Source: a virus. Taken from it: a stretch of 64,000 nucleotides of DNA. This document shows, one piece after another, positions 1-64,000 of the stretch. Position numbers and translations under genes: made by a program. Positions within the stretch are counted from its first letter, which is position 1; each line of letters starts with the position of its first letter. The notes under the pieces are model-generated. The model saw only the letters and a program-made list of their open reading frames with translations, was not told the DNA's origin and did not search any database. The DNA is taken from the IMG/VR virus record IMGVR_UViG_3300017987_000013, positions 8,340 to 72,339 of that record. The stretch is one strand, 5' to 3'.

Positions 1-18
1 TTCTAAGGGGGTTCGCAA

Positions 19-237
19 ATGACAAAAGCAGCACAAGAAGCGGATATTCGCGAAGGGCTGTGTCCGCAGCGCGGCGCACTGAGCGGCCAGTATCACAACG
101 ACCGCATCATGTGCCCCGTCTGCGGTCGGCACTTCAACATCAAAAATGAGCAATGGATAGCGCAACGCCGGTTACCACGACACAAACCGCTACGGAGTAA
201 CCATGAAGAACGAAGAACTCAAAGCCGCAATCAGTGA
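19..237 (+). CDS. small hypothetical protein with CxxC motif
   Basis: ORF with upstream AGGGGG RBS; CPVCGRHF motif. Confidence 0.5.
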   Translation: MTKAAQEADIREGLCPQRGALSGQYHNDRIMCPVCGRHFNIKNEQWIAQRRLPRHKPLRSNHEERRTQSRNQ

Positions 238-439
238 GATCGAGCCCACTGAAGAAGAACTGGAAAGGCGGGCGACGAGGACCGGCCCGAAGATCGAAGC
301 CGGGATCTCGCAGGTAGAACTCGCTGATCGACTCGGCCTACATCCGCGCACGATCGCGAACTGGATTAGCGGCCAACAGCCCGTCAACGGAGCCGCGGCG
401 ATTCTGATTAAGCAGTGGGCGGGTTCAATGAAAGCCTAG
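203..439 (+). CDS. XRE/Cro-like helix-turn-helix protein
   Basis: ISQVELADRLGLHPRTIANWISG is a typical HTH_3 motif; GGAG RBS. Confidence 0.8.
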   Translation: MKNEELKAAISEIEPTEEELERRATRTGPKIEAGISQVELADRLGLHPRTIANWISGQQPVNGAAAILIKQWAGSMKA

Positions 440-443
440 AGCC

Positions 444-935
444 GTGTCGTACCGTAATTATTTACAGTCCCTCAGCTGGAAAACCCGTAGGATTAAAGCG
501 TTCGAACGGGCTAACTTCAAATGCGAACGGTGTGGTGGACGTGCGGTGGATGTTCACCACCTTTCGTACAAGAATGTTGGGAACGAACGCGACGAAGACC
601 TGCAAGCGCTGTGTAAGGCTTGCCACATCAAGTGTCACGGCGACAAGATCAAACAAAACGTTGCAGACGAGCCATTCCGCCTACAAATCCAGTGCCCTAT
701 GTGCCCCAACACTGAGATTGTGGTTTATGTGGGAGATGATTCGGTCGGTTATTGCTGCGAGTCCTGCGGCCATACATGGGATAAGTCACGCAAGAAACAT
801 CATACCAAGAAACGCCGGAGAAAAAAGACACGACCCAAGACAAAACAGAAGAAACGCCAGAAAGACCGGAAAAAGAAACCCAGTCCTTGCCCACACTGCA
901 AACCTGGCGTGCCGTGTCTACGGCACATGCGATAG
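444..935 (+). CDS. HNH endonuclease with zinc ribbons and basic tail
   Basis: CERCG...VHHLSY..N...LQALCKACH HNH pattern; extra CxxC pairs; K/R-rich C-terminus. Confidence 0.8.
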   Translation: MSYRNYLQSLSWKTRRIKAFERANFKCERCGGRAVDVHHLSYKNVGNERDEDLQALCKACHIKCHGDKIKQNVADEPFRLQIQCPMCPNTEIVVYVGDDSVGYCCESCGHTWDKSRKKHHTKKRRRKKTRPKTKQKKRQKDRKKKPSPCPHCKPGVPCLRHMR

Positions 936-1511
936 ACGGTCAGCGATCTCCGGCCATTTGACCTTATCAAGCGCGGCTAGGTGGGTCTTCGGAAGCTCGA
1001 CTGCGCCCGGCAACCCGTAGCCCTGTAGCGCAGCCTGAAGAAGCCATAAGGCATCGCTTGTGTTGTTGTCGCAGCCGTCGTAACCCAGCCGCTTGACGGC
1101 CTCGACCAGAACCAACTCCTTGACGGCGTTACCCTTTCCGGTCGCCAGCTTCTTGAGCGTCGACGGCGGGATCTCAATCCAAGGCATTCGCTGTTCAGTG
1201 AGCTCTAGTCGCACAACGCCACCCAACTCGCCGATCTGGTGGGCTTGGTTGGCTCGAGCGTAGGCGTACCCCTCGATGACGACGAGGTCGATCGCGCCTT
1301 GGAACACGAACTGCATGACGCGGTCCCGGATCCACTGCAGGCGCTGCACTCCACGGTTATGGCTACTCGGGGGGGAGAATACGCCCGACCCACTTTGAGT
1401 CGCGAAGCCCGTCTTTCCAAGAGCTAGGTCCAATGCCAGTACGTTCATTCGGGGATCTCCTTGATTCGCCAGAGGTGATCGGCGTAGGGCTTTGCGCTGG
1501 TAGCGGTTCAT
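918..1511 (-). CDS. RuvC-like Holliday junction resolvase
   Basis: VLALDL, VVIEGY, ELGGVVR, PSTLKKLATGKGNA, DNNTSDA motifs; ATGA overlap at 1508-1511 (alternative start 1448). Confidence 0.85.
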   Translation of the reverse strand: MNRYQRKALRRSPLANQGDPRMNVLALDLALGKTGFATQSGSGVFSPPSSHNRGVQRLQWIRDRVMQFVFQGAIDLVVIEGYAYARANQAHQIGELGGVVRLELTEQRMPWIEIPPSTLKKLATGKGNAVKELVLVEAVKRLGYDGCDNNTSDALWLLQAALQGYGLPGAVELPKTHLAALDKVKWPEIADRLSHVP

Positions 1512-1870
1512 GCACTCACCGCCCTTGTTGCTGCCACACGTCGCTGTCTCCGGTGATCCACACACAACCCGCTTTCGTGTGTGGTTTTGAAACGACAGCC
1601 TAACTCTGCACAGAACTGTGCTTCGTTGCGCCAACGCTCACCGTAGTGTTTTTCGCAATACTTACCGACCGTGGCGGGTTTACCACAGCGTAGACACGCA
1701 TGATGTTTTATGCGGTGAAGGTGGACATACCGGACAGCCCAATCCTCGCCAGACAACTCAAACGCGCCTACGTATCCGCAATCCCAACACCGCGCCTTTG
1801 CGATCGGCTCGTAGCCACCATACGCACAACCACACCGCATACAGCACAAGAGTCGGATTGCCTCTTTCAC
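1508..1870 (-). CDS. Cys-rich zinc-finger hypothetical protein
   Basis: Several CxxC pairs; GTG start after GGTGAG; stop overlaps next start. Confidence 0.55.
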   Translation of the reverse strand: MKEAIRLLCCMRCGCAYGGYEPIAKARCWDCGYVGAFELSGEDWAVRYVHLHRIKHHACLRCGKPATVGKYCEKHYGERWRNEAQFCAELGCRFKTTHESGLCVDHRRQRRVAATRAVSA

Positions 1871-1947
1871 GCACTCACCGCCTTTGCGATAGCGCGGCGC
1901 GCCGCACCAGTAGATCCTCCCACCAACCGCCACGCTGCCACACGCTG

Positions 1948-3150
1948 TTAGTCGTTGTCATTGTCGGCTCCCGTGATGCGGTCGATCTCAGAGATGATGC
2001 GAAAGGTTGCGCAACTAATGCCGCCGTACGCCGCAAGCCTCGTTGGGTCAGTGTCCGTCGCGCGCTTTTGTATTGCAGCATCGCGTTCCGTCTCCACCAC
2101 CTCGCGTATCTGCGCAATTTGGCGGTCACGTTCGGAGATTATGTCTTCACGGCGCTCCAGAGCTTCGAGCTGTGCCGCGCACTTAGCGCGGAGGTCGTCG
2201 ATTTCGTCGGCTGCATCATGCAGCATTCGCGCATCTGCCCCACCCAGGTAATACGCTGACGAGACCTCACCATAGAGACGTAGACAAAGACGGTTGGTAC
2301 CCTCATACACGCCGTCGTCTCCCTGCATCTCCTTAAGTTGGGCGCGAAGGTCAGAAGACCCGCTAGCCTCGCCATACGGGTTTTCCTTGGCCCACGTAGC
2401 GCTAGCGTCTGCCGCAAGGTCGGCCCATGATGCCTGTTCGCGGTCAGCGTCGTCTGTGGCCGTAGGGTCGCCCGGGTTTGCCGCATTCGGCCCGTCAGGC
2501 AAAGGAGAGGCGGAGCCGCCCGACGTACTGGGGCTGTCGGGTACATCTGTAATGGCGCCCACGGTTTCTTGACACCGTTCGGGCTGGCTCTCTTTGTGCT
2601 CCACGGAGTCCGCAATACCACCATCAGTTTCGTCCGCTTCTGCTAGATCCTTATCGGGCCTCTCGTCAACAATAGTGGGTTTCCACCCTGGCAAGTCTGC
2701 TGTCCGGCATTCAATCGTTGCAAGAGTTGCAGACGAGGGGCCGCTGGCCTCGGACTCAGACGCCTGACCGGGCTGTACAGTTGGATGCAGATCAGCGTCA
2801 ACCCCTGTAGCAGCGTGCCCCTCGGTTGCCCGTTTGGTCCGGTCTCGTGCAGCGTTCCAACCTTCGATGAACGCTTCGCATACCACCTTAGCAATTCCTC
2901 GATCTATAGACCATTGCTCATAGAGTATCGTATTCCCGTACCATACCTGCCACAGGCCGTTGGGGTATTCGGGGCTGTAAACACGTTTTAGTTCCAATTC
3001 CTCACGCATCGTCGCCTCCGTTCGGTATATGTGCGGCCTCAACAGCTCCAAAGCGTTCTCCAGCAGCGCGACGGCAGGTGTGACGGCGTGTGCCGGATGT
3101 GAGGGGTCGTTGATCTCGTCATAGTGTAGGGGCGGAGTGATCTTTGGCAT
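1948..3150 (-). CDS. hypothetical protein with low-complexity linker and C-terminal coiled coil
   Basis: Long ORF in a co-directional gene run. Confidence 0.55.
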   Translation of the reverse strand: MPKITPPLHYDEINDPSHPAHAVTPAVALLENALELLRPHIYRTEATMREELELKRVYSPEYPNGLWQVWYGNTILYEQWSIDRGIAKVVCEAFIEGWNAARDRTKRATEGHAATGVDADLHPTVQPGQASESEASGPSSATLATIECRTADLPGWKPTIVDERPDKDLAEADETDGGIADSVEHKESQPERCQETVGAITDVPDSPSTSGGSASPLPDGPNAANPGDPTATDDADREQASWADLAADASATWAKENPYGEASGSSDLRAQLKEMQGDDGVYEGTNRLCLRLYGEVSSAYYLGGADARMLHDAADEIDDLRAKCAAQLEALERREDIISERDRQIAQIREVVETERDAAIQKRATDTDPTRLAAYGGISCATFRIISEIDRITGADNDND

Positions 3151-3151
3151 C

Positions 3152-6100
3152 CTACGGTCCTTCCCATTCTGGAAGTTGTTCATATTCGTAGTCAGTCATG
3201 TACTTGATGGTCACCAGAAACGAACTGCCATCGGCGCCACCCTCAAGCCACGACTTTACCGCCACCATAGCAGTGTCCAGGTCCCGCTCAGTCGCCCGAG
3301 AGTAGTTACCTGTTGGCCCGATTACATATCGCGGCTTCTTAGTGGTCATGTAGTACACCCCTGCACTCGCTGGGTAAGCAGCTCCTGTCGCCGCTAGCAA
3401 CGCTTGCTTTAGGTTAGTCATCGAGATTTCTCCCAACACAGTTCACGTCTGCAATAGTTTCCGGTAGCGGGCGGTACTGGTGCGTGGCGTCATCCGCTTC
3501 TGTTAGGTCTGTTGCGGCCTCCCATGCAGCATCCAAGTTCGTTTCGACGAGCACTTCAACCGCCGCATCCCTAATTTGTGCTATCGCCGTCCTTAGTTTG
3601 ATGATCTCTTCTCTAAAGCGGGCGTTCTGCGTGTGCAACTCCAAACAGTCTTCGCGAGCCTCTATAGATTCTCTTAGACAATTGTGATGGTAACTAGCAT
3701 CAACCATTAACCCTCGCTTTCGCCGCTAGCGCGGCCTCGCAAATGGCTTTGGGTGCGGTGTTGGCCGTCCTAGAGCACCGGAACAGTGAGACTTCGCCCA
3801 ATGGTGCACCCTCGTTGTGTATCGAGCACCACCACCCACCATTCGCGTTGGAGCCAATCGTTACATACACACCCTCCTCCCGCATCTTCTCCACCACCGC
3901 CCAAGCGTCGGCTATGGAGTGCTCGGGGTCCCACACGAATATAGATGAAACTTCGACGCCATTCTCGTCATACCAACCCACTTTCCACTCGCCCAATTCC
4001 CACTCCATCACGTCTTCTGCAATCCTGCGGTTGAAATCAGCCATCGTCGCCCCCGATTTCTGAGCCAATTGGCCGGGCTCCCTCGTCTGGGTATTCGAGG
4101 CAGTAAGCACAGTGTTTCGTTCGGACGCCTTGTATGCCATCGCCGGGCGACAGCATAACTATGATCTCTGTGTCAGGCTCGGCGTGGTGGGCATCGGCGA
4201 ACGTGCACAGGTCGGCTATTTCACTCACGGTCAACAGCATCGTCGCCCCTGTGATGTGGATAGATCCTATTGTACGCATCCTCGGACGCCGCATCTATTC
4301 TGTGTGGGTCATCGTCCGCAAGGTAGGCAATCATATAAAACATATGTTCGCACGCCTCGTGAGCATCGCCCATGTTTTCAATAAGATCAAAAGAAAACCC
4401 AGCATTGTCATCCATGCAGTGTTGGTATGAACCAGCCATTATTTCTCGCCTCCTGTAAGTGCGCGGAGCATATCGTGTATGTTGTCACATGCTTTGATGT
4501 ACTGATCCCAATACCCAACCTGCTCGGCATAGGTGCACTTATCTCGAATGCGGTACGTCTCAAAACGATGATTACGCACCGCCATAAGCACATCCTCCGC
4601 CCTCACAAACCCCTCTGCTTTGAGGTGAGCGGCAATTTCTTCGCTCGCCCTAGCATACACCTCGTTGCTTGTTATATCGTCCACACCACGAGAAACTGCA
4701 CGCACCCATTTTGTTTTCTTCAATGCGGCGTGCAACTCGGTTTCAAGTTCTTTGGCCATTCTCATCGCCCCCTGTGAGTGCGCGGATACGGTTCCGTATT
4801 ATCCAAGCCTGTTCGGCTAATCTCTTGTAAAGGAACACAAGTTCCTCGTTGTAATTTTGCGACTTCTCAAACTTGTGTTTTGTTGCCACACACAACACCC
4901 GTTGGGTTTCTGCGATGTCGGCTGCATCCTCCACGCTCACGAATCCTTTTATTTTGAGGTATTCTGACTCGCTTTCCTCCTTCGCCTGTTGCTCATCGAT
5001 GTGGGCGAGCAGCTCGCGACACCATCCATATAGCTTGTGTCGGTATTGATCGGATGTGGGATGACTCGGATTATCCCTGAGCCAATCCAGCGCCTCGCGT
5101 ACATTCTCGAGTTCTTTTGAGGTCATCCATCACCCCCTAGCGCGGCCTTAAGTATCACCCTCCCAATTTCGTACCTGTCGCCCGCTGGTTCACCAAACAC
5201 AACAGGCCCTAGATCTTCTGTGATACTATGCCATTGCTCGTCCGTCAACGCATCCACGGCGGCGTTGATCATGGTACGGGTTGCACGCTGAACACACTTG
5301 CGTGCGCCCAACATCGCGACCTCTTCCAAGGACATATGCAGGCGTTCCCTAGCCTCCTCGTCAGTCCACTGCACAGGGTCGATTGTTATTTCCATGGACA
5401 GCGCCCGAAGCACCCTGGTGCCTAGCGCATCTTCTAATGCCCTCACCGCGGCCTCTAGTGGTGTGTCAGTCGGCATCGTCGGTCTCCAGTGCTTTGCGGA
5501 GTGCAAGAAATTCCTTATGGTGAGTTACGTAGAACTTGATGCCGTGGGCTATTGTTGGCTGGGCTAGTGCGTTCACCTTATTCGCCGCCACCTCGATCCG
5601 CTTGAGCCGGGCGTTCTCGGCTTCGAGGTCGTTAGCCCGCGCCTCTGTGTTGGCTTGGTCGATATTGGCTAAATGCAATTGCTCTGCGAGGTGTTTCACC
5701 TCTACTAGCAACTCTTGCCGCTTTTCAATCGCCTCTGTATTCATCGCTCGCTCGTTCGATTGCTTGTTGTAGTGTGGTCCCACATGTGCCAACATACACC
5801 GTTCCATCTTTCCACCATGCATACTTTGATAGCCCCTCTACAACGCCGCGCAAAAACTCGCTTTGGGCGTCCTGCTTAAGTATCCCGTTCTCGCGTTCGA
5901 GTTCCGCGATGCGGGCTGCTACCACACCCGAATGATTGTCCTGCACGTAAGCGATATACTTATCGTTGGTTATTGCCATCACTCACCTCCGTCTAGCCAC
6001 GCACGAAGGTCCGCAAGTAAAGTACAACGGGCGCACAAACGTGCGTCTTCTGTAGACCCTTCGATATTGACACAATTAGAATCAAGGTGGCCACCGAGTT

Positions 6101-6269
6101 CTATGGTATGTCTCATTACCTCCCGTGCCTCCTCGACACGCTTGAGTGCGCGTTCGGCTACGTCGCAAAGCCAGTGGTAATCTGGCGCTTCATCTTCGGG
6201 TGGCGCTTCCGCCTTTAGGCCCTGCACCCGCTCAAAGTCAGTCATCTTTCCTCCACGTCCGTGGCTCAC
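3152..6269 (-). other. run of ~11 small, mostly overlapping phage hypothetical ORFs (3152-3421, 3414-3707, 3700-4044, 4037-4294, 4221-4439, 4439-4765, 4743-5126, 5123-5506, 5466-5822, 5725-5982, 5979-6269)
   Basis: Contiguous or overlapping ORFs, with GGAG/GGGG RBSs inside the preceding C-termini; starts uncertain. Confidence 0.6.
3700..4044 (-). CDS. phage ABA-sandwich-like protein
   Basis: NRRIAEDVMEW...PEHSIADAWAVVEKM...APKAICEAAL resembles this family (from recall). Confidence 0.6.
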   Translation of the reverse strand: MADFNRRIAEDVMEWELGEWKVGWYDENGVEVSSIFVWDPEHSIADAWAVVEKMREEGVYVTIGSNANGGWWCSIHNEGAPLGEVSLFRCSRTANTAPKAICEAALAAKARVNG

Positions 6270-6350
6270 AACGGTACCACGTTGTCGGGAAATCTATTTC
6301 GCGATCCTCGATCGCACATTCCCCGGCCCGCATATCGTCAACGTAGACGG

Positions 6351-6944
6351 TCATAATGACGGTTTGGCGCCATGCTCAAAGCGAGCTGAACGCGCGGCGG
6401 TGTAAGCGGCAGCCAGATCAGGGCTACCGGGGTTGCGTCCCTTATCGCCGTGATGAGATTTCGGACATTGACAGCCGATTCTATCAGCACGACCCTCAAA
6501 TTGGATACCGAAACAACCACACACCGGGCACTGGCACCATAAGTAGCTCCAATCACCACCGCCACACGGAAATGCCGCATAGGCGCATTCATCATCGACT
6601 TCGATTAGGTCGTAATAGTGACCATCACCTAACCCGTACAGACTACACTGTACCTGTGGGATGTTGCCCCAAAACAAAAACGCGTCATGGCTCGTGCCGT
6701 CAGCTAACGCATGTAGTTTGTCACACTCACCCAGGTGGGGTTCTTTGCCTTTAATCTCAACCCAACATCCGTTGTTGGTATCCGGTAGCCAGAAGTCAGG
6801 CAAGTAGAGTCCGGCTTTACCAAGTTCAAACCCTTCCTTCTCGTACTCGTATGGGATGCCGAGCGCGTCGAAAAACACAGCCCATCGCGCCTCAAGGCGG
6901 CTACGGAACAGATACCCGTTGTACTCGGTGTTGATCGCCTTCAT
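6351..6944 (-). CDS. PD-(D/E)XK nuclease family protein
   Basis: FRSRLEARWAVFFD..YEYE, YLPDFWLP, WVEIKG motifs. Confidence 0.8.
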   Translation of the reverse strand: MKAINTEYNGYLFRSRLEARWAVFFDALGIPYEYEKEGFELGKAGLYLPDFWLPDTNNGCWVEIKGKEPHLGECDKLHALADGTSHDAFLFWGNIPQVQCSLYGLGDGHYYDLIEVDDECAYAAFPCGGGDWSYLWCQCPVCGCFGIQFEGRADRIGCQCPKSHHGDKGRNPGSPDLAAAYTAARSARFEHGAKPSL

Positions 6945-8653
6945 GGCTCTTGCCTTCCGGTACGGTCTCTAATTATGCCGTTGTCGAGTTGTAGGGTTTC
7001 CGACCGATCTGTGGCCAGTGCCCCATTCCGGCGGTGTTTCCTGCAGGTGACTCGCATCGCACCTTTGTCGACAAACCCATCAATCTCAACTAGCGCATCA
7101 CGAATCTGGGACGCTTCACCCTTACTCAACTTGCTTTTCAGTTTGCGCGACAACATGAGCACTACGTCCGCGGCCTCTTCGATTGCTCCGCATTCTTTGA
7201 GTGCCGAGAGAACAGGGATGCGGTATGGTTCGAGTGGATCTCGCGGCCCACGATTTAGTTGCGCGGCCGCGACAACGACGATTTGGTGCTCGACGGCGAG
7301 TTCCTTCGCCTCTTTTATGGCGTGTGCCATCTCTTGCCGCTGGTCTCTACCGCCGTAGTCCATTTGGTGTAGGTGGTCTATCACGACGACTTTACATTTC
7401 CGCTCGACGGCGAACTCGACCCACTGTTGCAACGAGACAAGGTTGATGCGTCGAGCAGGAGCGAAATACGCGAGGTTCCGTAACGCCGTTGCTTGCTCTC
7501 GTAAGTCGTCTTCGATTCTCTGTCGGGCGTCAACCGGCAATCGTTCCCAGGCAGAGGTCAACACATGCTCTTCGTTCAGGTCGCATCGGAACGCAGACCA
7601 TTTTCGGCGTAGCTGCTTGGGGTCCATTTCCATGCCAATGAACAGCCACGGTTTGCCCTGCATCTCGGCGAGGTGATTACAGAAATTGAGCAGAAAAGTG
7701 CTCTTGCCCTGCCCAGGTCTTGCGCCGACGATCCACAACTCACCCGGCAAAAGTGGTCCGCAGAGGTCTATTAATGATTTCCAGCCCCATTTCGGGGCCG
7801 TACTCGTATCTTGACGTCCATACTCGATAGCCTCTCGGACCTGTTGGTCGACCAATTCCTCGATTGGTTTTGGCTCAGCTTCGGCCTTGATCCGTTCGAT
7901 CGTTTCGGCGAACGCGACCCCTTTGGCTTTGTGTAGATCGGCAAGGTCGTCTATGTCACCCCCAGAAATCACGATGGCATCGGAAATGTCGCGCAAAACA
8001 GAATCCGCGAACTTAGCCCCCGCATCACCCTTTTCCTGCCAGATGTAGACCTGGCGACCTTTGAGGTATTGCGCCCACTCAGGCTTCCATGTGTTTGCTC
8101 CGGGCGCACCGACAGCCAACACATCATGATGCCACGCCGCGTGACAATCAGATTCGCCTTCAACGAGGATCACTGACCCACTGTGAACCGATAGCCGGTC
8201 GAGTCCGTACGGGTAGGTCGGTTGGTTCTGTCCTTCCCACCACGTCCGGTGTTTTCCCGACTCGTCGGCGCCGCCACGAAACTTGTTCCGCAGGAGGTCG
8301 CCGTGGGTATCTTGGTACGGGATCCGCACGCAACACCAACCCTTCTCGTTCTCGAACGTCTCGACACCCCACGACATTAGCTTCGGGACACTGAAAGACT
8401 TCTCGACGGCGTAATCTTCGATGGTGTACCCACGGGATCGGCGCGCCAACCCCAACTCCTCAGCTAACGTGTCGAGCGACTCCGTGAATCCACAGGCATG
8501 GCACCCCCATGCATTCTCACCAACCCAAGCACTTGGACTACCGTCTTCGTGTCGCGGACAACAAAACTCGAACACCTTCTTGCCATCTCGCGTCTTGCCG
8601 CCACGAACTCTGATGGCATGTATTAGTTCAGCTCGAAACTGCAGATCGTCCAT
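6941..8653 (-). CDS. primase-helicase (Zn finger + TOPRIM + DnaB-like helicase)
   Basis: CCPRH..CHAC Zn finger; ILVEGESD TOPRIM; GARPGQGKS Walker A; VVIDHLH; AAQLNR; GAIEEAADVV. Confidence 0.9.
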   Translation of the reverse strand: MDDLQFRAELIHAIRVRGGKTRDGKKVFEFCCPRHEDGSPSAWVGENAWGCHACGFTESLDTLAEELGLARRSRGYTIEDYAVEKSFSVPKLMSWGVETFENEKGWCCVRIPYQDTHGDLLRNKFRGGADESGKHRTWWEGQNQPTYPYGLDRLSVHSGSVILVEGESDCHAAWHHDVLAVGAPGANTWKPEWAQYLKGRQVYIWQEKGDAGAKFADSVLRDISDAIVISGGDIDDLADLHKAKGVAFAETIERIKAEAEPKPIEELVDQQVREAIEYGRQDTSTAPKWGWKSLIDLCGPLLPGELWIVGARPGQGKSTFLLNFCNHLAEMQGKPWLFIGMEMDPKQLRRKWSAFRCDLNEEHVLTSAWERLPVDARQRIEDDLREQATALRNLAYFAPARRINLVSLQQWVEFAVERKCKVVVIDHLHQMDYGGRDQRQEMAHAIKEAKELAVEHQIVVVAAAQLNRGPRDPLEPYRIPVLSALKECGAIEEAADVVLMLSRKLKSKLSKGEASQIRDALVEIDGFVDKGAMRVTCRKHRRNGALATDRSETLQLDNGIIRDRTGRQEP

Positions 8654-9559
8654 TTAGTCCTCGAATCCCGGCTCAGGTTCACTCAACCGTTCGTACCTCC
8701 CGATGAAATCGTGGACTATGTCAGGGTTCCTGAGAATATACTCGAGTCCGTGCTTCCCCATGTTGATGTGCCAAGGATCGATCGCGTTCCCCCGAATCGC
8801 ATCCTTCAGGTTCTCGACCGTGAACCCTTCAGACAGGCGCGTCTGAATTCTCTGCTGGCCAGTTTTGTTCACTACTCTGCGTTTGGGGTGAGTCTCGAGG
8901 TAGAAATCGACCACCGTTTGCACGTCGTCTTTTTGTTCGGCAAAACCCAAGTCTGTTTGCTTTACTTGCTTTACTTGCTTTACTTGCTTCTTATTATTTG
9001 TGTTGGAGGTGTGTTGGAGGTGTGTTGGAGGTGTGTTGTTCAATGTGTTGGCCGGTATGTCGTTTGGCGCTTCCGTATTGTCGTAAGTTGTTGCAACGTC
9101 GGTGGTTGCGTGGCCGTTAGGTGTGTTACTTGGTGTGCCGGTAGGTGTGCCGATTTTTGGCCCACTCTCACTCAAACCTGCAAAACCCTGTGTTGGAGGT
9201 GTGTTAGTTTCGTTGGGGTTGGTTTGGTAACTATCATATTTTACAAGAAGATAGACCGTTCCTACCTGTGTTTCCCGTTGTGCCACGACTCGGTCTGCTT
9301 CAACAAGCCAACGAATAAAGGTTCGCACTTGTTGAACACCCCACTTCCACCGTATCGCGAAATAACGCAACGACGCAACCAACTCACCGCGCTCAAGAGG
9401 AACGGTCTGTAAATCGTCAGTCACTTTGAGGTACGGTTTCCATGCCGCCATCTGGATCATGTCCTCCCATGCTTCCCACCGGGAAAACGTCCGCGACATA
9501 TTCCACAAAGGATCCTCGGCATAAGCCTTGCGACTGATTTTGATATGACCCCAAGACAC
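8654..9559 (-). CDS. phage replication initiator (lambda O/DnaD-like)
   Basis: GHIKISRK...LERGELVASLRYFAIRWKW winged-helix N-terminus; T/N/P-rich linker with repeats; directly upstream of the helicase. Confidence 0.8.
   Translation of the reverse strand: MSWGHIKISRKAYAEDPLWNMSRTFSRWEAWEDMIQMAAWKPYLKVTDDLQTVPLERGELVASLRYFAIRWKWGVQQVRTFIRWLVEADRVVAQRETQVGTVYLLVKYDSYQTNPNETNTPPTQGFAGLSESGPKIGTPTGTPSNTPNGHATTDVATTYDNTEAPNDIPANTLNNTPPTHLQHTSNTNNKKQVKQVKQVKQTDLGFAEQKDDVQTVVDFYLETHPKRRVVNKTGQQRIQTRLSEGFTVENLKDAIRGNAIDPWHINMGKHGLEYILRNPDIVHDFIGRYERLSEPEPGFED
8957..9038. repeat. putative replication origin: 3+ x TTGCTTTAC and 3+ x TGTGTTGGAGG
   Basis: 9-mer at 8957/8966/8975; 11-mer at 8999/9010/9021, extra copy at 9189; AT-rich spacer between the two sets. 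Confidence 0.75.
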
Positions 9560-9927
9560 GAAACGCTACTCGTCGTGATAATCGTATCTGGCTAACCACG
9601 CGAGCGTCGACGCCAGTTTATGCGCTGTTTTGTAGTGAAGGTTTAATGTGATTGGGTCCGACGAGCGAGATGTGGTCTGGTTCAAAAGCGCGGTGATCCA
9701 CGAAGCTAGTAACCGCGCTTCGTCCTCTGTCATAGGGGGGTATTCATCGGTCATTGTTCTGATCCCATAAGCAAAGACCCGCTGGTTGCTTGGCGAGAAT
9801 CCCGGCCCTGGCACGAAGGCCAAGACGCAAGACAGCAACCATACGGGTCTTTTCACTATTAGTTTTCATCGCCTCGTATCTCGCCAGTTACGTGACACCT
9901 TAAAATACCCTCCGGTAGCTAGCCTGG

Positions 9928-10263
9928 TCAAGCATTTTCATGTTCCCGAAGATAATCCTGGTATTGCTTGATCGCGGTTCCCACGAGGTCGGTTCCATGT
10001 TCCGCATCGAATACGGCATGGTGCCCTAGCGCGTGAGCTGAGTCTTTGCGCTCGACGTGGTATGGAGAGCTCATGTAAACGATGTTGTTCTTGTCGCCCC
10101 AGATTGCTTTCGGGCGTACGTGGTGGGGAACCACCGTTCGGTCCCAGAGTCCTGTCACGACGCAGCGTGCTTTGCGGACGCGGCACTGGTCGCGACAGAA
10201 CTCGAGGTAGTCGGGGTCTTTTAACTCCGCTTTCGGCACTGGGGTAAATGGTAGATCCATCAT
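9928..10263 (-). CDS. HNH-like (DUF968-type) protein
   Basis: YLEFCR..CVVTG...PHHVRPK...YH...H pattern. Confidence 0.5.
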   Translation of the reverse strand: MMDLPFTPVPKAELKDPDYLEFCRDQCRVRKARCVVTGLWDRTVVPHHVRPKAIWGDKNNIVYMSSPYHVERKDSAHALGHHAVFDAEHGTDLVGTAIKQYQDYLREHENA

Positions 10264-11177
10264 GCGGGCCTTAACAAACGCCCGTGTTCGGCGGCGTGGT
10301 TAGGGTTGCAGTAAAAAAATCCGACTTCCGCCGATGCTTTTGAGATGAACCGCCTGCACGTTGGCAACCGACACTGCGGCGCAAGGCGACTAATCAACAA
10401 CCTGTCCTTCGGTACGGGCACGACATCGGGGGGTACTGGATCCCCGTCGCGTTCAGCCGCTTCCATCACGAGCCATTGCACGAATAGGTTCAGTGGCAGT
10501 TCGGCGACATCTTTACTGCCGATCCTTGGCACTTTTTGTTTCAAATATTTGATGAAGTCGGCCAGAAGGTCGCCAGCATTCACGAAAGGGTTGAACGCAC
10601 GGCTCCGGTTGGCACGGTACGTCACTTTCGCGTCCTTGTCTACGACGCTGAAATTGCCGTGCTCGTCCAACAGGATTTTTGTGCCGTCAGGTAACGCCAC
10701 CTCTCGCGCTTCCTTGCCTACCAGTATCTTGCTTGGGTCAACCCATTGAACAGACGTGTCGTCGCTGAGTATCTGGCCCGAATCGTCGACGTAACAAACC
10801 GCACTCGTGGGAGTGACGGTGGTTGTATAGTTAATGCTATTTGTCGCTGCGATTGATGTCGTGTAGTGGTACTGTGACGCAGGGCGGTATTGTGCTGTAG
10901 CCATAAACCTCTCAATCTCCTTTGCGGCGTGTTCTGCGTGGCGCTGAAACATCGCCACGTCAGGGACTCGGTACCGTGATAACACGTAGTCGGTAGCAAT
11001 GTGCGTAACCACCGGCTGCATCCCATGGCGCACTACCTCGACCCGTAGCGCGTCTCGCAAAGGGTCGCGTTCGACTTTTACGTTGTGCCCAGGAAATCGA
11101 CCCTCTAGGTGTCGCTGTACCACAAACATGCAATCCTGCATGGTCGGGACCGGCGCTACTGACTGAGATTTAACCAT
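10260..11177 (-). CDS. hypothetical protein with C-terminal Cys/His motif
   Basis: 305-aa ORF coupled to neighbours; CRLPTC...C..NH. Confidence 0.6.
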   Translation of the reverse strand: MVKSQSVAPVPTMQDCMFVVQRHLEGRFPGHNVKVERDPLRDALRVEVVRHGMQPVVTHIATDYVLSRYRVPDVAMFQRHAEHAAKEIERFMATAQYRPASQYHYTTSIAATNSINYTTTVTPTSAVCYVDDSGQILSDDTSVQWVDPSKILVGKEAREVALPDGTKILLDEHGNFSVVDKDAKVTYRANRSRAFNPFVNAGDLLADFIKYLKQKVPRIGSKDVAELPLNLFVQWLVMEAAERDGDPVPPDVVPVPKDRLLISRLAPQCRLPTCRRFISKASAEVGFFYCNPNHAAEHGRLLRPA

Positions 11178-11476
11178 CGGTCCCTAATGTACATCGCCGC
11201 CGTTGACGTTCTCATCGGCAATACGTCCGACTTCCAAAACGACCGAGCCTTGTGCGGCGACTGCCCGTTGGCAGACCCCCAACGCTCTTCGGTGATTGTG
11301 CCGTCCTTGATCACGCGCTGGTGTTCATGACCACAGTGCGGGCATATCACGCTATGGTTTCCGTTCAACGAAAAATCTAGTTCAGCGACGAACGTCTTAC
11401 CGCAATTCGTACAATTCATGTCCGTCCGCGTCAGACCCTCGCCGCTGATACCGGGGATGTCGCTAGGCTTCCCCAT
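11156..11476 (-). CDS. zinc-ribbon protein
   Basis: CTNC...CPHCGHEH. Confidence 0.6.
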   Translation of the reverse strand: MGKPSDIPGISGEGLTRTDMNCTNCGKTFVAELDFSLNGNHSVICPHCGHEHQRVIKDGTITEERWGSANGQSPHKARSFWKSDVLPMRTSTAAMYIRDRWLNLSQ

Positions 11477-11479
11477 CCG

Positions 11480-11971
11480 TCAGTTTTGGCCGAGGCTACC
11501 TAGCGCTTCAGCGATCTTCTCGATCACTGCCATGCCGCGTGACCGCTGCTGCTCCACGTGCGGCGTTACCTCCTGCTCGCTCATCTTCTTTGCTCTGAGT
11601 CCGAGCTTCTGAGCGACCCTCTGCGCCATGCTGAGGTGGTCCTCAACGTCAGCGTACTGCGGCACCTTGCCGCTAAACCGCTTCATCACACGGTCCCACG
11701 GGAACGTTGTTTTGTCGTGCCACGTCCACTCGATGTCACTGTCACCGGTCGGTGGTGCTGAAAAGAAATCTTTGAACTCCTGCTCGAGCATCGCGTCTTG
11801 GTAATACATCACTGGGTCTTCACTGAGGTCGTACAGTTGGTAGACGACGCTACCGGCCTCGTGGCCAATGATGTTGATTAGGGAGGTTTGGTCTTCATCT
11901 TCGGCCCAGCAACCGACATCTAGGTTGTCGGCGTTTCTCGGGTTCGCGCCCGGTACATCATGTGTCGACAT
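11480..11971 (-). CDS. acidic hypothetical protein
   Basis: AAGGAG RBS before ATG at 11971. Confidence 0.6.
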   Translation of the reverse strand: MSTHDVPGANPRNADNLDVGCWAEDEDQTSLINIIGHEAGSVVYQLYDLSEDPVMYYQDAMLEQEFKDFFSAPPTGDSDIEWTWHDKTTFPWDRVMKRFSGKVPQYADVEDHLSMAQRVAQKLGLRAKKMSEQEVTPHVEQQRSRGMAVIEKIAEALGSLGQN

Positions 11972-11995
11972 AAGTAACATCTCCTTTGAAGTAAA

Positions 11996-12067
11996 AAGGA
12001 CCACGGGGATTCGAACCCCGGCCACTGGATCGACAATCCAGCATCCTAGCCGCTAGACTATAGCCCC
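11996..12067 (-). tRNA. tRNA-Asp(GTC)
   Basis: GGGGCTA TA GTCTAGCGGCTAGGAT G CTGGA TTGTCGA TCCAG TGGC CGGGG TTCGAAT CCCCG TGGTCCT; no encoded CCA. Confidence 0.85.
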
Positions 12068-12159
12068 AAAGACGGTAGGGAGGATTTCACTGGGCGTATC
12101 CCCCCGCGACGCACTCATAACGAGGCTGGAGCGCCCCGGCCCAGCTGGTCGCCGCGCGC

Positions 12160-13434
12160 TTAGGCTACCGCTTTTGCTACTCCATCCTCAACAACGATCT
12201 CGCCGGCACCCTCGAGTCCGATTCGCGCTACCCAAACCTGAAAGTCGTGTTTGTTGGCGAGTTCTCCCAAGGCTTCTAGGGATTCGAGGTCAAGATCATT
12301 GGCTTCGTCCAGCAAACAGATCCGCAAGTCGGGGTTGGCCGCGATCGCCGCAGCTACGGCTAGGTCGATCCGTTCCCGGCCACTGGCGCCCGACAACGGA
12401 TGGCCGTTGAGTAAGGGTTCTCCGGTCTCAGAATCGAACGACAGATTGGGAATCGGGATACCGGAGTCCTGAAGCAACATCTTCTCGTTTTCGCGCGACG
12501 CTTCAATTGCCTGGGTGAACCCATCGACGGTCTCTTGCGCTTCTTTGAGTTCTGTTCGCGCCCGGTCGTAGGCTTTCCAGGGCTCGAGCCGCTCGTTGAT
12601 CACGCTCGCATTGGCGATCTGTGTGCGGACTGCATCAATCTCGTCGAGGCAATCGGGCATCTCCCCCAACGTCGCCTCCAGGTCTGCGACCAAAGCGCGC
12701 CAACCTACAATCTGCGCTTTGTGGGACGCGATCTGTTCCTCCCATGCGGTGATTTGCAGTGCATAAGACGTAATAGCCTCTTCGCGCTGCTGTAGGTCTC
12801 GCCGCAGACTCTCGATTTCGTCTTGCTGGCGTTGAAGGCTCTCCATGCGTTCCATCTCAGCCGACACGTCTACCGGTTCTGGACGCTCGCCGGCCGGCTT
12901 CTCGACCGCCTTTGCTTTTCGCTGCTGCGAGATCCAGGGTGTACGCTCGTCGTACAGACGGCGCTGCTCGGCCCGGGCTTCGTCCAACTTGTCTGGAAGC
13001 GATTGATCTTCAGCGAGGGACAGTAGGGCCGTCCGCATCTGATCAGGCTTGAGCGTCAGGAACGACAACGGGTCAAACGTACGATCACCCAACCACGTCG
13101 ATAACTTGCCCTGTTTGTGCTTGCCACCGTCGGGCCCCACCACCGTCAAGTAGCCTTTGGGTTGATTCGCAGTGAACTTCCGTGTGACCGTGAACCCGTT
13201 ATCGAGCCTGACGCGAATCTCTGCGCCGTCCGCGCCTTCGTGGATAGCGTCAGGGTTGATCTCGCCCTGACCACCCAGAGCGGCCGCGATCGCCCGTAGC
13301 AACGACGTCTTACCCGCCGCGTTCTTGCCGGTTACGCGCACGAGCCCCTGTTCAGGAACAACATCTACTTGCGCGAATGTAAGGCGGTGGAAGTCTTGGA
13401 CCTCGACAGAAACAACGTGGATACCGTCGCTCAT
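12160..13434 (-). CDS. Rad50/SbcC/RecN-like ABC ATPase
   Basis: GKNAAGKT Walker A; central coiled coil; ASGRER signature; LLDEA Walker B. Confidence 0.85.
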   Translation of the reverse strand: MSDGIHVVSVEVQDFHRLTFAQVDVVPEQGLVRVTGKNAAGKTSLLRAIAAALGGQGEINPDAIHEGADGAEIRVRLDNGFTVTRKFTANQPKGYLTVVGPDGGKHKQGKLSTWLGDRTFDPLSFLTLKPDQMRTALLSLAEDQSLPDKLDEARAEQRRLYDERTPWISQQRKAKAVEKPAGERPEPVDVSAEMERMESLQRQQDEIESLRRDLQQREEAITSYALQITAWEEQIASHKAQIVGWRALVADLEATLGEMPDCLDEIDAVRTQIANASVINERLEPWKAYDRARTELKEAQETVDGFTQAIEASRENEKMLLQDSGIPIPNLSFDSETGEPLLNGHPLSGASGRERIDLAVAAAIAANPDLRICLLDEANDLDLESLEALGELANKHDFQVWVARIGLEGAGEIVVEDGVAKAVA

Positions 13435-14468
13435 GTCTCCACCTCCGCCTCAGCCGCCTCCTCCTGGCGAATCCGCTCGTCCTCACTTTCGGCAACAATG
13501 GCCTCGCGCTCGATTTCCTCCTCCGTCTTTTTCGTCTCTGTCTTTTTCGCCGTCTTCTTCTTAACCCGCTCCTTCACGGCGTCCGTGCCTTTGGCCTTGG
13601 AGGTGTTGATTTGTCGCTGTTTACCCAAGGATTTGTCCTCCATCACTTCGGGCCACGTCACTTCCCCTTCCTTGAGTGCAGTATGGATCGACCGCAGAAG
13701 CTGAAGATCACCCGGGTTGATCTGCTGCACAGGCTTACCTAGCAACGCAACGATCTGATCAGCGGCCACGCCAAGCACATAGAACGCGTCGAGAACCCGT
13801 TTCGTGGCTGCAGTGGGATCCTCGGCGTCCCGATCCCGAACGGTCGCGACACACCGCTCCTCGGCCTCCTCGCGGATGTCAGACGGGATCAGCGTCAGAA
13901 TGAGGTTACGGCGTGCCTTCGAGATCGCAGCATTGGCTTTGACCAGTATCTCGTCCTCGGTCGCGGCCTTTAGGTACACGGTGTCACCGTAGCTGTTGGT
14001 GCGTTTGCTGATAACCTCGTCGCCAGTCTTAACCTTCTTCCGCTCGACAAACTTCTCGACCACAACGTCTTGGTCCTGCGCCATGTTGGTCTCGAGGTCT
14101 GTGGCGCTGACGCGGTAGATCCGACGTTCACGATCGTCGAACACAACAGTCGTGACAACGTACAGATTCCCCCACAGCCGGCCAATCTCCTCCGCGAACC
14201 TGACCGACAGTCCCTCAATTGCCTTGCCACTGATAGGTTTCCGGTACCGCGCCGACTCCGCGAAACGTGGCCGTTTGCATGCCTCCAGTACACGTAGGCG
14301 TGCGTTCTCGGGCACGCGGGGGCGCTTGACAGCCATAACGAACCGGGCCTCCACGGAGGCCTTCTCCCGTGCAGCTACCGCGGTGGAACTCGTTTCCACG
14401 ACGGCTCCTTCTTCTTTGGGAACGATCTCTGTGGATTCGACGGTTCCCACTTCAGGTGTTTCGGACAT
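13431..14468 (-). CDS. putative single-strand annealing/recombination protein
   Basis: Directly downstream of YqaJ; conserved-looking AESARYRKP...EGLSVRFAEE..WGNL core; acidic tail. Confidence 0.6.
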   Translation of the reverse strand: MSETPEVGTVESTEIVPKEEGAVVETSSTAVAAREKASVEARFVMAVKRPRVPENARLRVLEACKRPRFAESARYRKPISGKAIEGLSVRFAEEIGRLWGNLYVVTTVVFDDRERRIYRVSATDLETNMAQDQDVVVEKFVERKKVKTGDEVISKRTNSYGDTVYLKAATEDEILVKANAAISKARRNLILTLIPSDIREEAEERCVATVRDRDAEDPTAATKRVLDAFYVLGVAADQIVALLGKPVQQINPGDLQLLRSIHTALKEGEVTWPEVMEDKSLGKQRQINTSKAKGTDAVKERVKKKTAKKTETKKTEEEIEREAIVAESEDERIRQEEAAEAEVET

Positions 14469-14479
14469 ACAGTCTCCTT

Positions 14480-15433
14480 CTACCAGTTACGGGGTACCCG
14501 GAACGTACGCGCGATCTCTTGTTCCGTTGTATGAGTGTCGTGCAGATCCTCCCAAACTTCCGCGTCAACATGCAGCTTCAACCCTTCAGCAAACGCCTTC
14601 CAGCCCGTCGTCTGGCGCGGCTTTGGCCGCTTCCAGGTGATTTTCTTGCCATTAGGTAGTTGGACCCCTGCCGCTTCACCAATCGCGTCTTTGAGGAGAT
14701 TCTGGAGCCGTTCCTTGGTCTCTTCAGTCTCCTTCAACTCCGCCCGAACCAACCGCAGTTCTTCGGCAGTATCGTATATTTCCGGTGTCGCGGGGATGAT
14801 CAGGTCGCCATGTGTTTGCCACTTGTTGGCGACATACTCAGAACTCGATTCTGTACCGTCCAACTCCGGGCACATGTCGGCGAGGACGTGATCATGCCAG
14901 AAATCATGGGCGGATTCAACGATCTGTTCAGCCAGTTCCTTGTCGTACTCAAGCGTGAAGGAATGCCACCGATTACCGCCAAGGAGCACTGCAGCATGCC
15001 ATACCTTGAATCCCGTCACCTCCATGTTGGTGTGACACTGGATCAACACCTCGTCGGGGACCTCGTCGGAACCGGGCTCACCCCAATCATCTAGGTTGTA
15101 GCTGCCGCGATTCTTGCACTCCAATCCCTCTCTGGGATCGACCAAAACAATCCGGTCAGGCGTGGCCATGAGCCATTCGTGCTTAGGATGGACAAGCGTA
15201 CCGGACTCGACCAGCTCGACACCGTTCTCTTCGGCGTACCGCTGCGCGATCTTGTCCTCCAGTGCGTTCCCCCAATACGTGTACTCGTTTCCCTCGAAAG
15301 GTTCGGCCTTTCCCGTCTTCTCGAGGTAGATGTCCACGGGGTTGCGCCAACGGTCTACGCGCATCACGGCCGGCATTTCCGAGGCTCCCAAACCGCTCTT
15401 GCGTAACTCCAACTGCTCCTGCGTCAACGTCAT
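14480..15433 (-). CDS. YqaJ-like (lambda-type) exonuclease
   Basis: RKSGLGASE, WGNALE, ATPDRI, LECKN, IQCHTNM motifs. Confidence 0.9.
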   Translation of the reverse strand: MTLTQEQLELRKSGLGASEMPAVMRVDRWRNPVDIYLEKTGKAEPFEGNEYTYWGNALEDKIAQRYAEENGVELVESGTLVHPKHEWLMATPDRIVLVDPREGLECKNRGSYNLDDWGEPGSDEVPDEVLIQCHTNMEVTGFKVWHAAVLLGGNRWHSFTLEYDKELAEQIVESAHDFWHDHVLADMCPELDGTESSSEYVANKWQTHGDLIIPATPEIYDTAEELRLVRAELKETEETKERLQNLLKDAIGEAAGVQLPNGKKITWKRPKPRQTTGWKAFAEGLKLHVDAEVWEDLHDTHTTEQEIARTFRVPRNW

Positions 15434-15437
15434 TGCC

Positions 15438-15758
15438 TCACCTCTCGCAATCGGGAAATTGGATTGTCTCGGCTTCTTCCCATTCATTCGGTATCCAAAG
15501 CGCCGCCCACCACCGCTCGTTCCAGGCTTGCTTGCTCTTGATTTTTTGATTCCAGGCCACCACTGTACCCGCCACATCTTCGCCAATCGGGCAGGGCACA
15601 CCAGCCATATCCGCACGCAGCTGTTCAAGCGCCGCCATTTGGGGGCCAACTGCCAGCTTCGGCCCAATGGGTGATATGGCGACGGTGAGTGCCAGCATTA
15701 TAACCACTAGAATCAAAACCGAACCGTCGATAATCAGATCCTCGAGGTCCCACAGCAT
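15438..15758 (-). CDS. hypothetical membrane-anchored protein
   Basis: N-terminal hydrophobic segment; GAGGAGG RBS. Confidence 0.55.
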   Translation of the reverse strand: MLWDLEDLIIDGSVLILVVIMLALTVAISPIGPKLAVGPQMAALEQLRADMAGVPCPIGEDVAGTVVAWNQKIKSKQAWNERWWAALWIPNEWEEAETIQFPDCER

Positions 15759-15836
15759 TATCCCTCCTCATTCCGATTCATTAGATACCACGCCCCGCCC
15801 ATGAGCTTCCACCACAACCAGAGAACAACGAGACAC

Positions 15837-16082
15837 TCAAACATCTACCTGATAGACATCTGCCCAGCGTTTCAGCTCGGCTTGCATTGCGCTTGGTTTG
15901 TCCGGCCTGACACAACACATGAACCGGACGCACGCCTCGAGCGATTCAATTCGCAACTGAGCGTCTCGCAGGTCGTCGCGAACCAACGCTAGATCGAATT
16001 CCAAGCCAGCTCTTTCCTCGCGGTCCTGTACGTCGCGTAGGTGTTCGTCGAGGTCGTCGGTACGGTCAGGGACGGTCTCCAT
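15837..16082 (-). CDS. small coiled-coil hypothetical protein
   Basis: Start overlaps stop of the upstream ORF. Confidence 0.55.
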   Translation of the reverse strand: METVPDRTDDLDEHLRDVQDREERAGLEFDLALVRDDLRDAQLRIESLEACVRFMCCVRPDKPSAMQAELKRWADVYQVDV

Positions 16083-16288
16083 CAGCTGGATCCCTGGATG
16101 GCCTCGTGTACGTACGCCATCACAGCATCGTAGATCAGCTCCGCTCGCGTGATCTTCAATTTGACGGCCGCCGAATTCACCAAAAGAAGCTCGTCTGGCC
16201 GCACGCGGGCGCTGATTGTATACGACGCGGGCGTCTGTCTACGGTCGTCTGTAGACGGCGGGGTATCAGGTAAGTTCGCACCCGACAT
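16082..16288 (-). CDS. ribbon-helix-helix-like regulator
   Basis: TISARV strand then helices ELLLVNSAA..ITRAELIYDAV; first gene after a promoter. Confidence 0.6.
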   Translation of the reverse strand: MSGANLPDTPPSTDDRRQTPASYTISARVRPDELLLVNSAAVKLKITRAELIYDAVMAYVHEAIQGSS

Positions 16289-16337
16289 ACACTTATTCCT
16301 TTATATAGGGTGAGTTGTATACAAATGCCACATAGCT

Positions 16338-16366
16338 ACTGTATACAGTATACAGAAAGATGTCAA
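16338..16366 (-). promoter_or_regulatory. sigma70-like promoter of the recombination/replication operon
   Basis: TTGACA-N17-TACAGT, overlapped by GTATAC palindromes. Confidence 0.7.
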
Positions 16367-16382
16367 GGGAGGGAAGGTAAGG

Positions 16383-16616
16383 CTATCCGTTGCGCGATTT
16401 CCATGCGTCAGATAGTACGTTGAACAGTTTCACGTCGACCAAGAGAAGGGCAACAGCACCCTCGGCGGCCCGGAACCACAGCACATCTTTCGAGAATATC
16501 GCCGCATGGAACAGCAGCGCGATGCCCACGAGGAAACGTACTATCCGGCCAATGCTGTACTCCTTACCATGTACAGTGACGGGCGGAAGTCCTAACTGCG
16601 TCGTCTGGAAGTTCAT
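16383..16616 (-). CDS. small two-TM membrane protein (holin-like)
   Basis: Two hydrophobic helices; basic C-terminus. Confidence 0.5.
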   Translation of the reverse strand: MNFQTTQLGLPPVTVHGKEYSIGRIVRFLVGIALLFHAAIFSKDVLWFRAAEGAVALLLVDVKLFNVLSDAWKSRNG

Positions 16617-16963
16617 GTCGAGATCCCGTTGTTGCCGTGACGCTTGGCGCAAGAGACACGCATATTACCGATCAACTTGTCCTGATCCAACTGACGTAGC
16701 TGCATATCCGCTATCAGCCCAGCAACTTCGTCGCGAAGGGACCGATGGTCCTGCTCGTGATTCAAGCTGACCGCCTTCAGCTCTTTAGAAAGATGGTCTT
16801 TCATGGCTTCAGTCGTACACATCGAACTCACCCGCGCATCCATCTTGGATATTCGGCGATCCCACCGCAAAACCAGCGCGCCAAACCCCGTAGTGCCCAA
16901 TATCGCTACCGCGCCTTGCATGGCAGGAGAATTCACTAGCTCCACAACGCCCTGCACCACCAT
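16613..16963 (-). CDS. TM + coiled-coil hypothetical protein
   Basis: GAVAILGTTGFGALVL TM followed by heptads; GGAG RBS. Confidence 0.5.
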   Translation of the reverse strand: MVVQGVVELVNSPAMQGAVAILGTTGFGALVLRWDRRISKMDARVSSMCTTEAMKDHLSKELKAVSLNHEQDHRSLRDEVAGLIADMQLRQLDQDKLIGNMRVSCAKRHGNNGIST

Positions 16964-16967
16964 AACA

Positions 16968-19900
16968 TTATCTCCTCTGACGCCTACGTGGCCGGCGGCT
17001 ACGTGGACGTGTGATCTCAGCACCAGATTCCTCTAGGGCGTCTTCAGCTAATTGTTGAAGAAACTCACGGCGGTCAGCATATCGCTCACGTACCTCGCGT
17101 GCTTTTTCCGGTGTAGACGTCGATTGGCGCGCTTCCGACACATATTCCAGAAACCGGTCTGACGGTTGGTAGGGCACATAGTTGTGATCGATCAATTGCA
17201 TAACTAACGTTTCCGATAATCCCGATCCGCGCAACACCCGCTTGATAGCCTCGTCTTTCATTCCGAACTTACGAGCCGCCTCCATGTCGGCGGTCACGTT
17301 TGCAAACACCTTCTGCCGTGTCCGTTCCATTGACTCGTAAGCCTCTTGCAATTCAGAGTCGCTGACATCGCCGGCACGGGATGCCGTGCTACTCAATATC
17401 CGTGTGGCGTTGCTCCACCGCCCAACGGCTTCACGCGCATTCCACGACAGTGCTTGCGGCACATCAAGCTCCTGCATGCGGAACCCAGTAAACATGGCGG
17501 CACCTTCAACAACAGGATTGTAGCTACGGCCATATAACGTTTGGTCGTTCGTGATACCGCGCCAGATTCGCCGCATACCTGACACCGTACCTGGCTCAAA
17601 GGCGTCGTACACATAAGACAGAATCGCAGTAGCTTGCTTGTCGAACGGGTCTTCCGGATTGTAGACCTCCGCGCCACTGTCCTTCTTTTTGTTGCGCTTG
17701 ACGTCGAGAAGTTTGGACGCTAGAATCTCTTCGCTTACAAAAGGCTCAAGAGCCTCAAAGAATCCGTCGATCAATCCGTCGTGCCAGTTCTCTCCGCGCA
17801 TCATTGCCTTCAGCGGCGTTCGGAGGTAGCTATACGGATCCGTGTAACTCAGGTCAATGTATCGCACTCTTCCGTTCTCGCCGCGACCCAAGTAAACAAG
17901 CGAACTGTTTTCTGACCACGGAGGCACAAATCGTCTAACCCGCTCATCGGTATCGTCGTCAATCCCGTTAAGGAAACGTGATGCGTACGCTACTGCCGAC
18001 ACCGTTGTGGCCGCCAAAAGCAATCCAGCTATCCGCTGCGCTCCTACTCGATGCAAGTCTGGGTCGTTCAACTCCCCTGCTGTCAGCTGAAGAGTATTGC
18101 CCAGAGTGCGGATAACCTCCCACGGAAATGACACAAACGTACCGACCAGCGGAAAACGTCGGATTTTCTTGATGGCATGTGGTACAAGCGAGTATGTCGG
18201 GTACGTGTTTCTGACGATCTCTGCAGCACGTTCCTTTACTCGCTGATCGGTCCAATCAGGTTTAGCGTTGCGGTATCGCTCGAATTCGTTAGCGAAAGCG
18301 TAGAGCTTCCACACGTCGTCTTCTGCGCGATATACGCTGGTCACGCCTTTCAATATTTTGCGTATAGACCGTTGTACTACATTACCTTTTATGAACGCTT
18401 CTGGATCACGAACCGCATCGTTCACGGCGTCCCACAGTTCACCCGCGCGCGCGCTTTCGTGAACAACACCTAGTTCAACCATCTCGCGATAGATACCCTG
18501 CCACTCTTCCTTGTCTTTAAGTCCTACATCCCACAAGTCTCCCCAGACTGTTCGCGCCGCGTCAGGCATTTTCGATATATCCCAGTGACCGTTTGCGATC
18601 GCGAACCCGGTGTTGCCTGTCGTGTTACGTACGTGCGTCATTACAGACCCGATGGTCTTGGCGTACTTCACTACACCATTCACTTTCATGTAATGTCGCA
18701 ACCAATCACTGACCACTTCTGTTTCGACGGCTCGATGAAACGCGGCATCAACTTCCGGCGACGTGTAGAAGCCGTTCAGCGGCTCTAGCGCTCGGCTACC
18801 TTCGGCTGCGAATTTTTTCACGTAAGAAACGCCATCGCGCACAACTGGTTCTTCGAAGAAATATTCTCCCAGTCCACCCTCCAACACATCGGCAAGGAAT
18901 TTGTGGTTTTCGAGCAACTGCGACATTTTGGTGACGCTACGAACGTAGTTAACCAGAGGGTCAGTGTATTCACCCCAAAGCGCACGGATCTCGGGAGCAA
19001 TCGCCTTCCGCCGCTTCAAAATCGAAAGGTTCTTGCTACCTAGCTTGCTACCTCGCACGAGAAAATCAAGGGGACTGTCGGACAACTCGCCGGCCCGCAG
19101 AATACGCTGAAACTCGCCTTCCAGCTGTTCTGGAGACGCATCTGGCATTTCGGACGCCAAGAGGCTACGGACCCGGTTCTTTACGTCTTCCGACACGTTT
19201 TGCCAGAACTTGGGATCGTCGAACGCCTTGTATGAACGTGTTAGATACACGCCACGATTCGCGTCTATCACTGGAACTAGATGTTCGGCAATAGCCCCAG
19301 ATTCAATCAGTAGTTGGCTGAGAGCGTCAATCTGCCCACGCATGTCTTTGACGATACTCCGCATTTCGTCGGGCATGTTTATGGGTTCGCCCTGCAACGC
19401 AGCATTGATTTGCCGTTGCTGTTCGTCGCTGAGTTTAGAAGTCCCGTACGCCCGACGTGCTACACGCCTGAACTTCCGCAACGTGTGAGCGACTTCACGA
19501 TCACGGGAATTCACACCTCCATCGCGCTTAATCATGCGGTCGAACACACGTTTTGGTAGATCGCCTGGGGCAGTGAAGTTGCGACGCAAAAACGCTCGAA
19601 TTCCCTTGTTCACTGCTTGGGCGTCAACTGCACCTGTTTCAGTGCCACCTACCCGAACGGCGCGACCCTGCTGCACCATATCGTCTAGTTCTTCTCCAGA
19701 CCTTGTTGGCGGCTGTTCGGCAGCCACCTCTTCGGACACAGTAGTAGCGTCGATTGCTGTTTCTGGAGATTCCGTCCCCGCTGTGACAATTGGCCCTGTT
19801 TCTGCAGCGGGTTCAACCGTCTCTGCGGCTGTTACTGGTATCTCATTAACTCTCGCCCACTCATCGACGGCGTCGTCCAACTCCCCCAACGCCTCACCGC

Positions 19901-22688
19901 CATATTGAGCCTCATACTCGAGACGGAACTTGTCGATCTGGTCTTGAATGGAGTCAACACGTTCCTCCAACTCGACCTCGCGCTCATTGAATTCCGCTTC
20001 GGTTAGCTCGTCGCCCGCCTCCTCAGCAGCACGCAGTTCCCGGTGGAGCTGTTGCAGACGATCAAGGCCGCCATGGTGAGCACCTACGGACACGGTAGGG
20101 GTGCGTTCTGGACTCGACTCAGTTGCCTGGTACCGGCTCTTACGAGCTTCAAGCGCGGCCTCGGTCGGCTCGCGCTCAACACCGACCTCCTCATCCGTAA
20201 CGGGTGCAACTTCTCCAGTAGGTTCCGCGGCAGGCTCCAAGCCAGCTTCGGCTTGTGGCTGTGTAGTCTCTGCGACCGGAGATACTTCCGCCGCCTCTGC
20301 GGGCTCGGCGGTTAGAAGCTCCACTTCAGACTCTTCAGCAAGCGTAGGCTCGGCTGTCGGTGTCAGATCTTCGTAATCTACCAGAACTGAGGCAGGGACG
20401 TCTTCGCCACGCCGCAACGCGTCTTCAATCAGCGCGCGGTGTCGTTGCGATAGGTCTGTCGTTGGTGTACGCGGCAGTTCGTCGCCACGCTCTATCGCAC
20501 GACGGATACCCCACGGATCAGTGGCGTTAGTGAGTTCTTCGGGGAACACTTCGGCCAGCAATGGACGTGCGCGCTCTAGCTCTTGTCGATCGCTAGGCGC
20601 TAGAGCTTGGCGTAGTTCGTTATAGGGCATCTGCCAAGCGGCACGCATCCGCCCTGCTGGCTGCACCGTTGTCTCTTCTGGTTCCGGTGTCGGCTCGGGC
20701 TGCTCTATGTACTCCGATTCCGGCGTTTGTACCTCCGCCCTCCGCTCTTCAACTCCTGGTGGCGGACCCTGTTCTACCTTCCGACGCTCAAACGTCGGAC
20801 GATCCATCGGATCTAGGGTTAGCGCACCCGTCACAGGATCCCGTTCGCCAGAAACGCGTTCCCGCACTTCCTCGGGCGTTAGTTCGCGACCAGTAGGCTC
20901 CCCTCCAGGAACTGCGGAGCGAGGCTCTTCCCATTCCGTCAACCGACGTACGACATCAGCCTCAAGTGTCGCTGTCTGTTCGTCGCCGAAACGAGAACGA
21001 ACACTGTCGTAGTAGTTGCCGATCCTCTCACGATTGTCGCGGATCTCCTTTTCAAGCGTTTCTCTCTGCTCTGGTCGCAAAGACAGCCCTGTCTGAGGAG
21101 TACGCCCAGACCTTAATACTTGCTCGGCTGTACGCGCATCGATCTCAAGACCAGCGATTTCTTCCGCAGTGGTGCCGTAATCGATGTCCAGTTGTTCCTG
21201 CGGGAGCTGCTCGACCGCGCCAGGTGTCGGTTCAGGCCGTACGACCTCTTCCCCCTCTTCCAGCCTCCGCTGCGCTTCTGCAAGGACTTCCTGGGGATCC
21301 GGTTCTGGCTCCGTTACAGCCACTCCCTCCGTCTCAGGCGTACGTTCTGGCTCTCGGAGGGGTTCCTGCGCGGCCGGACGAACTTCGGGCTCCTGGGACC
21401 GCACACGGCGCTCTGGAGACGGCTCTGGCGCCACAGGGGGGCGCTCTTCTGGTACCACAGAACGTTCGGACGGACGAACCGGTTCTTCTGCAGGTGGACG
21501 TGGCTCAGTGGGTCGTCCCGGCGTTTCAGTAGCAGGCTCCGGACGCATCGATCGACGCACGACGGTTGCAGCCTCGTTGTATACCTTCATTAATTCGGCG
21601 TCAGGTGTTGCACCGGGTTTCTTAGAGTCAGGATGGTACTTATTAGACTTCGTTCGAATTGCCGCGTCTAGCTGGGCTTCCGTGGCATCGTCGGCCAACC
21701 CAAGTATTCGGCGGGCAAACTGTACTTCTTGCTCCGGCGTCACGCGCCCACCTTGCGCCATCCGCCTTGCTTCCTTGGCCGCTTGCGTCATCTCGGCAAC
21801 ATCTCGAGGCGAAGCGACTGCACGGGAAGGTGAAATGCGAACACCCGTCAAAGCTCCCAAGAAACCACCTAAAACCGTACCATACGGCGCATACTTGACA
21901 CCTTCAAGCGCTGCTTCAGGCCCATGCTCAAGTGTCTCACGGGCAGCTCCGAACGTAGCAGCCTCACCAGTCCCAGCCGCTGCCGATTCAACAGCCTTGG
22001 CGGTTCTAGCGGCACCTGTTCCGCTATAAGCGAGACGGTCAAGATAGGCAGCCAATTTAGGCGCTATTGCACGTTCGGCCTGTGACAGCTTCCGAATCGC
22101 CGCTCCGCCAAGACGCGCAACAGGCCCTAGGACACGCATGTAAACCATTTCTCGTGCAGCCGTGCCCAGCGCACCTTCCGCGCCAAGGAGATTGGCATGC
22201 TGCGACAACACTTCAGGATCCACTTGACTGTAGAATTCCTCTAGTAGTTCATCGCGTTGCTTCTCTCCGGGCCGCAATTGCGCTAGGAACGTACCGATCG
22301 CCGCGCCAGTTGGCCCAACTCCCACTTCCTCTGGTTTTACGGGTGGCGGCACCTCTTCCCTGTACGCCCGCATAGCCTCAACTGTACCAGGCCGTTTCGT
22401 ACGTCCGATGCGAGGCATCGCCCCTTCAATCGGCTCGTCGCCGCCAACGAGAATGTCGGCGATTCCGCCAGGTGCACGCCGTGGTGGAGGCTCGTCGACG
22501 CCGGCGGCAACAAGTAACCGCCCCGGTTCGAATTCTGGTAACGGAGATTGTGCGATAGGTTCTGTGCCGCCAACAGTGATGTCGGGACGTTCGCCCACAA
22601 TCCCACGTAACCGATCGAGACGACTGTGTTCTTGAGTCTCCTCGCCAAGAATGCTGCGAAGTCGAGTAAGTCGTGTCGGAGTTGTCAT
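16968..22688 (-). CDS. giant putative internal virion/DNA ejection (polyvalent-type) protein with J-domain
   Basis: 1906 aa; last large gene of a podovirus-like structural operon; helical C-terminal region; KYHPD J-domain. Confidence 0.75.
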   Translation of the reverse strand: MTTPTRLTRLRSILGEETQEHSRLDRLRGIVGERPDITVGGTEPIAQSPLPEFEPGRLLVAAGVDEPPPRRAPGGIADILVGGDEPIEGAMPRIGRTKRPGTVEAMRAYREEVPPPVKPEEVGVGPTGAAIGTFLAQLRPGEKQRDELLEEFYSQVDPEVLSQHANLLGAEGALGTAAREMVYMRVLGPVARLGGAAIRKLSQAERAIAPKLAAYLDRLAYSGTGAARTAKAVESAAAGTGEAATFGAARETLEHGPEAALEGVKYAPYGTVLGGFLGALTGVRISPSRAVASPRDVAEMTQAAKEARRMAQGGRVTPEQEVQFARRILGLADDATEAQLDAAIRTKSNKYHPDSKKPGATPDAELMKVYNEAATVVRRSMRPEPATETPGRPTEPRPPAEEPVRPSERSVVPEERPPVAPEPSPERRVRSQEPEVRPAAQEPLREPERTPETEGVAVTEPEPDPQEVLAEAQRRLEEGEEVVRPEPTPGAVEQLPQEQLDIDYGTTAEEIAGLEIDARTAEQVLRSGRTPQTGLSLRPEQRETLEKEIRDNRERIGNYYDSVRSRFGDEQTATLEADVVRRLTEWEEPRSAVPGGEPTGRELTPEEVRERVSGERDPVTGALTLDPMDRPTFERRKVEQGPPPGVEERRAEVQTPESEYIEQPEPTPEPEETTVQPAGRMRAAWQMPYNELRQALAPSDRQELERARPLLAEVFPEELTNATDPWGIRRAIERGDELPRTPTTDLSQRHRALIEDALRRGEDVPASVLVDYEDLTPTAEPTLAEESEVELLTAEPAEAAEVSPVAETTQPQAEAGLEPAAEPTGEVAPVTDEEVGVEREPTEAALEARKSRYQATESSPERTPTVSVGAHHGGLDRLQQLHRELRAAEEAGDELTEAEFNEREVELEERVDSIQDQIDKFRLEYEAQYGGEALGELDDAVDEWARVNEIPVTAAETVEPAAETGPIVTAGTESPETAIDATTVSEEVAAEQPPTRSGEELDDMVQQGRAVRVGGTETGAVDAQAVNKGIRAFLRRNFTAPGDLPKRVFDRMIKRDGGVNSRDREVAHTLRKFRRVARRAYGTSKLSDEQQRQINAALQGEPINMPDEMRSIVKDMRGQIDALSQLLIESGAIAEHLVPVIDANRGVYLTRSYKAFDDPKFWQNVSEDVKNRVRSLLASEMPDASPEQLEGEFQRILRAGELSDSPLDFLVRGSKLGSKNLSILKRRKAIAPEIRALWGEYTDPLVNYVRSVTKMSQLLENHKFLADVLEGGLGEYFFEEPVVRDGVSYVKKFAAEGSRALEPLNGFYTSPEVDAAFHRAVETEVVSDWLRHYMKVNGVVKYAKTIGSVMTHVRNTTGNTGFAIANGHWDISKMPDAARTVWGDLWDVGLKDKEEWQGIYREMVELGVVHESARAGELWDAVNDAVRDPEAFIKGNVVQRSIRKILKGVTSVYRAEDDVWKLYAFANEFERYRNAKPDWTDQRVKERAAEIVRNTYPTYSLVPHAIKKIRRFPLVGTFVSFPWEVIRTLGNTLQLTAGELNDPDLHRVGAQRIAGLLLAATTVSAVAYASRFLNGIDDDTDERVRRFVPPWSENSSLVYLGRGENGRVRYIDLSYTDPYSYLRTPLKAMMRGENWHDGLIDGFFEALEPFVSEEILASKLLDVKRNKKKDSGAEVYNPEDPFDKQATAILSYVYDAFEPGTVSGMRRIWRGITNDQTLYGRSYNPVVEGAAMFTGFRMQELDVPQALSWNAREAVGRWSNATRILSSTASRAGDVSDSELQEAYESMERTRQKVFANVTADMEAARKFGMKDEAIKRVLRGSGLSETLVMQLIDHNYVPYQPSDRFLEYVSEARQSTSTPEKAREVRERYADRREFLQQLAEDALEESGAEITRPRSRRPRRRQRR

Positions 22689-23621
22689 TTAGCGGCCCGA
22701 AAGAATCCGTCGTATTTCTTCCGACGTGTAGCCAGCTTCGGCAAGCGTTGTTTCAGCTAAGCTGCCACGGAGGTTTGCTACTAACGACCTAGCTTCCGCA
22801 ACCTCTGGCTCCGTGAGTGGCTGTGCTACTACAGGCTCCGATGGTATCTCGCGAGACGCTGCAGTCGGGCGCCACGACTCAATGGGTTCCCGACCGCCTG
22901 TGACCACATCGAGTGATCCGCCAGGCAGTTTGTCTATGGTCGCTAGACGGTTGGCCTCCCTAATTTGCTCTTCGGGTGATCGGATTTGCCACTCAGGATC
23001 ACGCGTGAGAATGTCAAGCGCTTGGTTCGGCGTGACGTTACGCACCTCCCTGCTACCGCCAGCAGTGCTACTTGTGGTGATCCGTGGTGGCGTTACTCCA
23101 GCGCGGAGAAACGCTTGCTGTTCATCGCTAAGGTACCGAGCCAATCCGCTCGCAGCCTCATCCCGACGAGCCTGAGCAAGCCGTTGTTCGATGCTAGCGT
23201 CTTCGACGCGGCGACCCACATCAAGGGCTCGTGTAATCCCGCTGTCCCGTACGTTGCCAAGGGCGGTAACCTCTGGCGGTGGCGCTTGGACGGCAATCGG
23301 TTCGCCCCCAGGAACCGGTACCTCGCGACTCGGTTGCTCGAACTGAAGCAACTGCTGTAGACCGCCCGGTTGATCGGCGGTAGCTACAGCCCTTAGTGAT
23401 TCTGGCACAGCATCGTAATCCCGCAACGCCTGCTCCACTGGAACAACGTCGGGCTGCGCGAGCTCGGCAGCCATCTGCGCCTTTCTCGCTTCGTTCTGTC
23501 GATATGCCGCGAGTTCCTGAGCGTCCTCATCAGCCTGCTTCGCCATGAGTAGCCCGATGATATTGTTGAGCCCGCCGCTCAAAGCTCTAGCGACGCCAGC
23601 CCGTGCGTATGACGGTGGCAC
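22689..23621 (-). CDS. putative internal virion/ejection protein
   Basis: Position before the giant protein; Ala/Gln-rich. Confidence 0.55.
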   Translation of the reverse strand: MPPSYARAGVARALSGGLNNIIGLLMAKQADEDAQELAAYRQNEARKAQMAAELAQPDVVPVEQALRDYDAVPESLRAVATADQPGGLQQLLQFEQPSREVPVPGGEPIAVQAPPPEVTALGNVRDSGITRALDVGRRVEDASIEQRLAQARRDEAASGLARYLSDEQQAFLRAGVTPPRITTSSTAGGSREVRNVTPNQALDILTRDPEWQIRSPEEQIREANRLATIDKLPGGSLDVVTGGREPIESWRPTAASREIPSEPVVAQPLTEPEVAEARSLVANLRGSLAETTLAEAGYTSEEIRRILSGR

Positions 23622-23622
23622 C

Positions 23623-24282
23623 TTAGTACCTCCTCATCGAACCCGTGACTAGATTGAAAAGGGTTTGAAGTTCGGCGAGCTTCGCCTGTCGCTCCATTTC
23701 CTCTTCCTTTATACGTTGCCAACGATCCGCGACCGCTCCCTCCTGTTGAGCCGCATACACATTGCCAGCAGTGCTCGCCAAACTGAGCGGCACTACAGGA
23801 TTCTCTTTGAGATAGCTCGTGATTCCACTCAACATGCCCTCACCTGCTTTCTTGGGCAGTATGTTGCCTGCCACAGTGCGCCCTGTGTTAGTAGCTACAG
23901 CCTCACTTAAATCGACCGCTGGCGCGGACCCGACCGTACCAGGCATTATTGGACCAGGGGTGCCTGACAGCGCACCGTACGCACCTCTCGCGAGATCCCC
24001 TACCTTCCCAGCTCCGTAGGCAAGCGCTGCTCCCTCAGCACCACCTTGCAGAATGTCGACAAGGCCGCGGTCACCTTCGTCGTCGAGTTTCTGTGCGGCA
24101 CCTCCAGCAGCTGCCATTGGCAATCCTATTGGAGCGCCAACGCCGGTCGCGGTGAGAGCAATGCCAAGCGGCTTCGCCGTGTCGCCGAATGCACCCAACG
24201 CCGTTCGAGGCTCGCCTTTCAGTAGACCGTAGATCCCACGAAACGGCCCCGTGACTGCGTTTTTTAGCCAATTGAAAGCCAT
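23623..24282 (-). CDS. putative ejection protein (Gly/Ala-rich hydrophobic helices)
   Basis: GIALTATGVGAPIGLPMAAAGG; composition like P22 gp7/T7 gp14. Confidence 0.55.
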   Translation of the reverse strand: MAFNWLKNAVTGPFRGIYGLLKGEPRTALGAFGDTAKPLGIALTATGVGAPIGLPMAAAGGAAQKLDDEGDRGLVDILQGGAEGAALAYGAGKVGDLARGAYGALSGTPGPIMPGTVGSAPAVDLSEAVATNTGRTVAGNILPKKAGEGMLSGITSYLKENPVVPLSLASTAGNVYAAQQEGAVADRWQRIKEEEMERQAKLAELQTLFNLVTGSMRRY

Positions 24283-24293
24283 TGTCCTACCCC

Positions 24294-26072
24294 TTATTCA
24301 TCTGGCACGTAAATGTTGCCAGTATCTTGATCTACCCACTGCGTACCATCCCACTCCCAATTACCGGGCTCTTCCGGGAAGTTAGGACGCTGCGTCGAAT
24401 CGCCCCAATCGTAATCGCCGCTGGTCGTGTCGCCGGTTCCAGTATTGATGTTGACCGTAATGTTGCCGCCGTCTTCGTCCGGACCGCCCGTGCCGTAATA
24501 TTCCTCCCACAACTCGTACATGGCGTCGAACTTCTCTTTGTCGGTTTCTGCCTGATCCATGCGGAACTGCAGTTCTTCGTTGAATTGCCGCTGTTCCTCA
24601 CTGAGCGCCCTGTCTCGATACCCAGACACCTCTTCGCCTGTCTCCGGATCAGTGTAACCGTACTCGAAGTCCTGTTGCGCTTGCTGGAACGCGATATCGG
24701 CGTCCAAACCCCGTTCCTGAAGCTGTAGTGCGCGATCCTCCAACCACCGCTGGTTCTCGATCTGTTCGGCGCGTAGTTGTAGTTCATCACGACTCAGTTC
24801 AAGTTGGGCGAGATCTCGGGCTTCCTGCAGGTCCAACGAACGGTCCTGTTGCCGGATCTCCGTTGCTCGTTGGTCGACCTGCTGTTGATCGATGTCCAGC
24901 GCCCGCATCTTGATTGCCTGCTCGGCTTCGCGATACGAATCCTCCATATTGAGACCGAGTTCTTCGAGGCGTAGTTGTTCGCTACGGAAATCAGCGTCTT
25001 GCTCAAGAGCCGCGTATCTGTAGGCATCCTCCTGCTCAAGTCCTTGCTGCTGGAGGTCCTGCGCCCTGGTTGCGAGCTCCCGTTCCTGATCAAGAGCAGC
25101 TTGGTTCCACGCGTCTTCCATCTGCATCCCGGCTTCCTGCAGATCAAGCGCCCGACCCTGCAACCCAACACTCAAAGCGTTCTGCGCCTCCTCTGATTCC
25201 AGCGCCATAGTGAACTGCTCGTTCTGCTGTAGTCGCGAGGCAACCTGCTCGTTGAACGTTTGCTGGAACTGAGCAGTTTCGGCTTCGAACTGTTCTCGGC
25301 TCAAACCGATTGTTTCGGCGAATTCGGCTTGCCGCTGCTCCAAGTTGGCCTCGAACTGCTCGCCCTGTTGCGCAAGTTCCGCTTGCCCAAGCTCCGTGGC
25401 CGCGATGTCCCGCGCTTCCTGTAGGTCAAGCGCCCGTCCCTGGTTCAATACCTCCTGGGCACGCAGGTCGAGTTCCCGCTCCGACAGCCCACTGGTGGTT
25501 CCAAATTCGAATTGCTGCTCCAAAGCGCCTAGCGTATTAAGGCCCATCGATCCGGCCGCCTGTCGGCCAAGAGTCTCGTAATTCGCCAACGCCTCCTGCA
25601 GCGCCCGCTCGTCCTCCATGCGCGCTTGCTGTAGCTGGCCTTGGAGATCAACCTGTTGTTCACCTTCATAGCTACTGCCGACCAAACCCCGTTGCGCGAC
25701 CCATTCGGCCAGCCCGCGTTTCGCCTCTTGCTCGGCGTCTGACAGCCGCCCTTCGCTTTCGGCTCGAGTCGCAGACACAAGCGGCGATAGATACGGATTA
25801 GGATTGTTCATCCAGTCGGAAGCGTAGTTCGTCACCTGCCCGGTGTAATCCGCAAGACTGGGAGGCGGCGGTGGAGGCGGCGATACGGTCGGCGCCCCAG
25901 ATGGCGCTGCCCCTGGAGCTTGAGACTGGGAACCGGTCGACGCCGTCAACTGCTGCTGCGATTCTGGCAGCGTGCCTGTCGTGTTCTCAACCGGCTGCGC
26001 CTGGTAGTCCGGTTGCTGCTGCGCCTGTTGCGCGGCCAGTTCTTCTTCTGTCAAATATGGTGCCGTCATCAT
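24294..26072 (-). CDS. Gln/Glu-rich coiled-coil putative ejection protein
   Basis: Recurring RALDLQE-like motif; position after the nozzle gene. Confidence 0.6.
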   Translation of the reverse strand: MMTAPYLTEEELAAQQAQQQPDYQAQPVENTTGTLPESQQQLTASTGSQSQAPGAAPSGAPTVSPPPPPPPSLADYTGQVTNYASDWMNNPNPYLSPLVSATRAESEGRLSDAEQEAKRGLAEWVAQRGLVGSSYEGEQQVDLQGQLQQARMEDERALQEALANYETLGRQAAGSMGLNTLGALEQQFEFGTTSGLSERELDLRAQEVLNQGRALDLQEARDIAATELGQAELAQQGEQFEANLEQRQAEFAETIGLSREQFEAETAQFQQTFNEQVASRLQQNEQFTMALESEEAQNALSVGLQGRALDLQEAGMQMEDAWNQAALDQERELATRAQDLQQQGLEQEDAYRYAALEQDADFRSEQLRLEELGLNMEDSYREAEQAIKMRALDIDQQQVDQRATEIRQQDRSLDLQEARDLAQLELSRDELQLRAEQIENQRWLEDRALQLQERGLDADIAFQQAQQDFEYGYTDPETGEEVSGYRDRALSEEQRQFNEELQFRMDQAETDKEKFDAMYELWEEYYGTGGPDEDGGNITVNINTGTGDTTSGDYDWGDSTQRPNFPEEPGNWEWDGTQWVDQDTGNIYVPDE

Positions 26073-26081
26073 TACTCCAAA

Positions 26082-26726
26082 TTACGATGGTGCTATGAGG
26101 CCGTAAGAACGCAACACCGCTAGCACTGCGTTGATCGCGACTCGCGCCTCTGCATCTTGCGTAGCGCCACCGGTTGCGTCAGCAATCTTGGACTGTTGCG
26201 AAATCGGCGTTGCCCCGTGGAATCCAATATCTGAGCCAATTGTAATGCCCGTGCCCACAGTCGCTTCTGTGATCTCATCAAGGCCGATAGAACTGAAAAA
26301 GAAGATCTTGTCGAAAGCGGGCTGGCAGCAGTTGGTCAGCGATGCCATGCGATCCTCTGCCGACACCCCATCGTAAAGGATCTTGTTGCCCTCACCATCA
26401 TACTGAACAGGAATCAGAAACAAACTGTATGAATAGTCGAGGTCTAAGCTCGCTTCGAAGTCCTGCATCCGCTCTTGACGACAATCCACCAACGTACTTG
26501 ACGTGTAGTTGTCGGCGTCATATGTAAGGTCACCTTCGCCAGCAGCGGTCGATTGAAGATGGACTTGTACCCAACCACATGAATACGGGGCCAACCACCG
26601 TACGTACCATTTCAGACAATCGTAGACGTCACCCAAGATCCTCGGCTCACGACGCAATAACTCAGAGTTGAGTATCCTCGCCCATTCAACGAGTTCAGGA
26701 TTGCCGTCGCGCGGGAGCTTCAACAT
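26082..26726 (-). CDS. putative tail needle/fibre-like structural protein
   Basis: C-terminal GFHGATP...INAVLAVLRSYGLI fibre-like motif. Confidence 0.5.
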   Translation of the reverse strand: MLKLPRDGNPELVEWARILNSELLRREPRILGDVYDCLKWYVRWLAPYSCGWVQVHLQSTAAGEGDLTYDADNYTSSTLVDCRQERMQDFEASLDLDYSYSLFLIPVQYDGEGNKILYDGVSAEDRMASLTNCCQPAFDKIFFFSSIGLDEITEATVGTGITIGSDIGFHGATPISQQSKIADATGGATQDAEARVAINAVLAVLRSYGLIAPS

Positions 26727-28399
26727 CAGGTCGCCTCTCGGAGTAACAATGCAGATAGACCCAACAGTGTGATTTTCACATCATCGGTGGTCGTAACCTG
26801 TATCTGTGGATTGTCCGCATCCAGTTTCGTCATGATACGACTACGATACGCTGTGTCGGACCCGAGCGTCGTTTGGGTCACGGACTGCGCTGTCGTCGTA
26901 GAGCCCGCGCCGGTCACCGACACTGCCAGCGTCGCGTTTGCTTCTTGAATGGACGCTACGTCGATCCGGCGAACACGTTTTTTTTGCCGCGGCCGGCGGA
27001 GTTGAAACGGTTTCGACAGTATCGTCAGCGTCACGTCGGAACCGCCCGTACTGTCGTACAACATATCATCCTTGTCGACGCCTGAGTGCCGTCGTAAGTA
27101 GCCGTCGTACCCAACAGAATACACGATCCGCGACTTGTTGGCCGATGGAGCCATAAACAGCGTCGCTGGTAACGTGTCGTTCGAATCCGACAAGTACCCG
27201 TCCGCGTCCTCGTAGACAATCGTATCGTCACTGTCGTCAGTATCTATCGTTGCGTACCCGTCAGCATCTTCCTCGAGCGTATGCCCCCCAGCGTCAACCG
27301 TCAGGTACCCATCGGCATCGCCTGTTTCACTGAACAACAACGCAGTGACCGGGTTCCGCCCAGGAATATCGATGGTCGCCGCCCCTTTCGTGCCGCCGCG
27401 CTGATACTCAACGTCTTTCTGTAAAAGATTCAGAACGAGCACGCGGTTGTTGTACGCACCACCGTTACTGATCGCCAAGTGATAGTTCTGTTCAATCTCG
27501 TCGTATGTCGCAGACGGGTACCCAGGGTTGGCATAGATCAATTCTTTGTCTATGTCGTCCATGAACCCCTGGACGCTTCGCGAAATCAATTCGATATTCG
27601 ACCCCGGCACATAGTATTCAACACCACGTTCACTCAACCAGCACGCACCATTGTCGCCGACGCCGACTACCGTTCTGAAAGCAACACAGCCAACCGACCG
27701 AGAAAAGCCGGTGGCTCCAGCAGCGACAATGATCGTCTGTTCGCCATACCCTTCGATATACGAAGTGCTGGTGCGATCGAACACCAGTAAGTGCGGACCA
27801 ATCTGAAACAGGCCAGTCGGCGGTGCGTCGACCTGAACCGTGAGCCCGCCATCAGCCGTCGCCCACGTTTCCATGTCGCCAACTGCCGATGCCTGGACCA
27901 ACACACCACTGTGCCCCGTTGCGTACAGTCTGCGACCGAACTCAGCAATGTACTTCACACCTTCCGGCGCGTTTGTCACCGTGTCCCACGTACCACCGTC
28001 CCACCGCTTGATGGTCGTATCGCCGTTCGCCATCAACAGATACTGGGTCGCACCCTCCCGCATTGAGATGATGCTGTACCAGTCCTCACGCAGCCCTGTC
28101 GCGATCTCTGTCCATGTCTCGCCGAAGTCCGTGCTCATCGATGCCACGGACCCCGAGATGTCGATGATCTGATCCTCACCGCCGGCAGTCGTGAAAAAAG
28201 CGCCGCCATACCCGATTCCGTTGTTGGGCGTCGATGAACTTGTACGTTTCGAACCAGGACGCCGCTGAACAGAACCATCCGGCTGTATCCGACCGTTATA
28301 GATCGTGCGCACCGACGCCTTGGGAAACGCGGTCGGGGCGACTGAATCAAACATACCTAGACTCAGGTCTGTGGTCAGTTCAGTCAGCAATCGCGACAC
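26726..28399 (-). CDS. putative tail nozzle/stabilisation protein (P22 gp10/T7 gp12-like)
   Basis: 557 aa, beta-rich; early GSVQRRPGS motif; SVGC and WLSERGV motifs. Confidence 0.7.
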   Translation of the reverse strand: MSRLLTELTTDLSLGMFDSVAPTAFPKASVRTIYNGRIQPDGSVQRRPGSKRTSSSTPNNGIGYGGAFFTTAGGEDQIIDISGSVASMSTDFGETWTEIATGLREDWYSIISMREGATQYLLMANGDTTIKRWDGGTWDTVTNAPEGVKYIAEFGRRLYATGHSGVLVQASAVGDMETWATADGGLTVQVDAPPTGLFQIGPHLLVFDRTSTSYIEGYGEQTIIVAAGATGFSRSVGCVAFRTVVGVGDNGACWLSERGVEYYVPGSNIELISRSVQGFMDDIDKELIYANPGYPSATYDEIEQNYHLAISNGGAYNNRVLVLNLLQKDVEYQRGGTKGAATIDIPGRNPVTALLFSETGDADGYLTVDAGGHTLEEDADGYATIDTDDSDDTIVYEDADGYLSDSNDTLPATLFMAPSANKSRIVYSVGYDGYLRRHSGVDKDDMLYDSTGGSDVTLTILSKPFQLRRPRQKKRVRRIDVASIQEANATLAVSVTGAGSTTTAQSVTQTTLGSDTAYRSRIMTKLDADNPQIQVTTTDDVKITLLGLSALLLREAT

Positions 28400-28631
28400 T
28401 TCGTTGCTCCGGTTCCTTGACTATGAGAAACAACCCCTGATCGTCCTGTCCTTCCTTGATGATCTCAGTTGGATCCATATCGTGCGCAGCAAACACCGTC
28501 GTCACAATATTATTGACCGCGCTCTGTGCAGACTGGAGCGCCCTGCTCGCCTCAATCATCAAGGCGCGCTGCTTCTCAGTAATGCGTAAGGTGCGCGTCT
28601 CCTGTTCAGGCCCCTCTGGCGTTTTGCTCAT
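28380..28631 (-). CDS. small hypothetical protein (possible fibre chaperone)
   Basis: Short amphipathic helix; follows the fibre gene. Confidence 0.45.
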   Translation of the reverse strand: MSKTPEGPEQETRTLRITEKQRALMIEASRALQSAQSAVNNIVTTVFAAHDMDPTEIIKEGQDDQGLFLIVKEPEQRSVAIAD

Positions 28632-28822
28632 ATATCATCCTCAATACATTTCACCGAATCAACCACCAGCCTCACGACGGGCGGATCGACAGTGACGTCT
28701 ATCACAAGAGTGACATACTGGATCGTCTCGCAGTCGGTATCAACGACCTCTTGTGTCTCAATCACAGGGTCCACTGGCGAGCTACAGGCCAAAAGCAGCA
28801 GACACACGATTAGCCACCTCAT
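28628..28822 (-). CDS. small lipoprotein
   Basis: MRWLIVCLLLLA-C lipobox. Confidence 0.65.
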   Translation of the reverse strand: MRWLIVCLLLLACSSPVDPVIETQEVVDTDCETIQYVTLVIDVTVDPPVVRLVVDSVKCIEDDI

Positions 28823-29682
28823 TGCAGTAATCCGTATGATTGCAGGTCGGCTATCAGCGTGCCTACTACATCAGCCAACTCAGCAACAGCGACCGCATCG
28901 GCGTCAAAAGCTCTATCAATAGACACGTTCGTCGGCGTGTATGCGGCCGCCTGAGCGGCTGGGGCAGTACCGAAAAACCCGATGTTCTCGCCGTCGTGGT
29001 CCAGATTCCCACTCACAAAAAGGCTTAGTGTGTACACGCCATTCCATTCGTGAGCCACCGAACCCAACGTAACAGTGCCAGTGGTCGGATGCAGGTACTG
29101 GTTGGTTAACGTCAGTTCGGCCGCACTCGAGGCCACAGCAAACGTCATGCTAGTACCAGCACCAACCGCGCTCAAAGCATCAACATTGATAGCTGCTGAG
29201 GTGATGGATGTTGCTCCTGTGACAACACCAGCATCCACACTGATCGTACCATCCAGTACAATCGCCGATCCCGCCGCAGGAGTGATGTTTACCGCACCAG
29301 ACGTAGCCGTGATAGTGTTGCCGTCGATACTGATGTTGTCGATCGCGAGAGATTCTAGGCCCGACAATGATGTCGACCACTGCGGCGCTGTGCCGCTCGA
29401 CGTCAAGACCGTGTTCGCCGCCCCGATGTTGAGGTACGACATTTTCTTGACGTTCGAGATGCCACCGGCCGTGAAATACGGAACGTCCCCAGCGGTCGCG
29501 GGGTTGCTGTAGAAGTAGCCATCCTTCCCAACACAGGCTTTTCTTGCGGCTGCCGTCGAGCCATTCCAAATGTCAACAAGGATGCTGTTCGCGGTAGATC
29601 TCGCAGCATCGAACCCGAAAATGTGAGCATCGGAGTCATCTGAGCTTTCTTGTATGGCCTTAACGCCTTGGCTTAAACTCAT
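28819..29682 (-). CDS. fibre-like virion protein
   Basis: G/S/T/A-rich; IDNISIDGNTIT; C-terminal GFFGTAP...LIADLQSYGLL. Confidence 0.6.
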   Translation of the reverse strand: MSLSQGVKAIQESSDDSDAHIFGFDAARSTANSILVDIWNGSTAAARKACVGKDGYFYSNPATAGDVPYFTAGGISNVKKMSYLNIGAANTVLTSSGTAPQWSTSLSGLESLAIDNISIDGNTITATSGAVNITPAAGSAIVLDGTISVDAGVVTGATSITSAAINVDALSAVGAGTSMTFAVASSAAELTLTNQYLHPTTGTVTLGSVAHEWNGVYTLSLFVSGNLDHDGENIGFFGTAPAAQAAAYTPTNVSIDRAFDADAVAVAELADVVGTLIADLQSYGLLQ

Positions 29683-29696
29683 ATGTCACGCCCCGA

Positions 29697-30032
29697 TCAT
29701 TTCTTCCAACAATAGATAGTGCGTTCAGCCCCTTCGGCAGCGTTCAAGACAGGCCAAATGAACCCCAGTGGCGCGAGCGCATCGGCCTCGGAGCCAGTCA
29801 AGGTGTACGCCCGACTCGTTGTGATCGTCACTGACACCTGATTGCCGGCGGAGTCGTAAACCGGGACTACACTATCGTCCGCTCCCTCGGCAGTAGTGAA
29901 CGTCATTGTGTTCGACGTAAGGGCTGCCGGCGTGATGAACGCAAGCATCGTGGCCTCGCCCATTACAATGGGGCTAGTTGGTGTAGTCCCGCCGCTCGGG
30001 ATCGTGACGGTTACAAGTCTTGGTATTCCCAT
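29697..30032 (-). CDS. small beta-rich virion protein
   Basis: T-rich ORF in the structural operon; GGAG RBS. Confidence 0.5.
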   Translation of the reverse strand: MGIPRLVTVTIPSGGTTPTSPIVMGEATMLAFITPAALTSNTMTFTTAEGADDSVVPVYDSAGNQVSVTITTSRAYTLTGSEADALAPLGFIWPVLNAAEGAERTIYCWKK

Positions 30033-30035
30033 TTT

Positions 30036-30203
30036 TTATCTCCTATGCCTCTTCCGCCACAAACGGCGGCGTCTTGCAGGCGAATAGTTTCCTTCACCGA
30101 ACCCGCCCCCACCACCAGTCGGCGATCCTGCCGAGAACCCGCCACCGAAAAACACGACGCCGTTGATGCTGACGATAGACCAGTTGGAATCGAAGGTGAT
30201 CAT
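30036..30203 (-). CDS. 55-aa Gly-rich protein with Arg-rich tail (not in the ORF track)
   Basis: MITFDSNWSIVSINGVVFFGGG...RRRRLWRKRHRR*; ATGA overlap with the upstream gene; fills the gap. Confidence 0.55.
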   Translation of the reverse strand: MITFDSNWSIVSINGVVFFGGGFSAGSPTGGGGGFGEGNYSPARRRRLWRKRHRR

Positions 30204-31426
30204 GAGCGCGCCTCAGTCCAGAATTCGACGGTTGTCGGTTTCGCGTTCGTCGACGTCGCCACAAGGTAGATGTGGTCGGCGTTCATTTCGGTCGCCGTGA
30301 GCGCCGGGCTCGTTGTTATCTGGTAGTGGCCTGTAGACCCGATCTCGGCGATCGTACCATCGATAGACGCGGGCGTTCCACCGTCCTTCTGAATCGTCAT
30401 CGTGACGGTCTCGCCAGTCACGACATCACCGTTCGCGTCCTTCATCGGCCACGACAGGTCCTCAACTTCAACGCCTTTCTCGAACCCGGCGGGCTCAAGC
30501 ATGTTCGTGACGAGCTGCTTGACGTAGGCCATCACGGTGTCTGTGTCGGTCGCTGCGCCCGTCGCCGTGGCGTCGTCCAGAGCACCCAAAACAGTGAGCA
30601 CCGAAGAAGCATCGACAGTAGGAATACTGTTTGTCGGGCTTTTGGGAGCCGCGTAGACAGCCCCCACGATCGTTCCTGACGGTATATCACCACCGTCAGC
30701 CGTAAACGCAGGATCTACCGTGATTACCCTGCTCGCACCGACAGTCCCGAAGTGGATGCGCCCATTGCAGTCGGTACCGCTTCTGAGAACCATCATCACC
30801 CGCGCGCCTTCGTAGATGGCGTTCGCATCCGCCTCATCGGCCATCGTGATGGTCGTTGCGTTCGCCGCGCTGAAGGTTCCCGACCACAGTTTTATGTCGG
30901 TCAACCCGGCAAGTAGCGCTGTGATATTTGCGTCTAGTGTGTCGAGATCTAGTTCTCCAGCATCAGAGATCGGCAACCCACCAGCCGCGTCAGCAGCAGC
31001 GTCGGGCACAGCCGTACCCGCAAGCCCGCGTGTTGCGCTCCAAGCCGACTCGATGAGCTTATCGTTTAGATCCGAGTCTCGGAATCCGCATATCGGCCCT
31101 CGCCACGTAAGCGATGCCGTGCATTTCCCGGTAAACCAACCGAACCCTTCAGTGTCGTTATTGATCGTGCCACCAGAAGCAGGAATTTCGATGGTGTACA
31201 TACCGTTCCCGGCATGAGCCCAATCATGAACCCCACCTGTAGTAGGAGTCACGTTCGTTTGCGTAAACGCACCGGCCGGTGTGATGAAGTTCCAGTTGAG
31301 GTCTAACCCATCCTCATCGTAGGTCAATGCCTCTTCAATATCCTCACCAGCGGTGTCAATGATCGGCAGAATGTTGACTGGCACCTCAGCCAAGGCCGCG
31401 TCTACGTCATACCATATGTCTGCCAT
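30200..31426 (-). CDS. acidic virion/tail protein
   Basis: D/T/A/G-rich 408 aa in the tail module. Confidence 0.6.
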   Translation of the reverse strand: MADIWYDVDAALAEVPVNILPIIDTAGEDIEEALTYDEDGLDLNWNFITPAGAFTQTNVTPTTGGVHDWAHAGNGMYTIEIPASGGTINNDTEGFGWFTGKCTASLTWRGPICGFRDSDLNDKLIESAWSATRGLAGTAVPDAAADAAGGLPISDAGELDLDTLDANITALLAGLTDIKLWSGTFSAANATTITMADEADANAIYEGARVMMVLRSGTDCNGRIHFGTVGASRVITVDPAFTADGGDIPSGTIVGAVYAAPKSPTNSIPTVDASSVLTVLGALDDATATGAATDTDTVMAYVKQLVTNMLEPAGFEKGVEVEDLSWPMKDANGDVVTGETVTMTIQKDGGTPASIDGTIAEIGSTGHYQITTSPALTATEMNADHIYLVATSTNAKPTTVEFWTEARS

Positions 31427-31437
31427 CTTTTATACTC

Positions 31438-32133
31438 CTACTGCTGTTTGTAAGAACTCATCGCTATCGGGATTGAGAGCCCGGATTCAGCCGCGAGGGT
31501 AGATAACCCTAGTGTCGCGTAGTTCATGTAACCATTTGCAGTTAATTCCATCAACACACTTGCTGCACCGGGACCAGTGGCTACACATATTCCGCAATTG
31601 CCATCGGTTGTATTTACACCGCTTGCCCGGTCAACTTGTCCAGTACCATCAACTGTCCATGTACGATTTTGATCTATCCCCGCTGCGGCAATTACTAGAT
31701 CACCAGTGGCCGATGTGACTGTTATGTCAGCCTCAATAGGTGACGACGCGTCGGCACCCGATGCCGTAGTGTAGTTTTCGTAAATTGTAGATTGGTCATT
31801 GTCATAGAGAGAGATGGCCACAATACAACATGATACCGCCGCAGCGCCACCACCGTGTTGCACACTAACAGTTTGCGAGCCAGAGGCAGGGTTTTCTAAT
31901 TTCCAGCCTTGTATGTAAATCGCACCTGATGCAACCCTAGCCCCAAGTGAGTCCATTGACACACTATTGATAGTGACGCCAGATACAGTGTGCCCCGACC
32001 CTCCACGATAACAAACATACACATAGGAGACCCGATCACTGCCTGACCCGTTATCGTGCGAAAACGTGACTGACGTGCCGCCAGTGTCGAGCGATGTGTC
32101 GTTTTTTAGTGTAGCACCGTAATATGTTGACAT
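31438..32133 (-). CDS. beta-sandwich virion protein
   Basis: S/T/G-rich; lower GC than neighbours. Confidence 0.55.
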   Translation of the reverse strand: MSTYYGATLKNDTSLDTGGTSVTFSHDNGSGSDRVSYVYVCYRGGSGHTVSGVTINSVSMDSLGARVASGAIYIQGWKLENPASGSQTVSVQHGGGAAAVSCCIVAISLYDNDQSTIYENYTTASGADASSPIEADITVTSATGDLVIAAAGIDQNRTWTVDGTGQVDRASGVNTTDGNCGICVATGPGAASVLMELTANGYMNYATLGLSTLAAESGLSIPIAMSSYKQQ

Positions 32134-35100
32134 TAGACGGTTCCTGGCCCGATACGTGCAGTTGAGACCGCAAAGCCATCAACATAGTAGTCGATGACTC
32201 CATTAGTGTTCGTGGCGTTCATAATGTCGCAGAAACCGCAGAAACTCAGTCCGAGCGAACTACCGCGAGCACCAGCATCGAGATAATAATGACTGCCTAT
32301 CAGCTCCCATCCCGCACCAGGGTCATTCGGGTAACCAGGCCAAATCGGTGAGCCGTCATACCAGAACCCCACACGAGGATACGTGTAGCCGTTCCTTACG
32401 TAGTGGTATTCAATGTGGTGCCACGCGTTTAACGGCCACGGCTCTGGCCAGCCAGGAGAGTTAGTTGCACCCGCCTCTTGGTCCCAGCCCCAATACAAAT
32501 AGTCGTCATTAGCTCCCAAACCGAAGAACAACCCGCCATTATTGACGGTGCCGGGATTTGACCAATGACGCAAGAACTTGAGTTGGGTGTCAGGGTAGTT
32601 AGTCGCGTAGAGCCAAAACGCAACGTATATAGCGTCATACGACTGAGCAGATGCCTGATCGTACTGACGCGCACTCCAATTGACACCCATACTGATAACG
32701 CGCTCGCTCGTATGATCGGCCCCAGATGGTAATTGTATATGCGCTGCATACGTACCCTGATACGCCTGCGCCGTGGATCGCTCACACACCCCGTTGTTGA
32801 GTCCTGTTGGGTCACTGGCGCCGTAGATGTGCTGATCCAAATGCCCCCAATCGGACTCAACCCACTGCTGTTCTACAATGTCAGGTGTTGCGTACACATC
32901 AGTAGGTGCACCACCGTAAAGATCGAAATCGTCCAACCACATAGTTTGGTTCGCTGGCGACCCTACACCAATGTATGGCGCAACAAGTAATTGATTGAAC
33001 AACATGGAATCTTCACCGGCTCTGGCGCGATATTCCATTACGGAGTTGTCAATTACTAATTCACTATCAAACCACAGTTGCGCAACACCATCAGCTACTC
33101 CTACGGAAGAGTTCATCGCAAGGTGTGCTTGTATGTGATGCCAATCACCTTTGTAGTTATCGCCTTCGGCATCTGTTAGTACCACTGCTGACGTAACCAA
33201 CTGTTCCCCTGGATGCCCCGAGGGACCAATGCCTATTTGCATATACGAGCCAGTAGACCCGTTGTGGTGCGATTCTATTAGTACTTCAAGGGTTGCGCTG
33301 GCAGGACCAACGTAAGCGCTGTCTGCGTCTGTTAGTATGTAGAACTCATGCGGGTGATAACCAACACCAGAACCCTCCCAATTACTTGAGTACTTCACCC
33401 AATAATCCAGTGTGATGTCGTCTGACGCTGTAAACAAATGCCGACCTAAACCGCCATTAGGACTTTGGTCACTCACGTCAAATTCAAACTCAATGCACGC
33501 AGCGCCGGTTCTTTGTTCACTGGTGGAATTGGCCACCGTACTGACATCATACCATCCGCGTGACGTGTAACTCGTATCCTCGAAATCCTCTGTTATCAAT
33601 GCAGAGGTCGGAACCGACACGCTAATCGTCGGAGTCGCCACGATCGCCTCAGAAGATCCCACAAGAGCAGAGGCGGGCATGGTACAAGTAACCGTCTCTG
33701 CGCCCTCGTAGCTCGCGGCAGCAGGCAACACAAGCGTGCACTGCGTTGCTGAGTTTCTCGTCAACATCGCATACGTGAGACTCGCTTTGACTTCATCATC
33801 CCAGAACCCTGCGCCTGAGCCGTCGCCGTCTATACCAGCCAGGAACGCGGTTGTGATAGCATTATCTGCGCCGAGAGTGGCAACCCATTCGTCGTTCGAT
33901 ACAGTAAAGATGAGAGTCTCGCTACCGTCGATTACTTCCTGCTCTGTCATGCCCGACGCGCCCGTGCCGGTGATAGCCACTGCGGCATGCCCAACCGTGA
34001 CTGTAGGTGTCGCCGTCACTGCCAACTGAGACGACGACAACGCGCTCGTCGGGACGATCGCCGTGATCGTCTCATCGGCTGTGACCTCGTAGGCTGCGGT
34101 CGCCGGTAGCGTCAGTGTGCACTGGGTCGCATTGTCTCTTGTGAGCATTGTGTAGTCGAGGCTCACTTCGTTGTTCCAGCCATGAGTCGGCGACGACGCG
34201 GCAGTAATTCCTGCAAGAAAGGCCGTCGTGATGGCGTTGTCAGCGCCCAACGTCGCGACAAACTCGTCGTCAGTAACCGTGAAGATCAACGTCTCGCTGC
34301 CAGTGAGGACTTCGAGTTCCGTTAGGCCAGAACCGCCCGTGCCCGTAATCGCGATTGTTGGTCTGAACAGCACCTGGAACGTCGGCGCTGCTGTTAACGC
34401 GGCGGCCGATCCACTAACGGCGGACGCCGGAACCGTGACGGTAATGGTTTCGTCAGCCGTGATGTCGTAACTCGCGAATGCCGGTAGGGTGATCGTGACT
34501 GTTGTGCTGTCTGTTCTAACCACATTGGCATACGTGAGGCCAGCTTGGACAACATCATTCCAACCAGTTCCCTCCGATTGTGCGGAATCGATACCGCCAA
34601 TCAACGCTGTCGTGACCGCGTTGTCGTCGCCGACAGAAGTTTCCCAACTAATTCCGGCTCCTGCCAGTGTCAGGACCAGCGTCCTACCGCCAGCAACAAT
34701 GTTCGCCTCTTCGGCAGTCGTGACCGTCCCAGACACACTGCACGACGTCTGTGTGACGTCGACGGTCGGCGTCGCTACGATCTGTGAGGAAGACGCAACC
34801 AAAGCAGAAGCCGGTATCGTCGCTGTGATTGTTTCGTTGACAGTGATTGAGTACGTAGCGGCCGCTGGCAACGTAAGGGTCGCCTGAGTGGCATTGTCCC
34901 GCGTAAGCGCTGCGTACGTCAGGTTGTCCCGAACGACGTTGTTCCAACCGTACGTTTCTGATTGCGCCGACGTGATACCATCAAGAAATGCGGTTGTGAT
35001 CGCGTTGTCAGCTCCGAGCGTAGCTACCCATTGATCGCCTGTGAGGGTGAATATCAGCGTCAATCCACCATCAACCACACTTGCCTCAATACCGGCAGTT

Positions 35101-35675
35101 GTCAGAGTGCCAGTCAAAGCAACAGCTTCAACAACGTTGTCGATCTGGACCGTGTTCGATGCGACGAGCGCTTCTGTTGCGTTTTCGAGGTTGTCAGCGG
35201 GAATCGTTGCCGTGAGCGTCTCATTCGCGGTAATCGCATAATTGGCGAATGCTGGCAGTGTGATTGTGACGACGGTGTCACTAGTTCTCGTGACATGTTC
35301 GTACGTCAGCCCCGCAGAAACGACGTTATCCCACCCATACGTCTCGCTCTGGGCCGACACGATCCCGGCCAGCAGGCCAGTCGTGTAGCTGTTGTCGGCA
35401 CCGATCGTTGGAATCCAAGTAGTGCCCGCAGCCGTCAAAATGAGAGTGTACCCACCCGATACAATCCCGTCCTGATCAGCCGATTGCGTCAGTGTGCCAC
35501 TCAGATTCACAACAGGCGTAGGCGTGCCAGGTGCGGTGAACGACCCCGGCCACACAGTGCCGCTAATCGAGAAATGCCACGGTCCCGTCATTCTTTTGAC
35601 CCCAAGAAATAGCCGATCACCAGCAACGCACCTGTCACCGGGATGCTCGGTAGTTTCAGTTCGAATGGTTGCCAA
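32133..35675 (-). CDS. putative receptor-binding/fibre protein: 5 x ~125-aa repeats + two lectin/lyase-like domains
   Basis: Five copies of TL(I/V)xT...GADNAITT...W....LTY...R...TLPA...ET; C-terminal WHHIQAHL/WHHIEYHY motifs. Confidence 0.7.
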   Translation of the reverse strand: MATIRTETTEHPGDRCVAGDRLFLGVKRMTGPWHFSISGTVWPGSFTAPGTPTPVVNLSGTLTQSADQDGIVSGGYTLILTAAGTTWIPTIGADNSYTTGLLAGIVSAQSETYGWDNVVSAGLTYEHVTRTSDTVVTITLPAFANYAITANETLTATIPADNLENATEALVASNTVQIDNVVEAVALTGTLTTAGIEASVVDGGLTLIFTLTGDQWVATLGADNAITTAFLDGITSAQSETYGWNNVVRDNLTYAALTRDNATQATLTLPAAATYSITVNETITATIPASALVASSSQIVATPTVDVTQTSCSVSGTVTTAEEANIVAGGRTLVLTLAGAGISWETSVGDDNAVTTALIGGIDSAQSEGTGWNDVVQAGLTYANVVRTDSTTVTITLPAFASYDITADETITVTVPASAVSGSAAALTAAPTFQVLFRPTIAITGTGGSGLTELEVLTGSETLIFTVTDDEFVATLGADNAITTAFLAGITAASSPTHGWNNEVSLDYTMLTRDNATQCTLTLPATAAYEVTADETITAIVPTSALSSSQLAVTATPTVTVGHAAVAITGTGASGMTEQEVIDGSETLIFTVSNDEWVATLGADNAITTAFLAGIDGDGSGAGFWDDEVKASLTYAMLTRNSATQCTLVLPAAASYEGAETVTCTMPASALVGSSEAIVATPTISVSVPTSALITEDFEDTSYTSRGWYDVSTVANSTSEQRTGAACIEFEFDVSDQSPNGGLGRHLFTASDDITLDYWVKYSSNWEGSGVGYHPHEFYILTDADSAYVGPASATLEVLIESHHNGSTGSYMQIGIGPSGHPGEQLVTSAVVLTDAEGDNYKGDWHHIQAHLAMNSSVGVADGVAQLWFDSELVIDNSVMEYRARAGEDSMLFNQLLVAPYIGVGSPANQTMWLDDFDLYGGAPTDVYATPDIVEQQWVESDWGHLDQHIYGASDPTGLNNGVCERSTAQAYQGTYAAHIQLPSGADHTSERVISMGVNWSARQYDQASAQSYDAIYVAFWLYATNYPDTQLKFLRHWSNPGTVNNGGLFFGLGANDDYLYWGWDQEAGATNSPGWPEPWPLNAWHHIEYHYVRNGYTYPRVGFWYDGSPIWPGYPNDPGAGWELIGSHYYLDAGARGSSLGLSFCGFCDIMNATNTNGVIDYYVDGFAVSTARIGPGTV

Positions 35676-36298
35676 CGAGGCGGTAACGGATTACAGATTC
35701 CAGCTTGCTGTGCGACCGAGTCTATGGCGATTGACGCCCAGGGAGGTCCCGTTATGTACGCCGCCGCCATTGGACCTTCGCACTGAAGCCCTAGAGATAG
35801 ACTCAGGGGCTCTCGAGCCACCGACCACGTCCACGTCGGCGCTTCAAGACTGCGCGGGATAGTGACTTCAGCCCCCACCTCTAGCCCCAGGCTATCACGC
35901 GCATCCAGGTGCCCTTCAGCCCTCACGGTCCCCATCGAATCAATGGTCGCGTCTTTCCCCACGAGCACCGCTTCAAGGCTGTCGCCCCAAATCTGGAACT
36001 CAGCCAGTGCCACACCCAGCACCTCCACCGAATCCAGCATGTCGCCATACGCGGTACGGGCCGCACGGAGGTTGATCTTCCCTTCCTCAAGCTGAAATGC
36101 GAGCCGGCGCGTCACAGCCACCTGAGAATCGCTCAGTACCGCGAGCCGTGTGATTTCTTGATCCTTGGCCGCAAGCTGGTTCGCAAACGCGACTCTTTCG
36201 TCGCGGAGTTCTGACCGTAGGGACTGAGCCCACACCCACGTTCCTACAGCAAGTAGGCAAGCAATCACAGATACTGCGATCGACAGTCGCTTCATCAC
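35588..36298 (-). CDS. spanin-like membrane protein
   Basis: N-terminal TM, coiled coil, C-terminal hydrophobic segment; follows the endolysin. Confidence 0.5.
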   Translation of the reverse strand: MMKRLSIAVSVIACLLAVGTWVWAQSLRSELRDERVAFANQLAAKDQEITRLAVLSDSQVAVTRRLAFQLEEGKINLRAARTAYGDMLDSVEVLGVALAEFQIWGDSLEAVLVGKDATIDSMGTVRAEGHLDARDSLGLEVGAEVTIPRSLEAPTWTWSVAREPLSLSLGLQCEGPMAAAYITGPPWASIAIDSVAQQAGICNPLPPRWQPFELKLPSIPVTGALLVIGYFLGSKE

Positions 36299-36798
36299 AC
36301 TAACTCCTTCAACGCATCAATCCACCGCACGAACTTCGTCCTGTTGTTGATCGCCCGTGTTCGCTCAAAAACACCCCACCCATCACGCGATCCACTCACA
36401 GGCGCAGTATTTCCCTCGCAAGTTCTGTAACCGTCCGTGAGAGATTTCGTCACGAACCCGATGTGTCCATGGCGCTTGAGCCGCGGGTAGTAGAGCAGAA
36501 AGAAATCGCCAGACTTCGGCACCGGTCGTAGTAACTCGTGCGCAGAAGCCCAGTCGTACACGTCTTCCACCAGTGCCGTTCTCGGTACCGGCCACGCGTG
36601 CCCGAACACCTGACGACCGATATTCCAGACCCATGCGCAACACCACGGAAGCCCCAACGGCACACCCGATTCCTTGAGCCAGTAATCGATCTCAACGCTA
36701 CGATTAGAGCTACGCGGCACTTCTCGTACCTTTCGGTACTTCGCGGCCTCAGCAAGCACGTTCACCGCAGGATCCTCGATCGTGAACGAATACGTCAT
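36295..36798 (-). CDS. CHAP-domain endolysin
   Basis: PWCCAWV, PKSGD, GHIGFV, EGNT motifs. Confidence 0.85.
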   Translation of the reverse strand: MTYSFTIEDPAVNVLAEAAKYRKVREVPRSSNRSVEIDYWLKESGVPLGLPWCCAWVWNIGRQVFGHAWPVPRTALVEDVYDWASAHELLRPVPKSGDFFLLYYPRLKRHGHIGFVTKSLTDGYRTCEGNTAPVSGSRDGWGVFERTRAINNRTKFVRWIDALKELV

Positions 36799-37101
36799 TC
36801 AAGTAGGCTCCGTCCCATCTTCGGCGCCCGCCTGCCGGCGTTCAACGATCTTTGCTTTAGCACTCGCGATCGCTTGCGCTGTTTTACCGATCTGGCTCGA
36901 GAGATGTTGCGCGATTCGCGGTCCGCCAGCCCAGCTCGCCAGGGCGATAACGAGACTGCCCAAGAGCGTCCATGCGGCAGACGCCACGACCGCGAGGCCG
37001 AACGAATCGGCGATGATCATCAGGAACACGAAAACAAGCGTTGCCCAGAACGCACACCGCGCACTGGACCAATTACCTTGTTCGTCTTGTAGCAAACTCA
37101 T
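36799..37101 (-). CDS. holin
   Basis: Two TMs after GNWSSAR; directly upstream of the endolysin. Confidence 0.65.
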   Translation of the reverse strand: MSLLQDEQGNWSSARCAFWATLVFVFLMIIADSFGLAVVASAAWTLLGSLVIALASWAGGPRIAQHLSSQIGKTAQAIASAKAKIVERRQAGAEDGTEPT

Positions 37102-37109
37102 ACCGCCCC

Positions 37110-37790
37110 CTACCATCTGCCGTATATCTGCGGCCTCCTCCATTGCTTGTTCTGCTTTCCTTGTCGGGCGAACTTCTGTGCTCGACGTTCAGCAGATAAT
37201 ACGGCTTCCCTGATAGTGCGTTTATCGGTTTCATCGCCCACGTACCAACTCTCGTCTTTGGCGAGATTCGCGGCGTAGGCAACGATCAAAGACCGTACGA
37301 TGATTGGGAAATCGATGGTGACAGCGGCAGTCCATTCGGGGTGCTGATAGTGGTATTTGAGGTAGACTGTCGGCGGGGACGCAGTGCGAGCAAGCCAGAG
37401 CTTGTCGCCTACGAAATAGAAATAGTTACCTTTGACGTTGTCATCTTCATCGTCGATCAGTTGCCCCCAGCGGTCCCCGTTCACCTTTACCAACGGGGAT
37501 TTTTCCTTGTGCCCGTCCGCTTTCAAAAAATCGGCCGGCAAAGATGCATATTGACCGCCAGTAGTAGCATCAGTGCCAGCCCATGTCAAAGCAGCCGTCC
37601 GCTGTCGCCAGCCCCGATACCCCTGATCAATCAGGTATACCTGAGCGTCGTGGCACCCTTGAGTGAGGTAGATGTAACCAATCTCGTCCTCTGCCTCACC
37701 CAATTCCGTAAGCGCGTAATCGGTTGGGACTGACCCAAGTAGCCGATACCACGCTTCCAAAATCTGGGCAACACTCTCGAGCTGTGCCAT
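37110..37790 (-). CDS. putative head-tail adaptor
   Basis: YASLPADFL motif; helical termini; position after the head genes. Confidence 0.6.
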   Translation of the reverse strand: MAQLESVAQILEAWYRLLGSVPTDYALTELGEAEDEIGYIYLTQGCHDAQVYLIDQGYRGWRQRTAALTWAGTDATTGGQYASLPADFLKADGHKEKSPLVKVNGDRWGQLIDDEDDNVKGNYFYFVGDKLWLARTASPPTVYLKYHYQHPEWTAAVTIDFPIIVRSLIVAYAANLAKDESWYVGDETDKRTIREAVLSAERRAQKFARQGKQNKQWRRPQIYGRW

Positions 37791-37793
37791 CGC

Positions 37794-38522
37794 CTAGTAA
37801 CTTGCCTCCGCCGCTGTTCGGGCCTCTTCTCGGGCTTCGGTCATCTGCGCCTGAAGCTCGATTTCCCGCGCCCTGGCAGTCTCTTCGCCACGTACCCGCT
37901 CACCGTTCGACAACGTCCACCACGGACCTTTTTCGTCGGCTATCGGGTAAATCGTGGGTTCTGGTTCTGAAACCTCTTCCACTTGATCAGCAACTTCCTC
38001 CGCCGCGGTAGCAGGCTGTTGCGTCAGACGCTCCATGACTTCGTTCGCGTCCAATCCGCCGTCAACCAACACCTGGGCGAGTACACCATCCATTGCCTTG
38101 ATACGCTTTTTGCGCTCTGCAGCCGCGAGCTCTGCTTCTGATGGCGGCGCGTAATCCACGAGCACCACATTGCAGTTGCCACAGTCCTCGAGGTAGAACA
38201 ACCGCTCCTCTTGAACCACGTTGGGCTTGTTCCTGGGAATCACCTTCTGGTTCTGGGTACCCTTGGTGTACTGACGTTCGCCAAACGTGCCGCAAACCGT
38301 GCATTCAGGGGTATCAGACTCTTCGTTGTCCCAAGTGTGTTTCGCGCCACACTTGTCGCTCCGCTCCGCAACGATGTACGGCACTGGGCGGTTCATCGCG
38401 CGGGTTTGTTTCCAGAGTTGGTGTTTCCCGTCATGGGTGAATCCGGCGGGTACGGCGCCTCTCGGCGGAATGATCTGTGTACGTACGCGCGGGATTTTCT
38501 GTACCATGCCTCGCTGACTCAT
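37794..38522 (-). CDS. hypothetical protein
   Basis: 242-aa ORF, ATGA-coupled; CxxC motifs; GPWWTLSNGERVRG. Confidence 0.6.
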   Translation of the reverse strand: MSQRGMVQKIPRVRTQIIPPRGAVPAGFTHDGKHQLWKQTRAMNRPVPYIVAERSDKCGAKHTWDNEESDTPECTVCGTFGERQYTKGTQNQKVIPRNKPNVVQEERLFYLEDCGNCNVVLVDYAPPSEAELAAAERKKRIKAMDGVLAQVLVDGGLDANEVMERLTQQPATAAEEVADQVEEVSEPEPTIYPIADEKGPWWTLSNGERVRGEETARAREIELQAQMTEAREEARTAAEASY

Positions 38523-39094
38523 TTTTTAACGCTCCTTGGTTTCGGTCCCTGAAGGTCAATTCCGACCCCCAGAAACGGAATTTTCAGTCGGGATCGGCGC
38601 CTATCTCTTGCGCGTCTCCGGACCCTGTCTTCTGCTTCTTGTTCCTGCTTCTGCTGCTTTGCTTCGTTTATTTCGTCGGCCCTGCGTATCGCATCTTCCA
38701 ACGACGCGAACTCGCCACGGCCGCTGTGCACATTGCCTTTCTCCAAGAACTGGCGTACGCCCGACGCCCCTAACTCATGGATGTTGAGCGGTATATACCT
38801 GTCCTGCCAGCCCGTCGATTCAGGGTTTTCAACGTGCAACCAGATCTCTTCAACCGGCCGCTCCGCCATCCGGCCTTCCTGGAACGTGACGTTGCGTTTG
38901 TCCTCGGGATGCAAAGTCATGTCGACCCGCCAGGTACCTTCCAGGACGCGCCCTTTGGCCCCCATTTTGGTTGGGACAAACTTACAGATCGCGTGCCTGT
39001 TGGTTTCTCGGGCATACAGCTCTACCTCGTCGGCGACGTCGACCGGACAGACAGGCATGTCGGCCCGATTCGCTAATGTGGCAATCAGTCCCAT
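38519..39094 (-). CDS. hypothetical protein
   Basis: ORF in the head operon. Confidence 0.6.
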   Translation of the reverse strand: MGLIATLANRADMPVCPVDVADEVELYARETNRHAICKFVPTKMGAKGRVLEGTWRVDMTLHPEDKRNVTFQEGRMAERPVEEIWLHVENPESTGWQDRYIPLNIHELGASGVRQFLEKGNVHSGRGEFASLEDAIRRADEINEAKQQKQEQEAEDRVRRRARDRRRSRLKIPFLGVGIDLQGPKPRSVKK

Positions 39095-39095
39095 A

Positions 39096-39524
39096 TCAGA
39101 TCCGCGGCTCGTAGTCGATTTCAACCAGCAGGTCACCCGGACCCGCCGAACACCCGCTCGCAGTAACCGTCACTTCAAGCAACTGGTTTTCGGTTAGCCG
39201 GAGGTTGGCGTAAGTGGTCGTGAGACTCGCTGCCACACCCGTCTTTGCCGCTGCCGCCGATGCGAAATCGATGTCGGTCGCCGCCGACTGAAGCGAATTC
39301 CCTGTCGCACCAGATGTGGTACGAGCATATACCTGCGCCGTTAGAGTCGTGGCCGTAGGGCCAGCCTGGCCGTAAAACCGAATGCCGACCACACGACACT
39401 TCTGCGGTATCGAACCGACGATCTTGGTTTGGGTGCTGACCGCACCCGTCCCCAATACCACGACCCCTTGAATCGATTGGTTGTTACCGCCTCGTCCTGA
39501 ATGCGGCGTGCGTCTATCGGTCAT
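39096..39524 (-). CDS. putative capsid decoration protein
   Basis: T/A/G-rich beta protein near the capsid gene; AGGAGG RBS. Confidence 0.5.
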   Translation of the reverse strand: MTDRRTPHSGRGGNNQSIQGVVVLGTGAVSTQTKIVGSIPQKCRVVGIRFYGQAGPTATTLTAQVYARTTSGATGNSLQSAATDIDFASAAAAKTGVAASLTTTYANLRLTENQLLEVTVTASGCSAGPGDLLVEIDYEPRI

Positions 39525-39536
39525 CGACGCATCCTC

Positions 39537-39668
39537 CTAGTTCAGCCCGTAGGCTTCACGAGCGTCTGGGTCGGCGGGTCCGCCATGAAACTTCAATCCT
39601 GGCTCCGCCTTCTTCGACTCCTGCTCAACTTTCGGAGCAGCTTCCTTGTCCTGCTTGCTCTTGGCCAT
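39537..39668 (-). CDS. 43-aa charged peptide (not in the ORF track)
   Basis: GGAGG RBS; MAKSKQDKEAAPKVEQESKKAEPGLKFHGGPADPDAREAYGLN*. Confidence 0.5.
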   Translation of the reverse strand: MAKSKQDKEAAPKVEQESKKAEPGLKFHGGPADPDAREAYGLN

Positions 39669-39670
39669 TG

Positions 39671-39946
39671 TTAAACCTCCGATACTGGTATAACCACACT
39701 GAAATTGGCGTACGGAGCGATGTGCTCATCGCCCTCGTATTCAATGGAGTCGTAAACAAACTCCCATTTCTTTGGACTCTCAACCTTGTACCAAGTCGAG
39801 ATTCCACCTTCGGAAGCAAGCCCCACCTCATCGTTCTCGGCGGGCAGCACTTCCATTCGGGAGCGCCATAGTTCTTCTCGGCTGTCTTCATCTACGAAGT
39901 GAACCGCAATGCCCGCTCGCCGTTTTCTATGTGGTGTCGTTTCCAT
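39671..39946 (-). CDS. hypothetical protein
   Basis: GAGGAG RBS; in operon. Confidence 0.5.
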   Translation of the reverse strand: METTPHRKRRAGIAVHFVDEDSREELWRSRMEVLPAENDEVGLASEGGISTWYKVESPKKWEFVYDSIEYEGDEHIAPYANFSVVIPVSEV

Positions 39947-39958
39947 GCTTATCTCCTC

Positions 39959-39982
39959 AAGGGAGGGGCCTGAGCCCCTCCC
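39959..39982 (-). terminator. GC hairpin (weak terminator or RNA-stability element)
   Basis: GGGAGGGGC-TCAG-GCCCCTCCC-TT. Confidence 0.45.
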
Positions 39983-39990
39983 TAAAGAAC

Positions 39991-40920
39991 TTACTCGTCG
40001 TCGCGCTCCTCATCTGCGTAGTGGTTGCCAGCGCAGATGATTCCAGCGGTCTCCATGTTGTCAACTGTCAGGTCATACGTAGTAGCACCGACAGCCGTGT
40101 TGAAATAGTTACCGAAGACGATACCAGAACCCAGACCACCACCGGAGTTCAGGAACTTAGTTCCCGACTCGGTTGTGACGTTTCCGGGTCCGTAAGTAAG
40201 GCCCTGGTGGTTCACCGACGCCGTGTGTACAATCCCGTTGGTGCAGTAGTTGAAGGTGCAGTCCTTCACTTGGTTGTTTGTGGGGTTATTTGTCGCGGTG
40301 GTCCAAAACTGGATTCCACCAACGAACCGAACCCCGGCATCGAGGTTGCCCTCGAATGAACACCCTTCGATTAGGCAGTTGCTACTGGCCCTAAACCGCA
40401 AGCCGTAGTCGCAGCCGGTACCCCAATCGGTGAACCTGCAATTCTTGAGGTGAGCACCCCAAACACCACCACCCGTCCCATCACCCATCTGCACCTGATA
40501 ACTACCGGCAGCAGACCATCCGGTGTGGAACCCAAGGCCCTCGATGTAGCAAGCCTTTGAGATGATGGCAGCGGGCTCAGTCGTGGATGAAGAGTAGTCA
40601 ATGCAGAAATACTCTCCCATCGCCTTCGGAGCCAGCCCAAAACTCTGGGCAATAACGCTGATTCCCGCCTTGTCGAATGTGACGGTCGATGTCACAGGCA
40701 TGTAATCCCGTGCCACGTAAATCACGTCACCCCGATAATCAACACAAGCGTCAATTGCTTCCTGCAAAGTTGTGAAACAGACAGAATCGTCAACATCGTA
40801 CCACTCGCGATCCGTGTTCCTGGCATCGCTGTCCGTGTTGTAGTTGACGTAGAAAGTTTTCCCACCCGGTCCCCCGTGAGGAGGACGCATGCCGTAGCGT
40901 TGCATATAGTCGCCAGCCAT
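39991..40920 (-). CDS. right-handed beta-helix (pectin-lyase-like) virion protein, paralog B
   Basis: TLQEAIDAC..GDVIYV; periodic NCRF/GCSF/DCTF. Confidence 0.7.
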   Translation of the reverse strand: MAGDYMQRYGMRPPHGGPGGKTFYVNYNTDSDARNTDREWYDVDDSVCFTTLQEAIDACVDYRGDVIYVARDYMPVTSTVTFDKAGISVIAQSFGLAPKAMGEYFCIDYSSSTTEPAAIISKACYIEGLGFHTGWSAAGSYQVQMGDGTGGGVWGAHLKNCRFTDWGTGCDYGLRFRASSNCLIEGCSFEGNLDAGVRFVGGIQFWTTATNNPTNNQVKDCTFNYCTNGIVHTASVNHQGLTYGPGNVTTESGTKFLNSGGGLGSGIVFGNYFNTAVGATTYDLTVDNMETAGIICAGNHYADEERDDE

Positions 40921-40932
40921 TTTGGGCCTCCT

Positions 40933-41865
40933 TTAGAATGGACCTTGGTTTTCGGTGGCGTACTCATTCCCGACCAACTTCATCCCGAGAGCCTCAACAT
41001 CAGGCGTCGACAGATCAAACGTGCCATTGCCAGGAGAAGTGATGAATGAGTTGCGGTGAATGATCCCAGACGAACTCAGACTGTTGGTTTTCAGGAACTT
41101 GGACCCAGTCTCATTGGTCATGTTGCCAGGACCGTAGATCAGCCCCTGATGGTTCACTGACGATCTGTGATCGATAGCATAGTCGCAGTAATCGAACGTA
41201 CAGTCTTTGATCTGGTTGTTCGTTGGGTTGTTGGTTGAAGTCGTCCAGAAGTTGATCCCAGCCACGAACCGCTGTGCAGCGTCCCGATTGCCCTCAAAAG
41301 AGCAATTCTCGATCAAGTTGTTCGATCCAGCACGGAACCGAAGACCGTAGTCACATCCTGTGCCCCAGTCAGTGAATCGACAACTCTTGAGATGAGCACC
41401 CCAAACGCCACCACCAGTGCCGTCTCCCATCTGTACTTGGTAGCTATTGGCAGCCGACCATCCCGTATGGAACCCGAGCCCGTAGATGAAGCAGGCTTTC
41501 GAGATAATAGCGGCCGGTTCGGTTGTGGTGCTTGAAAAATCGTGACAGAAATACTCGCCATTCGCTTTCGGCGCTAGGCCGTAGTCCATCGCGATAACGC
41601 TGATCCCGTGCTTGTTGAACAGGAGTGAACTGGTAAGTGGCGTGTATGATCTACCAACGTAAATAACGTCGCCGCGATAATCGACACAATTGTCGATCGC
41701 GTCCTGCAAGTACTTCAGCGGACGGTCCTGCGTCCTACCGTCGCCAAAACCCTTGTCCCAATTGTAATCCACAAACCACTGGTATTCGGTGTTGGCTTGC
41801 AACACTCCGCCGCCCTTCACCGGCACACCAAAACTGGTCAGTGGATTGATTCGCCTTCTTGGCAT
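40933..41865 (-). CDS. right-handed beta-helix (pectin-lyase-like) virion protein, paralog A
   Basis: YLQDAIDNC..GDVIYV; periodic SCRF/NCSF/DCTF. Confidence 0.7.
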   Translation of the reverse strand: MPRRRINPLTSFGVPVKGGGVLQANTEYQWFVDYNWDKGFGDGRTQDRPLKYLQDAIDNCVDYRGDVIYVGRSYTPLTSSLLFNKHGISVIAMDYGLAPKANGEYFCHDFSSTTTEPAAIISKACFIYGLGFHTGWSAANSYQVQMGDGTGGGVWGAHLKSCRFTDWGTGCDYGLRFRAGSNNLIENCSFEGNRDAAQRFVAGINFWTTSTNNPTNNQIKDCTFDYCDYAIDHRSSVNHQGLIYGPGNMTNETGSKFLKTNSLSSSGIIHRNSFITSPGNGTFDLSTPDVEALGMKLVGNEYATENQGPF

Positions 41866-42014
41866 TTTTTACTTCTCCTTGCAGGCGAGTACCGGCCCGC
41901 CGCCGTAGTCTGGTTAGAAGTCCTTCTGGGCAGATTTAACAATCCCGGTAATTCATCCACCCTTTTCTTTTGTTGGCGGGCGGGGCCGTTACCAGCCCCA
42001 CCCTAGCAAACACC

Positions 42015-42047
42015 AAAAGGGAGACCAGGGCCCAAGCCCCGTCTCCC
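42015..42047 (-). terminator. intrinsic terminator after the capsid/HNH genes
   Basis: GGGAGACGGGGC-TTGG-GCCCTGGTCTCCC-TTTT. Confidence 0.6.
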
Positions 42048-42091
42048 GCAGAACCCGCCCTTCCGGGCAGGCACGAACACTACTCAAAATG

Positions 42092-42793
42092 CTAAGTGAC
42101 GTGTTTCCAGGTCTGCCGATCGACGATTCGACGAACCGTCGTGTGGCTGACACCGTACTTCTTTGCGATCTGTCGATTACTGACACCACCTGCCGCAGCT
42201 TCCGCCCTAATAGCCCTAACGTCAGACTCTGTGACGGTGGCGCTAGGATGATCTTCTCCAAAGGGTCGCCGTCCCGAAAAACCGACATCACCAACTGGCA
42301 AATGCGTCCAGACTTCGCCTTTGACAATCTGGCTAATGAGCCCCTGCGAAACACCATACTCCTTGGCCAACGCAGACTGCGAACCCCATTGCCCTTGATA
42401 CCGCTCACGGATCTCCACGACTTGAGCATCAGTGAGTTTAGCGCGGCCATGACCTGCGCCACGCTTATGCAGCCCAATCGCGTAAGCATGGGCGGTATTT
42501 TCGGCCTCCGTGACCCATTCCAAATTTTCTGGACGGTTGTCGGACTTGATTCCATTTTTGTGGTTGACGACCTGTCCCTTAATTGGCGGGCGCCCATGAA
42601 ACGCCTCGGCAACCAAGGCATGCACACGGACCCGGAAGACAACGTAGAGATAGTCATCCCCCCGAGTGTTTTGCTTGAGGACGTGCCCAGGCATACGGTC
42701 GTTAGACAGTTTGCGTCGCACACGCCCCAAGCTTGAAACCTCATGATCCGGCCACCTCGATACATCCCGCCATTCCTCTCTTCTTTCTTCCAT
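42092..42793 (-). CDS. NUMOD4-HNH homing endonuclease with C-terminal HTH repeats
   Basis: EEWRDV...EVSSLGRVR NUMOD4; VNHKNGIKSDNRPENLEW HNH; two AKLT/ATVT...LAKEYGVS units. Confidence 0.9.
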   Translation of the reverse strand: MEERREEWRDVSRWPDHEVSSLGRVRRKLSNDRMPGHVLKQNTRGDDYLYVVFRVRVHALVAEAFHGRPPIKGQVVNHKNGIKSDNRPENLEWVTEAENTAHAYAIGLHKRGAGHGRAKLTDAQVVEIRERYQGQWGSQSALAKEYGVSQGLISQIVKGEVWTHLPVGDVGFSGRRPFGEDHPSATVTESDVRAIRAEAAAGGVSNRQIAKKYGVSHTTVRRIVDRQTWKHVT

Positions 42794-42842
42794 CTGGCCC
42801 GCCTCTGCTAAGATGATGTAGACACAGTATGTGCTTCCACCA

Positions 42843-42871
42843 ATCTTAGTAGATGGCAGGCTGTTTGTCAA
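42843..42871 (-). promoter_or_regulatory. sigma70-like promoter for the HNH gene
   Basis: TTGACA-N17-TAAGAT starting right after the capsid stop. Confidence 0.6.
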
Positions 42872-44194
42872 CTAATAGTTGGGTACCGGATCCCAGCCGG
42901 AGTCCGTCACGTCCGTCGTGATTCCGGTCAGAGCGCCGTTCGCACCGCGGTTGTTGCACACGTAGTTCATGTACTCGAGTACGTACGCTTCCATGCCGTC
43001 GTAGTTCGCGATACGCGCCCACATCGAACCGTCCTGATCTTCGAAATCGGCGTCCTTGCCCAGCGGGATCCGTTTCAGCGAATCCATGTAGAAGGTCGCG
43101 AATACGTCATGGTAGAAGAAATTGTCTTTCCGGGCTTCCATATTCCCGATGGTCACGCCGGTCCAACCACCTTTCAGCTGTCCGCCGAGATTCGACTGCT
43201 GCTGGTACGCCATGAGCGTACGGGCGAGCTGTGCGATTACGGACCCGTGGCCCACGCACATATGAGTCTGCGGCGTCACGTCCATGTGGCTCTTCGAAGA
43301 GAGCTGGAGGTGATGCTCCTGCACTTCAAGGTGATCGAATGTGGTAGAAGCGACACGGTAAGGCTTCCAGTTCTCCCACGTCCCTTCGGCGATGCCGAAG
43401 ACGGTCGTGCTGTCACCAGCGGGATCGAGAATCGTCCCGACTCCGTTCGGAGTGAGGTTCCGCTCGGTAGCGAAGTAGTCCGTGCCGATGTTGTTGGTTG
43501 TCGCCATGTAGATCAGGTCGTCGGCAGCCAACGTGTCGCCAGGCTCCCAAGTGGACGCTGCATCCATGGTGACGGTGTTTGTCGAGTAATCGACGTCAGA
43601 AACCACACCTGCACCCTCAATCGCACTATCCCCAACATCGTACCACGCCAGAATGGCGCCCTTGGAGATGTGCATGCACGGGTTGGTATCTTCGTTCCCG
43701 TATCCGTCTTTCATGACAAACACGGTTGAGCTGGTGCGGCTCGAGACCTTACCCAACAGCCCTGAAGCGGCACCGATAACATGCCTGATGGTCATGTTCT
43801 TCCACGAAGACCACAACAGCCGGTACAAACGTACGTCCTGGTCCTCGTAGGATCCCGGCCCGGTTGCCCGTGCCGATACAAAGTTGTCCTTCGCGATCCG
43901 CGAGTAACGACGGATAGGCGTCACGTCGTACTCAACGGTGTCCATCCCCTGAAAGTCGGGAATCTGTCCTTCGGTTGACATGCCGGCTGTCTTGAACTGC
44001 AGATCGACAGCACCATGCATGGTATCACCTGAGAAGTGGTACTCCCCAGCCCCTAAGTCTTCGAACAGATCGGCTGTCGGCGAGCTCCGCGGCACTGCGT
44101 CCACGACCTCACCGAGAAATATGTCATGTACCTGTTCGGAAATATCAGCGAGCCCCTGCACCTGCGACTGCTGGCTCCCGTAATAGTCCGCCAT
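42872..44194 (-). CDS. major capsid protein
   Basis: 440 aa after portal and scaffold; GAGGAG RBS; C-terminal YVCNNRGANGALTGIT. Confidence 0.75.
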   Translation of the reverse strand: MADYYGSQQSQVQGLADISEQVHDIFLGEVVDAVPRSSPTADLFEDLGAGEYHFSGDTMHGAVDLQFKTAGMSTEGQIPDFQGMDTVEYDVTPIRRYSRIAKDNFVSARATGPGSYEDQDVRLYRLLWSSWKNMTIRHVIGAASGLLGKVSSRTSSTVFVMKDGYGNEDTNPCMHISKGAILAWYDVGDSAIEGAGVVSDVDYSTNTVTMDAASTWEPGDTLAADDLIYMATTNNIGTDYFATERNLTPNGVGTILDPAGDSTTVFGIAEGTWENWKPYRVASTTFDHLEVQEHHLQLSSKSHMDVTPQTHMCVGHGSVIAQLARTLMAYQQQSNLGGQLKGGWTGVTIGNMEARKDNFFYHDVFATFYMDSLKRIPLGKDADFEDQDGSMWARIANYDGMEAYVLEYMNYVCNNRGANGALTGITTDVTDSGWDPVPNY

Positions 44195-44238
44195 TTTATC
44201 GAACTCCTCGCCGTCCTACGGCGTTGCTAACGTTCCCC

Positions 44239-45618
44239 TTACCTGCGCATAGCCGCTCTTTGCCGCGCCTTTTCGCGGATACGGTTCTCGGCTGCGCGTT
44301 GTCTTTGCTGCGGAGTCTCTTCCGAAGGGGCAGGCCCGTCGTTTTGGGACGCCGGTTGGGCGGTTGTGTCGCGCGCTGCAGCGGTAAGGTTCCCGATCGG
44401 ACTGGGACGGGGAACGTCGCCTCGCCTATTCGCGAGATCAGCCAGCACCTCGTTGCGAATCTCCTCGCGAAGTTTCGCCATTCGTTTTTCTTCTGCGGCC
44501 TTTTCGGCGACAGCCTTCTCTTCCTGCGCTGTTTTCTGCGCTTTTGCTTCCTGCATTGCCTTTATTGCTGGCTCATGCTGGAACAACTGGGCGCGGAAAA
44601 ATCTATTGAACGCGTTGTGCACGCTCTGGGCATTCCCGGGTTTTACGTCGGGAATCTGATGTTTCGTCAGTTTGTAATCGAACAGGTCGATGGCCTCATT
44701 GAACCATTCCTGATATTGCGGGTGATTCAGCAACGAATCACCGAGGTATTTCTGGTTTGCAGCGGCTTGGTCAACAAACTGCTGGCGGACTTCAGCCGCT
44801 TCTGCGGCTTGCGACTCTTCGGTCTCTTTCGTGCGTTGATCGACACGAGCCTGGAATTCCTGTTGGGCGATGTCGTGATAGCCCTGAGACGCACCCCGCC
44901 AGTACGCTTCCGCCGTGCCCTCAGCGACCTCCTGGTTTTGCTCCATTTCCTTCAGTCGCGTGAATTCGGCACGAGCTGCCTGGCCCTGTTCGGACGATTC
45001 CCACTTCCGCCATGCAGTTTGATCGGCCGCAGTGCGGTCGTTTCTCTCGTGAAGTTCTTGGATTTGTTTTCTGTACTCAGCCAGTTGCGTCTGTGTGGCT
45101 TCGAGATCCGCTTGGTTCTGCTTCACGTTGCTGTTCATCAAAGCCCGCACCATCCGAGCACTCATTTCATCAGCCACGCGGATCTTCGACTGGTTCTGGT
45201 ACTGCGGCAGGTTCGGGTTGACATCAACCTCTACGTACTGCGACTCCCCAGATTCGCCCTCCGGCTTCTCCCCTTCCTCTTCACCACTCTCCGCTGGTGC
45301 CTCGGGCTCGCCTTCCGCGGGTTCCGCAGCCCCTTCCTCCTCACCTGCTTTACTTTCCTGTTCACCTACTTGCGACGCAGCAGCAGCTTGCTCGGCGGCC
45401 TCACGCCGCTTACGTGCCCGCTCCCGCACTGCGTTCTCGAAATCCTTCATGGTTGGCGGTTTCGCAGGCTTTTCAGCGGGCGTACCACCTTCTACGGGGG
45501 CCTCTGTTGGTGTGGCCTCCGGAGTCTGCGCTACTTCAGCAGCTGTATCTTCTGCAGCGGCTGCAGGGGTCTCGGCGACGGGCGTTTCGCTGGTCGCGGC
45601 TACTCCTTCTTCTGCCAT
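44239..45618 (-). CDS. capsid scaffolding protein
   Basis: E/A/Q-rich helical protein between portal and capsid. Confidence 0.7.
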   Translation of the reverse strand: MAEEGVAATSETPVAETPAAAAEDTAAEVAQTPEATPTEAPVEGGTPAEKPAKPPTMKDFENAVRERARKRREAAEQAAAASQVGEQESKAGEEEGAAEPAEGEPEAPAESGEEEGEKPEGESGESQYVEVDVNPNLPQYQNQSKIRVADEMSARMVRALMNSNVKQNQADLEATQTQLAEYRKQIQELHERNDRTAADQTAWRKWESSEQGQAARAEFTRLKEMEQNQEVAEGTAEAYWRGASQGYHDIAQQEFQARVDQRTKETEESQAAEAAEVRQQFVDQAAANQKYLGDSLLNHPQYQEWFNEAIDLFDYKLTKHQIPDVKPGNAQSVHNAFNRFFRAQLFQHEPAIKAMQEAKAQKTAQEEKAVAEKAAEEKRMAKLREEIRNEVLADLANRRGDVPRPSPIGNLTAAARDTTAQPASQNDGPAPSEETPQQRQRAAENRIREKARQRAAMRR

Positions 45619-45639
45619 CTTCTCTCCCTCGTGTCTGTC

Positions 45640-47847
45640 CTACCCAAGAACGGCACCACCGCCCGTTTGAGCCATTTCATTAGCTACAGCTCTTTCATCG
45701 GACTGTTTTGGTGCGGTCCCCGCCGGCTGGTCGTTTTGTGGCTGCGCACCCATCATTTGCGCCGCTATCTTGGCCTGCCAAGCGTAATATCCGTCTAACC
45801 GACGCAATGCAGCGTGCCGCGCAATAGGGTCGGCGGTTTCATCTTGTGTGATTTCGGTGAGTGAATTGATGTGTGCCTGCAGATCGTCGTTCCGCATGAT
45901 CGGGTAGGACAGTTCCACTTGTTTCCATACCGCGAGAGCATACTGTTTCACCCACGGATGGTTCATGCCCCACTCTTCGAACCCAGTGTTTTCGCGAATA
46001 TCGTCCGCAAGAACGTGGAACTTACTGGCGATTTCTTTGGCCCTGCGTAGCGCAACAACCTTCGGTTCGGCCCGGTGCACAAAAATGTCTTGGTTGGGAT
46101 ATGCGCGCCGCGCCTCTTCGGTGAGCAAAAACGGCATGCCATCACCGCCACGAACCTGCATCAATTCCAATAGTTCCTGAGCCCTGAGTTCCGGACTCGG
46201 ACCAAAGGAATTAACCATTCTATATGAGGGCGGCCGATCAGACAGCTTCGTACGATCGATGTACGGTTCTGCCATGTGCTGGTAATCGTCGCCGACTATG
46301 TCCACCATCATGCCGATGTCGCCGTACATCTTCATCTGTTTCCAGTTCTTCTGTGCGAAATTGCACATCGAACGGCGGAATCGCATGTTGACAGGCGCAT
46401 GTACACTATTGTCAGCCACCTGCAGAGCCATGATCGCCTTGGCGGCCTGTCTCGAGCCAGCTGACTCACCGCGAGATGCTGCCTGATACCCGCCACCACG
46501 CCAAATCGCCTGTCGTTTCTCGGCGATCGTTTTCTCAAGACCAGTCAGGACTTCGGCGGGCCACTGCGGCACGCGCGGCGTAAATCCACCCAGGCTCGGA
46601 TCGACCTCGATAATGTCGTAACCGTTTAGGTTCAGCATATCGCTAGGCAAGGCACCGCCCGGCGCGATCATCGGCGTATTCTTCATCTTCTGCAGATATT
46701 CCCAATACTCCGACAACGCGATGTTGAGATCGACCTGATTCGAGTCGAGATCCTCAATCCACGGCTTACCGAGAACATCGTCGCTACGCTGATGAGAATA
46801 GATATTCTCAAAAGAGAAATCCCCGCCCGGAAGCTCGTTGTCGTACAGCAGAACCGGATTGCGCATCCGCGACCGTTCGGTGGTCACTTCAGGTACCGCG
46901 ATGATCTGTAGCCTGCCGCGCGGCCAAGCCGTCTCGAATCCAGGCGCTACCTCACGGCAAACGATGGTCATCAGTTCTTCGGGTTGCCGACTACGGTGTG
47001 TATCACCAACGACCGCCGACCCGTGTCTACCGATGCCATCAAGATTCCATTTCGATGCTATCCGTTGCCACTGCGACGCACTCGGCACCCGATCAGTGCC
47101 CTGAAGCTCCATAACACCCGGCATATGGCCGAAAGTGTCACGAACCGCCTGCGCTGGCAGCACACGTCCATATGAACACCAATGGACTGACCCACGTTTC
47201 GAACCGTTGTTGAACACCGTGTCAAACGGGTTCCCAACCCATATTTCGACATGACCGGCTTTGCCGTCCAATAGATGTTCGATCTGGGCCATGGGGCCGT
47301 CTGTGGCAGCGTGATTGATGGGCTCGTGCTGGGTGTAGGAGTTTTCGCACCAATATGTATGGATTGGGCAAAAACCCGTCGACATCGACATATAGAGCGC
47401 GTCGGCGGCCTTACCGTTCAAGTCTTGAGTCCATGCTATGGAATTGATCCACAGCGAATCCATTAAAGCCTTCTCACGCGACCGTCTGTCTTGACGTGAG
47501 TCAGCGTGAAACTTGAAAGGTGTGGATGTATGGTGGGCTACAGCGTTGTCGACGATCAATCGAAGGAGGTTTTCTGATTTCTTGTACGGTGAGATGAAGT
47601 CCGGAATGACCAGCTTGGTGCTGTCGTACAGTTCGGCAAACTGTAAATCGCCTGATCCATCTACATGCAACAACAACTTTTCAGACAGAAGATCGCGCCG
47701 TCGCCTCGCCTCAAGGCCAGCGAGGTGCATCTCCATGATTTCTTTGGCTGTACTGTCGTTCGTAACTCGTTGAGCATCGGAAAGCTGGTTTTGCTCAAGA
47801 ACAGGAGCGACAACCACAGACTCTTCTATAGGCGCGATCGCGGTCAT
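45640..47847 (-). CDS. portal protein
   Basis: 735 aa, first head gene; GKPWIEDLDSNQVDLN, ASRGE...QAAKAIMALQ motifs like P22-type portals. Confidence 0.75.
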   Translation of the reverse strand: MTAIAPIEESVVVAPVLEQNQLSDAQRVTNDSTAKEIMEMHLAGLEARRRRDLLSEKLLLHVDGSGDLQFAELYDSTKLVIPDFISPYKKSENLLRLIVDNAVAHHTSTPFKFHADSRQDRRSREKALMDSLWINSIAWTQDLNGKAADALYMSMSTGFCPIHTYWCENSYTQHEPINHAATDGPMAQIEHLLDGKAGHVEIWVGNPFDTVFNNGSKRGSVHWCSYGRVLPAQAVRDTFGHMPGVMELQGTDRVPSASQWQRIASKWNLDGIGRHGSAVVGDTHRSRQPEELMTIVCREVAPGFETAWPRGRLQIIAVPEVTTERSRMRNPVLLYDNELPGGDFSFENIYSHQRSDDVLGKPWIEDLDSNQVDLNIALSEYWEYLQKMKNTPMIAPGGALPSDMLNLNGYDIIEVDPSLGGFTPRVPQWPAEVLTGLEKTIAEKRQAIWRGGGYQAASRGESAGSRQAAKAIMALQVADNSVHAPVNMRFRRSMCNFAQKNWKQMKMYGDIGMMVDIVGDDYQHMAEPYIDRTKLSDRPPSYRMVNSFGPSPELRAQELLELMQVRGGDGMPFLLTEEARRAYPNQDIFVHRAEPKVVALRRAKEIASKFHVLADDIRENTGFEEWGMNHPWVKQYALAVWKQVELSYPIMRNDDLQAHINSLTEITQDETADPIARHAALRRLDGYYAWQAKIAAQMMGAQPQNDQPAGTAPKQSDERAVANEMAQTGGGAVLG

Positions 47848-47951
47848 TTTGCCCCGTAAACGAGAAACCCCGGAAGCATAAATGCTCCCAGGGCTGTGAT
47901 TACCTGCTTTCCAGCAGGGTCATGCTATCCGGAACTTCTACTGGACTGCCG

Positions 47952-47987
47952 TATTGGCACATTACTGCCAATAAGACAGGGTGTCAA
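47952..47987 (-). promoter_or_regulatory. promoter of the head operon with overlapping inverted repeat
   Basis: TTGACA-N17-TAATGT; TATTGGCA-N6-TGCCAATA spans the -10. Confidence 0.55.
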
Positions 47988-48026
47988 GCGTAGGGTACTG
48001 GTACAGTTTGACTTCCATGGGAGTGG

Positions 48027-48470
48027 TTAGCGCCGCCGGGCTTCAATGGTCCGGATGATACGCCGTGCCGTACCTTCTATGTCGCGACCCGCATCAGACT
48101 CCCAGAAACGGAGGACGGTCCATCCCTTGCTTTCCAGCGCCTCCGTCGCCAAGGTGTCACGTTCGGTGTTTCGCTGAAACTTGCCGATCCAGTAGTCCTT
48201 GTTGGGTGTCTTCATGCGCTCGCGCACCACCCCAGGGCCACGTTCGCGCAGCAGCCGCCCGTGCCAGTAATCACCGTCCACGAATACGGCCACCTTCTCG
48301 GTCGGGAACACAAAGTCCGGCGTGCCGGGCAGATCTGCGGCGTACTTGCGGTAGCGGTAGCCGAGGCGGTGAACAAGCTTGCGGAGGGCAGTCTCTGTCT
48401 GGTTGCCCGTTGACCTGATGGCTGACATGTTGCGGGCAATCTCGTGCCGGGGCTTTGGCCGGTAGGTCAC
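48027..48470 (-). CDS. vsr: very short patch repair endonuclease
   Basis: NMSAIRSTG, LPGTPDFVF, FVDGDYWHG, VLRFWE motifs. Confidence 0.9.
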   Translation of the reverse strand: MTYRPKPRHEIARNMSAIRSTGNQTETALRKLVHRLGYRYRKYAADLPGTPDFVFPTEKVAVFVDGDYWHGRLLRERGPGVVRERMKTPNKDYWIGKFQRNTERDTLATEALESKGWTVLRFWESDAGRDIEGTARRIIRTIEARRR

Positions 48471-48471
48471 G

Positions 48472-49044
48472 CTACGAGCCAAACTTACCACGCAGCCACT
48501 TGAAGACGGCTTCTTGTTCTTCGATCCCGGCGCGTCTGACTTGCGACAGAAGCCAAATGGTGCTCGGCTTCTCGCTAGTGATGTTCTTCGCGCCCTGATT
48601 GCAGGTAGAGCACAGGGTGCGCAGGTTGGATAGTTCGTCCTTGCCGCCAAGGCTCTTGTCTTTGATGTGACCGATGTGGAGCCGCACCTTGCGTCCCGTG
48701 GCCGGGTCGACGTCGCCTGGGGTGAGCCCGCACATCTGGCATGTGAACCCATTGCGGTCGAGTACCTGCGCCCTGAGCTTCGCAGAGATGTTACGTGCGA
48801 CCTTGGGGATGTCGAACGTTGGTGGCGGTTCCCGGACCATGTACTGTCCAGGCTTAAGACTTGTGCTATCGTGATGCGAGAGGATCTTCCATCCCTCATC
48901 CTCCCGTAGCTCGCGTAGACGGCGGCTGTATTGCACCGCACCACCCGCGGCCTCTTGGATCTCATGGGACTCAATGACGCGCCCGACATTGGCACAGAGG
49001 AACCGGCGGATCTTCTCTTTACCACTTCTAGTCTTTGGGCTCAT
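48472..49044 (-). CDS. HNH endonuclease, putative restriction enzyme
   Basis: N-terminal wHTH-like (RRLRELR); CQMC...HIGHIKDKSLGG...NLRTLCSTCN; ATGA-coupled to the MTase. Confidence 0.8.
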   Translation of the reverse strand: MSPKTRSGKEKIRRFLCANVGRVIESHEIQEAAGGAVQYSRRLRELREDEGWKILSHHDSTSLKPGQYMVREPPPTFDIPKVARNISAKLRAQVLDRNGFTCQMCGLTPGDVDPATGRKVRLHIGHIKDKSLGGKDELSNLRTLCSTCNQGAKNITSEKPSTIWLLSQVRRAGIEEQEAVFKWLRGKFGS

Positions 49045-50009
49045 ACTGCCCTCTGCTTTGAGTGGGCTCCTATGGCGTCGGCCAGGCGCGTACCCACCGC
49101 TTCCGCAACCGGCGGCGGAAATGCGTTCCCTACCTGCCGGTACGCCGCGGTCTTGCCCCCCGCAAAGAACCAGTCGGACGGAAAGCCCTGTAGCTTCGCC
49201 GCCATCTCCACCGTGAGCCGGGGCTGGGCATCGACCGGAAAATCCGGACCGGGAGCCTCGTCGGCGATACCGAGGCCGTCCACTCCCAGCTCCGCCCACT
49301 CGCGCCGGGCGCGTGTCGGTCCCAGGTCAGGCCCGCCGTGTTTCTTGGACCCACCGACAAGAGTAGGGGCGATGGCGTTTGCACGCTTCGCCCATTCGGT
49401 AGCCCCCGGCCAGCCCCTGCTTGCCATTGCACGGCGGAGTACGCCTCCGACGGTCGGCGGCCCACACCTCTTTCCGTTGGGCCACGAGAACCGGGCAAGG
49501 TCACGTGCTCGCAGGCCAACTAGAATGAACCTTGGCCGAAGTTGTGGCACACCAAAACTACTCGCATTCAGGATGTGTGACACTGTCTTGTAACCCAGCT
49601 TCGCTAGATGGCGCTCGAACCACGTTCGGTAGTTCTCGAACTTCGCGGAGCCGAAGCCGCGGACGTTTTCTATCATCACGGCCCGGGGCCGTACCTCGGA
49701 TATGACCGTGAGTGCTGCCGGGAAGAGGTCGCGTTGGTCATCGCGGCCCAACTGCTTCCCTGCAATCGAAAACGGAGGGCACGGAAGCCCCGCAGCCACA
49801 AGATCGGCACCTCGGTAGTCGTCGCCGCGAAACATGCGCAGGTCGATCTCGAGCGTGTTCCAGGTGGGCCGGTTCGCACGTAGCGTCTCACAGCACCAGC
49901 GATCATTCTCGACGGTCGCTTCGTGAACGAAGCCCGCACGCTCAAGGCCGAGGGCCTGGCCCCCGGCACCCGAGCAAAGTTCAATCGACGTGAGGGGCAT
50001 CTTCACCAT
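49041..50009 (-). CDS. C5-cytosine DNA methyltransferase (NaeI/NgoMIV-like TRD)
   Basis: CSGAGG, GLPCPPFS, ENVRG, QLRPR, YRQVGNA motifs; APTLVGGSKKHGGPDLGPTRA TRD. Confidence 0.92.
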   Translation of the reverse strand: MVKMPLTSIELCSGAGGQALGLERAGFVHEATVENDRWCCETLRANRPTWNTLEIDLRMFRGDDYRGADLVAAGLPCPPFSIAGKQLGRDDQRDLFPAALTVISEVRPRAVMIENVRGFGSAKFENYRTWFERHLAKLGYKTVSHILNASSFGVPQLRPRFILVGLRARDLARFSWPNGKRCGPPTVGGVLRRAMASRGWPGATEWAKRANAIAPTLVGGSKKHGGPDLGPTRARREWAELGVDGLGIADEAPGPDFPVDAQPRLTVEMAAKLQGFPSDWFFAGGKTAAYRQVGNAFPPPVAEAVGTRLADAIGAHSKQRAV

Positions 50010-50081
50010 GTGGGTTCTCTTTCGCCAGTTAGTCCTTCGGCACGCTTCACAACCCAACTTAAAACGGACGGGGCGGGGACG

Positions 50082-50327
50082 CTAATTCGCTTTGTTTTCC
50101 GTCGCCTCCAAGAGTTCCACGATCTCGGACACCTTCCAAACGTGGTCGGTCACTTCGGCCGCCATCGCTGGCGTGGTGTGGACTCCGCCCTTCGCCTTTG
50201 TCAACGTCTCGTGCTTCCGACAGAAATTGTAGTACATGTAGTGCAGGGCGATCGCATGACCATGATTCTCTAACTTCTTGCTGTGGCCATTCGTGAGCCT
50301 CGTCAACCGTCTGACGTTCATTCTCAT
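50082..50327 (-). pseudogene. IS1-family transposase C-terminal remnant
   Basis: TMRMNVRRLTRLTNGHSKK...YYNFCRKH...TPAMAA..TDHVW; 5' part absent. Confidence 0.75.
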
Positions 50328-50331
50328 AGTA

Positions 50332-50412
50332 AGGAGGGTAGAGGAATCGAACCCCAAGCGTGCGCCTCCCCGGTTTTCAGGACCGGTTGCCGACCATTCA
50401 GCGGTACCCTCC
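50332..50412 (-). tRNA. tRNA-Ser(TGA)-like with 8/4 fold
   Basis: GGAGGGTA/TACCCTCC 8-bp acceptor; GGGG-TTCGATT-CCTC 4-bp T-stem; CCGGT CCTGAAA ACCGG; long variable arm. Confidence 0.75.
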
Positions 50413-50413
50413 A

Positions 50414-50496
50414 TACCAGGGGAGAGATTCGAACTCTCACGCTCTAAATGAGCACCGGGGCCTAAACCCGGCGTGTCTGCATTCCACCACCCTGGC
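50414..50496 (-). tRNA. tRNA-Leu(TAG)
   Basis: GCCAGGG/CCCTGGT A; CCGGG TTTAGGC CCCGG; long variable arm. Confidence 0.9.
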
Positions 50497-50499
50497 CTG

Positions 50500-50991
50500 T
50501 TACCAATTCCGCGCTCGACCCTTGTTCTTTCTACCGCAAAACGTTGGCTGCTGGCTGTTGCAGTTCGGGCACAGCATCCGCAGGTTTTCGAGTCGATTGT
50601 CTCTGCCGTCGCCGTTGACGTGGTCGAGAACCATCCTCAACGGCTTGCCGTGCCACTCCCCTGTAAGTCCGCAAAGAGAGCATGTGTTTTCTAGTAGCCC
50701 CTCTTCTAATAGATGCCGCTTGAGGTGACATCGGGTGTACTTCGAATCTCGCACGAGTATTTCTTTGAATTGCGCTGGATCGAACTTGCGGCCCGGCTTT
50801 CCCTTTTGGTGGGCCTTCCCGAGAAAGTGCGATGTGTCCAGTTCGTACTCTCTCACTCTTTTAGTGATATAAGAGTGCGTCCCACCGGAGTTGGTCGCTA
50901 CCCCCAATTCCCTACAAACCTCCGCCATTGTCGTGCACCGAGCCACTATTGGCGCAAGTATCTCTTCGGTGTACTTCCGTTGTTTAGGCAT
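50500..50991 (-). CDS. HNH endonuclease within the tRNA array
   Basis: CSLCG...LDHVNGDGRDNRLENLRMLCPNCNS. Confidence 0.9.
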   Translation of the reverse strand: MPKQRKYTEEILAPIVARCTTMAEVCRELGVATNSGGTHSYITKRVREYELDTSHFLGKAHQKGKPGRKFDPAQFKEILVRDSKYTRCHLKRHLLEEGLLENTCSLCGLTGEWHGKPLRMVLDHVNGDGRDNRLENLRMLCPNCNSQQPTFCGRKNKGRARNW

Positions 50992-51031
50992 ACTGTAATG
51001 TATGCCGTAACGCGCACGTCTGCCAGTCACA

Positions 51032-51105
51032 TACCACACGTAGGATTCGAACCTACACTAAACGCCGTTTGAAGACCGTCGCCTCTGCCGTTGGGCTACC
51101 CTGGC
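51032..51105 (-). tRNA. degenerate Leu-type tRNA, anticodon TCA or CAA depending on fold
   Basis: Intact D- and T-arms; mismatched acceptor GCCAGGG/GTGTGGT; anticodon arm ACGGTCTTCAAACGGCGT. Confidence 0.55.
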
Positions 51106-51108
51106 TCA

Positions 51109-51182
51109 TGTACCCCCTGGGACTCGAACCCAGAATTGCACGCCTTTTGAGGACGCCGCGTATGCCATTCCGCCAGGGGTAC
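51109..51182 (-). tRNA. tRNA-Leu(CAA), short variable loop
   Basis: GTACCCC/GGGGTAC A; GCGTC CTCAAAA GGCGT. Confidence 0.85.
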
Positions 51183-51185
51183 GTA

Positions 51186-51270
51186 CGGAAGGTCGAGGAT
51201 TCGAACCTCGGTGCGTGGTACCGCAGCCGCGGGTTAGCAACCCGGCCCCTTACCGCTCGGGCAACCTTCC
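51186..51270 (-). tRNA. tRNA-Ser(GCT)
   Basis: GGAAGGT/ACCTTCC G; loop TTGCTAA; long variable arm. Confidence 0.9.
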
Positions 51271-51272
51271 AG

Positions 51273-51360
51273 TGGCGGGGGCAGGACTCGAACCTGCGGT
51301 GTTAATCTCGAGTGAGGTCAGATTTACAGTCTGGTGCGTTCGCCGCTACGCAACCCCGCC
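51273..51360 (-). tRNA. tRNA-Tyr(GTA)
   Basis: GGCGGGG/CCCCGCC A; loop CTGTAAA; long variable region. Confidence 0.9.
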
Positions 51361-51410
51361 AAATGACTCAATAGCTGAGTCGCAATGACAGTCGTAACGA
51401 TCGAACTAGA

Positions 51411-51483
51411 TATGGTGGGCGGGACTCGAACCCGCGACCCCCTGCTCCCAAGGCAGGTGCGCTACCAGCTGCGCCACCACCAT
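51411..51483 (-). tRNA. tRNA-Pro(TGG)
   Basis: ATGGTGG/CCACCAT A; CCTGC CTTGGGA GCAGG. Confidence 0.9.
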
Positions 51484-51543
51484 AGGTCGGTGATGGCTCA
51501 GACGGTCGGTCGTCGCGGAATTCAGTTATATCCATGGTCAAAT

Positions 51544-51570
51544 ATTATAGCGGTGCGCCGGGACGGTCAA
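51544..51570 (-). promoter_or_regulatory. possible promoter of the tRNA array
   Basis: TTGACC-N15-TATAAT (short spacer). Confidence 0.4.
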
Positions 51571-51737
51571 CTACTTCTTCTTAGGCGGCCTTTCTGTCTC
51601 AGTACGTACCACGGCTGTCACACCCCCATCGCAACATATCACCTCTATCTTGCCCGTGAGCTTGCCGGCCAGGTGTGTGGCGATCACCCGCAATGCCCAT
51701 TGTGCTGTGGACGATAGGTGCGTAGGAATTGCGGGAT

Positions 51738-52205
51738 CTACTGCTGAACTTTGATTCGACATACGGGACAAATTCTGTGGTTTCCGTGGACTTTGAACCG
51801 TTCTCCGCACTTAGGGCATGTACGGACCTGCTCTTCTTCGGCCAATGCGCTGCCGGTTTCGGACTCTTCCTGCGGCTCCTCCTCTGTGTCTTGGGGTTTT
51901 TCCCCGAACTTCGTTGTGAACCAGTGCCCGAGCTTTGAATTAGCAACCCTGATGAGCAGCCGTTTCCACCACGGCAACGCCATGTACTCAAGATGGGCAA
52001 GCCGCACGGCAATGTCTTTGTGTACGGGCAAAACGGCGTGAGCGTACCATACTGACAGTGATTTCCCGATCTCCGACCGGAATTCCTTCAGCGTCTCCTC
52101 GAGCGGCCCTACCCGCACCACCGTCCGCATACCGTGGGGTCGAGGTCCGATGTAGCGCTTCATGTCGGCCGCTAGTGGTCCCTGCTTCTGCTCATTCATC
52201 GTCAC
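51738..52205 (-). CDS. hypothetical protein with C-terminal zinc ribbon
   Basis: CPKC...CPVC. Confidence 0.55.
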   Translation of the reverse strand: MTMNEQKQGPLAADMKRYIGPRPHGMRTVVRVGPLEETLKEFRSEIGKSLSVWYAHAVLPVHKDIAVRLAHLEYMALPWWKRLLIRVANSKLGHWFTTKFGEKPQDTEEEPQEESETGSALAEEEQVRTCPKCGERFKVHGNHRICPVCRIKVQQ

Positions 52206-52584
52206 GCTCCTTCCGCTTTGTCAGTATCTCGGCCCATATATCGTCCCACGTACGGCCAGCTCGGCGTTGCGCCCATGCCAGGTTGATCTGGTGTTGCCGT
52301 ATCGCCGGCGGCCAGCCACTGAAATACTTCTGCATATCAACCGGCATTTCGCCCAAATCCGCCCGTTCCTTGCGCTCCTCTTCGCTGAGGCCGTGCTCAA
52401 CGCGATCGATTCTCTTAGTGTGGTCCATGAGATCGCTAACCTTTTCCCGCAGATACTCCCGTTCCTCGAATACCACGTTGAATGCTTCGCGATCGACCAT
52501 CGAGTTTATCTGCCCCCACAGCTTCTCGTTCTGCGAAAGCACGAGATCGTACAGGGTTCGGGATACCCAGGGCCAACGGATCAT
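52192..52584 (-). CDS. hypothetical protein
   Basis: ATGA-coupled; WPWVSR N-terminus; coiled coil. Confidence 0.55.
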   Translation of the reverse strand: MIRWPWVSRTLYDLVLSQNEKLWGQINSMVDREAFNVVFEEREYLREKVSDLMDHTKRIDRVEHGLSEEERKERADLGEMPVDMQKYFSGWPPAIRQHQINLAWAQRRAGRTWDDIWAEILTKRKERDDE

Positions 52585-52955
52585 GCCAACCTCTTTGCAT
52601 ATCGGGCGTCGATCTCGGCCTCTTTTTGCTTTAATGCGGCACGAGCTTTTTGAATTGCTTTTCCACGAGACGGCTGTTGTTTTTGTGGTTTGTTTTTGCG
52701 TTTACGCCGTCGTGCGATTTTCCGTTGAGCCTTTTGACCGCGAAATTTCCGGTGCGGGTGGTAAAACTCATGGCAATCCAGGCATACGTGCTGTAGTTGA
52801 TATATCTGTTCACTACCTATTGGACCGTTGTACCAAAGGTGGTGAACGTGTTCAGCTTCACGACATCCACAACGCTCGCATATCCCCCCAGACCTTTCGC
52901 GCACAAGCCTTTTTTTTTCATCCCAACAAGGGTTGTCGCGATACTCAGACTTCAC
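52581..52955 (-). CDS. HNH endonuclease with basic tail
   Basis: CERCG...HVHHLWY...LQHVCLDCHEFYH. Confidence 0.8.
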   Translation of the reverse strand: MKSEYRDNPCWDEKKRLVRERSGGICERCGCREAEHVHHLWYNGPIGSEQIYQLQHVCLDCHEFYHPHRKFRGQKAQRKIARRRKRKNKPQKQQPSRGKAIQKARAALKQKEAEIDARYAKRLA

Positions 52956-53494
52956 GTCTTTTTCCACCTTTCACAGTACCCGAAGTCGAGATCGTAAGTA
53001 GGAAGTAGTGGCGACCAGTCATACGGATCCCCGTCCGGTCGATGCCAAATGTCCCGCGATCGGCCCTTGTTGATATAGGGAAGCCGCGGTAAACCGTACT
53101 CCTCGCGCAGTTCTCCCCATCGCTCGGGTAGGTTTTCGAATGGAATTACATCATCTACCCGAAACCCAGCTGCGCCGTACCATTGCGGCCAGACATGCCA
53201 GTCGATGTCCTCAACCCGCTCTTTGCCCAGGATTTCCTGCTGGATCCGTTCGGCGAACGAGCACTTGTACGGTCCCAATGTGTTGATGATGGCGGTCGTG
53301 ATGCGCTGCCACGGGTGCCTGACCGGCATGAAGGTGCGACAATTCGCGTATTTCTTCGCCTCCCCAGGCATTAGCATCGCCTTGACCCCCAACGCGTGCC
53401 GGAGCGAGCTGCTTGCTACCTTGCGGTGGATGATCCACAACGTATCGCTCGGTTCGTGGTGGAAGAAATTGAGGCGCGGCTGAGGCGGTCTCAC
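52952..53494 (-). CDS. sulfotransferase family 2-like protein
   Basis: IHRKVASSS 5'-PSB-like loop; VRHPWQRITT 3'-PB-like motif; WHVWPQ; FENL. Confidence 0.7.
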   Translation of the reverse strand: MRPPQPRLNFFHHEPSDTLWIIHRKVASSSLRHALGVKAMLMPGEAKKYANCRTFMPVRHPWQRITTAIINTLGPYKCSFAERIQQEILGKERVEDIDWHVWPQWYGAAGFRVDDVIPFENLPERWGELREEYGLPRLPYINKGRSRDIWHRPDGDPYDWSPLLPTYDLDFGYCERWKKT

Positions 53495-54009
53495 TCGCGC
53501 TCCCAATCAGGGTTGATGTCGAAATCACGGTAGTACCACGGCTCCAACAAACTCCAGTCGAAATCCATCTCCCGCCAGTCGTGCGCGTCGCCACGGTTCT
53601 TGTGCTGCAACTCCCCATAGTCATACCGGCGCTGCAGATCCGGCCACTCGTTCGTCAGATTCTCCATCAAGATGTACCGATTTACCTGGAACGCCGCCAA
53701 TGGCAGCCACTGCGGTAGAAAATGCCAATCGACGTGTACCGGACTCCGTTTCGATAAGATCTCTTCCTCGATCTTCTGCGCGAACGACCGGTCGTCATCA
53801 TACGGGTTGTGTGCCGCAGACGTCACTCGCGCCCACGGATGGCGAACCACCGTGATTGTGTGGAAGTGCCTGGCCGTCAACGCTTTCTCAAGATCGATCA
53901 TCACGCGACAACCGATCGCTTCTCGTATGGACGATCCCGCCACTTTGCGGTGGATAATCCACAGTAGCCGGCGTTCTTCGTCAATGTGGTAGTTCAGAAG
54001 CGGTGTCAT
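53491..54009 (-). CDS. sulfotransferase family 2-like protein
   Basis: IHRKVAGSS; VVRHPWARVTSA; WHFLPQ; MENL. Confidence 0.75.
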   Translation of the reverse strand: MTPLLNYHIDEERRLLWIIHRKVAGSSIREAIGCRVMIDLEKALTARHFHTITVVRHPWARVTSAAHNPYDDDRSFAQKIEEEILSKRSPVHVDWHFLPQWLPLAAFQVNRYILMENLTNEWPDLQRRYDYGELQHKNRGDAHDWREMDFDWSLLEPWYYRDFDINPDWERE

Positions 54010-55766
54010 TTCCTACTCCCGTACCGTTTCTGGAACCGTCGATCCTCCGCCTCCCGACGCTTCATTACCCGTTCCCGCATACGCTCGAGCCCTGTATCAC
54101 GCTGCGGCGTTGATTTGACCATCCCCGCAGCCTCCATCTGTTCCTCACTGGCCTTGAGGTCCTTGGGCATGCGAGCTCGCACGAAATTCCCGTATACGAA
54201 CGCGTCGCCTTTGTTCGGACTCCGGCCCAAAACCGCCCTAACATCGTCCTTTGAGTCCATGACGATCATGCCGTTGCGGGTTGTCCACGTCGCAGCACAT
54301 AGATCGTCAAATAGCTCTTCGTCGTACGGTAGCGCCACTCGGCCAAGCCGTAGATCCTCTCGGGCCCGCCAATGAACCTGGGTCCGGAGATCCGCGAACC
54401 GTTCGGCCTCAATAATCCGCGGCCCCGATGGCTTCAAGTTCCCTTCGAGGTCTGGTTCGGTCGTACTCCACAGTGTGTCCTGGTCAAGCCCCGGCACAGC
54501 CTTTCGGCCGCCACCGATATGCCTGACCTTGAGCCCTAGCCGGCGCATATGGTTCACGGCTGAAGCGCCCACACCAACACTATCGATACCGATATATCGT
54601 GGATCTACGGGTGCATCTGGGTTATGAGCCTCATTGTAGACTCGATCGCCGACATCATTGGCGTCGTTGACCTGGAATCGCTGGACTTCTGTACAGCATG
54701 CACCTTGCCCTCGCGCGATCGCAGCTGCGTCCCCGGTCGGCTGGTCAGCCACGTCAGCGCCGATCCAGAGCGGCCCTGCGCGCATCTTCTCGTCTTCGTA
54801 CTTCCGCGCCGCCGCTTCACACCATTCCCGCCGAATAAGCGCATCTTCGGCCTCTTTCGGCGAGATGCCGCGAATACGCGACTCGTAAAGGCGCGTACCC
54901 TTGAGCATGCGTTTCCGGCGCGCCAACCGGACTTTCCCGATAGCGCCCGGGACGACAATTCTATCAGTGACGATATTGGGGTGATCATCAGCGCTGATCC
55001 GGAGCGCCAAAACGTCTGGATCCTTACAGAACTTGTGGAGTTCGTCGAGCTGGTGGTCAGGGTTTCCTAGCGCAAGATGGAGATTGTGGTCGTCTGTCCG
55101 CGTGTTGTAGATCGCGGCCATGATCGCGGGGTGGATCCCCGGCGTCTCTTCTGTGATGAACAGAACGTGTTCAGCGTGGATCCCTTGTGCCTTGGTAGCG
55201 GATTCCTCTGAAGCTCCGACTCCGCACACAAACGCCCATGCCGCCCAGACTTCCTTGTCCTCGACGGCCGGCTTCATGCGCAATACACCGGTCAGAAGCT
55301 CGGCCTGCGGGAAGATCGCCTTGAACTTGGGCCACAATCGCCCGATTTCTTTCCAAACCTGCCCGTAAAGTTGAGCGGCTTTCGGTGCAACAGTGGGCAC
55401 TAGGGAATCAGGGAAACATGCAAGAAACCAAAGAGTGACACACGCGGCGATGTACGTCTTCCCTACTCCGGTCGCTGACTCGATACCGACGTCCTGCCAG
55501 TTCGCCAGAGCTTCAAGTGTCGTTGCCAACGGGTCCTTGTCGCCGTCCCAATCGTGTTCCTTGTACCCCTCGTTCAGCGACCATACCAACGTGTTCCGTG
55601 GTACGCCGAGGTACTTCTCAATCCACTCAAGCGGTTTTTTCTGGTAATCTGTGTGAGGTTGGACGCTAGTCGACCACGAGCCGTCCACTTTGTATTCTTC
55701 GACGGCGCCGATGGCCTGCATCTGAATGAGGCCGTGGAGGTCGGTTTTCTTGGGCTTGTTGGTCAT
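54006..55766 (-). CDS. terL: terminase large subunit
   Basis: SATGVGKT Walker A; LFITEE Walker B; LGNP; IGADVA and IDSVGVG RNase H motifs; LGRSPNKGDA. Confidence 0.9.
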   Translation of the reverse strand: MTNKPKKTDLHGLIQMQAIGAVEEYKVDGSWSTSVQPHTDYQKKPLEWIEKYLGVPRNTLVWSLNEGYKEHDWDGDKDPLATTLEALANWQDVGIESATGVGKTYIAACVTLWFLACFPDSLVPTVAPKAAQLYGQVWKEIGRLWPKFKAIFPQAELLTGVLRMKPAVEDKEVWAAWAFVCGVGASEESATKAQGIHAEHVLFITEETPGIHPAIMAAIYNTRTDDHNLHLALGNPDHQLDELHKFCKDPDVLALRISADDHPNIVTDRIVVPGAIGKVRLARRKRMLKGTRLYESRIRGISPKEAEDALIRREWCEAAARKYEDEKMRAGPLWIGADVADQPTGDAAAIARGQGACCTEVQRFQVNDANDVGDRVYNEAHNPDAPVDPRYIGIDSVGVGASAVNHMRRLGLKVRHIGGGRKAVPGLDQDTLWSTTEPDLEGNLKPSGPRIIEAERFADLRTQVHWRAREDLRLGRVALPYDEELFDDLCAATWTTRNGMIVMDSKDDVRAVLGRSPNKGDAFVYGNFVRARMPKDLKASEEQMEAAGMVKSTPQRDTGLERMRERVMKRREAEDRRFQKRYGSRK

Positions 55767-55989
55767 TGGCTTGGCAATGAGCGCCGTTTCATTCGTAGTT
55801 CTTCCACAACAATGCCGTTATCGCTACCAGAAAAGATGTGGTGGCTGGGTTCCATTTCTCGCCCAGGGCCTGAGATATCAAGCCTATCGCAATAAGGCCG
55901 ATGGTGGTCGCCCAACAATTAAAGCGCACAGCCTTGCAGATCATTTGACCCTCCCGTTGCCGTGGCCCACCTGAAGAACGAGCGCCGGT

Positions 55990-58900
55990 TCATTTCAAAT
56001 ATTTCCTCATATATGCGCCAATGTCAGGCAACTGAAGCCACCAGTTTAGGTTCACTCCCTCTGGACTTAACGTCCATGCCCCCTTACTCTCATCGACACT
56101 CAATACCATCCCGTCCCCGCGACATTCGCATCCGTTTGCCACACTGACTATCATCGCGGATGGGTCTGCGTTTAGGATCCGCTCTGCGATCTGCTTACAG
56201 ATATCCGGTCGGGAGACGGCATCACAGGACTGGAGTAGGTTCTGGACTGCGGTTTCTCTCACCAGCGGCTCGCGGCGGTTCATGGTCACTTTTCACCCCT
56301 CAGAATCCTCGCGAAAAACCGCTTGATCCTGTACCACCATACCTCATACCAGCGCAGGTTTCGCACCGTTAGTGTGGTAGCGTTGGAGACTTCGGTTATT
56401 CGCATAAAAGCGGTTCTGCCGTCGTTTGTTTTGAATTCGACGATATCACCAGGCAACAGGCAGTGGCTCGATGATATGGTTATCGTGGTATTCTCACTCA
56501 TATCAGCAGCGTCCCAAGCAATTTCCCGATGCCGTAACAGATAAACCCCAACGCGACGATACCAATGCCGATCGCTATAGGGGCCCACCATGCATAATAT
56601 TTGCTTTGGCTCATATCAGAATCCCGATCTTGTGATCAGTCTGTCCAGGAACAGCGAACATCTCGACACCGCGTATTTTGTGGCCTGAAAGCGTTGCCCC
56701 AACCAGCGCCTCGCTGACCTGATCACCTGTGTACTCGCCATCCTTGAGTTGTACAGTCAGCATGATACCGTCAGCGCGTTCTCTGAGGGCCATCGGCCAC
56801 CAGCCCAACGCATCGAACTTGATGCCATTGATCTCGATGTCTTTGTCTGCGAAGCCGGTCATATCAACTGACCTCCGACAAAACCAAGTGCGAATGACAG
56901 GAGGCACAAAACGACCACGTCGTACTTTGGATTGGTCGTGACGCGACCGTAGATGGTTGAAGGTGTGGACACGCCCTCTTTTTCGAGACGGCGTTCAGTC
57001 GCATTTATATCACGGATCGCCTGGATAGGCCCACAACCCCAATGCTCCTTGTACCAACGCCGATCCCAGATAATACCGATCATTGAGCGTATTCTCATTC
57101 ATCAACCCCGGATCGCGGTCAACAGCATGTGTGCGAGGTAGCCTATCACAAACCCACCAATCGAGCCGACCACAAGGCCCTGGAGACCCTGAGAGACCTG
57201 TGGTGGGTCCTCGTTGCGTTCCATATCGCCCCAATTGTACGGTGGCATTAATCCCCCTTGTGTTTGACGTTCGCGTTCAGCGCCCGAGCGTGAGCCCTAG
57301 CTTTCTGTTCGTTCGGGTGTTTCTTCAGGAGTTGCCACTTCCCCTTCTTCTTCACATACACTCTCGCGCCGACGTGTTTGTAAGGCACTCTCATCTCCTT
57401 TCCAGCCCGCAGGCCGCGTTCTGGTTTCACCCCAGTCGATGAACACGTAGTTCCGCTCGTACGATCCCGGTTTTACGGCTGGCCGGCGAACGCTACCCTT
57501 GCTCATTTCTGCTTCACCACCCGGCCAGTTGCCGCGTGAACCCGCCCAGGCGTGTCCGCGCTGTCAGTGGCCTTGAAATGTGCGCCCTCGACCGCAGGAC
57601 ACTGGAACTCGATCATGCAGTAGTTCGCGGCATCCATCAAGAACTCTTTGTTGCCAGTCCTAACGTACTTGTTGATGCACGCACCCACCGTCTCCCATGC
57701 CACGTATTCGTGTGGGTACGAGTCCTTCAACTCGCCGTACTTAAAGTGGCTGAGGTGCATCCGCGACTTCATGCCGTCAATGAACTCTTCTGATATGCCG
57801 TGGTTGCTCATGGAATCTCCCGTTCTGTGAGGTAATATGCGACCTCAGGGGTTTCCAACAACAGCTTCTCGTCGAACCGTCGACCCCAGCGCGCGAACCA
57901 GAATACCGGAATCACTTCACCACGCTCCACAGCGGCACGCACCTCTTCAGGGTTGCTGTAAGCCTTCGTGTAGAAGGCTTCACCATTGTTCAAAGCGATA
58001 ATGACCGCGCTCATGTGTTGCCGACACTCGACGGCCAGCCGGAACGCAAGGCCGCCAGCTTGGCCTCGTAATGCGCCTCAAGCAACGCCACACGCCGTTC
58101 CTCCAACTGTTCCGCAACCCACTTCGTAATCGCCGCGTTGTCGGCCTTTCGTCCGTTCCCGATCGCCGCCTTCTCTTCGTCCGTGAACTCAAGCGCCACG
58201 CGCACAACGTTGGGCCTGCGGGTCCGCTTCTTCTCTTCAGTCATGAAACACCCTCTCTATGTTTTGTGTTTACGGCCAGCGTTCGCCGATTTCCTGCTCC
58301 ACTTCCGTTAGCCGCTCGCGCAGAATCTTGTATTTGCGCATGTAGCGACCCAGTTTGCGTCTGAGCGCATCCGCATAGCTGCGTAGTTCGTCGGCCTCAA
58401 TCGCTTTCACGTCGCTGCGGGCATGTGTAGCCAGTAGGTCTTCCGCCATCAACCCTCCTTCGGAACATCTATGCGGAGGGTGACGGCGTCGGTCTCAGTT
58501 AGAGCATCCTCAGCTTCATGTAGCAGTTCGTTCTTTTTTTTTGTTTGTTCTTTCATATCCCTCTAGCCTCTCTTGCCAATCAGGCGTATATAGTTCGAAT
58601 GGTCGAGTTATCGTCGGCCCATCTTCACCCTCCCATGGTCGTAGCCTTAGCGTTGCCGTCTGTTGATAAAAGTCTACTTTTACTATCTTCCCCAAGGGCC
58701 GGCCCTTTATATCCTCAATCCATCTGCAGTACATCTCGTTAGGGTCGGCAAAATTGCATACGATTTTTTCACGTTTTGCGAGAGACTGGCCCACCGCACC
58801 CGTCAACTTGCCGACGTCCGTACATAATGATCTGAGTTCGTAGTTGGGGTGCCACCAAGCAGTGCAATAACGACCGTTCCAGTCCACGTAGTCGACATAA

Positions 58901-59037
58901 CACCCATCGGAAAAACAACCCGAGATCACACCCCAACAACCGAATCGGTTGTGCTCTTGTAGACGATAAAAACCTCTATCCACAACCATCACTACATCGC
59001 CAATCTGAAACCTCTGGCTAGGCTGGGCCGCTTTCAT
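55990..59037 (-). other. run of small phage hypothetical ORFs (55990-56289, 56286-56591, 56611-56907, 56859-57098, 57248-57430, 57503-57811, 57808-58014, 58011-58244, 58270-58452, 58516-59037)
   Basis: Co-directional ORFs, several ATGA-coupled. Confidence 0.55.
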
Positions 59038-59040
59038 GTT

Positions 59041-59754
59041 TCATCCCTCCACCACATTCGCGAGCGCGATGAGCAGCTCTTCGGGCCCGCGTACCGTCAG
59101 CCCGTTGCTCTCAGCGTCGATTCTGTACCTGATTGGCTGTTTCATGAACTCGCCGTCAGGAACGCGATCATGGACCTCTGGCGCGATGTCGTCTACGTCG
59201 ACCTCATCGTCCAGTCCGCTTTCCGGCTCTTGCTGGGCCTTCTCTGCAGAGACCTCCGGAGGGCTTTTTGGATCGAGCGCCAGCCGGTCAACCTTTTCGG
59301 ACTGCCGGATCGCGTCTTTCAGTTCCCGAGTACCCCATGACTCGTCGATCGCACGCTCAAGCCACTCTTTCTGCGTCTTCGTATCGAATTTCGACACGAG
59401 CTGGCAGTGCGTCCACGTCAATTTTGTGTGCGCACATAAAATTCGGTTCTCGGGCGGGACCCTGGCTTCGACACTCGCGTACTGCGAGAGCCGCTCGTAC
59501 GACTTTCCGGTCAAATCGATGAGCTGGCTGTACGTCTCGCCCCATTTGGCCTCGGTCGTGTTCAGAATCCCGCCAATCCACCAAGGGAGTTGGTCCTCAA
59601 GCTCCATAAGGGCGTCCCAGAACCCCTGAGTGGTATCCCAATCGAGGTCCGCCGATGGCACAAATTGGTATGGTTGGAACGCTTCGTGTGGAACTACTGC
59701 GGTTGATGTCACTGGATCGCCTCCATCATTCACCTTCCTTTTCTCGTTCTCCAC
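59041..59754 (-). CDS. LmbU-like DNA-binding protein
   Basis: WWIGG...KWGETY...TGKSYERLSQYASV...LTWTH...WLERA...WGTRELK resembles the LmbU family (from recall). Confidence 0.6.
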   Translation of the reverse strand: MENEKRKVNDGGDPVTSTAVVPHEAFQPYQFVPSADLDWDTTQGFWDALMELEDQLPWWIGGILNTTEAKWGETYSQLIDLTGKSYERLSQYASVEARVPPENRILCAHTKLTWTHCQLVSKFDTKTQKEWLERAIDESWGTRELKDAIRQSEKVDRLALDPKSPPEVSAEKAQQEPESGLDDEVDVDDIAPEVHDRVPDGEFMKQPIRYRIDAESNGLTVRGPEELLIALANVVEG

Positions 59755-59786
59755 ATTACTGTGGATTGTGTGGATAAATCGTCACC

Positions 59787-60089
59787 TTAGTGCCGAATCC
59801 TCCCGCCGAACGGCAAGTCGGCTATGCTCATGACCTCCACAGTCGACGGCCTGTCGCGCGCCGTCCCCGCACTCTGCGGCTCCGCAAGCTCAAACGCCGA
59901 GCCAATCAAAACCGCCCATCTAATCCCTCGTTCCGGCCGCTCCGTTATTCCTCGAGCGTCGAGCTCCTGCTCAACAATCCGCTCCGCGGTCGGTTCCGGA
60001 CACCGCCAAGGCTCCTGCCCGGCCTGGCGCCACGCAGCGTGTATGCAGTACGATTGCGCCGCCAAAGAAATCAGTTCAGTGTCAGTCAC
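59787..60089 (-). CDS. hypothetical protein
   Basis: GTGA-coupled ORF. Confidence 0.45.
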   Translation of the reverse strand: MTDTELISLAAQSYCIHAAWRQAGQEPWRCPEPTAERIVEQELDARGITERPERGIRWAVLIGSAFELAEPQSAGTARDRPSTVEVMSIADLPFGGRIRH

Positions 60090-60433
60090 GAAAACTCCCC
60101 CGACGAGAACCCACAGCCGTCGGCGTCAACCCAACAGCGATCTGGGTATTCCAGTGCATGATTGCGGCGCGCGTTGCGCTGGGCATCAACCATCTCACGG
60201 AATTCCTCGAGCGTCACTGAATGACCGTACTCATCGGCGATCGAAACACCGTCACGGGCCAAAAACTCGTACCAATCGGCACACGATCGCAATTCGACAC
60301 CATCCATCACACCAGAAATGCCGTGCCAACCAAAAGTCCAACCACCGGACTGTTTGCCAATGTGGATCCTTTCATCACCCCTTCCACAATGCGGGCAGGT
60401 GTCTGTGTATGCGTAGTAGTTGGTGCCCATCAC
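60086..60433 (-). CDS. conserved-looking phage hypothetical protein
   Basis: MGTNYY..CPHC..HIGKQSGGWTF...IADEYG. Confidence 0.6.
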   Translation of the reverse strand: MMGTNYYAYTDTCPHCGRGDERIHIGKQSGGWTFGWHGISGVMDGVELRSCADWYEFLARDGVSIADEYGHSVTLEEFREMVDAQRNARRNHALEYPDRCWVDADGCGFSSGEFS

Positions 60434-60732
60434 AATCCTTCCTCCAACCGCCGTATCTCCAGCTCCGCACGGTCAGCAACACTAGAAACCCGGTACAGCA
60501 GTTCTCGGAGCCCGTTCAGAATCGAATGTGGGGCCACAGTACCCTGCTGCGGCGTTTGCTCTGCCTTCGGATCCGCCCCGTACAACTTGTCGTTACACTG
60601 CTCCAATACCGTCACAGCCTGCTCAAAACGCGTCACTGTTAGGCCGATCTGCTCCACAACCGTGTCAAATCCGGCCGATACCTCCGGCGTAGCTACCTCA
60701 ACAGCGGGTACTTTATTCGGCGTAAAAGTCAC
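60430..60732 (-). CDS. helical hypothetical protein
   Basis: GGAGGAG RBS; coupled. Confidence 0.5.
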   Translation of the reverse strand: MTFTPNKVPAVEVATPEVSAGFDTVVEQIGLTVTRFEQAVTVLEQCNDKLYGADPKAEQTPQQGTVAPHSILNGLRELLYRVSSVADRAELEIRRLEEGL

Positions 60733-60759
60733 AACTCCTCCTGTATGTGGAAAACTTTT

Positions 60760-60954
60760 CTACGCTACCTTCCGATCCAATAATTCCGCCAACATCCGGC
60801 GCCACACACACTCACCACCGCGTTCATGCGTCACCCTACCACCTCCCTCCCATCGTACCCACGTACGCCGATCGACACCCAGTAGCTCCGCCGCCTGTGC
60901 CTGCGTCAAAACCAGCTCACGACGCCACGCCAGCACCAACACATCATCAGTCAC
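60760..60954 (-). CDS. XRE/Cro-like HTH protein
   Basis: LTQAQAAELLGVDRRTWVRWEGG. Confidence 0.8.
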   Translation of the reverse strand: MTDDVLVLAWRRELVLTQAQAAELLGVDRRTWVRWEGGGRVTHERGGECVWRRMLAELLDRKVA

Positions 60955-61172
60955 TCGTACTCACTCCGACTATGTGACCGTACCGGCCAGTAAAACAAGA
61001 ACCGACGTAGCCGCGCCCAGATCGAAGGCTTTCTGATCCCGTCGATAATCGATTGCTTCTCCGTCAGTGGGTCCACGAACCGATCCCCCGTCAACGTGAC
61101 CACGATGTTCCCGTTAGCCGTCATCCTACCCTACTTTCCAAAAAAAGAGGTACGAGCCGCTGCCAATGTCAC

Positions 61173-61201
61173 ATTCTACCCCCGTTTCACACCAAAATCA
61201 A
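61173..61201 (-). promoter_or_regulatory. sigma70-like promoter
   Basis: TTGATT-N17-TAGAAT in an intergenic gap. Confidence 0.5.
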
Positions 61202-61234
61202 CCCCCAGATGTGCCACAAACCACGTCCTCTGTC

Positions 61235-61783
61235 TCATTTATCACCACGCCCTGCCGAACGCAACCACTCATCCCGACGATCGCACCACTCATCATCCAC
61301 ACCCTCTCGAGACGCTAGCAACAACGCCTCTGCTGCGCCCACCTGCTCCCGTAACTGCTTGTTTTCCTCCCCATAAGACAAACCCCACCCCTTGCCACCA
61401 AACGGCCGCACACCGCCAATACGGCGCGATTCCACTACCTCCCGTATCCGCGATACCACACCCTCTACATCAGAAAACACGTCATCATTCCAAAACCGCA
61501 ACGTCAAAATACCCAGTGCCGCCAAAACCCCATCACGATGACGATCATACAACACAACAGACTCGTCCTGTACGTGATGGCGCCCATCAACCTCTACCAC
61601 CAACCGAACCTGCGGAGCATAAAAATCGACGATATACCCACGAAGAATACGCTGACGACCAAAACGCAAACCAAGACGCTTGCAACGCAAATACTCCCAC
61701 AACTCCCTCTCGGCCGGCGTAGGGTTCTTCCGCATACGGCGCGCGTACTCAAACTTCTCTGGCTTCACCCTGTCCCTAAGCAT
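61235..61783 (-). CDS. DUF559 (Vsr-like) endonuclease
   Basis: ARRMRKNPTPAERELW, YIVDFY, VEVDGRHH, LRFWNDDV. Confidence 0.88.
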   Translation of the reverse strand: MLRDRVKPEKFEYARRMRKNPTPAERELWEYLRCKRLGLRFGRQRILRGYIVDFYAPQVRLVVEVDGRHHVQDESVVLYDRHRDGVLAALGILTLRFWNDDVFSDVEGVVSRIREVVESRRIGGVRPFGGKGWGLSYGEENKQLREQVGAAEALLLASREGVDDEWCDRRDEWLRSAGRGDK

Positions 61784-61805
61784 CCCTCACTCCTCTATCT
61801 TACAT

Positions 61806-63536
61806 TCAAGCAGATGGCTCCGATAAGGCCAAAACACCCTGAGAAAGCCGACGAACGGCGATTTCACACGACTCTTCGTCGTTGTCGATACCAATCACCG
61901 GAAAATTGAGTTTCTGAGCCGCCAGTAAAGTCGAGCCCGAACCCATGAACGGATCCAGTACCAGACCACCAGGAGGCGTCACGAGCCTAATTAGCCACGA
62001 CATCAGGGCGAGTGGCTTGACTGTGGGATGTGTATTCCCCCCACCACGCTCGGAACGAGACGCCTTCGCGCAGTAGAAGAAACGAGAGGCGCCGGCTGGC
62101 ACGTCATGGGCCGTAAAAGCGCGAGCTCCTTTACCTTCACCGTATACGGGACCGCTCATACCGTTCGATCGTGGCTCAGTGCCCCGTAATGGCGCCATCT
62201 GCCCGGCAACTGGAGCCTGTTCATCCAACATCGCCGCCGACTCTTCGTCTAGTACCACGTTCGCGGGCCAGCGACCGGTCGAAGGCATCTTGTATCCTTC
62301 TTCTGATGCACCGACAAAAGAGTTGCTACCCGACGGACGACCATAGTTATGATGAGGCTCTAGTCCCTTAATCCTGCACGCATCAACGTTCAACGCCCCC
62401 GTACCGTGTTCCTGTACATTCGACGCCACCGTGCCCCTAAACGGCTTCCGGGCCAACACAATCGGCGTGTAGTTAGGAACGAACTCCGACGAGGTAACAG
62501 GCTCTTGAACAGTACGTGCGAGGATGAGCTTCAGTTTGGCGGCGACGGCGGAGAAAGTAACACCCACAAGTAAGGCATTTGACTCGGTGCCAGGTTGACC
62601 AGTCGCGGCCTCGATGATGGTGGCTGGCGTGATCGGCGATGGTGAACAATTCAAGGTTCTCAAGTCGGTTGTCAGCCCTATCGCCGTTTCTGTGGTGAAC
62701 GTTTTCTCGTGTTTCAAGAGGTCGCCCAAGATGACGAGCCATGACAACGCGATGTTCAAGCTCAAAGGTATCACCGACCCGGACGGCAACGTATCCATCA
62801 GAGCGGACAAAGCGCCCGGTGTACTGCACTTTTCTACGGCAGTCCACAGAACAGAACCGCACGCCTCGCCTGACTCGTTTTGGCTTAACGTCGAAAGCAG
62901 CCCCGCAGTTTTCGCATATGATGGTAATTGGCATATCGCCTCCATTAAGTTATGAACCAATATGCCACATTCGCCACATAAATCATAGGGTTTCTGAGCT
63001 AAGGTGATGATTTCGTGTGCAGGCTTCAGTGCCGTACCCCAGCCGTCCCATTGCTTCGCAGCAGTACTCGTCGCCAATGTCAAACGCCCCGCACCGTCAC
63101 CCCGAACCTCCATTGAACCAAATCGTTCACGATCACGTTTTGAATCACGCCAGTTTGGCGACATTCCTAAATCTTCCCGTTCCACACCCGCCGCCTTATC
63201 AATCGCTTTCGACACATCCAACGATTTCGGGAACCCCGACCCGTACAACCACACCAAACAGTCTCGTATCTCCCAACCCGCATCCTCGATCGCACACATC
63301 AACCGATGGTGAGTCCGAGTACCGCCAAACGCGACCATGTGGGCGCCGGGCACGCAACTCGCCCCGATATGCCCCCAAAACTCCGTTCCGGGCACGCCCT
63401 TGTCCCACCCCTTGCCCATAAACTTGAGCCCGTACGGCGGATCCGTGACCACAGCAGACACCCCAGAAACCGACACATCCCGACAGTCCCCGTGATAAAT
63501 CACGATCCCCGTTCCCTCGTAGTATGGCTTCAACAC
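61806..63536 (-). CDS. N6-adenine/N4-cytosine DNA methyltransferase (beta class) with in-frame insertion
   Basis: [35 protein letters not shown]; ~182-codon insert. Confidence 0.9.
62473..62934 (-). CDS. HNH homing endonuclease nested in an alternative frame of the MTase gene
   Basis: GGAGG RBS; CENC..FCSVDC Zn finger; EHRVVM...[16 protein letters not shown]; second Zn finger. Confidence 0.88.
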
Positions 63537-63715
63537 TCCCTCACCAACTCCTCCAATATCTCCATCCAACGCCGACGCGGAGGTACTGTCCTACCTCGCT
63601 CCCAACGCCATATCGTCGTACGCGTCACTCCACAACGCACTGCCGCCTCTGATACCGTATATCCCTTCACGCGACGCCACTCACGCACAATTCCTGCCTT
63701 CTCAACCCGATCCAC
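63530..63715 (-). CDS. XRE/Cro-like HTH protein
   Basis: YTVSEAAVRCGVTRTTIWRWERG. Confidence 0.8.
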   Translation of the reverse strand: MDRVEKAGIVREWRRVKGYTVSEAAVRCGVTRTTIWRWERGRTVPPRRRWMEILEELVREC

Positions 63716-64000
63716 TCAAATCGCCTCACTCCCGATATGTTGCATATCCTCGCGGCAAATTCATCCTCAACGCCTAATCTTACACCACGGTCCCCTAAAT
63801 GCAACACCTGGGTTTCCTCACCACCCCCAACCCTAATTTTCTACCAAAAAAAATGCAGAAAAAATCCAGGAGAATGAACGGAGAGGGTCATATTTTGGGG
63901 TGCGGGAGAGGCTCGGTCGCCTGGGGCGGTTGCCGGTTGGTCAGGTGATCGTGTGGTTGGTCCGTCGTCGTCGGCTGTCGTCGATCCTCGATTGCTACAC

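Follow-up and report, generated by a model that had tools for sequence, protein, structure and literature searches.

A DNA methyltransferase gene in the window, by which we mean the whole 64,000-nucleotide stretch of viral DNA analysed here, very probably carries a 'hidden HNH' of the ShiLan type: a spliceless, dual-coding homing-endonuclease gene that lies within a phage methyltransferase gene and is translated through with it, without intron or intein. That this particular copy homes is something we infer. The arrangement itself is already in print (2023-2025). Gosselin et al. (2023, PMC9957025) described the ShiLan domain as a hidden HNH endonuclease lying out of frame in the DNA methylases of mycobacteriophages, and the available text of a later study gives the same spliceless reading for mycobacteriophages (Arsenault, Gosselin and Gogarten, 2025, PMC11855218). 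Judged by its sequence, the present case is a divergent member of the ShiLan-domain family, with 42-44% identity between the HNH proteins.

The methyltransferase gene and the HNH gene nested in it

The host gene is a single open reading frame of 587 aa, counted from the first TTG (61806..63569, minus strand); the gene-caller version, P0004, has 576 aa and starts 11 codons later. It matches PF01555 N6_N4_Mtase (Pfam, E 1.9e-25), its best Foldseek matches are M.BceJIV, CcrM and M1.HpyAVI, and residues 513-576 match DpnA/M1.HpyAVI and CcrM chains. DPPY is found at residues 43-46 and DPFMGSGST at residues 539-547. With PF01555, DPPY ahead of an FxGxG SAM motif and a CcrM/MboIIA/RsrI-like fold, the protein is predicted to be a beta-class N6-adenine/N4-cytosine DNA methyltransferase. 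Among named phages, blastn returned none covering at least 80% of the methylase gene, the best being Cr-LKS3 at 31%. The sequencing runs listed for the gene include none of RNA; they are four DNA metagenome runs from three studies, each a possible source of this DNA, and their contigs yielded only the source contig and short conserved-motif pieces of other organisms; the contig joints in these runs, with sides of just 22-30 letters and 90% likeness, are uninformative on an empty allele or on splicing.

Alignment with seven insert-free homologues, a check proposed in the preliminary description of this DNA, places a gap between E186 and P369 of the host protein. The insert (host residues 187-368; 62466..63011, minus strand) thus separates an N-terminal host part (residues 1-186; 63012..63569, minus strand) from a C-terminal part (residues 369-587; 61806..62465, minus strand) that holds the target-recognition region, HPTVKP and motif I. 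The insertion site falls inside the KPxxE|PhhhARKP motif of the PF01555 methylase and, because this motif is duplicated, the borders can slide by up to 13 codons. With 546 nt, the insert has a length divisible by three, and it is free of stops in the host frame, as had been noticed earlier; its third frame contains 12. Its composition is unlike that of its flanks in the window: positions 62462-63007 have a coding-strand GC content of 0.526 and a GC skew of -0.038, against 0.571 and +0.377 in the N-terminal part and 0.570 and +0.128 in the C-terminal part.

A different frame of the insert encodes an intact protein of 153 aa with a zinc finger-HNH-zinc finger layout (62473..62934, minus strand), in line with the preliminary description. 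Its ATG at 62934 lies 635 nt (3x211+2) past the host start, which puts the HNH gene in another frame than its host, at an offset of +2. The protein matches PF13392 HNH_3 (Pfam, E 3e-12), and four CxxC/CxxxC pairs as well as the HNH residues are conserved in comparison with two relatives. By domain and residues, the nested ORF is a predicted HNH (His-Me finger) homing endonuclease, for which site-specific cleavage is likewise predicted. The ATG is preceded by a linker that codes in the host frame only (62935..62987, minus strand) and bears the putative ribosome-binding site of the HNH gene, the Shine-Dalgarno word GGAGG (62939..62943, minus strand), 4 nt before the start codon; such a short spacing is a point against an internal start here. 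Conserved host-frame words in the linker (...LEA..LW...) correspond to GGAGG plus ATG, and in structural models the linker forms the start of a long helix (H197-225). At the other end, the HNH gene stops with a TAA (62475-62473) inside CCT AAC (62477-62472), the Pro-Asn codons of the second motif copy, which is where methyltransferase sequence had been said to resume.

Inteins and introns are the customary ways in which such an insert spares its host gene. The preliminary description had seen neither intein ends nor sufficient non-coding room for a group I core, and both observations hold. We reject an intein on the grounds that no Hint or intein family was matched at E <= 0.01, that the border sequences are E|I...T|P or A|H...N|Y, and that no C, S or T follows the insert. 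Phage group I introns often harbour HNH genes, and a cryptic self-splicing intron of a group I-like or other class might carry the HNH ORF and render the open host frame incidental. This possibility is discussed in the available text of PMC11855218, where the resemblance between the start of the insert and the sequence following the site is weighed as a possible signature of a guide sequence, and where RNAweasel is stated to have found nothing in the mycobacteriophage members. In our case, searching both strands of 62200-63300 at E <= 10 gave no Rfam intron family and only a chance microRNA match, and the ATG is 77 nt into the insert, with only these 77 nt outside the ORF. We therefore reject a group I or group II intron, with the proviso that an unrecognised ribozyme could escape a search with covariance models. 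An intron would, moreover, need no open frame, yet the host frame is open across the HNH gene in every one of the 56 copies, from 38 lineages, described below, and the likeness of the two motif copies vanishes at third codon positions. Taken together, we regard an intron of any class as highly improbable.

Stop codons in the host frame across related inserts

In the window alone, the case for an open frame that is not due to chance is only moderate. Synonymous permutation within the HNH ORF gave a mean of 1.70 host-frame stops with P(0) = 0.078, while resampling by host-gene codon usage gave a mean of 6.22 with none of 2000 sequences stop-free; the result is weakly significant under the conservative null. 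Relatives, by contrast, make the depletion of stops overwhelming. An HNH-based locus search that was blind to the host frame recovered 63 viral and 2 genome loci, which together with the window and two phage records provided 56 copies flanked by a PF01555 methylase. Over the HNH match, the host frame has no stop in any of these 56 embedded copies, while the third frame has 2-25, and eight free-standing HNH relatives have 2-11 stops in the equivalent frame. The HNH gene always lies one frame behind its embedding host, and the N- and C-terminal host parts always share one frame.

The 56 copies represent 38 lineages (clusters below 85% nucleotide identity), from each of which one representative was summed. 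The expected number of stops over these representatives is 58.4 under synonymous permutation and 183.9 under host codon usage, with none observed, for a joint log10 P of about -39 and -91, respectively. Copies with 31-45% GC are likewise open. We conclude that the open host frame is under selection, and the stop depletion that the preliminary description had named beforehand as a check is thereby borne out. The selection appears to act on openness alone: pairwise amino acid identity is 0.54 in the HNH frame but 0.33 in the host frame of the insert, close to the 0.31 of the third frame.

These data also bear on the alternative in which the HNH insertion has broken the methylase and the frame is open by chance in a moderately GC-rich genome. 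The P(0) of 0.078 in the window is compatible with this scenario, as is the dispensability of the methylase in mycobacteriophages given in the available text of PMC11855218. Interrupted alleles also exist: in one of the 56 copies (L027) the linker contains a host-frame stop ahead of the HNH start, and in another locus (L043) the N-terminal host part contains one, meaning either that dead host genes occur or that these are sequencing errors. Against a broken methylase stand the shared frame of the two host parts, the open frames at 31-45% GC and the retention of catalytic motifs, DPPY being present in 72 of 73 invaded methylase rows and HPTVKP in 65 of 73. Invaded enzymes thus look functional, the joint log10 P of about -39 across 38 lineages leads us to reject a chance open frame, and a broken methylase is almost certainly the wrong explanation. 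Kept catalytic motifs and the 56 open copies in 38 lineages instead favour what had been suggested initially, a homing element that spares its host by dual coding.

Conservation of a ribosome-binding site points to separate translation of the HNH protein. Of the 52 relatives for which an HNH start could be inferred, 28 have GGAGG upstream of it and a further 12 a 4-base Shine-Dalgarno word, for a total of 40 of 52.

The duplicated motif and the fate of the inserted residues

The motif at the insertion site is present twice, as originally reported. Copy 1 comprises K182-P194 (62988..63026, minus strand) and copy 2 V364-P376 (62442..62480, minus strand); the last 12 residues of each, 183-194 (63023-62988) and 365-376 (62477-62442), are 546 nt (182 codons) apart. 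The insert-free consensus, measured in 29 proteins, is KPAWEPIILARKP, and the consensus originally given for this enzyme family comes close to it. The second half of copy 1 (IITLAQKP) would be carried by the element, while that of copy 2 (PIVLARKP) would be native to the host. All 30 lineage representatives share K, P, E, A, K and P in copy 1, and across lineages copy 2 matches the insert-free consensus in its second half. Comparing the two copies of the same locus, amino acid identity is 0.53 and nucleotide identity at codon positions 1, 2 and 3 is 0.62, 0.63 and 0.29. The copies are therefore alike as protein and not as DNA.

Such a duplication could serve as a site for removing the insert, and the preliminary description had allowed for an unrecognised step at the level of RNA, protein or the ribosome. 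In translational bypass of the T4 gene 60 type, the take-off and landing codons match, take-off is directly followed by a stop and the gap is short. In the window, the corresponding codons are GAA and ACG, the gap has no stop and it measures 546 nt, so that bypass is rejected; the third-position identity of 0.29 lends no support to removal at the RNA level either. Of the original proposal, this leaves the protein-level version, and this too we consider very unlikely.

In that version, the insert would be translated and then removed or rearranged by an unrecognised reaction that uses both motif copies, such as Hint-less splicing or clipping by a protease. An open host frame would be needed for this route as well, and conservation of both copies as protein rather than DNA is what one would expect of a protein recognition site. 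Should the copies act as handles of Hint-independent splicing or precise clipping, a step that would take out 182 residues and restore the 13-residue motif, their conservation as protein in 38 lineages would be explained; we rate the chances of this as very small. No Hint or intein family was matched at E <= 0.01, the first residue of the insert is I (Y if the border is placed after copy 1), the residue behind it is P or Y rather than C, S or T, and neither border has a nucleophile conserved across lineages. We know of no precedent for Hint-independent removal of such an insert from a protein. Finally, structural models accommodate the insert as a loop-out. In the AlphaFold model of this protein, copy 1 forms a core beta-strand (E184-192, pLDDT about 85) and copy 2 a coil leading into helix 381-388; the same assignment, a confident strand for copy 1 and a coil for copy 2, was obtained in both of two AlphaFold models, while confidence is low within the insert (pLDDT 36-60 over most of it). 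The alignments used for AlphaFold omitted 18 of 120 listed homologues, namely P0004, most long proteins (about 660 aa and more), P0024, P0068, P0093 and P0108.

The favoured dual-coding reading may be pictured as follows. The element would lie within the coding sequence of the enzyme's most conserved strand (KPxxE|PhhhARKP). With a length of 546 nt, a multiple of three, and no host-frame stop, ribosomes from the methylase start codon would read through the insert and produce a full-length enzyme, in which some 182 additional residues, mostly helical and poorly conserved, are presumably looped out between the catalytic and the target-recognition halves. By bringing a recoded copy of the displaced strand half (IITLAQKP), with the native half (PIVLARKP) following the insert, the element may ensure that the N-terminal half of the enzyme still receives a complete strand, as the models suggest. 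From the same mRNA, the HNH protein would be made separately, through the internal Shine-Dalgarno word and ATG in the +2 frame, as the conservation of these signals implies. Its presumed target during co-infection is the intact motif of insert-free alleles, which it would nick or cut; repair from the invaded allele would then copy the element in, with short co-conversion tracts for which relatives provide support. One observation sits uneasily with this scheme: if copy 1 fully replaces the strand, conservation of the second half of copy 2 at the level of uninvaded enzymes stays unexplained.

Spread of the element and comparison with known systems

HNH matches over at least 80% of the length were found in 16 phage records from 11 phages, including ShiLan, Mantra and Bipolar. 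Fifteen of them lie under CDSs annotated as DNA methylase or methyltransferase; the other is the GenBank Mantra record, in which the CDS is called 'hypothetical'. Identity to HNH proteins inside phage methylase genes is 42-60% over 95-97%, and 42-44% over 95% of the query (E about 1e-25) for ShiLan, Bipolar, Mantra and others. We found the same build by hand in Cr-LKS3 g59 and Mantra gp64. The element ranges from the marine/sediment phage to a cyanophage, a contig of a betaproteobacterial MAG and dozens of metagenomic viral contigs; the survey of other phages and prokaryotes in PMC11855218 may, to judge by its available text, overlap with these loci. One sub-lineage, sampled at 11 loci, has inserts that are 89-95% identical, whereas the flanks are down to an identity of 0.59 some 120 nt downstream and of about 0.35-0.6 at greater distances on either side. 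An insert far less diverged than its flanks is the mark of a selfish mobile element and suggests recent spread in this sub-lineage. The nearest insert-free homologue of the gene in the window is 70% identical, and we found no near-identical empty allele, so that for this copy the precise borders as well as the mobility are presumed.

The HNH gene or the insert might also have been domesticated and have lost its purely selfish character, an idea also raised in the available text of PMC11855218. It would then benefit the methylase or the phage, for instance through modulated specificity or, jointly with the methylase, in defeating competitors. Insert length is tightly kept: by a rough motif-to-motif measure, 64 of the 98 proteins parsed by regular expression (out of 123, with 25 unparsed) have an insert of 180-199 aa, and shortened ('mini') inserts of 5-139 aa are absent from these 98. 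The long helix following copy 1 in both models agrees with a domesticated role as well. On the other hand, the host-frame sequence is no more conserved than the unused third frame, presence is patchy, with 25 uninvaded and 73 invaded close methylases among the 98, and in the sub-lineage just described the insert is far less diverged than its flanks, as befits a selfish element. We thus consider domestication unlikely.

An intron, an intein or an intergenic site had seemed indispensable if a homing-endonuclease gene was to spare its host gene. ShiLan-type elements suggest a third way, in which one frame encodes the nuclease, the other is held open and the host protein acquires a tolerated loop. 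The relatives indicate that this family is not an actinophage curiosity. To what is in print, the window adds very strong selection on the open frame, a duplicated motif kept at the protein level and a Shine-Dalgarno word before the HNH start in most relatives, all of which sharpen the proposed mechanism of these elements. The arrangement also has consequences for annotation: gene callers predict a single long methylase and overlook the nuclease.

The closest known system is the ShiLan domain, for which the work in print is computational in PMC9957025 and in the available text of PMC11855218; a literature search, which otherwise returned a preprint from the same group and a genome announcement, found no experimental follow-up. 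It shares with the present case the methylase family, the KPxxE|PhhhARKP site, the relative frame of the HNH gene and a stop-free host frame. Its zinc finger-HNH-zinc finger protein is homologous (42-44% identity over 95%), its insert also begins by mimicking the residues after the site (here IITLAQKP for PIVLARKP), the HNH stop also lies in a terminal TAAC, and intein and intron signals are lacking in both. Patchy distribution and an insert less diverged than the host genes have been reported for actinophages (PMC9957025); in our data the latter is seen in the related sub-lineage, while the present copy offers a contrast in composition. The differences begin with the host, which is an uncultured 72-kb phage from sediment/seawater metagenomes and not an actinophage. 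The insert has 182 aa rather than 202 aa, the HNH protein 153 aa rather than the proposed 195 aa, and the insert is followed by P or Y where the ShiLan inserts have T or S. The available text of PMC11855218 proposes a leaderless GTG 18 bp into the insert without a ribosome-binding site; the window has no such start but an ATG preceded by GGAGG. We take the GTG as a proposed feature and not as one that defines the family. In our alignment, the mycobacteriophage copies have GGAGGA just before a conserved GTG further into the insert.

Out-of-frame nucleases in inteins offer a second parallel, as they too place a homing nuclease in frame 3 of an open host frame, and distant relatives of the present HNH protein sit out of frame inside terminase inteins (L062, L064). 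There, however, the intein splices the extra residues out, and the methylase insert has no splicing domain. With inteins that carry an in-frame HNH or LAGLIDADG nuclease, the element shares insertion into conserved motifs of phage genes, translation with the host and spread by homing, but it lacks Hint blocks and the terminal C/S/T or HN, and its nuclease lies in another frame. Further comparisons are the HNH enzyme encoded by a group I intron (I-HmuI) and free-standing HNH enzymes that home without an intron, for example T4 MobA together with the gene 60 bypass cassette. In these systems, as presumably in the window, the HNH enzyme drives copying into empty alleles, and its own target is disrupted without killing the host gene. 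Unlike them, the methylase element has no RNA core, no bypass codons and no split into two genes; here, the disruption would be tolerated at the level of the protein.

A nuclease gene nested in a methyltransferase gene

The methyltransferase ORF of the window (61806..63569, minus strand; 587 aa; Pfam PF01555 N6_N4_Mtase, E 1.9e-25) contains, in another frame, an HNH ORF of 153 aa (62473..62934, minus strand; Pfam PF13392 HNH_3, E 3e-12). As read from the sequence, the HNH gene has its own GGAGG (62943-62939), an ATG start at 62934 and a TAA stop (62475-62473) within CCT AAC, where methyltransferase sequence resumes. A host motif of 13 residues is found on both sides, with copy 1 at 63026-62988 and copy 2 at 62480-62442, 546 nt apart, all on the minus strand. 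Since the reading frames, protein types, translation signals and motif positions are as the preliminary description had them, its observation of a nested HNH gene with its own ribosome-binding site between two copies of a host motif was correct in every detail. The window makes up the right-hand 64 kb of its source record, a 72,339 bp virus with direct terminal repeats, and sediment and seawater metagenome runs contain the window's DNA.

Most likely, host translation would read through the dual-coding insert, while the HNH protein would be initiated separately. Removal of the insert at the protein level after translation is improbable; against an intein route, the Pfam search of the window ORFs returned no Hint or intein family at E <= 0.01, in line with the absence of intein ends noted before.

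Among copies with an identifiable HNH start, GGAGG precedes it in 28/52 and a 4-base Shine-Dalgarno (SD) word in 12/52; in four copies no start was found within the range scanned. The GGAGG-to-ATG spacing in the window is only 4 nt. The linker, the host-frame-only stretch between copy 1 and the HNH start, carries conserved host-frame words (...LEA.LW...), which are the footprint of GGAGG and ATG. Mycobacteriophage copies read GGAGGA, three bases and GTG, which suggests an SD-led start downstream of the leaderless GTG that section 4.3 of PMC11855218 puts forward.

Host-frame openness across related inserts

Proteins found through a long ORF are open by construction, and the search for relatives was therefore based on the HNH, using an alignment of three HNH proteins that is blind to the host frame. 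Viral contigs yielded 63 loci in this search and genome contigs 2. The search loci, the window and two phage records provided 56 methylase-flanked copies, with both flanks present in 54 and a contig end cutting 2; in every copy the N- and C-terminal host parts share one frame and the HNH lies one frame behind. Over the HNH match, the host frame contained 0 stops in 56/56 copies, including those at 31-45% GC, and the third frame 2-25. Twelve viral loci lay outside this methylase, four in other long ORFs and eight free-standing, the latter with 2-11 stops in the equivalent frame.

The copies form 38 clusters below 85% nucleotide identity, of which the published mycobacteriophage type accounts for two. 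Summed over one representative per cluster, 58.4 stops were expected from synonymous-codon permutation within each ORF and 183.9 from the codon usage of the flanks, corresponding to a joint log10 P of about -39 and -91, respectively (the second value has a floor of 1/2000 for each locus). For the window alone, permutation expects 1.70 stops (P(0) 0.078) and the codon-usage null 6.22, with 0/2000 stop-free resamples. This depletion of stops across all 38 clusters favours the earlier proposal that the element spares its host gene by dual coding rather than splicing. Two observations speak against it: locus L027 has a host-frame stop in its linker, upstream of the HNH start (about 2470; IL*NL versus ILSNL in relatives), and L043, a 31% GC copy, has one in its N-terminal host part (about 2331). 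The 56 embedded copies contain no other host-frame stop, and these two may be dead alleles or sequencing errors.

Pairs of lineage representatives had a mean amino acid identity of 0.54 when compared in the HNH frame, against 0.33 for the host frame and 0.31 for the unused one, and HNH codon positions 1, 2 and 3 differed by 0.37, 0.33 and 0.56. With host-frame identity near that of the unused frame and HNH third positions the most variable, what is conserved in the host frame is therefore only that it stays open, and not the peptide itself. Elsewhere in the window, a 259-aa open frame contains another, weak match to the HNH core (42482-42625, minus strand; 40% identity over residues 60-107, E 1.3e-6).

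The insertion site and its duplicated motif

Foldseek matched the host model to the beta-class N6-adenine methyltransferases M.BceJIV, CcrM, M1.HpyAVI and MboIIA, and phmmer against the PDB matched its SAM-binding end. Alignment with seven insert-free homologues, the nearest being P0018 (371 aa, 70% identity), left a single gap between E186 and P369; the insert therefore splits a strand whose sequence, taken over 29 uninvaded proteins, is KPAWEPIILARKP. Insert lengths are bimodal (98 parsed of 123 proteins), with none in 25, 140-259 aa in 73 and nothing between, and in the invaded enzymes the catalytic motifs are retained (DPPY in 72/73 rows, HPTVKP in 65/73).

The motif flanks the insert in nearly all copies. 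Among lineage representatives, copy 1 has K, P, E, A, K and P in 30/30, with Pro6 in only 8/30 and Arg11 in only 6/30, and in copy 2 the second half stays native (Pro6 27/31, Arg11 26/31) and the first half is looser. Within 24 loci, the two copies share 53% amino acid identity and nucleotide identities of 0.62, 0.63 and 0.29 at codon positions 1, 2 and 3; even for identical residues, third positions agree in only 34%. The copies are alike as protein and unlike at third positions. Their similarity is thus maintained as protein, which argues for translation of both and against a guide-sequence or bypass role. The suggestion that ribosomal bypass or an RNA step removes the insert by way of the duplicated site finds no support in a third-position identity of 0.29. 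AlphaFold models were built for the window enzyme and, from a different sub-lineage, the L028 enzyme, with about 100 homologues each. In both, copy 1 is a core strand modelled with confidence (E184-192 and E165-173; pLDDT about 80-87), copy 2 is coil that runs into the recognition region's first helix, and the insert consists of helices of low confidence. From these models, the second half of copy 1 could be a spare strand brought by the element.

Directly after the methylase lies a DUF559 ORF (61235-61783, minus strand; 182 aa, E 4.5e-30) with a Vsr-like nuclease fold. Because an intein preprint (10.1101/2025.01.02.630785) reports that VSR-like nucleases act as homing endonucleases, this gene may be a second selfish nuclease adjoining the same methylase. 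Two small XRE-type helix-turn-helix ORFs flank the region (63530-63715 and 60760-60954, minus strand; HTH_31, E 6.9e-10 and 3.6e-5), and an XRE helix-turn-helix is fused into the variable loop of some homologous methylases (P0041 and P0063, by source names; Lilizi gp100). GC skew is -0.24 at 60001-64000 (locally -0.5) versus -0.05 to -0.15 elsewhere, G exceeding C on the coding (minus) strand much more at this right end.

Spread and relation to known elements

In the Cr-LKS3-like sub-lineage (11 loci), the insert is 89-95% identical, whereas flank identity drops to 0.59 some 120 nt downstream and, at greater distance on either side, to about 0.35-0.6. Judged from these alignments, the contrast is what recent spread leaves behind when co-conversion tracts are short. 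In the window copy, by composition alone, coding-strand GC skew is -0.04 in the insert versus +0.38 and +0.13 in the flanks. At L050 (2347-2826), another HNH of this family (46% identity) occupies a different site of the methylase, where it takes the place of the variable loop that separates GFPK from W.GWNVALKP. Its relative frame is unchanged and the host frame is open, but the motif is not duplicated.

A tblastn search of 50,697 phage records with the HNH query matched 75, of which 16 cover at least 80% of the query and represent 11 phages (Cr-LKS3, Mantra, Totinger, Starcevich, Bipolar, Pollywog, MISSy, Murica, Filuzino, ShiLan and OwlsT2W). All 16 matches lie under one long CDS, annotated as DNA methylase or methyltransferase in 15 and hypothetical in one. 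Cr-LKS3 g59 (616 aa) and Mantra gp64 (774 aa), checked by hand, show the same arrangement, with flanking motif copies and an HNH read in the other frame; Lilizi gp100 is a relative without the insert. The N-terminal part of Mantra gp64 (L002, about 1500-1950) also carries an in-frame LAGLIDADG domain without intein blocks, described as a lone LAGLIDADG insertion in section 1.2 of PMC11855218.

Such inserts have been described before. Gosselin et al. 2023 (PMC9957025) named a 202-aa 'ShiLan domain' discordant with the methylase tree, and Arsenault, Gosselin and Gogarten 2025 (PMC11855218) discovered the out-of-frame HNH inside it. The latter authors report a host frame without stops, neither intein nor intron signal, a terminal TAAC and first 11 insert residues resembling those after the insertion site, and propose, on computational grounds, that the insert is unspliced and loops out. 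The window element is well supported as a real, divergent member of this published kind. Distant HNH relatives (26-40% identity) also lie out of frame in the endonuclease slot of inteins (L062 2525-3142, L064 2432-2971, also L063 and L065), each with its own ATG and an open intein frame; at L062 the host ORF encodes a large terminase. Preprint 10.1101/2025.01.02.630785 describes the same out-of-frame placement in inteins for endonuclease VII-like genes.
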